Source of the DNA: Thermotogota bacterium
GTDB taxonomy: Bacteria > Thermotogota > Thermotogae > Petrotogales > Petrotogaceae
Direction: 5' to 3'
NCBI GenBank assembly: GCA_051748045.1
Contig: JBNJGY010000026.1
Location: 1 to 26,635, forward strand
DNA length: 26,635 nt
Positions 1 through 26,635 of the stretch are shown here, piece by piece. The position numbers were made by a program, and so were the translations under genes. The notes under the pieces were generated by a model. It saw nothing but the letters and a program-made list of their open reading frames with translations, was not told the origin of the DNA and did not search any database. Position 1 is the first letter of the stretch; every line of letters begins with the position of its first letter.

Positions 1-51
1 TATATTATTAATCAAATATATTTTAACACAAAAAGTCTTATATATAATAAT

Positions 52-73
52 AAAAAGGGAGCCATTGGCTCCC
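52..73 (-). terminator. Rho-independent terminator after S1-domain gene
   Basis: Minus strand GGGAGCC-aat-GGCTCCC hairpin (73-57) followed by T5, just after the stop codon at 81. Confidence 0.8.
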
Positions 74-80
74 CATAATT

Positions 81-446
81 TTATCTTCTTTTATTTCCTC
101 TTTTTTTATCCATATGTTTTCTAAATTCTGATATTTTTCTATCACTGTCTTTTAAAAATCGACTCAATTTCTTTTCAAAATTCTCTGAATTTTCTTTACC
201 AGTATCTTCATCTGTATCTTTTAAAGATATTTCGTATTTTCCATCTTTTGTTTTACCTATGACTTTACCTTTTACTTCTTGTCCAACTTCTAAAAAATCA
301 GAAACATTTTTTACATACTTTTTTGATAATTTTGAAATATGGACAAAACCTTCTTGACCATTTTCAACTTCCAAAAACGCACCAAATTTTTTGATGTCCT
401 TAACTTTGGCATTAATAATTGTACCTTGGGCAATACTTTCGCTCAC
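81..446 (-). CDS. S1 RNA-binding domain protein (YabR/YugI-like)
   Basis: S1 signature (V.DIKKFGAFLE...EGFVHISKLS.KYV.NV.DFLEVGQEV...ISLK) plus YabR-like basic tail FEKKLSRFLKDS...KKRG; GTG start with GGGGT SD. Confidence 0.88.
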   Translation of the reverse strand: MSESIAQGTIINAKVKDIKKFGAFLEVENGQEGFVHISKLSKKYVKNVSDFLEVGQEVKGKVIGKTKDGKYEISLKDTDEDTGKENSENFEKKLSRFLKDSDRKISEFRKHMDKKRGNKRR

Positions 447-451
447 AATAA

Positions 452-614
452 TACCCCGCCCTTCTTAAATAACTTAGATTTTTCACGATAACCTTGCCAA
501 GTCGTGATATCGTCTTTCGACGGCCCGGGTCCAGGCTATGGACTTCACCTCCGAAAATTTCTTTTAATTTGACAGATGGATTCCAATTGGAAGCAAGGCC
601 CACCCGCCTACCTC
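452..614 (-). ncRNA. Candidate structured RNA (cis-regulatory leader of the S1 gene, or 6S-like RNA); family not recognised
   Basis: ~48% GC over 481-610 in otherwise very AT-rich intergenic DNA; several stems, some with G-U pairs that work only on the minus strand; CGUC-GAAA-GACG GNRA hairpin. Confidence 0.6.
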
Positions 615-626
615 TTTTATATTTTC

Positions 627-651
627 AAAAGGGAGCTAAGCTCCCTTTTTT
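627..651 (-). terminator. Terminator hairpin after rpmE (symmetric, possibly bidirectional)
   Basis: AAAA-GGGAGC-taa-GCTCCC-TTTTTT immediately after the rpmE stop; T4 on the minus strand. Confidence 0.75.
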
Positions 652-652
652 C

Positions 653-865
653 TTATTTTTTAAGATAATCTTTATATTTGTTCTTAAATTTCTGAATTCT
701 ACCTTCTGTATCTAAGAATCCTGAACCTTCTCCTTTGTAGAAAGGATGACACTCAGAACAAACATCTAATCTAAAATTGTCTGCTGTTGAATAAATCTTG
801 TGTTCAGCTCCACATGCACATTTAACTGTTATTAAGTTCATTTCAGGATGAATTCCATTTTTCAT
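653..865 (-). CDS. rpmE: 50S ribosomal protein L31, Zn-binding type
   Basis: MKNGIHP...CACG...[11 protein letters not shown]...DTEGRIQKF; CxC + CxxC retained; GAGGTG SD. Confidence 0.97.
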
Positions 866-904
866 CTTTTATTCCACCTCTTATATCTATTTTATTTCTG
901 ACTT

Positions 905-934
905 ATTATAGCATATCACAAAAACAACTGTCAA
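905..934 (-). promoter_or_regulatory. sigma70/sigmaA promoter of rpmE
   Basis: TTGACA (934-929), 18-nt spacer, TATAAT (910-905) with extended -10 TG. Confidence 0.85.
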
Positions 935-1059
935 GGCAAAAAATTAAGTTAATAATTATTTTACCTGTAATTAAGTAGCGTATAAAAAGATCATATTATT
1001 TTATAAAATCAACAAAAACTATTATATCATAAAATAGGCTACTAAATATATATATTATA

Positions 1060-2298
1060 TTAAATTTTATATATTTCTTTCAGTAATTTTATTATGTATT
1101 CAGCTGTTTGAATAATTTCATCTTTATTGACATACTCATTTGCAGAATGTATGTTTCCGCCACCTGGCCCAAATACTAATGTAGGAACTTTGGTTCTAAC
1201 ACCAAAAAGGTTAAAATCTCCAACACTACTTGATATAAACTGACAATTTTTATTCTTCTTTTTATCGTTATTAATTATATTTGTTAATTTATTAATATAT
1301 TTGTTATTTCTAAAAATATATGGTCTATATTCTACTTCTTCATCAGGAGAATATCTTCTTTCAATTCTAACTTTAGACTTTAACCTTAAAGATTTAATTA
1401 TCTGTTTTATTTCTTTTTCGACCATCAAAGGTTTTTCTCCAATACCTAATTGCCTGTTTATAGAAATTTTACAATATCCTGGAACAGTGAAAGATTCATC
1501 TCCTCCTTCCATATTTAAAACTACATAATCACCTCTTCCAGTTTTTATGTCTGAGAATTTATTGAAATTTATTAATTCTGTTATTACCTTTGCAGCGTCT
1601 TGAATCGCATTAGTACCTCTCTTCGGATGTGAGGCATGAGAATTCTCTCCAAAAAATTCCAGTTCAAACAACTCTCTGCCTTCAGCTCCAGAAACTATAA
1701 CTGGGAATTTTGGATTTTTAACTATTCTTTCATGTACAAAACAATAATTATCAATAGTTAGAACAGGAGAAGGCTCTGTTACAATAATCAAATCATAATC
1801 TGAAAAATCATATTCTCTTAACAACTCATCACTACCAATAGAAAAAGGCGATTCTTCTCCATACACCAAAGATAAAAACAACTCACCGTTTAAATCATCA
1901 ACCATAGTCTTTATCTTTTCAAAAACTGAAATACCAATTGCACAGCCTGCTTTCATGTCTGCTGCACCTAAACCATATATTCTACCTTCTACTTCTTTTG
2001 CTGAATACTTTGGATAAAACCATTCACTTTTTGCAGTTACAGTGTCTAAATGTCCATTAATTAGAATTTTTGGGCCTTTACCATTTCCAAATTTACTAAT
2101 AACATTGAAAAATGGATGATTTTTATCTAATGAAAAATTTTCTTTATCCCCTTTAATAGGGGTTAATTTTTTATTTTCTAAGTATTCATATACAAAGGAA
2201 TAAATACTCTCGTCATCCCAAGCAGAACTAGGGATTTTTATGAGATCTTTAGTCATTTCTATCAAATTTTTTTTATCATTTTCAGATAACAAATTCAT
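1060..2298 (-). CDS. M20 family metallopeptidase (ArgE/DapE-like)
   Basis: Metal motifs GHLDTV, GAADMK, GEE, TEP, and GPG...IHSANE; ATG at 2298 has a GGAGAGG SD (ORF track starts at TTG 2301). Confidence 0.88.
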   Translation of the reverse strand: MNLLSENDKKNLIEMTKDLIKIPSSAWDDESIYSFVYEYLENKKLTPIKGDKENFSLDKNHPFFNVISKFGNGKGPKILINGHLDTVTAKSEWFYPKYSAKEVEGRIYGLGAADMKAGCAIGISVFEKIKTMVDDLNGELFLSLVYGEESPFSIGSDELLREYDFSDYDLIIVTEPSPVLTIDNYCFVHERIVKNPKFPVIVSGAEGRELFELEFFGENSHASHPKRGTNAIQDAAKVITELINFNKFSDIKTGRGDYVVLNMEGGDESFTVPGYCKISINRQLGIGEKPLMVEKEIKQIIKSLRLKSKVRIERRYSPDEEVEYRPYIFRNNKYINKLTNIINNDKKKNKNCQFISSSVGDFNLFGVRTKVPTLVFGPGGGNIHSANEYVNKDEIIQTAEYIIKLLKEIYKI

Positions 2299-2342
2299 CA
2301 AAAACCTCTCCTTTTTAATAAAAACATTTCATTTTCATTAAT

Positions 2343-2371
2343 TTTGCATTTCATGTAATTAGTGTTATAAT
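2343..2371 (+). promoter_or_regulatory. Putative sigmaA promoter of ABC operon
   Basis: TTTGCA/TTGCAT, 16-17-nt spacer, TG-t-TATAAT (2366-2371). Confidence 0.55.
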
Positions 2372-2503
2372 TGATTTAGTAACTTTTTATTCATATAAAT
2401 TGAATTTTATTTAACTATATACATAGTAATATTAACATATATAAAAATATTTTTAAAGTTTTTGTTTTTCTAATATATTGAGTTAACGTTCAAGGGGGAG
2501 TAT

Positions 2504-3433
2504 ATGATGAAAAAAAACTATTGGGTAATGAGAATTTTAAGGACAGTTATAACTGCCTTTGGGGTTACTTTAATAGCTTTTCTTATTTTGCATTTAACAC
2601 CTGGTGATCCAGCAAGGATTATGTTGGGACCTTATGCGTCAGAAGAAAATTTAGCTGCTGTAAGAGCCAAATATAATTTAGATAAGCCATTACACACTCA
2701 ATATTTAAGCTGGATGGGAAATGTTTTAAAAGGTGATTTCGGAACTTCGATTAGATACAACAGAGATATTGGAAAGCTTATCTCCGAAAGGGCAGGGCCT
2801 ACCCTTGCACTTACTGGAAGTGGTTTGTTTATAGCTCTAGTTTTCGGGGTTTTATTAGGTATTTTAGCAGCTTTGAAAAGAAATTCTTTCCTGGATTATT
2901 TTACAACATTCCAAGCAATGTTTTGGATATCAATTCCTTCTTTTTGGCTGGGGATTTTACTCTTGTATATCTTCGGGCTGCAATTAAGATGGGTTCCTAT
3001 TGCTGGTTTAATGGGTTTTTCTTCGTTAATACTTCCTGCATTATCAATAGGGTTAAGAGAAGAAGCTTGGTTCGCTAGACCTATGAGAGCAGAGATGTTA
3101 GAAGTATTAAACCAAGATTATATAAAAGCTGCAAAAGCCAAAGGACTAAAATATCCAGTTGTTGTAATGAAACACGCTTTAAGAAATGCCCTTATACCAA
3201 TTATTACAATGTTAGCCTTAAGATTACCTTGGGTAATAGGTGGAGCTGTAGTAATTGAAGTAGTTTTTTCATGGGGGGGTTTAGGCAGCCTTTTGGTAAA
3301 TAGCGTTTTAGCTAGAGATTATCCGGTAGTTCAATCAATTTTACTAATTATAGCTATAACGGTTGTAGTAGCTAATTTACTAGCTGATTTAGTATACGCA
3401 GTTGTTGACCCAAGAATAAAACAGGAGGGATAG
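2504..3433 (+). CDS. Dpp/Opp-family ABC transporter permease (DppB/OppB-like)
   Basis: PGDPA N-terminal motif, GDFGTS, EAA-like DYIKAAKAKGL, KHALRNALIP, DPRI end. Confidence 0.93.
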   Translation: MMKKNYWVMRILRTVITAFGVTLIAFLILHLTPGDPARIMLGPYASEENLAAVRAKYNLDKPLHTQYLSWMGNVLKGDFGTSIRYNRDIGKLISERAGPTLALTGSGLFIALVFGVLLGILAALKRNSFLDYFTTFQAMFWISIPSFWLGILLLYIFGLQLRWVPIAGLMGFSSLILPALSIGLREEAWFARPMRAEMLEVLNQDYIKAAKAKGLKYPVVVMKHALRNALIPIITMLALRLPWVIGGAVVIEVVFSWGGLGSLLVNSVLARDYPVVQSILLIIAITVVVANLLADLVYAVVDPRIKQEG

Positions 3434-3435
3434 AA

Positions 3436-4344
3436 ATGGCTGATAAAGAAGCTTCTTATGATGAAATAGTTAATGATATAAAAAATTTAAAAAAACAAAA
3501 AAGTTCTCAGTTATCTTTAGTATGGTCTAGATTCAAAAGCAACAAATTAGCGTTAATAGGTTTTGTAATAATCTCAATAATTATTTTTATAGCCATTTTC
3601 GCCCCACTAATCAGTCCACATGATCCTTTAGCTACAGACCCAATAAACAGATTACAAGCGCCTTCCAAAGATCATTGGCTAGGAACAGATGAGCTAGGGA
3701 GAGATGTTCTTTCCAGAGCTTTTTACGGTTCTAGAATAGCTCTTCAAATAGGTGTTTTAATTGTTTTATTTGAAGGTGCTATAGGTATTTTCTTAGGAGT
3801 AATAGCTGGTTTTTTTGGTGGTATTTCTGATTGGATTATAATGAGAATTGTAGATATGTTAAGGTCTTTCCCTGTAATAATTCTTGCAATGGCCATTGCA
3901 GGAATTATGGGACAAGGTGTATTCAATGTAATAATAGCTTTAGGTATAGTTGGATGGACAACTTATGCAAGGATGATCAGAAGTAAAATTTTAACTATTA
4001 AAAACACTGATTATATTGAAGCTGCTTATTCAATAGGTGAATCAACACCTTCAATTATTTGGAGATATGTTTTACCAAATGCTATACCAACAGCAATTAT
4101 CATGATGGCGATAATGATGCCAACAGCTTTAATAGCATCTGCAACACTTAGCTTTTTGGGAGTAGGTGTACAACCGCCAACACCTGCTTGGGGTTCTATG
4201 ATATCAGCGGGAAGAGATTATCTTTTAAGAGCCCCTTGGATTTCAACTACTGCTGGTTTATTTATTATGATTACAGTTTTAGGTTTTAATTTTATTGGTG
4301 ATGGTTTGAGAGATGCTTTAGATCCTACAACAAAACGTAATTAA
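3436..4344 (+). CDS. Dpp/Opp-family ABC transporter permease (DppC/OppC-like)
   Basis: HWLGTDELGRD, DYIEAA, LSFLGVG...WG.MI, GDGLRDALDP. Confidence 0.93.
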   Translation: MADKEASYDEIVNDIKNLKKQKSSQLSLVWSRFKSNKLALIGFVIISIIIFIAIFAPLISPHDPLATDPINRLQAPSKDHWLGTDELGRDVLSRAFYGSRIALQIGVLIVLFEGAIGIFLGVIAGFFGGISDWIIMRIVDMLRSFPVIILAMAIAGIMGQGVFNVIIALGIVGWTTYARMIRSKILTIKNTDYIEAAYSIGESTPSIIWRYVLPNAIPTAIIMMAIMMPTALIASATLSFLGVGVQPPTPAWGSMISAGRDYLLRAPWISTTAGLFIMITVLGFNFIGDGLRDALDPTTKRN

Positions 4345-4357
4345 AGGGGCTGTTTAA

Positions 4358-5320
4358 ATGAATGATATATTAAAAATAGATGATCTTAAATTATCTTTCG
4401 AAACTGAAGAGGGCAAAGTAGAAGCTTTAGATGGTGTCAATTTAACTATAAAAGAAGGAGAATTCCATGGCCTAATAGGCGAAACAGGTTGTGGAAAAAG
4501 CGTAACTGGTCAAACCATTATTGGCCTTTTGGACAACAATGCAAAAATTGAAAGAGGAGCTATATATTATAAAGGAAAAGATATACTTCACTTAAAAGAA
4601 AAACAATTTCAAAAAGAAATAAGAGGTAATGAGATAGCTATGATTTTCCAAGATCCTTCATCTTCATTAAACCCTGTATTCACAATACAAAATCAAATTG
4701 AAGAAGTATTAAAAATGTATAGGAAAGCTTCAAAAAAAGAATTTAGAGATATTGTTATAGAAGAACTAAAAAAAGTTAAATTACCTGACGCTGAAAATCT
4801 ATTAACTAAATATCCACATCAATTATCAGGAGGAATGAAGCAAAGGGTTATGATTTCTATGATGTTAGCTTGTAATCCATCTCTTTTGATAGCAGATGAG
4901 CCTACAACAGCTTTAGATGTTTCTATACAATCTCAATTTTTGAAAGTTATAAAAGAATTAAAAGAAAGATTTAAAATGACTATTTTATATATAACACATA
5001 ATTTAGCAGTAGTAAGTGAAATATGTGACACTGTATCAGTCATGTATGCTGGGAGAATTGTCGAAACTGCTTCGGTAAGAGATGTTTTTAAAAACCCTCA
5101 ACATCCTTATACAAAAAAATTAATACACAGCGTCTTAGGCGTTGAAAATTCTCTAGAAGATTTAGAAGAAATTCCAGGTTCAGTTCCGCGGCTTATTAAC
5201 CCACCTAAGGGCTGTAGATTTCATCCTAGATGTGAAGAAGAAATAGAAGTCTGTCATAAAGATAGACCATTCTTGAAAGAAGTTTCAAAAAATCATTTTG
5301 TAGCTTGTCATAGAAGGTGA
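4358..5320 (+). CDS. Dpp/Opp ABC transporter ATP-binding protein (DppD/OppD-like)
   Basis: Walker A GETGCGKS, LSGGMKQ, DEPTTALD, HPYT, C-terminal GCRFHPRC...C...ACH. Confidence 0.94.
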   Translation: MNDILKIDDLKLSFETEEGKVEALDGVNLTIKEGEFHGLIGETGCGKSVTGQTIIGLLDNNAKIERGAIYYKGKDILHLKEKQFQKEIRGNEIAMIFQDPSSSLNPVFTIQNQIEEVLKMYRKASKKEFRDIVIEELKKVKLPDAENLLTKYPHQLSGGMKQRVMISMMLACNPSLLIADEPTTALDVSIQSQFLKVIKELKERFKMTILYITHNLAVVSEICDTVSVMYAGRIVETASVRDVFKNPQHPYTKKLIHSVLGVENSLEDLEEIPGSVPRLINPPKGCRFHPRCEEEIEVCHKDRPFLKEVSKNHFVACHRR

Positions 5321-5326
5321 TTATAA

Positions 5327-6277
5327 ATGAATGATAAACCATTACTAAAAATAGAAAATTTAAAAAAATATTTTGGTAGCTCAAGAGGTACTGTAAAAGC
5401 TGTTGACAATATTTCATTACAAATTGAAAAAGGAGACACATTTGGTTTAGTTGGAGAGTCTGGATGTGGAAAATCAACTTTTGTCAGAACTATTTTAAAA
5501 TTAATTACACATACTTCAGGAAAAATCTATTTTAAAGGTGAAGATATATCTGATTTCGATAAAAATACCGCTAGAAAATTAAGAAAAATAATGGGAATGG
5601 TTTTTCAAAATCCACACTCATCTATCAATCCTAGAATGACTGTTTACGATACTATTTCAAGGCCTCTTTTAATCCATAAAATAACTAAAGGAAAAAAAGA
5701 CACGACAATAAGAATTGTTCAATTACTTAAATCAATGGGGTTGCAAGCTGAACATATGATAAGGTTTCCTCATGAATTAAGTGGAGGTCAAAAACAAAGA
5801 ATAGCAATAGCTCGAGCATTAGCTGTAGAACCTGAAATAGTCTTTCTAGACGAACCAACATCTGCATTGGATGTATCAGTTCAAACAAAAATACTTAAAT
5901 TACTTGAAAAAGCAAAAAAAGAAAGAGATCTAACTTATTTTTACATATCTCACGATATAAATTTAATAAGAGTTGTCTCAAATAAAATTGGAGTAATGTA
6001 TTTAGGTAAAATGGTTGAAACAGGAGAAACTAAATTAATATTTAAGAAACCTTTACACCCATATACTCAAGGCTTATTCAAATCTGTACCAATACCAGAT
6101 CCAGATCAAAAATTACCTGAAGATATGCTCACTGGGGAGGTTCCTTCTCCTATAAATCCTCCAAAAGGGTGTAATTTTAATCCAAGATGTCCTTTTGTAA
6201 AAGAAATATGTAAAAAGAAAGAACCAGAACTTAAACAATTAGATGATGGTCGACTCATAGCCTGTCATCTTTACTAA
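5327..6277 (+). CDS. Dpp/Opp ABC transporter ATP-binding protein (DppF/OppF-like)
   Basis: GESGCGKS, LSGGQKQR, DEPTSALD, HPYT, GCNFNPRC...C...ACH. Confidence 0.94.
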   Translation: MNDKPLLKIENLKKYFGSSRGTVKAVDNISLQIEKGDTFGLVGESGCGKSTFVRTILKLITHTSGKIYFKGEDISDFDKNTARKLRKIMGMVFQNPHSSINPRMTVYDTISRPLLIHKITKGKKDTTIRIVQLLKSMGLQAEHMIRFPHELSGGQKQRIAIARALAVEPEIVFLDEPTSALDVSVQTKILKLLEKAKKERDLTYFYISHDINLIRVVSNKIGVMYLGKMVETGETKLIFKKPLHPYTQGLFKSVPIPDPDQKLPEDMLTGEVPSPINPPKGCNFNPRCPFVKEICKKKEPELKQLDDGRLIACHLY

Positions 6278-6295
6278 AAAACAAGGGGGTAGATT

Positions 6296-7822
6296 ATGAG
6301 AAAATTATTTTTTGTGTTTTTACTATCTATTTTGTTACTTTCAACTTTAGGTTTCGCTAGAGATACAGTTCTAATTTCAATCTCTGCAGAACCTTCAAGG
6401 CTGAATCCTGTTACCTATCAAGATACTGAAGCAGATTTTGTTTTAAGCCAAATTCATGATCCTTTAGTTGAACTAACAGAGAGTGGAGATTATACATCCG
6501 ATGGGGCTATTATAGAATCTTATAACCTTTCTGAAGATGGAAAAGTTTACACTTTCAAAATAAAAAAGGGTATAACTTTCCACAATGGTGAAGAACTAAA
6601 TGCTGAAGATGTGAAATTCAGTTATGATTCATTTTTAGACGAAACTTTAGGTTCTCCACACAGAGATTATTATTCAGACATTGATGAAGTAGTCATCATT
6701 GATGATTACACATTAGAAGTTAGATTAAAAAATAGAAATGTTACTTTTTTAACTTCTGCTAGATTGAGAAATAAAGTTCTTCCAAAAGATTATATAGAAG
6801 ATGTTGGATGGGAAGGCTATGAAAAACACCCAATTGGTTCAGGACCTTATGAATTTGTTAAACATGATCCTGGTCAAAGAATAGTCTTAAAAAGATATGA
6901 TGAATACTGGCAAGGAAAAGCAAATATTCCAAACTTAGAATTCAGATTTTTCCCAGAGATGACTTCAGCTATAATGGCTTTACAAGCTAAACAAATAGAT
7001 TTCATTGCTGAATTACCCGCTGAAGAATTTACTTCTCTAAAAAATAATCCAGTTTCAGGATTAGGTTTTGGCACCTATCAAAAATTTGAAGATCACAGAG
7101 TTGTTTTTAACAGAAGACCTGATTCTGTTTTCTCAGATGTTAGGGTTAGACAAGCTGTAAATTATGCTATAAACAGAGATGAAATAATTTCTTTAACAAT
7201 GGGAGAAATGGCGGTACCTGCAACAGGAAGAGTTCCTAATTTCCACGAAGCATATGCACCTGATGCGCCTGCTTATGAGTATAATCCTGAAAAGGCAAAA
7301 GAATTATTAGCAGAAGCAGGATATCCAGATGGTTTTTCAACACAAATCTATGCTCCTTCTAACTATAGAGAAAGAGTTTTAGAAGTACAACAAATACAAA
7401 GACAATTATCCCAAGTAGGCATTCAAGCTCAAGTAGTTGCTATTGAATGGGGTACTTATTTAGACGTAACTGCAGAAGGAGAAGCTCCAATGTTTAGGGA
7501 AAGATGGGCTGCAACTTCACCATCACCTTTCAGTTTTGTTGAAAGTTGGCATAGTGAATCATCATGGAATTCTATTTTTGGAACATACGAAAATCCCGAA
7601 GTAGATAAACTAGTGGATAAGATAAAAGTAACTGTAAACCCACAAGAAAGATGGGAATTATATAGAGAAGTTCAAAGAATAGCTATGGAAGATGCAGTAT
7701 GTGTACCTTTATATTGGCCGATAGCAGGAGAAGCTTACAATAACGAAGTAAATATACCTGAATATTTATGGAATGTATTCAAAAGACCAATATATTATGT
7801 AAACGAATGGTCATTTAACTAA
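6296..7822 (+). CDS. Family-5 ABC solute-binding protein (DppA/OppA-like)
   Basis: Signal peptide without lipobox Cys; YTFKIKKGITFHNGEELNAEDVKFS signature; PIGSGPY; VRQAVNYAINR. Confidence 0.93.
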   Translation: MRKLFFVFLLSILLLSTLGFARDTVLISISAEPSRLNPVTYQDTEADFVLSQIHDPLVELTESGDYTSDGAIIESYNLSEDGKVYTFKIKKGITFHNGEELNAEDVKFSYDSFLDETLGSPHRDYYSDIDEVVIIDDYTLEVRLKNRNVTFLTSARLRNKVLPKDYIEDVGWEGYEKHPIGSGPYEFVKHDPGQRIVLKRYDEYWQGKANIPNLEFRFFPEMTSAIMALQAKQIDFIAELPAEEFTSLKNNPVSGLGFGTYQKFEDHRVVFNRRPDSVFSDVRVRQAVNYAINRDEIISLTMGEMAVPATGRVPNFHEAYAPDAPAYEYNPEKAKELLAEAGYPDGFSTQIYAPSNYRERVLEVQQIQRQLSQVGIQAQVVAIEWGTYLDVTAEGEAPMFRERWAATSPSPFSFVESWHSESSWNSIFGTYENPEVDKLVDKIKVTVNPQERWELYREVQRIAMEDAVCVPLYWPIAGEAYNNEVNIPEYLWNVFKRPIYYVNEWSFN

Positions 7823-7831
7823 TATATAATG

Positions 7832-7857
7832 AGGCAGCTTAATCGCTGCCTTTTTTT
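7832..7857 (+). terminator. Terminator-like hairpin between SBP and amidohydrolase
   Basis: AGGCAGC-ttaatc-GCTGCCT followed by a T run. Confidence 0.75.
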
Positions 7858-7873
7858 CTTAAGAGGTGAAATC

Positions 7874-9055
7874 ATGGAAATAAATGAAATTAAAGAACTA
7901 CTATCTAAAAACATTGATAATAATAAAGAAAAGATTTTCAAAGTTTCAGAATTTCTTAAAGAAAATCCAGAAATAGGTTTTGAAGAATACAAAGCCAATG
8001 AATTTTTGACAAATGAACTGAAGAGCTTAGGATTCAACATTACAAAACCAACTGATAAATTACCTACTTCTTTTATAGGTAAATTACCAGGAAAAGTTAA
8101 AGATAAAAAAATTGCAATATTATTTGAATATGATGCATTACCTGGTATAGGTCACGGGTGTGGCCATAATATGATCTCAGCAATTAGTTATGGTGCTTGC
8201 TTAGGTTTATCCGAATTAAATGATTTACCTGGAGAAATATACGCTGTTGGTTGTCCGGGTGAAGAAAATGGTGGAGGTAAAGTCATTCTAGCTAATGAAG
8301 GAATATTCGATGAATTTGATGCAGCAATGATGATTCACCCAGCTACAGAAAATAAAGTTTACTCAACTTCTTTAGCATTGGATGCGATTAAATTTGTTTT
8401 CAAAGGACAAACTGCTCATGCATCATCCTCTCCAGAAAAAGGAATAAATGCATTGGATGCTGTAATACATTTTTTTAATGGAATAAACTACTTACGTCAA
8501 TATGTCAAAGATGGAACGAGAATCCACGGAATAATATCAAAAGGTGGAGAAGCACCAAATGTTATACCTGATTATGCAGAAGCAAAGTTCTATTTTAGAG
8601 CTAAGAGTAGAGAGTATTTAAATGAAGTGGTAGATAAGGCTATTAAAATAGCAGAGGGTGCTACTAAAATGACTGGCGCATCATTAGAATGGGACTATTA
8701 TGAACTTTCTAATGACGATTTGAAACCATCTAAACCTTTAGCTAATGTCTTTAGGAATAATTACGAAAAATTAGGGATTAATGATATTGAACCTGATACA
8801 GAAGGTGGAGGATCAACAGATGTTGGAAATGTTAGCCATAGAATTCCAGCAGTTCACCCGTATATAGCTATCGCAACCAAACATTCATTAACAGGTCATA
8901 CAATTGAATTTAGAGACGCAACTGTTTCTAAAGAAGGGAAAAAGGCTACTCTTGAAGCTGCTAAAGCAATTGCCTTTTCTGTAATTGATTTATTATTTAA
9001 TCCAAGTATTTTAAAATCAATCAAGGAAGAATATATTAATAATAAAGAGATTTAG
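7874..9055 (+). CDS. M20D amidohydrolase (ACY1L2/PM20D2/AbgB-like)
   Basis: PEIGFEE, EYDALPGIGHGCGHN, PGEE, GSTDVGNVS, HT; start placed at ATG 7874 after GAGGTG SD rather than 7829. Confidence 0.9.
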   Translation: MEINEIKELLSKNIDNNKEKIFKVSEFLKENPEIGFEEYKANEFLTNELKSLGFNITKPTDKLPTSFIGKLPGKVKDKKIAILFEYDALPGIGHGCGHNMISAISYGACLGLSELNDLPGEIYAVGCPGEENGGGKVILANEGIFDEFDAAMMIHPATENKVYSTSLALDAIKFVFKGQTAHASSSPEKGINALDAVIHFFNGINYLRQYVKDGTRIHGIISKGGEAPNVIPDYAEAKFYFRAKSREYLNEVVDKAIKIAEGATKMTGASLEWDYYELSNDDLKPSKPLANVFRNNYEKLGINDIEPDTEGGGSTDVGNVSHRIPAVHPYIAIATKHSLTGHTIEFRDATVSKEGKKATLEAAKAIAFSVIDLLFNPSILKSIKEEYINNKEI

Positions 9056-9059
9056 CTTG

Positions 9060-9821
9060 CTAAATCTCTTTATTATAATAAATTTGATTTTCTAATAATT
9101 GTTCTTTAGGAACTTCTCCAAAAATTTTTGCTGGTGCTCCTAAATAAATTTTTCCTTTTTCTGTATTTTTTGTTACTACAGATCCAGCTGCAATTAGACT
9201 ATCTTCTTCAATAATTATACCTGGTAATAAAGTTGAGTTAGCACCCACCCTACACCCTTTTTTTAATAAAGGTCCTTTAAAATATTTTTTTCTATTCTCA
9301 GTTCTTCCTAAAAAGTTATCATTTGTAAAAGTTACTTCAGGTGCAATAAAACAATAATCTTCTATTTCTGATAAAGCGGTAATATATGCTTCTGTCTCAA
9401 TTTTTACAAAATTACCTATATTTGTTTTATTTTCTATAGTAACTCCTTTACCAATTATTGTCTTTCTGCCTACTTTAACATCTTCTCTAACACTTGCTAG
9501 ATCTGCAATAAAAACTTCATTAGATAATACCGCACCTCTATATATAACAGTTAGAGCTCCTATCGTGACTAAATTTTTTATTTCCAAGGGAGCCAAGTCA
9601 TTATTTTCAGTTACTGCTGAATTGGATGCTTTAAAAGGTTCTTTCCCTAAAACAACATTATCCGAAACAATACAATTATCACCTATTTTTGTATCTTTTT
9701 TGATAACTACATTATGACCTATTGATACATTATTTCCAATTTTTACGTTATCTTCAATTATTAAATTTTCTCCATGAGAAAAATATTCTCCTATAATAGC
9801 ATTTTCTGAGATATAATTCAT
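9060..9821 (-). CDS. Hexapeptide-repeat (LbH) N-acetyltransferase, WbpD/WlbB-like
   Basis: Repeated [IV]G-x-x-x-x hexapeptides; FIAPEVTFTND; VGANSTLLPG...IAAGSVVTKN...GAPAK. Confidence 0.82.
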   Translation of the reverse strand: MNYISENAIIGEYFSHGENLIIEDNVKIGNNVSIGHNVVIKKDTKIGDNCIVSDNVVLGKEPFKASNSAVTENNDLAPLEIKNLVTIGALTVIYRGAVLSNEVFIADLASVREDVKVGRKTIIGKGVTIENKTNIGNFVKIETEAYITALSEIEDYCFIAPEVTFTNDNFLGRTENRKKYFKGPLLKKGCRVGANSTLLPGIIIEEDSLIAAGSVVTKNTEKGKIYLGAPAKIFGEVPKEQLLENQIYYNKEI

Positions 9822-9830
9822 TATTACCTC

Positions 9831-10802
9831 CTAATTCCATATTTCCGGTTCTACTTCTAAATCAGTATTATATTTTTCTTTTACTATTTTTTTTACCTCA
9901 AGAATTAAGTCCATGACTTCTTTAAAAGAAGCGTTGCCTTTATTAACTATAAATCCTCCATGTTTTTCAGAAATCATAGCATCTCCCAATGAAAATCCTT
10001 TTAATCCAAGTTTTTCAATTGTTGTACCAACATAAAAATCATTTCTTGGTCTTTTAAAAATACTTCCTGCAGAAGGCATATCAAGAGGTTGTTTATTCCA
10101 TCTCTTATTAGATAATTCTCTTATTTTATTTAAAATCTCATCTTTGCTTTTTTTCTCTAATTTGAAAATAACTGAAAGTACAATAAAATTTTTATCTTGT
10201 ATAATACTATGTCTATAAGAAAAATCTAAGTTTTCATTGGATAGTATTTCAACTCTATCATTTTTTTCATCGTATATTTCTACACTCTTTACTACATCTT
10301 TTATCTCACCTTCATAAGCTCCTGCATTCATAAAAATAGCTCCACCTACAGTTCCAGGAATCCCCGAAGCAAATTCCAAACCAGACAATTTCTCTTCTGA
10401 AGCCCAATTAGAAACCCTTGAGATAGGTACACCTGTTTCAGCATATATTTCTTCATCTTTAAACCCGATATCCATCAATTCTGTATTTTCCATTAAAAGA
10501 TATTTTATTATATCTTCATTTCTTAATGAAATATTAGACAGATTTTTTGTGGATATTACAACGAAATCTAACTTTTCATCTTTTACTATTAAATTTGCCC
10601 CTCCACCGATTACTCGATATTCAATATTTTTTTCTTTTAATGTTCTCAAAGTATAAATAAAAGAGCTTTTTGTTCTTGGAAAAAACATATAAGGTGTTTC
10701 ACCACCAATTCTAAAATTAGTGTGATTTTTCATTGGTTCATCTTTTTTAATATCACATCCATTGGCATATAACTCTTTTAAAATATTTTCGTCTATTATC
10801 AT
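9831..10802 (-). CDS. murB: UDP-N-acetylenolpyruvoylglucosamine reductase
   Basis: HTNFRIGG, GGGANL, GLEFASGIPGTVGGAIFMNAGAY, FSYRHS, QP...PSAGSIFKRP, LEVE. Confidence 0.96.
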   Translation of the reverse strand: MIIDENILKELYANGCDIKKDEPMKNHTNFRIGGETPYMFFPRTKSSFIYTLRTLKEKNIEYRVIGGGANLIVKDEKLDFVVISTKNLSNISLRNEDIIKYLLMENTELMDIGFKDEEIYAETGVPISRVSNWASEEKLSGLEFASGIPGTVGGAIFMNAGAYEGEIKDVVKSVEIYDEKNDRVEILSNENLDFSYRHSIIQDKNFIVLSVIFKLEKKSKDEILNKIRELSNKRWNKQPLDMPSAGSIFKRPRNDFYVGTTIEKLGLKGFSLGDAMISEKHGGFIVNKGNASFKEVMDLILEVKKIVKEKYNTDLEVEPEIWN

Positions 10803-10844
10803 TGAAAAATCTCCTTTTTTGATTTCATTTATATAATAACATAT

Positions 10845-11555
10845 TTATTCAATGGAATTCCATATAATAATCCCTGTAAATACTGCTATAAATCCAAATA
10901 AAATTTCTCTTCCATAGCTTTTTTGTTTCCTATCTACAGTAATATTTTGATTTTTTTTGTATACACCTTTATCGTTATATATCTGAATATTAAGTTTATA
11001 ATCACCATTTGGAATAGATTCAAAATTAAAATACAATTTATTATCTCCTGGGTATATTTCTTTATAATAATTTTCACCACTTATAGAAACTTCCATTTTT
11101 GCATATGTATTTGAGTTTAATTCTATTTTCAACTTATCGTTAACCCAATCTCCATTTGGTGATACTAAATCTGTATAATCTTCTATTTTTATTTTTGGTT
11201 CTAAATGAATATTCTTAACTAAAGAGATATCATTCAAACCTTTTTCTGCTTGATAATAAAAAGAGTTGTTATTATATGATATTTTTATTCTACCTGGTTT
11301 AACCACAATTCTCTGCTCATCTGAATATAATAAAAAATTCTGATCATTTATCTTTATATTTATGGGATAAATATTTGATCTAATTTTTAAAAAAGACCAA
11401 TCTTCTTCTGAATAATAATAATTTAAATTTCCTTTTATTCCTGTTTCAACCTTGTTCCCAAAAATAATATAAAAACTAAAAGAAGAAGTTGTTTCCGCAA
11501 ATGAGAAGGATAGCAAAATTAAAATAAACCCTAAAATGAACGGAATTTTTTTCAT
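10845..11555 (-). CDS. Hypothetical exported, C-terminally membrane-anchored beta-rich protein with SPNGD-type Ig-like motif
   Basis: Signal peptide MKKIPFILGFILILLSFSFA; VSPNGDWVND; NGDYKL; C-terminal TM; GAGGTG SD. Confidence 0.75.
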   Translation of the reverse strand: MKKIPFILGFILILLSFSFAETTSSFSFYIIFGNKVETGIKGNLNYYYSEEDWSFLKIRSNIYPINIKINDQNFLLYSDEQRIVVKPGRIKISYNNNSFYYQAEKGLNDISLVKNIHLEPKIKIEDYTDLVSPNGDWVNDKLKIELNSNTYAKMEVSISGENYYKEIYPGDNKLYFNFESIPNGDYKLNIQIYNDKGVYKKNQNITVDRKQKSYGREILFGFIAVFTGIIIWNSIE

Positions 11556-11656
11556 AAAAAATCACCTCAATATAATTATAACTCTAAAATTATTTTTTTA
11601 TTATAAATAATTATTAAAATCATGGAATTGGGTGTTTATTTATGATAAAATAATAA

Positions 11657-12307
<651 letters not shown>

Positions 12308-12333
12308 GAGGATGCTTATGCATCCTCATTTTT
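12308..12333 (+). terminator. Hairpin after upp (weak terminator or stability element)
   Basis: GAGGATGC-ttat-GCATCCTC then A-T5. Confidence 0.55.
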
Positions 12334-12348
12334 AAAGGATGATTTTAA

Positions 12349-13833
12349 ATGTCACAATTATTCAAACATTCTTTTTTATTTGCAATAGCAACTTTGCTTA
12401 GTAGGGTGTTAGGGCTTTTTAGAGATGCTACATTTGCCCATTACTTTGGTAGAAGTTCTGAATACGATGCTTATTTAATCGCAATTCTTTTACCTTTTTT
12501 CTTAAGAAGAATTTTCGCAGAAGGTGCTCTTTCTTCTTCTTTTATACCATTATTTTCAAGAAAAAAACCAGAAGAAGCACAAAATTTTCTTAGCACAACA
12601 TTTTGGCTTACATTATTTGTAACTATATTAATTTATATACCAGTTTTTTTCTTTTCTGATGGTTTTGCTTTTGTTTTAGGATCTGGAATGGCAGAAGAAA
12701 CAATATCTCTAACGGGATATCTGATGAAAATAACTTATCCTTTCATTATATTTATTTCTTTATGGGCTATTATTTCTGGTGTATTAAATACGAAGGATAT
12801 ATATTTTGTTCCAGCATTAGCTCCAGCCTTAACAAATATATCTACTATTGTTTTTACTTTCATATCATTCCTTTTTTTACCACAAATACTTGGACCCACT
12901 ATTGGGTTTACAGTAGGTGGAGTTGCTCAATTTTTATTTGTCTTTTTCTTTTTAAGAAAAACAGGGTTTAAAATACATTTTTATTTCAACGTAAAACATG
13001 TAAAACAAATAATGTCTTTATTTGGGCCAGCTTTATTAGGTGTAGCAGTTTCAACTTTTAATACATTAATAGATACAAATATTGCAACATGGACAGGGAC
13101 GGGTGGAGTTTCAACTATTCAGTATGCCTTGAGATTATATCAGTTACCTCTAGGTATTTTTGCTGTAAGTGTTGCTAATGCACTACTTCCAAAATTATCT
13201 AAAGCAATTGAAAAAAGAGATAAAAAAGAATATGATAATTTTTTAAAAGAAAGTATTCACCTAATTCTATTCTTTTCTTTACCTTCAATGGCTGGATTAA
13301 TTTTTCTTAATAATGAAATCATAGCTTTGATTTACCAACATGGTAATTTTACTGCTCAAGATACTTTAATTACAGCAAGTACACTAGCTTTTTATTCATT
13401 TGGTTTACCTTTTTATTCTTTACATGGAATTTTTGTAAGAACTTTTCATTCTGATTTGAATACCAAGTTTCCTACTTTCGTTTCCATAGTTATGCTTGCT
13501 TCAAACGCTATATTAGATGTTTTGCTGGTAAGATCTTACGGAATAGAAGGTATAGCTATGGCTACAGCTATATCTGGCTTTGTAGGGATGGTTATGTCTG
13601 GATATATTGCGTTTAAATCTCTAGACCCAAAAGATTTATTAGAGATAATAAAAGTTATGAGTTCTACTTTTATGATGATTATTTACATTCTTTTGACCAA
13701 AAATCTCTCAGAAGGAAGACTTTTTACAATTTTTCTTGTAGCTAGTAGTATTTTGATTTATTTTTTATCTGCCTATGTGACAAAAATAAAATATATAAAT
13801 AAAGCTTTAAGAATTATTAAAATAAGGAAGTAA
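12349..13833 (+). CDS. murJ: Lipid II flippase MurJ (MviN)
   Basis: SRVLGLFRD, RRIFAEGALSSSFIP, YALRLYQLPLGIF, G.F...DT; many TM segments. Confidence 0.94.
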   Translation: MSQLFKHSFLFAIATLLSRVLGLFRDATFAHYFGRSSEYDAYLIAILLPFFLRRIFAEGALSSSFIPLFSRKKPEEAQNFLSTTFWLTLFVTILIYIPVFFFSDGFAFVLGSGMAEETISLTGYLMKITYPFIIFISLWAIISGVLNTKDIYFVPALAPALTNISTIVFTFISFLFLPQILGPTIGFTVGGVAQFLFVFFFLRKTGFKIHFYFNVKHVKQIMSLFGPALLGVAVSTFNTLIDTNIATWTGTGGVSTIQYALRLYQLPLGIFAVSVANALLPKLSKAIEKRDKKEYDNFLKESIHLILFFSLPSMAGLIFLNNEIIALIYQHGNFTAQDTLITASTLAFYSFGLPFYSLHGIFVRTFHSDLNTKFPTFVSIVMLASNAILDVLLVRSYGIEGIAMATAISGFVGMVMSGYIAFKSLDPKDLLEIIKVMSSTFMMIIYILLTKNLSEGRLFTIFLVASSILIYFLSAYVTKIKYINKALRIIKIRK

Positions 13834-13842
13834 AATACTTCC

Positions 13843-14013
13843 TTATTTTTTCAATTCTTTGATAATTATTTCTTCTAACAAATCTCTTTTGATTTTATCT
13901 TTAGATTGTAATGTTTTCAAAACAGCTTTAATAACAACAAATCTTGGATATGTCTCCATCAATATTCTTACTGGGTCATCTCTGTTTACTCTGTTTTTCA
14001 TTTTGATATTCAA
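13843..14013 (-). CDS. Small hypothetical protein (~56 aa)
   Basis: TTG at 14013 preceded by GGGGG SD; amphipathic helical sequence; fills the gap between murJ and the tRNA promoter. Confidence 0.55.
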   Translation of the reverse strand: MNIKMKNRVNRDDPVRILMETYPRFVVIKAVLKTLQSKDKIKRDLLEEIIIKELKK

Positions 14014-14083
14014 AATAAACACCCCCACTTTTTTTCAGTTTTATAAACATTTTATTATATTTCTATTTTGCTCAGAAAAATAG

Positions 14084-14112
14084 TTGACAATAGTTATAAG
14101 CCGTGTTATAAT
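14084..14112 (+). promoter_or_regulatory. sigmaA promoter of tRNA
   Basis: TTGACA-17 nt-TATAAT with TG extension, 13 nt before the tRNA. Confidence 0.9.
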
Positions 14113-14125
14113 TATTTACGGATTT

Positions 14126-14203
14126 GGGCTCGTAGCTCAGTTTGGTCAGAGCCCTCGGCTCATAACCGAGTGGTCGGTGGTTCGAGTCCACCCGAGCCCA
14201 CCA
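14126..14203 (+). tRNA. tRNA with CAT anticodon, most likely tRNA-Ile2 (lysidine)
   Basis: Acceptor GGGCTCG/CGAGCCC, A73, encoded CCA; anticodon arm CTCGG-CTCATAA-CCGAG; TTCGAGT T-loop; G1-C72 paired so not an initiator tRNA. Confidence 0.93.
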
Positions 14204-14204
14204 T

Positions 14205-14237
14205 AAAAATACCAGGATTTTCCTGGTATTTTTTTTT
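14205..14237 (+). terminator. tRNA terminator
   Basis: AAAAATACCAGGA-ttt-TCCTGGTATTTTT plus further Ts. Confidence 0.85.
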
Positions 14238-14335
14238 ATTTCAAATATAATTGTATAACCAATTGATTCATTTGTCAAATTTATTTAACAATTATTAACA
14301 TTTAGGTTTTTTATAATATATTGTATGAAAAAATA

Positions 14336-14365
14336 AAAAAATCGACTCTGAATTTCAGAGTCGAT
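14336..14365 (-). terminator. rpmB terminator
   Basis: ATCGACTCTG-aattt-CAGAGTCGAT perfect stem followed by a T tract on the minus strand. Confidence 0.85.
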
Positions 14366-14371
14366 AATTTT

Positions 14372-14563
14372 TTATGCTCTTTTAAATTTTAATGCTTTTA
14401 AAAAAGAAATAAAAACAATAATTATTTTTAAAGATCCATCATCTAAAATTGCTTTAACTTTATGTACGTTAGGTTTCCACCATCTTCTTGTTGTCTTTTT
14501 TGAGTGAGCAACACTGTTACCAGCAACAGGCTCTTTTCCGCATACAGCACATCTTTTAGCCAT
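14372..14563 (-). CDS. rpmB: 50S ribosomal protein L28 (C-terminus aberrant, see findings)
   Basis: MAKRCAVCGK.P..GNSVAHS...TRRWWKPNVHKV; ATG 14563 after GGAGGAGG SD. Confidence 0.93.
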   Translation of the reverse strand: MAKRCAVCGKEPVAGNSVAHSKKTTRRWWKPNVHKVKAILDDGSLKIIIVFISFLKALKFKRA

Positions 14564-14682
14564 ATCAGTTCCTCCTCCCGTTTTATAAAAAATAATATTG
14601 TTATTTTCTAAACCTTCTCTATTATACAATAACATTTTAGGTGCTTAATATTTTTTTACTTTAAATTCAATTAAACTTAATA

Positions 14683-16194
14683 TTACTCTTCTTTTTGCTC
14701 TTCATCGACCATTTTTTCTTCTTCTTCAAATTTCATTGGTTTTGAAAGAGGAAAAGCTATGATATCTTTAATAGTTTGTGTATTTGTTAAAAACATACAA
14801 AATCTATCTATTCCTATTCCTAATCCGCCTGTAGGAGGCATACCATATTCTAGAGCCCTTAAAAAGTCCATGTCCATTAATTGTGCTTCATCATCACCAA
14901 GATCCTTTAAGTCAGATTGTGCTTTAAACCTTGACAGTTGATCTTCTGCATCATTTAATTCACTAAATGCGTTTGCAAGCTCAGATCCTTTTACTATTAA
15001 TTCAAATCTTTCTGTTAATCTAGGATCTTCTCTATGTCTTTTTGCAAGTGGAGATATTTCAACTGGATGATTTATAACAAATGTTGGTTGAATTATTTTA
15101 TCCTCAACAAGATCCCATAATTCCTCAATATATTTTCCCTTTTCTTTTATTTCTACATTAATATCATATTTCTTCAAAAATTCATCCATTGTATCTATTG
15201 AATCTTCTAATATATCTATACCTAAATTCTCTTTTATAAAATCTCTCATATCTATTCTTTCAAAAGGTGGCTTGAAATCAATATCTGTGTCACCATATGT
15301 AACTTTTGTTGTTCCATGAATCTTTTCTGTTATATAAGCTAAAACATTTTCTGTTAATCTCATTATATCATTATAATCCGCATAAGCTTGATATAATTCT
15401 ATTGTAGTAAATTCTGGATTGTGTTTATAATCTATACCTTCATTTCTAAAAATCCTTCCTATTTCATAAACCTTTTCCATTCCACCTACAACTAATCTCT
15501 TTAAGTGTAATTCAGTAGCTATTCTCAAGTACATTGGTTGGTCAAATACATTTAATTGAGTTATAAATGGTCTTGCATTAGCTCCACCCATAATGTTTTC
15601 TAAAATAGGTGTTTCTACTTCGTAAAATCCTTGTTCTGTTAAGTATTCTCTCATATATCTTATAGCCAACGATCTTGTCTTGAAAACCTCTATAACATTA
15701 TCATTAGAAATCATATCTACATATCTTTGTCTATACCTTATTTCTTTGTCTTTTAACCCGTGCCATTTTTCTGGCATTTGTCTAATAGTCTTGGTTAAAA
15801 GCTGTATCTCTAATGCTAGTATGGTTAGTTCTCCAGTTCTTGTTTTAAAAGGAAAGCCTTTTATACCGACCCAATCACCATTCCCTATATATTTCTTGAA
15901 AATCTCATAGGCTTCTTCTCCTATTTTATCTTTCCTTATATAGGCTTGTATTCTCCCTGTATCGTCTTTTATATGCATAAAAGCAGATTTCCCATGAGTT
16001 CTCATTGTCATTATTCTTCCAGCAAATGAAAAAACCTCATCTTCTAATAATTGACCTGGTTCTATTTTATCTGAATATTTATTTTTAATCTCTTCAGCTT
16101 TATAGTCTTTGTCAAATTTATAAGGATAAGGATTTATCCCTTGTTCTTTTAATTCTTTTATCATTTGTAGCCTTTGTCTTTTTACTTCGCTCAC
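14683..16194 (-). CDS. lysS: Lysine-tRNA ligase (class II)
   Basis: OB-fold N-terminus, RYRQRYVD, GGANARPF, FRNEGID..HNPEFT, YGMPPTGGLGIGIDR. Confidence 0.98.
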   Translation of the reverse strand: MSEVKRQRLQMIKELKEQGINPYPYKFDKDYKAEEIKNKYSDKIEPGQLLEDEVFSFAGRIMTMRTHGKSAFMHIKDDTGRIQAYIRKDKIGEEAYEIFKKYIGNGDWVGIKGFPFKTRTGELTILALEIQLLTKTIRQMPEKWHGLKDKEIRYRQRYVDMISNDNVIEVFKTRSLAIRYMREYLTEQGFYEVETPILENIMGGANARPFITQLNVFDQPMYLRIATELHLKRLVVGGMEKVYEIGRIFRNEGIDYKHNPEFTTIELYQAYADYNDIMRLTENVLAYITEKIHGTTKVTYGDTDIDFKPPFERIDMRDFIKENLGIDILEDSIDTMDEFLKKYDINVEIKEKGKYIEELWDLVEDKIIQPTFVINHPVEISPLAKRHREDPRLTERFELIVKGSELANAFSELNDAEDQLSRFKAQSDLKDLGDDEAQLMDMDFLRALEYGMPPTGGLGIGIDRFCMFLTNTQTIKDIIAFPLSKPMKFEEEEKMVDEEQKEE

Positions 16195-16222
16195 TAGTAC
16201 ACCTCCGTTTGATGCTTTTTAT

Positions 16223-16699
16223 CTATGATACTATATCTTTTATTTCTATTTTTTTGGTTGATCCTTTTGCTGTTTTTATCGTTACTTTTTCACCTATTTT
16301 TCTTCCTAGTATGGCACTACCTATAGCTGAATCTGAAGAAAGCTTTTTATCTTTCAAGTCTGCCTCTTGTGGAGTAACTAACATAAACTCTGTTTCTTTT
16401 TTTAATTTAAAATCATATATTTTTACAACTTTTCCTAACCTTACCTCTGAATTATCTGATAAATCTTCTATAATATCTGCATGATCAAGTATGTATTCTA
16501 TTTCTTTTATTCTTGAATCTATTCTACCTTGTTCATTTTTTGCTTCTTCATATTCAGAGTTTTCAGAAAGATCTCCAAGTTCCCGTGCCTCTTTAATTCT
16601 ATCGGCAATTTCACCCATTAATTTTTTCTTTAATTCATCTCTTTCTTTCTTTAAACGTTCATATCCTTCTTTGGTTAATTGATAATTTTCTTCAACCAT
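16223..16699 (-). CDS. greA: Transcription elongation factor GreA
   Basis: [35 protein letters not shown]. Confidence 0.97.
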
Positions 16700-16716
16700 T
16701 TATAATACCTCCCGAT

Positions 16717-17172
16717 CTATCTATTATTTTTTAATTCTTTTATAGCATCAAGAAAGCTATCCACATCTCTAAATTCTTTGTATACTGAAGCAAATCTAAC
16801 ATAAGAAACATGATCAATTTCTTTCAATCTATTCATTATCTTATCACCAATTTCAGTTGAAGAAATTTCTGCTTTCCCAGATCTTCTTAATTCATCTTCA
16901 ATTCCTTCTACAATTTCTTCTATTTGTTCAGAAGTTACTGATCTCTTTTCACAAGCTTTTAATAAGCCATCTTTTATTTTTTCTCTATCGAAAAGTTCTC
17001 TTTTACCTTCTTTTTTTACAACTCTTATTCTGTTTTCTTCAAATCTTTCATATGTGGTAAACCTACTATCACAATTAAGACATTCTCTTCTTCTCCTAAC
17101 AGAATTTCCGTTACCAGCAGGTCTAGAATCTAATACTTTTGTTTCTTGATTTCCACAAAAAGGACATTTCAT
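16717..17172 (-). CDS. nrdR: Transcriptional repressor NrdR
   Basis: MKCPFC...VLDSR...RRRREC..C..RFTTYE, ATP-cone, YVRFASVY; start at ATG 17172. Confidence 0.97.
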   Translation of the reverse strand: MKCPFCGNQETKVLDSRPAGNGNSVRRRRECLNCDSRFTTYERFEENRIRVVKKEGKRELFDREKIKDGLLKACEKRSVTSEQIEEIVEGIEDELRRSGKAEISSTEIGDKIMNRLKEIDHVSYVRFASVYKEFRDVDSFLDAIKELKNNR

Positions 17173-17186
17173 TGAAATCACCCACC

Positions 17187-18107
17187 TTAATCTTTTTCCC
17201 CATCTTTTAAATCTTTAGCTATTTCTTTTATCTTTTTTATTCTACTATATAAAGTTGATTTTTTCATATTGAGATCTTCGGCCATCTCTTTCAAGCTTTG
17301 ATCTTCATTTTCTAATCTATGTTCTGCTATTTTTTTTAAATTTTTTGTCAAATTGTCTAATCCTATTTTTTCTTCTATAAATAATATATCATTAATTTGT
17401 TGAGAAGAACTTTCAGCAGTTTTCAAAGCATTAGCTGTTAAAAAATTAATCGTTCTAGTTACATTACCTTTTAACTCTCTTACTTTTATTATGTCATTTA
17501 ATTTATCTACAGAATCATGTGAATCCATTACCTCTAAAACATTTAATATATCTCTACTTGATTTTATATATAGTTTAACTTTGTTGTTTTTAATAATGTA
17601 GTTAGATTTAATACCAATAAGATTATAAAATGTTTCAACTATAGTGTCAGCATATTCTTCAGATATATCCAAGAAAAATTCAAGATGATATGAAGATTTA
17701 AAAGAAACAGAACCTGTTGTTAGAAACATCCCCTTCAAAAAGACTCCAAATAAAAATGGATCATTCTTTATTTTTTGAGGTAATTCAGAAGAGTAAATAT
17801 CTATATTCTCTCTCCCCACTATCTTTTCAACTGAGGCTAAATCTAATAGTATTTCACCAGTTCTTCCTAATTTTAACCTTCTTTCCATTTTAACATAAGC
17901 ACTAATGTAATCTCCAAAAAGTAACTTGCTTAATTTATAAATTCTCTTCATAGAACTTAAAGAATTAACTGTTATTTTTATATACTTTCTATAACCATCA
18001 ATGACAAAGTCTCCTTTCCCTTTTATAGCTCCATACAATTCCACTTCGGGAAACTCCATCTTTGTCGATACTAATGTCATTTTAACCTCTTCAGAAAAAG
18101 TAGCCAA
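17187..18107 (-). CDS. whiA: DNA-binding protein WhiA
   Basis: FSEEVK N-terminus, FLKGMFLTTGS LAGLIDADG-like, YHLEF, LYIKSS, R.INF..AN..KT, C-terminal HTH; rapZ-yvcK-whiA synteny; start TTG 18107 or GTG 18116. Confidence 0.9.
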   Translation of the reverse strand: MATFSEEVKMTLVSTKMEFPEVELYGAIKGKGDFVIDGYRKYIKITVNSLSSMKRIYKLSKLLFGDYISAYVKMERRLKLGRTGEILLDLASVEKIVGRENIDIYSSELPQKIKNDPFLFGVFLKGMFLTTGSVSFKSSYHLEFFLDISEEYADTIVETFYNLIGIKSNYIIKNNKVKLYIKSSRDILNVLEVMDSHDSVDKLNDIIKVRELKGNVTRTINFLTANALKTAESSSQQINDILFIEEKIGLDNLTKNLKKIAEHRLENEDQSLKEMAEDLNMKKSTLYSRIKKIKEIAKDLKDGEKD

Positions 18108-18108
18108 T

Positions 18109-19044
18109 TTAATCACCGATTATTTTTTTTATTATTTTTGATAATTTAGTCGAATCGTGTCTAACTATAGTCTTTTCTTTATTTATAAAATAGACTAAAT
18201 CATTTTGAATTATTCTTTCATCTTCAAAGTCTATTTTTACTACAGTAGAATTTCTTTTTTTATATCTTTCAAGAACAAAATTTGGTATTTTACCAGAATT
18301 AGCAATTATATGATTAACTTTATGATCTAAATAATATTCAATTTCTTGAACATGTTTTGCTAAATTATAACCATTTGTTTCTCCTGGCTGTGTCATTATA
18401 TTAGAAATATATATCAAATTGGAATTGCTTTCTTTTATAGATTCCTTTATTCCTTTTACTAATAAATTTGTAATTATACTAGTATAAAGACTACCTGGAC
18501 CCAAAATTATACAATCAGCATTTTTTAAAGCTAAGGTGCTTTCTTCATATGCTTCGGAATTCCCATCTAACCATACTCTTGATATTTTTTTGTTTTGAGA
18601 AACCAAATTTTTTTCTCCAAAAGAAATAGCCCCATCTTCGAATTCACCAGCTATCCTGATTAATTCAAAAGATGAGGGTAGAACTCTACCCTTTATATTT
18701 AAAAAATCTGATAATGTTTTTATAGCTAGAGGAAAATTGTTATTATTAATTCTGGTTAATGCTAACAAAATAATGTTACCAAGATTATGATTTTTTAAAA
18801 ACCCTTCATTAAATCTATAACCAAGTAATTTTGTTATAAGTGATTCTTTCTCCGAAAGAGCCATAATATTATTTCTTATGTCTCCTGGGGGAGGTATTTC
18901 AAAATCATTTCTGATAACTCCAGAACTTCCACCTTCGTCAGTAACTGCAACTATTGATGTAAGATTAATCTCTTTAAACCACTTTAACCCTCTTAATAAT
19001 TGATTTAGTCCAGTTCCCCCTCCTATCACAACAACATTTTTCAT
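18109..19044 (-). CDS. yvcK: YvcK/UPF0052 (GlmR-like) uridine-sugar-binding protein
   Basis: VVIGGGTG, DEGGSSG, PPGDIRN, HNLGN, GPGSLYTSI, NIMTQPGET, RHD. Confidence 0.94.
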   Translation of the reverse strand: MKNVVVIGGGTGLNQLLRGLKWFKEINLTSIVAVTDEGGSSGVIRNDFEIPPPGDIRNNIMALSEKESLITKLLGYRFNEGFLKNHNLGNIILLALTRINNNNFPLAIKTLSDFLNIKGRVLPSSFELIRIAGEFEDGAISFGEKNLVSQNKKISRVWLDGNSEAYEESTLALKNADCIILGPGSLYTSIITNLLVKGIKESIKESNSNLIYISNIMTQPGETNGYNLAKHVQEIEYYLDHKVNHIIANSGKIPNFVLERYKKRNSTVVKIDFEDERIIQNDLVYFINKEKTIVRHDSTKLSKIIKKIIGD

Positions 19045-19049
19045 TGTGA

Positions 19050-19904
19050 TCACTCCTTAGTCATATCTCTGTGAGTGATACTAACATCTCTTTTTTCTTC
19101 TTTTAGTTGCTCATAAATCTTTTGAGCAACATATACTGACCTATGCTTCCCACCTGTGCACCCTATACAAAAATATGCTTCAACTCTACCTGATTCAGTA
19201 TATTTATCTTGAATAAATTTAGCAAATGATGTTAATTTTTTTAATGTTTTTGTAGTATCTTCAAATTTTTCTAAATACTCTGAAATTTCTCTGTCTAGAC
19301 CATTATATTTATAGATTTCAAAGAAATAAAAAGGATTTGGAAGATATCTTACATCAAAAACATAATCAGCACTATTTGGAATACCATTTTTAAATCCAAA
19401 ACTTAAAATATTTAATTTTAGCGGCCTTCTTTTCTGCTTTATTATTTGAAAAAATTTTTTTCTAAATTCATAAGGTTCTGTATTTGAAGTATCAATTATT
19501 ATATCACTAATAGATTTTATGTCTTTTAGTATATCTTTTTCTTTTACTACTGCCTCTTCAAGTGGTAAATCGAGTGGATGACTTCTCCTGGATTTCCTGA
19601 ATCTATTGATCAGTGAATTTGGATCCGCCTCTAGAAAAACTTTTTTTAACTCCATTTTGCAGGGAAGTTTATTATCTATTTCATAAAAAGATTTAGTTAA
19701 CTGTTCTGGATTTTTCCATCTCAAATCACTCACTATTGCAAGCTTATCAACATCGCTGGAACAAATCATTTCTATAAATGATTCGATTAAATGTGGAGGT
19801 ACATTATCAACTGTATAATACCCTTCATCTTCCAAAGTCTTTAACAAAAAGGTCTTTCCTGCGCCAGAAAGACCTGTAATTAAAAATATTATCGGTTTAT
19901 TCAT
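19050..19904 (-). CDS. rapZ: RapZ/YvcJ P-loop nucleotide-binding protein
   Basis: GLSGAGKT, LEDEGYY.VDN.P, SFGFK.G, FDVRYLPNPF, IGCTGGKHRSV; start 19904 or 19916. Confidence 0.95.
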   Translation of the reverse strand: MNKPIIFLITGLSGAGKTFLLKTLEDEGYYTVDNVPPHLIESFIEMICSSDVDKLAIVSDLRWKNPEQLTKSFYEIDNKLPCKMELKKVFLEADPNSLINRFRKSRRSHPLDLPLEEAVVKEKDILKDIKSISDIIIDTSNTEPYEFRKKFFQIIKQKRRPLKLNILSFGFKNGIPNSADYVFDVRYLPNPFYFFEIYKYNGLDREISEYLEKFEDTTKTLKKLTSFAKFIQDKYTESGRVEAYFCIGCTGGKHRSVYVAQKIYEQLKEEKRDVSITHRDMTKE

Positions 19905-20709
19905 ATAAATCAACATCCTCTTTTATTTCAAATAACTGTGTGTTCATGACTAGTTTTTTATAATTTGATTTATATTTCAATCTGCCAAGAAATCTTTTAG
20001 ATAAAAATTTGAATTGCTCTAAACTTCCACTTATATAAAAGTCAATTTCAGGCTGTCCTGTAAGATAAGGTAATTTTAAATTAAAAAGAGTTTTTATTAT
20101 ACCGTCTGCAGGATCTATTATTTTTGTTTTAACAATTTTTTGTATATGGTTACTTAAAATTGGATAATGTGTACACCCCAATATAACTTTATCATACTGG
20201 CCTTCACAATCTCTAAGATAATAATTTATTATTGAATCAGCCATGGGGCCATACCAATAACCTTCTTCAATTAATGGAACGAATAATGGACAAGCCTTTT
20301 CATTAATTTTTTTTACTTTAGCTTTATTTATCAACAATTCTCTATAGCTACCAGATTTAACTGTATTTGAGGTTGCCAACAATAAAACTTTTTCATTTTC
20401 ATTAATTTGTTCTATTCCATTATCTATTATACTTATATACTTAAAACTTCTTTTTTTAACTGAAGTTAAGCCCTTTTTTACCAGAGAATCAGTAGTATTA
20501 CAAGCAGAAATCAGTATATCAACTTCCATTTGTTCAAAAAAATCAAAAATATTTTCTAACATATTCACTAAAAAATATTCAGGTTTTGAGCCATATGGAA
20601 CATTTAATGTATCTCCAAAATAATAAAACTTGTGGTTGTTGAAATTCCTAACCACTTTTTTCAAAACGGTAAGCCCGCCTATTCCAGAATCAAAGAACCC
20701 TATTTTCAT
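19897..20709 (-). CDS. murI: Glutamate racemase
   Basis: IGFFDSGIGGLTV, PYG.K, ACNT and LGCTHYP catalytic Cys pair. Confidence 0.94.
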   Translation of the reverse strand: MKIGFFDSGIGGLTVLKKVVRNFNNHKFYYFGDTLNVPYGSKPEYFLVNMLENIFDFFEQMEVDILISACNTTDSLVKKGLTSVKKRSFKYISIIDNGIEQINENEKVLLLATSNTVKSGSYRELLINKAKVKKINEKACPLFVPLIEEGYWYGPMADSIINYYLRDCEGQYDKVILGCTHYPILSNHIQKIVKTKIIDPADGIIKTLFNLKLPYLTGQPEIDFYISGSLEQFKFLSKRFLGRLKYKSNYKKLVMNTQLFEIKEDVDLYE

Positions 20710-20714
20710 CTTGT

Positions 20715-21020
20715 TCACTCCCAAGAAATAAAACTATCCGAATCTTTTTGTTTTTCTATATCACTGCTTTCAATGATATTTTCAAATTTATTCACAATGT
20801 TTCTAATTTCATCTTTTGTTTTTAAAACATTTAACCGCTCATTTAATAATAATAGTAATAATATATAATTAATTTTTTCTTTACCAAAATTGGTAGCCAT
20901 ATTTTCAACTTCTGATTTTATCTCATTCAAGATTTTGTTAATAATTTCTTCTGGTTCATCAACTCTGTATTTATATTTTTCTCCTAATATTTCTATCTGT
21001 ACATCCCTAAAGTTAGACAA
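20715..21020 (-). CDS. zapA: Cell division protein ZapA-like
   Basis: V.IEILGEKY beta-hairpin, helix, LLLLLN segment, C-terminal coiled coil; 101 aa; TTG start. Confidence 0.7.
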   Translation of the reverse strand: MSNFRDVQIEILGEKYKYRVDEPEEIINKILNEIKSEVENMATNFGKEKINYILLLLLLNERLNVLKTKDEIRNIVNKFENIIESSDIEKQKDSDSFISWE

Positions 21021-21029
21021 TTAAAACAC

Positions 21030-21332
21030 CTACTGATTAAAGTCTTGCTGTGGTTGACTTTTTGTGTTATCAGTATTATTACCTGAAATCTCTTCACCAA
21101 ATTTTGTCATTAAATCTTCTTTTATTTGTTTCAATGAAGATTCAAACTGACTATTTTTATTAGATATTTCTTCCATTTTATTATTCAACCTATCTTTTTC
21201 TTCATTTACTTTTTCATATTCTTGAAATAATTCATCATATTCAGCTTTCAATTCTTCTTTTTCTGATTTTACTTGATTATATTTAGTAGCTAAATTTTCA
21301 ATCATTTGTTCCAATTCTTTAATAATTTCCAT
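21030..21332 (-). CDS. Coiled-coil protein, ZapB-like
   Basis: All-heptad coiled coil of ~100 aa directly upstream of zapA; ATG 21332 after GGGGGG SD. Confidence 0.65.
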   Translation of the reverse strand: MEIIKELEQMIENLATKYNQVKSEKEELKAEYDELFQEYEKVNEEKDRLNNKMEEISNKNSQFESSLKQIKEDLMTKFGEEISGNNTDNTKSQPQQDFNQ

Positions 21333-21370
21333 CTTATTCCCCCCTTGAAAAAATTCTTTTTTCATTTTTA

Positions 21371-21379
21371 ATTATATCA
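21371..21379 (-). promoter_or_regulatory. Extended -10 promoter of the zapB-like..lysS operon
   Basis: TG-a-TATAAT on the minus strand; no good -35. Confidence 0.55.
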
Positions 21380-21445
21380 TAAACAGCGTTATTTTGTTTA
21401 ATATGATGAATATAATAATAATTAAGTAAATTTTGTTAATCGTTA

Positions 21446-21454
21446 TGATATAAT
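21446..21454 (+). promoter_or_regulatory. Extended -10 promoter of GAF-like gene
   Basis: TG-a-TATAAT; supports a start at 21486. Confidence 0.55.
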
Positions 21455-21485
21455 AAAGTTGAATTTATTAAAGGATGTGGAGAAG

Positions 21486-22670
21486 TTGAAATATATTAAT
21501 AAGATATTAGAATTAGTATCTACTATAGGTACACCTTCATTTCATTCTCTTTTGGGTGAATTATTGTTAACAGAAACTAAAAGTAGCAAGATGTTAATAG
21601 TTAGAAATATTGAAAATTCTTGGATTATTTTAGACGCTCAAAATATCACACCTAAAAAATTAGAATTCGAAGATTTAGAAGAAGTCTTACAAGAATATCC
21701 CGACCTATTTCCTTATGAATTTTCTTTCAGCACTTTTATAATTTGTGATGGAATTTTTGAAAATGAAGATAATATCTTATATCTAAACAATGCTTTTGAT
21801 AAAGAACTAGATTTGTTCGAAAAACAAAGATTGGAAACCATAATAGATAGATTATCTTACCAATTATCTGCAATTAAATCTTTAGTATTGAACTTATCAG
21901 AACCTTTACAAGAAGACTCTTTTATAGAAATAATCCAAAGTACTCTTTCAGAAATGCTTTTTAGTGGAGTTTATACCTTTAAAATTTCTGGTATGCAAGC
22001 AAATTATTTTTCAAAAATAGGTTTTTATGAGTTAAATCAAGAAATTTTTGATTTAGATGAAATTCTTTTAGCTTCTGTTGAAATGGGAAATCCATTAATT
22101 TTAGAAGATGTGAATGGTTTAGAACATTTAAAAGAGAAAAAAATCAAAGCTATATTCCCAATTGGTTCACTTGAAAATGACGCTTATTTGATATTTGTTT
22201 TAAGAGATACAAATATAGAACAAGAGGAAAAATTATTTATAAGCACCATCCATAAAATTATTGAGCATTTCTATACAAAACAATTTATAGAATTAATAGA
22301 TTTCAAAGAACAACTTTCATTAAAGACTCTTAGACTTTTTCAGGTATTTGATAATCTTTTAAATGCCATAAAAGATCCTACAAATATAGAAGATAAATTT
22401 GTAAATGGAATAAAAAATTTGTCAGAAGTCCATTCTTTAACTTCTTACGAACATAAAAATGATTTACCTTTTGGAGTTTATTCAAACGAAGAAATAGAAA
22501 ATGTAAAATGTGATTTTTTAATTATTTATCCATCAGAATCAAAAGATGGTTCCAAAAAAGAATTATGTATTAATTTAACTAAGTCTATCAAAGAAAATTA
22601 CTTAGAGTTGATTAACATATTTACTTTAATATTAGAAAGCTATGAGACTTTGATTAATTTAAAAAAATAA
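21486..22670 (+). CDS. Hypothetical soluble protein, possibly degenerate GAF domain(s)
   Basis: Long ORF; TTG 21486 after GGAG SD; central helix-strand pattern like GAF (..FIEIIQSTLSEML..VYTF..AIFPI..LIFV..EEKLFISTI). Confidence 0.7.
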   Translation: MKYINKILELVSTIGTPSFHSLLGELLLTETKSSKMLIVRNIENSWIILDAQNITPKKLEFEDLEEVLQEYPDLFPYEFSFSTFIICDGIFENEDNILYLNNAFDKELDLFEKQRLETIIDRLSYQLSAIKSLVLNLSEPLQEDSFIEIIQSTLSEMLFSGVYTFKISGMQANYFSKIGFYELNQEIFDLDEILLASVEMGNPLILEDVNGLEHLKEKKIKAIFPIGSLENDAYLIFVLRDTNIEQEEKLFISTIHKIIEHFYTKQFIELIDFKEQLSLKTLRLFQVFDNLLNAIKDPTNIEDKFVNGIKNLSEVHSLTSYEHKNDLPFGVYSNEEIENVKCDFLIIYPSESKDGSKKELCINLTKSIKENYLELINIFTLILESYETLINLKK

Positions 22671-22697
22671 AGAAGGGATATAATCCCTTCTTTTTTT
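22669..22697. terminator. Bidirectional terminator between convergent genes
   Basis: AAAGAAGGGAT-ata-ATCCCTTCTTT with flanking A and T tracts. Confidence 0.85.
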
Positions 22698-22705
22698 ATA
22701 TAAAA

Positions 22706-22975
22706 TTATTTAGGCTTTACAACAAACTTAATAGCTGTTCTTTCTTCTCCTTCTATTTCCACGTCAGAGAAAGCAGGAACACAAACTAAATCAACACCAC
22801 TCGGTGCCACATAACCTCTTGCAATAGCAACAGCTTTAACTGCCTGATTAACAGCACCTGCTCCAATTGCCTGTAACTCAGCTTGATGTTTGTCTCTAAT
22901 AATCGCTGCCAATGCCCCCGCAACAGCAACTGGTTTTGAATTCGCTGCAACTTTGAGTACTTCTAATTCTGCCAT
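22706..22975 (-). CDS. spoVS: SpoVS family protein
   Basis: EVLKVAANSKP.AVAGALA...AIGAGAVNQAVKAVAIARG...PAF...GEERTAIKF; ATG 22975 after AAGGGGG SD. Confidence 0.96.
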   Translation of the reverse strand: MAELEVLKVAANSKPVAVAGALAAIIRDKHQAELQAIGAGAVNQAVKAVAIARGYVAPSGVDLVCVPAFSDVEIEGEERTAIKFVVKPK

Positions 22976-23027
22976 GAATACTACCCCCTTTATTATTTTG
23001 ATATTTGGAGTAATGAATATTTTAACC

Positions 23028-23104
23028 TGGCGCGTTTGGCGGGATTCGAACCCACAATCTTCGGATCCGAAGTCCGACGCTCTATCCAGTTGAGCCACAA
23101 ACGC
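23028..23104 (-). tRNA. tRNA-Arg(TCG)
   Basis: GCGTTTG/CAAACGC acceptor, G73, CCA; anticodon arm TCGGA-CTTCGGA-TCCGA; TTCGAAT T-loop. Confidence 0.95.
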
Positions 23105-23119
23105 TTAGAACTATCTTAA

Positions 23120-23148
23120 ATTATACATTAATTTAAAGTTTTAATCAA
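23120..23148 (-). promoter_or_regulatory. sigmaA promoter of tRNA-Arg/spoVS
   Basis: TTGATT-17 nt-TATAAT, 15 nt before the tRNA. Confidence 0.75.
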
Positions 23149-23168
23149 GTTTAATATTACAGAATATT

Positions 23169-23197
23169 AAAATAACCCAACATATAGTTGGGTTATT
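23169..23197 (-). terminator. Terminator after peroxiredoxin
   Basis: AATAACCCAAC-5 nt-GTTGGGTTATT 11-bp stem. Confidence 0.75.
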
Positions 23198-23216
23198 GTT
23201 TATAATAAATATTTAA

Positions 23217-23858
23217 TTAAAGTTCTTTGTATTTAAACCACCAATCATAAGTATTTTCTGTGCCTTTTCTTTTTTGAGCATCATCATAATTAGATGCTGG
23301 TGGAAGTATAACTTTATCCCCTAAAAATCCATTATTTGGATAATTTTCTGGCATTGCAACTTTGTTTTTATCTGCTATTTGAAGTGCATTTACTATTCTA
23401 TAAACTTCAGCAACACTTCTACCCGCTTCTTGTGGGTAATACATTATAAGTCTAATTATACCTTCTGGATCAACTATAAAAACAGCTCTCACAGTGTTAG
23501 TTCCTTTTCCTGGATGTATCATTCCCAATTGGTTTGATAATCTACCTAACTCATCTGCAATTACAGGAAATGTAATTTTTTGATCCAAATTTTCTTCTAT
23601 CCATTCTACCCATTTAATATGAGAGAACACTTGATCAACTGAAAGTCCAATTAATTCTGTATTAATTTTTTTAAAATCCTCATGTTTTTTAGCAAAACCC
23701 ACAAATTCGGTTGTACAAACAGGGGTAAAATCTCCTGGATGACTAAATAACACCCACCATTTTCCTTTATATTCGTCAGGTAATTTCTTCATACCAAAAG
23801 TAGTATTTACTTCCATCTCTGGAAATTTTTCACCTAATAAAGGCATTTTCCCTTCCAT
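23217..23858 (-). CDS. Peroxiredoxin, Prx6 subfamily
   Basis: [35 protein letters not shown]...GR, DWWF tail. Confidence 0.94.
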
Positions 23859-23919
23859 TAAAAAAACCTCCTTTTGACTATTTGTTAATTTTTAAATCCA
23901 TTTTTATAAACACAGTTAA

Positions 23920-23948
23920 ATTATAACTCTTTTTTAAAAACTATTCAA
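23920..23948 (-). promoter_or_regulatory. sigmaA promoter of peroxiredoxin
   Basis: TTGAAT-17 nt-TATAAT. Confidence 0.65.
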
Positions 23949-24025
23949 GTTAATTTTTAATATCTTTTTTTACATTATCTTTAAGAAATTGAGTTAACAT
24001 TAATTATAATGTCATGATTTAAAAT

Positions 24026-24052
24026 TAATCTTTTTTTTCATTAAGTCGATAA
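24026..24052 (+). promoter_or_regulatory. sigma28 (FliA) promoter of flgM-flgN-flgK
   Basis: TAAT-N15-GTCGATAA versus consensus TAAA-N15-GCCGATAA, just upstream of flgM. Confidence 0.75.
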
Positions 24053-24076
24053 TTTAATTGACAAGGAGGGATAAAC

Positions 24077-24340
24077 ATGGATATAAATAGAATAGGCAAT
24101 AATGCAAATGTAAACATCCAAAAAATCCAAAAAGAAATTCAAAATAATAAAACTTCAAAAAAATTAGATAATAAAGATATTTTTCAAGCTGAAGGAAATT
24201 CTAAAAAATATTTAGAATTAGCTTCTAGACTCCCTGAAGTAAGAACTAAATTGGTGAATGAACTAAAATCAGCTATTGAAAATGGAGCTTATGATATAGA
24301 TGCTGAAAAAATCAGCAAAAAGATGCTCGGAGGATTATAA
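24077..24340 (+). CDS. flgM: Anti-sigma28 factor FlgM
   Basis: PEVR..LV.ELK.AIENG.Y.IDAEKIS.KML C-terminal signature. Confidence 0.92.
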   Translation: MDINRIGNNANVNIQKIQKEIQNNKTSKKLDNKDIFQAEGNSKKYLELASRLPEVRTKLVNELKSAIENGAYDIDAEKISKKMLGGL

Positions 24341-24341
24341 T

Positions 24342-24821
24342 ATGCAATTAAATAAATTAATAGATATAATCCGTAAGGAGAAAAAACTCCTTTCGGATTT
24401 TTTTGATATGATAAATGATTTAGAAAATTATTTAATCAAAAAAGAAGATACAGAAAAAATAAATAATAAATTAACTGAAATATCAAAAAAAAGCACAGAT
24501 TTTGAGAAAATAGATTTAGAAAGAGATAAATTAACTAAACAATATTGTATTGAAAAAGGAATTGAATACAGTCTTAAGGATATTGTAGATCATCTCTCGA
24601 AATATAATAAAGAAGGGGCTATTGAAATAGCTGAATTTATAGAAAAATTAAATGAATTTACTCTTAAATTAGATGAATTGAGCGAAGTAATATCTTTTCA
24701 AAATAATTTAAATAATAGCATTTTCAAACTATTTAATGTTAGAAATACTGGAAAATCAACATATGGAAGACATGGTTTTAATAAAGGAAACGGCAATAGT
24801 TCAACTGGTTGGAGGGGATAA
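24342..24821 (+). CDS. flgN: Flagellar export chaperone FlgN
   Basis: Helical ~159-aa protein between flgM and flgK, N..N near the end and TYG..G tail; ATG 24342 after GGAGG. Confidence 0.75.
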   Translation: MQLNKLIDIIRKEKKLLSDFFDMINDLENYLIKKEDTEKINNKLTEISKKSTDFEKIDLERDKLTKQYCIEKGIEYSLKDIVDHLSKYNKEGAIEIAEFIEKLNEFTLKLDELSEVISFQNNLNNSIFKLFNVRNTGKSTYGRHGFNKGNGNSSTGWRG

Positions 24822-24823
24822 AA

Positions 24824-26635
24824 ATGCCAGGAATGTCATTACACGGATTACTAAACACGGGACTATTAGGAGTATACACAGCAAAATCAGCAATGAGTGT
24901 CGTAGGACATAATATATCAAATGCCAATACACCTGGTTTTTCTAGGCAAAGACCAGAAATTGTGTCTACGCCTTCTTTGCCTATGAATACATTAACCCAA
25001 ACCACAGCTCCGATGCAGTTTGGAACAGGTTCGAAAATTGAAGATATAAAAAGAGTTAGAGATCAGTTTTTGGATATACAATATAGACAAACTAATAATA
25101 GAGTTCAATATTGGGATAACATCTATGGAAATATGCATTATGTAGAGCAACTTTTTGGCGAACCTGGAGAGACAGGAATTAGAAACCTTTTTGATAATCT
25201 CTGGGGAGCAATGCAAGAACTTAGTTCTGATCCAACAAATGAAGGGGCTAAAGGTCAAATAGTTTCAAGAGCTGATGAGTTATCTAACACTTTAAAAGAT
25301 CTTGATTTTAGGCTTTCTCAATTACAAGGGGATTTTAACAGCGAAATTGAAAATAGAGTAGTTGAAATAAATAATTATTTTGAAAGAATTACTGATTTAA
25401 ATGGGAAAATTAGATCTATAAAAGTTTCTGGTTCTTCACCAAATGATTTATTAGATGAAAGAGATAGAATTTTAGATAAAATGTCAGAATTAGCAGACAT
25501 ACATGTAAATCATTATTCTTCTGGAGATATTTCTATAAGAATCGGTGACAGAACTTTGTTAAATGGAAGCACTTATCAAGAATTAAAAGCTTATACCGTT
25601 CCAGGTACAAAGGGATTCTATAATATATTTGCAAATAACAATCCTGTCAAATTCAATGATGGTAAAATGGCAGCACTATTCGAATTAAGAGATTCTATAG
25701 TGCCACATTATAGAGAAAAAATAGATGAATTTGCAATTACTTTAGCTGATACCATGAATCTTGTTCACGAAGAAGGTTATGACGGTTCGGGAAGTATTAC
25801 AGGAGCTCAATTTTTTAAAAATATTGGTACAAATAAAGAAAGTGAAGAATCAAGATTATATAGAATTGCCTCTACTTTTGGTACACACTTAAATAATCCA
25901 GAAGTTAATATGTTATCAAGCAATAGAAAATTCAACGCTTCTAATTTAAGTGATGTCGAATTACTAAGAGATGCTACATTAGTTTCAATAGATAGTTCAA
26001 ATCCAACAACTAATTTATCCAGTGGGGTCTCTGGTGATGGATTAGATATTCTTAATAGTTTTTTCACAGATAATCAATTTAATTATGATACTAATGAAGA
26101 TTTATTAACATTTGAAAATGATGGAGGAAATCCTCTTTCTGAAAAAATAATTATGGATGTTGACAAAAGTTTTTTAAATGATTATGGATTTAACACAAAA
26201 TCTGTTAGTGCTTATAGAATTGAACAACCAGATATACAATCGGGTAATATTAATTTTAATATTAATGGATCTAATATAAATCTCAATTTAGACGGTTCTT
26301 CAACAACAAATTTTGTTAATTCAATAAATAATGCACCAAGTAATAATTATTTAAGAGCTTTTAGCCATGATGGTGCAGTTTATATTGCTGCTACAGAAGA
26401 AGTACAAGATGGTGATATTTCTAATATTGTTTTTGATGATCCTGATGGTATTTTATCAAGCATGAATATGCAAGAAAAAGAAGTTGATGTTTTAGACGTT
26501 GGTAATCCACCTTTAAATAATATTTATGATGATAATCCTCAATTAGAAATAAACGGAATTGATATAGACATAGATTTAAATACTGATACCATAAACGATG
26601 TTGTGGATAAAATAAATTCATCAAATACTGGAGTT
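24824..26635 (+). CDS. flgK: Flagellar hook-associated protein FlgK (3'-truncated by the window; absent from the ORF track)
   Basis: MPGMSL..LLNTGLLGV...SAMSVVGHNISNANTPGFSRQR, GTG..I..I.RVRDQFLD, PNDLLDERD; frame open to the window end. Confidence 0.95.
   Translation, partial: MPGMSLHGLLNTGLLGVYTAKSAMSVVGHNISNANTPGFSRQRPEIVSTPSLPMNTLTQTTAPMQFGTGSKIEDIKRVRDQFLDIQYRQTNNRVQYWDNIYGNMHYVEQLFGEPGETGIRNLFDNLWGAMQELSSDPTNEGAKGQIVSRADELSNTLKDLDFRLSQLQGDFNSEIENRVVEINNYFERITDLNGKIRSIKVSGSSPNDLLDERDRILDKMSELADIHVNHYSSGDISIRIGDRTLLNGSTYQELKAYTVPGTKGFYNIFANNNPVKFNDGKMAALFELRDSIVPHYREKIDEFAITLADTMNLVHEEGYDGSGSITGAQFFKNIGTNKESEESRLYRIASTFGTHLNNPEVNMLSSNRKFNASNLSDVELLRDATLVSIDSSNPTTNLSSGVSGDGLDILNSFFTDNQFNYDTNEDLLTFENDGGNPLSEKIIMDVDKSFLNDYGFNTKSVSAYRIEQPDIQSGNINFNINGSNINLNLDGSSTTNFVNSINNAPSNNYLRAFSHDGAVYIAATEEVQDGDISNIVFDDPDGILSSMNMQEKEVDVLDVGNPPLNNIYDDNPQLEINGIDIDIDLNTDTINDVVDKINSSNTGV

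Follow-up and report, generated by a model that had tools for sequence, protein, structure and literature searches.

A new structured RNA in the probable 5' leader of an S1-domain protein gene in one family of Thermotogota

The window analyzed in our study, a stretch of 26,635 nucleotides from a Thermotogota bacterium (contig JBNJGY010000026.1 of assembly GCA_051748045.1), carries a GC-rich element on the minus strand of the 206-nt spacer that separates rpmE from a gene for an S1-domain protein, and this element is a real, new family of structured RNA with a narrow distribution. We are highly confident that positions 453-609 (minus strand) constitute the structured 5' leader, of about 160 nt, of the mRNA of this gene, whose product is CvfD/GSP13-like. 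Our best explanation for it, to which the sequences compared lead us to give slightly less than an even chance, is that it would be a translational control leader of the S1 gene, in which a CCUUGC strand would choose between a decoy loop and the true Shine-Dalgarno (SD) sequence. The general kind of such a leader, a pseudoknotted 5' region acting on the ribosome-binding site (RBS), is known; what is unusual here is the decoy design and the presence of an orphan, perfect SD.

The element stands out by its base composition, as the preliminary description of this DNA had already pointed out: the GC content is 0.48 in the intervals 451-550 and 501-600, compared with 0.12-0.22 in other nearby non-coding DNA (901-1100), and it is 0.23-0.36 in the flanking genes. 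The product of the downstream gene, of 121 amino acids, matches the Pfam S1 domain with an E value of 5e-15, and the NCBIfam models for S1-domain RNA-binding protein, GSP13, and CvfD with E values of 1e-19 to 1e-25, all of them under the curated cut-offs. This gene is monocistronic and has its own terminator, and hisS comes after it as a separate unit. Ahead of rpmE, at 905-934 (minus strand), there is a perfect sigma-70-type promoter (TTGACA, 18 nt, TATAAT, with TG before the -10 box; 12 of 12 matches). The features of the locus are the following.

653-865, minus strand: rpmE, the upstream gene, for ribosomal protein L31 (open reading frame; above the cut-offs of Pfam PF01197 and of the NCBIfam L31 model).
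627-649, minus strand: terminator-like hairpin of rpmE (10-pair stem by a plus-strand scan; on the minus strand, the same hairpin and then UUUU).
616-621, minus strand: TATAAA, a possible -10 box, overlapping the AAAAG kept upstream of P1 in relatives (weak assignment).
609, minus strand: possible 5' end of the transcript (end of an RNA-library contig; weak hint).
600-608, minus strand: 5' arm of P1 (GGCGGGUGG), with its partner at 571-579.
593-598, minus strand: CCUUGC, 5' strand of the pseudoknot and candidate anti-SD element (invariant except for CCUUGU in genus g10).
581-592, minus strand: P2 hairpin, UUCC-AAUU-GGAA, of variable length (covariation).
571-579, minus strand: 3' arm of P1 (CCAUCUGUC), with its partner at 600-608.
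553-570, minus strand: A/U-rich linker, predicted to be single-stranded (unpaired in consensus folds).
545-552, minus strand: GGAGGUGA, an invariant SD-like octamer, 98 nt before the start codon (conservation and 16S complement).
523-544, minus strand: conserved C/G-rich core (CC..GCC.GG.CCC.GGC), nearly invariant (conservation).
511-522, minus strand: P4 hairpin, CGUC-GAAA-GACG, of variable length (covariation).
483-507, minus strand: P5 hairpin, UCACGA/UCGUGA, whose 13-nt loop holds GCAAGG (492-497), the 3' strand of the pseudoknot (pairing and compensatory change).
462-482, minus strand: spacer between P5 and the RBS block.
453-461, minus strand: conserved block GGGCGGGGU at the RBS, 7-8 nt before the start codon (conservation).
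81-446, minus strand: gene of the 121-aa S1-domain protein, CvfD/Ygs/GSP13-like, with a GUG start at 446-444 (open reading frame and domain matches).
56-74, minus strand: terminator of the S1 gene (8-pair stem, then a T run).

The structure was tested on a 22-sequence alignment (A8) with five helices and the pseudoknot, against 500 shuffles and against the same helices with their partners slid. As a whole it is 96.4% paired, compared with 82.7% in the shuffles (0 of 500 as high) and 31.6-46.7% with slid partners. Most of the minus-strand fold drawn in the preliminary description is present, and its strand is assigned on account of the many G-U pairs. Changes on both sides were found in all nine pairs of P1, in all five of P2, and in four of the five pairs of P4, counts that overstate independence since A8 was fitted to the model and its sequences are kin; compensatory changes in P1 and P4 are also seen in an unfitted MAFFT alignment. 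P5 is 97% paired; one of its pairs differs on both sides (UCAC/GUGA to UUAC/GUAA, in g10), and four show changes of the G-U type. The long-range pseudoknot that had been proposed between the P5 loop and the 5' part of the element, joining CCUUGC (598-593) to GCAAGG (497-492), is paired in 100% of the cells, and it includes one double change (CCUUGU/ACAAGG, again in g10) and one change from U-A to U-G in one genus.

Two other parts of the earlier fold did not hold up. The hairpin GUCCA/UGGAC (543-529) forms in this genome, yet relatives keep only an invariant CC/GG, and it is 63.8% paired compared with 64.3% in the shuffles, with zero changes on both sides; the 6S-like rod finds no support in the consensus fold. 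We also rejected a core hairpin GCCUG/CRGGC, which breaks at its sole variable pair and leaves 8 unpaired cells. In the resulting model of the leader, the 5' domain (P1 enclosing P2) shows CCUUGC in an internal loop, and P1 closes only the first ~38 nt. The length of P4 ranges from 10 to 19 nt across relatives, with differences that are not multiples of three, and this, together with the lack of a conserved start codon, indicates that this region of the leader is non-coding.

The preliminary description had also proposed conservation and covariation in relatives as a check, and both were found, with the covariation in P1, P2, and P4. A BLASTN search against 60 relatives located the core, at 73-95% identity, in 15 genomes belonging to seven genera of the same family; all 16 loci (those of the 15 relatives and of this genome) keep rpmE, the element, the S1 gene, and hisS in this order, and the element lies directly upstream of an S1-domain gene in all 17 loci examined. 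A covariance model built from 12 sequences gave exactly one match per genome in 19 of 151 Thermotogae genomes. These are the present genome and 18 of the 25 others of its family, covering nine of its ten genera, with E values of 1e-13 to 1e-31 in the 18 relatives; the model identified the element in 0 of the 125 genomes of ten other families. Within the family, genus g9 has it in 0 of 7 genomes (the sole hit scores 16.5 bits, E 0.69). The two genes are nevertheless adjacent, with a spacer of only tens of nucleotides, in five of five g9 genomes and in four of five genomes of the sister family, and an L31-like open reading frame is found directly upstream in 15 of 19 loci of seven further families, at gaps of 9-82 nt. 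Since g9, the sister family, and the further families keep the gene pair without the element, we consider the latter to have joined an already old rpmE-S1 gene pair, in one family only.

Wider searches point to the same distribution. A strict core pattern across the genomes of 185,579 species returned 14 loci, including 7 true model matches (78-135 bits), all of them in assemblies labelled Thermotogota or Petrotoga; a further weak match (21.5 bits) in a high-GC genome was taken as chance. In metagenome contigs, 22 loci were obtained, 17 of them true and mostly duplicates. The earlier statement that the element fits no known RNA family stood as well when Rfam 15, RF00013 included, was searched at gathering thresholds: nothing matched the element in the window, nor any of 11 homologous loci from other genera. 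At E values up to 10, the matches in the locus fall only on the rpmE terminator and were considered noise, and the models of preQ1-II and SAM-II gave no match either. Literature searches on Petrotoga riboswitches and structured RNAs turned up no mention of the element, and neither did the main texts of two papers on genome-wide discovery of RNAs (PMC11109978, PMC8632094), whose supplements may list it. Few regulatory RNAs are known in this phylum, and the element adds to them a well-supported family of structured RNA that was previously uncatalogued; its reach is limited to one bacterial family. Elsewhere in the window, two tRNA genes were identified (14126-14200, plus strand, and 23031-23104, minus strand). 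A match to 'HPnc0260 antisense RNA' at 14166-14300 (minus strand; 60.1 bits for a threshold of 59) is probably a tRNA artefact, because the portion that aligns well overlaps, in antisense, the first of the two tRNAs.

Regarding transcription, a contig from a metatranscriptomic RNA library (run X3, record 4) spans positions 295-609 unbroken, which comprises coding sequence and leader up to the 5' edge of P1. The contig stops at 609, 7 nt past TATAAA, and it is from this one contig that the 5' end was assigned; as contigs can neither prove a start nor exclude DNA, it gives a weak hint of a leader-plus-gene transcript and of its 5' end. The contig carries 12 extra letters unmatched to the window, for which an adaptor, a template switch, or a chimera may account. 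Three other RNA runs (X2, X4, and X6) cover parts of the genes only. In relatives, AAAAG is conserved 6-8 nt ahead of P1. The promoter scan found no sigma-70-type pair of -35 and -10 boxes between rpmE and P1, and for this reason TATAAA is a weak candidate for a -10 box. No terminator was detected by the scan between P5 and the start codon of the S1 gene.

Our best explanation is backed by the conservation and compensatory changes, the fixed single-copy locus, the missing terminator, and the contig described above, by the short spacers with a canonical GGAGG in relatives that lack the leader, and by the RBS block. The pattern GGGC-RR-GG is kept there in all genera, and, in the sequences compared, the block is far more conserved than an SD requires. 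The hexamer of this block (GC-RR-GG), which ends 7-8 nt from the start codon, is complementary to CCUUGY at six of six positions in 16 of 18 sequences, with g4 (5/6) and g5 (4/6) falling short, and it is identical to the hexamer of the P5 loop in genera g6 and g7; none of the other downstream hexamers, 46-56 per sequence, reaches 6/6 with CCUUGY in any sequence. As the RBS hexamer is a near-copy of the loop, and both are complementary to the CCUUGC strand, the P5 loop and the RBS may compete for it, and CCUUGC would then be an anti-SD element. With the pseudoknot formed, the decoy loop of P5 would hold CCUUGC and the RBS would be free; with the pseudoknot open, CCUUGC could pair with the true SD region, and the site would be closed. 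The balance between these two states would be set by an effector.

We lean slightly toward the existence of such a decoy/anti-SD switch, on the pattern of complementarity just described. The RBS block is predicted to be mostly paired in all 11 representatives (mean unpaired probability of 0.06-0.41, that is, 59-94% paired), and its predicted partner differs between species: it is CCUUGC in three representatives, the CC..GCC core in another three, and neither of these in the remaining five. Because the folding predictions disagree on this partner, the switch is one that we infer. It is also important to note that CCUUGC, the loop, and the RBS block are almost invariant, so that the helix sequestering the SD is supported by compatible pairing and by A/G variation facing U, with no double changes. 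Further points count against our best explanation: the switch model assigns no role to GGAGGUGA or to the conserved core, and the 5' end derives from a single contig.

The effector that we favor is the encoded S1-domain protein, which would bind its own pseudoknotted, A/U-rich leader in a form of autoregulation; by analogy with other systems this is a tentative proposal, and we hold it with less than even confidence. The element is located in the 5' UTR of a gene whose product carries an S1 RNA-binding domain. The proteins related to it, CvfD, Ygs, and GSP13, are stress-induced. Passages of a study on CvfD report a post-transcriptional control, 'potentially by an autoregulatory mechanism' (10.1101/2020.06.23.167635), and describe no cis element, so that the leader would be the first candidate control element for the single-domain S1 proteins of the CvfD/GSP13 kind. 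In the part of a further work that deals with the S1 fold, this fold is described as favoring pseudoknots, many of which it binds, and A/U-rich single strands (PMC7708055). The protein encoded here scores below the cut-offs of all the named S1-domain families, which counts against our best explanation.

Known leaders offer partial parallels to the proposed mechanism. The rpsA (S1) and rpsO (S15, with a pseudoknot) genes of Escherichia coli have autoregulatory leaders and encode RNA-binding or ribosomal proteins. The element resembles them in being a structured 5' UTR of a gene for an RNA-binding protein, with a pseudoknot and with involvement of the RBS; it differs from them in that it has no similarity to any Rfam leader and that its gene encodes a single-domain, CvfD/GSP13-like protein and not ribosomal protein S1. 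In the preQ1-II and SAM-II riboswitches, a pseudoknot decides the accessibility of the SD, and the SD itself is inside the aptamer. A pseudoknot would also decide SD accessibility in the present leader, but here it is a decoy copy that the putative aptamer contains, and one shared anti-SD would pair with either the decoy or the SD. The leader would be a variation on the SD-sequestering switches that combines one anti-SD with a decoy copy of the RBS, carried by the loop of a pseudoknot, and with a perfect orphan SD some 95 nt upstream.

An alternative, which we consider unlikely, is that the element is a riboswitch of a new class for a small molecule or an alarmone, with the pseudoknotted fold and the invariant nucleotides at its junctions as the aptamer, whose ligand would lock the pseudoknot and keep CCUUGC off the RBS, turning translation on. 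Its conservation is indeed aptamer-like, with 31 invariant columns among 10 genus-level representatives, of which 15 fall outside the helices. The conserved core is flanked by three helices that vary and covary, a pseudoknot is present, and this aptamer-type fold is located in a 5' UTR with a candidate expression platform. Nevertheless, no metabolite is suggested by the only gene controlled, which encodes an S1-domain RNA-binding protein and is monocistronic, with a terminator of its own; the element is also confined to a single family.

Special attention must be given to the octamer GGAGGUGA, which is invariant in 22 of 22 sequences and is the exact complement of UCACCUCC in the 3' tail of the 16S rRNA of the four relatives examined (4/4); a search for the 16S in this assembly with four short motifs did not find it. 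In all 18 sequences compared, the distance from the octamer to the start codon is 91-102 nt, and the 19 nt ahead of it are 74-95% A+U. No consistent intramolecular partner was found for it: its best duplexes, of -4.9 to -10.9 kcal/mol, involve a site that differs by species. Two candidate roles were rejected. A small open reading frame after GGAGGUGA would have no conserved start, the triplet 5-6 nt further on being AUA, AAC, AGC, AUC, AUU, GUA, or GCA. A split RBS, with GGAGGUGA brought beside the start codon by a helix CC..GCC/GGGC..GG, is unlikely on spacing, as its geometry (3 plus 7-9 nt plus the helix end) was reasoned to be too long; this helix also lacks covariation. A comparison of four leaders with their own 16S, made with rRNA mimicry in mind, showed that, besides the SD/anti-SD complement, they share only words of 6-9 nt at chance level.

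These properties of GGAGGUGA suggest another reading, to which we assign a low probability, namely a leader for ribosome standby or recruitment, possibly temperature-sensitive and without a dedicated ligand. The 5' pseudoknot, the A/U strand, and GGAGGUGA would pre-load a 30S subunit about 95 nt upstream, and this would move to the weak, structured, non-AUG RBS when it opens. The invariance of the octamer, its complementarity to the 16S 3' tail, the lack of a conserved internal partner or start codon, and its distance from the start after an A+U-rich stretch are all consistent with this, as are the pseudoknot in which the 5' structure is engaged, the predicted pairing of the real RBS, and the start codons, which are mostly non-AUG (GUG in 12, UUG in 5, and AUG in 1 of 18 sequences). 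The layout resembles that of tisB, whose standby site, in the sections of two works that describe it, consists of a 5' pseudoknot together with a single-stranded stretch that lies 100 nt upstream of an RBS that is sequestered (PMC7708055; PMC6690012). Both share a pseudoknotted 5' structure and a single strand some 100 nt ahead of the RBS, which in the S1 leader is predicted to be structured; unlike in tisB, the single strand here includes an SD of 8 nt with perfect complementarity, the gene does not encode a toxin, the partner in the pseudoknot is a copy of the RBS, and there is no homology.

In the relatives without the leader (five of five g9 genomes, five of five genomes of family f2, and 19 loci of other families), the spacer is short and a canonical GGAGG immediately precedes the start. 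They manage with this ordinary, strong SD beside an identical GUG start, which speaks against standby, as the need for such a site is not obvious. Moreover, the sequestration of the RBS is a prediction that is inconsistent between species. This reading can coexist with our best explanation of a choice between decoy loop and true SD. Another reading, which we regard as improbable, is a ribosome-sensing switch: an invariant, unpaired GGAGGUGA would bind the 16S 3' tail of idle 30S subunits, remodel the pseudoknot, and shift the decoy/SD choice. If this were true, the synthesis of a ribosome-associated, S1-like factor would track the pool of free small subunits, and the ribosome would be the ligand of an mRNA switch.

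It is very improbable that the leader is a 5' mRNA stabilizer of the STAB-SD type, in which a 30S subunit parked on GGAGGUGA would protect the mRNA from 5'-to-3' decay. According to the passages of a work on the STAB-SD of cry3A, an SD-like sequence far upstream pairs there with the 16S 3' end, starts no translation, and blocks RNase J1 (PMC4113751). The S1 leader similarly has an upstream SD-like sequence that is complementary to the 16S 3' end, has no start codon, and directs no initiation. In contrast to cry3A, the element sits in a larger covarying structure, and a stabilizing role leaves its covarying helices, its pseudoknot, and its decoy copy of the RBS unexplained. In addition, the RNase J model TIGR00649 gave no match in this 99.65%-complete genome; in 14 control genomes it matched all but Thermotoga maritima. 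As the STAB-SD mechanism blocks RNase J1, and no RNase J was found, such a stabilizer is unlikely here.

The preliminary description had offered two readings, a new cis-regulatory motif and a divergent 6S RNA. The first gained from the lack of an Rfam match, the fixed position, the absence of an intervening terminator, and the contig joining leader and coding sequence. The second, or any independent small RNA merely adjoining the S1 gene, is hardly credible. What can be said for it is that this is a GC-rich structured RNA in an AT-rich genome without an annotated 6S, that the scans gave no clear promoter or terminator delimiting its transcript, and that RF00013 finds nothing in this genome (E up to 1) or in all 26 genomes of the family, so that 6S is unassigned there and any 6S of the family escapes the current model. 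However, RF00013 gives no match in the interval 400-700 of the window at E up to 10, the element has neither a rod with a central bubble nor a helix joining its 5' and 3' ends, no terminator precedes the S1 start and, as the one RNA contig suggests, the element continues into the S1 mRNA, and its absence from g9 (0/7) and from ten other families (0/125) would be odd for a housekeeping RNA.

The spacers between rpmE and the S1 gene in relatives contain two other sequences. In seven loci of genera g6, g7, and g10 (L031, L032, L034, L038, L044, L045, and L049), a conserved run, GGGGGGGAUUU, occurs in the first ~60 nt past rpmE. It sits within an inverted repeat (CUCUAAU...AUUAGAG in g6) and may be the rpmE terminator of these genomes or a further element. 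In a genome of family f4 (G052, locus L129), the 82-nt spacer has no obvious SD adjoining the start; some 60 nt ahead of the S1-gene AUG it contains a GGAGGUG, shown in a hairpin loop and followed by two more hairpins, and this sequence may be an independent orphan SD in an S1-gene leader.
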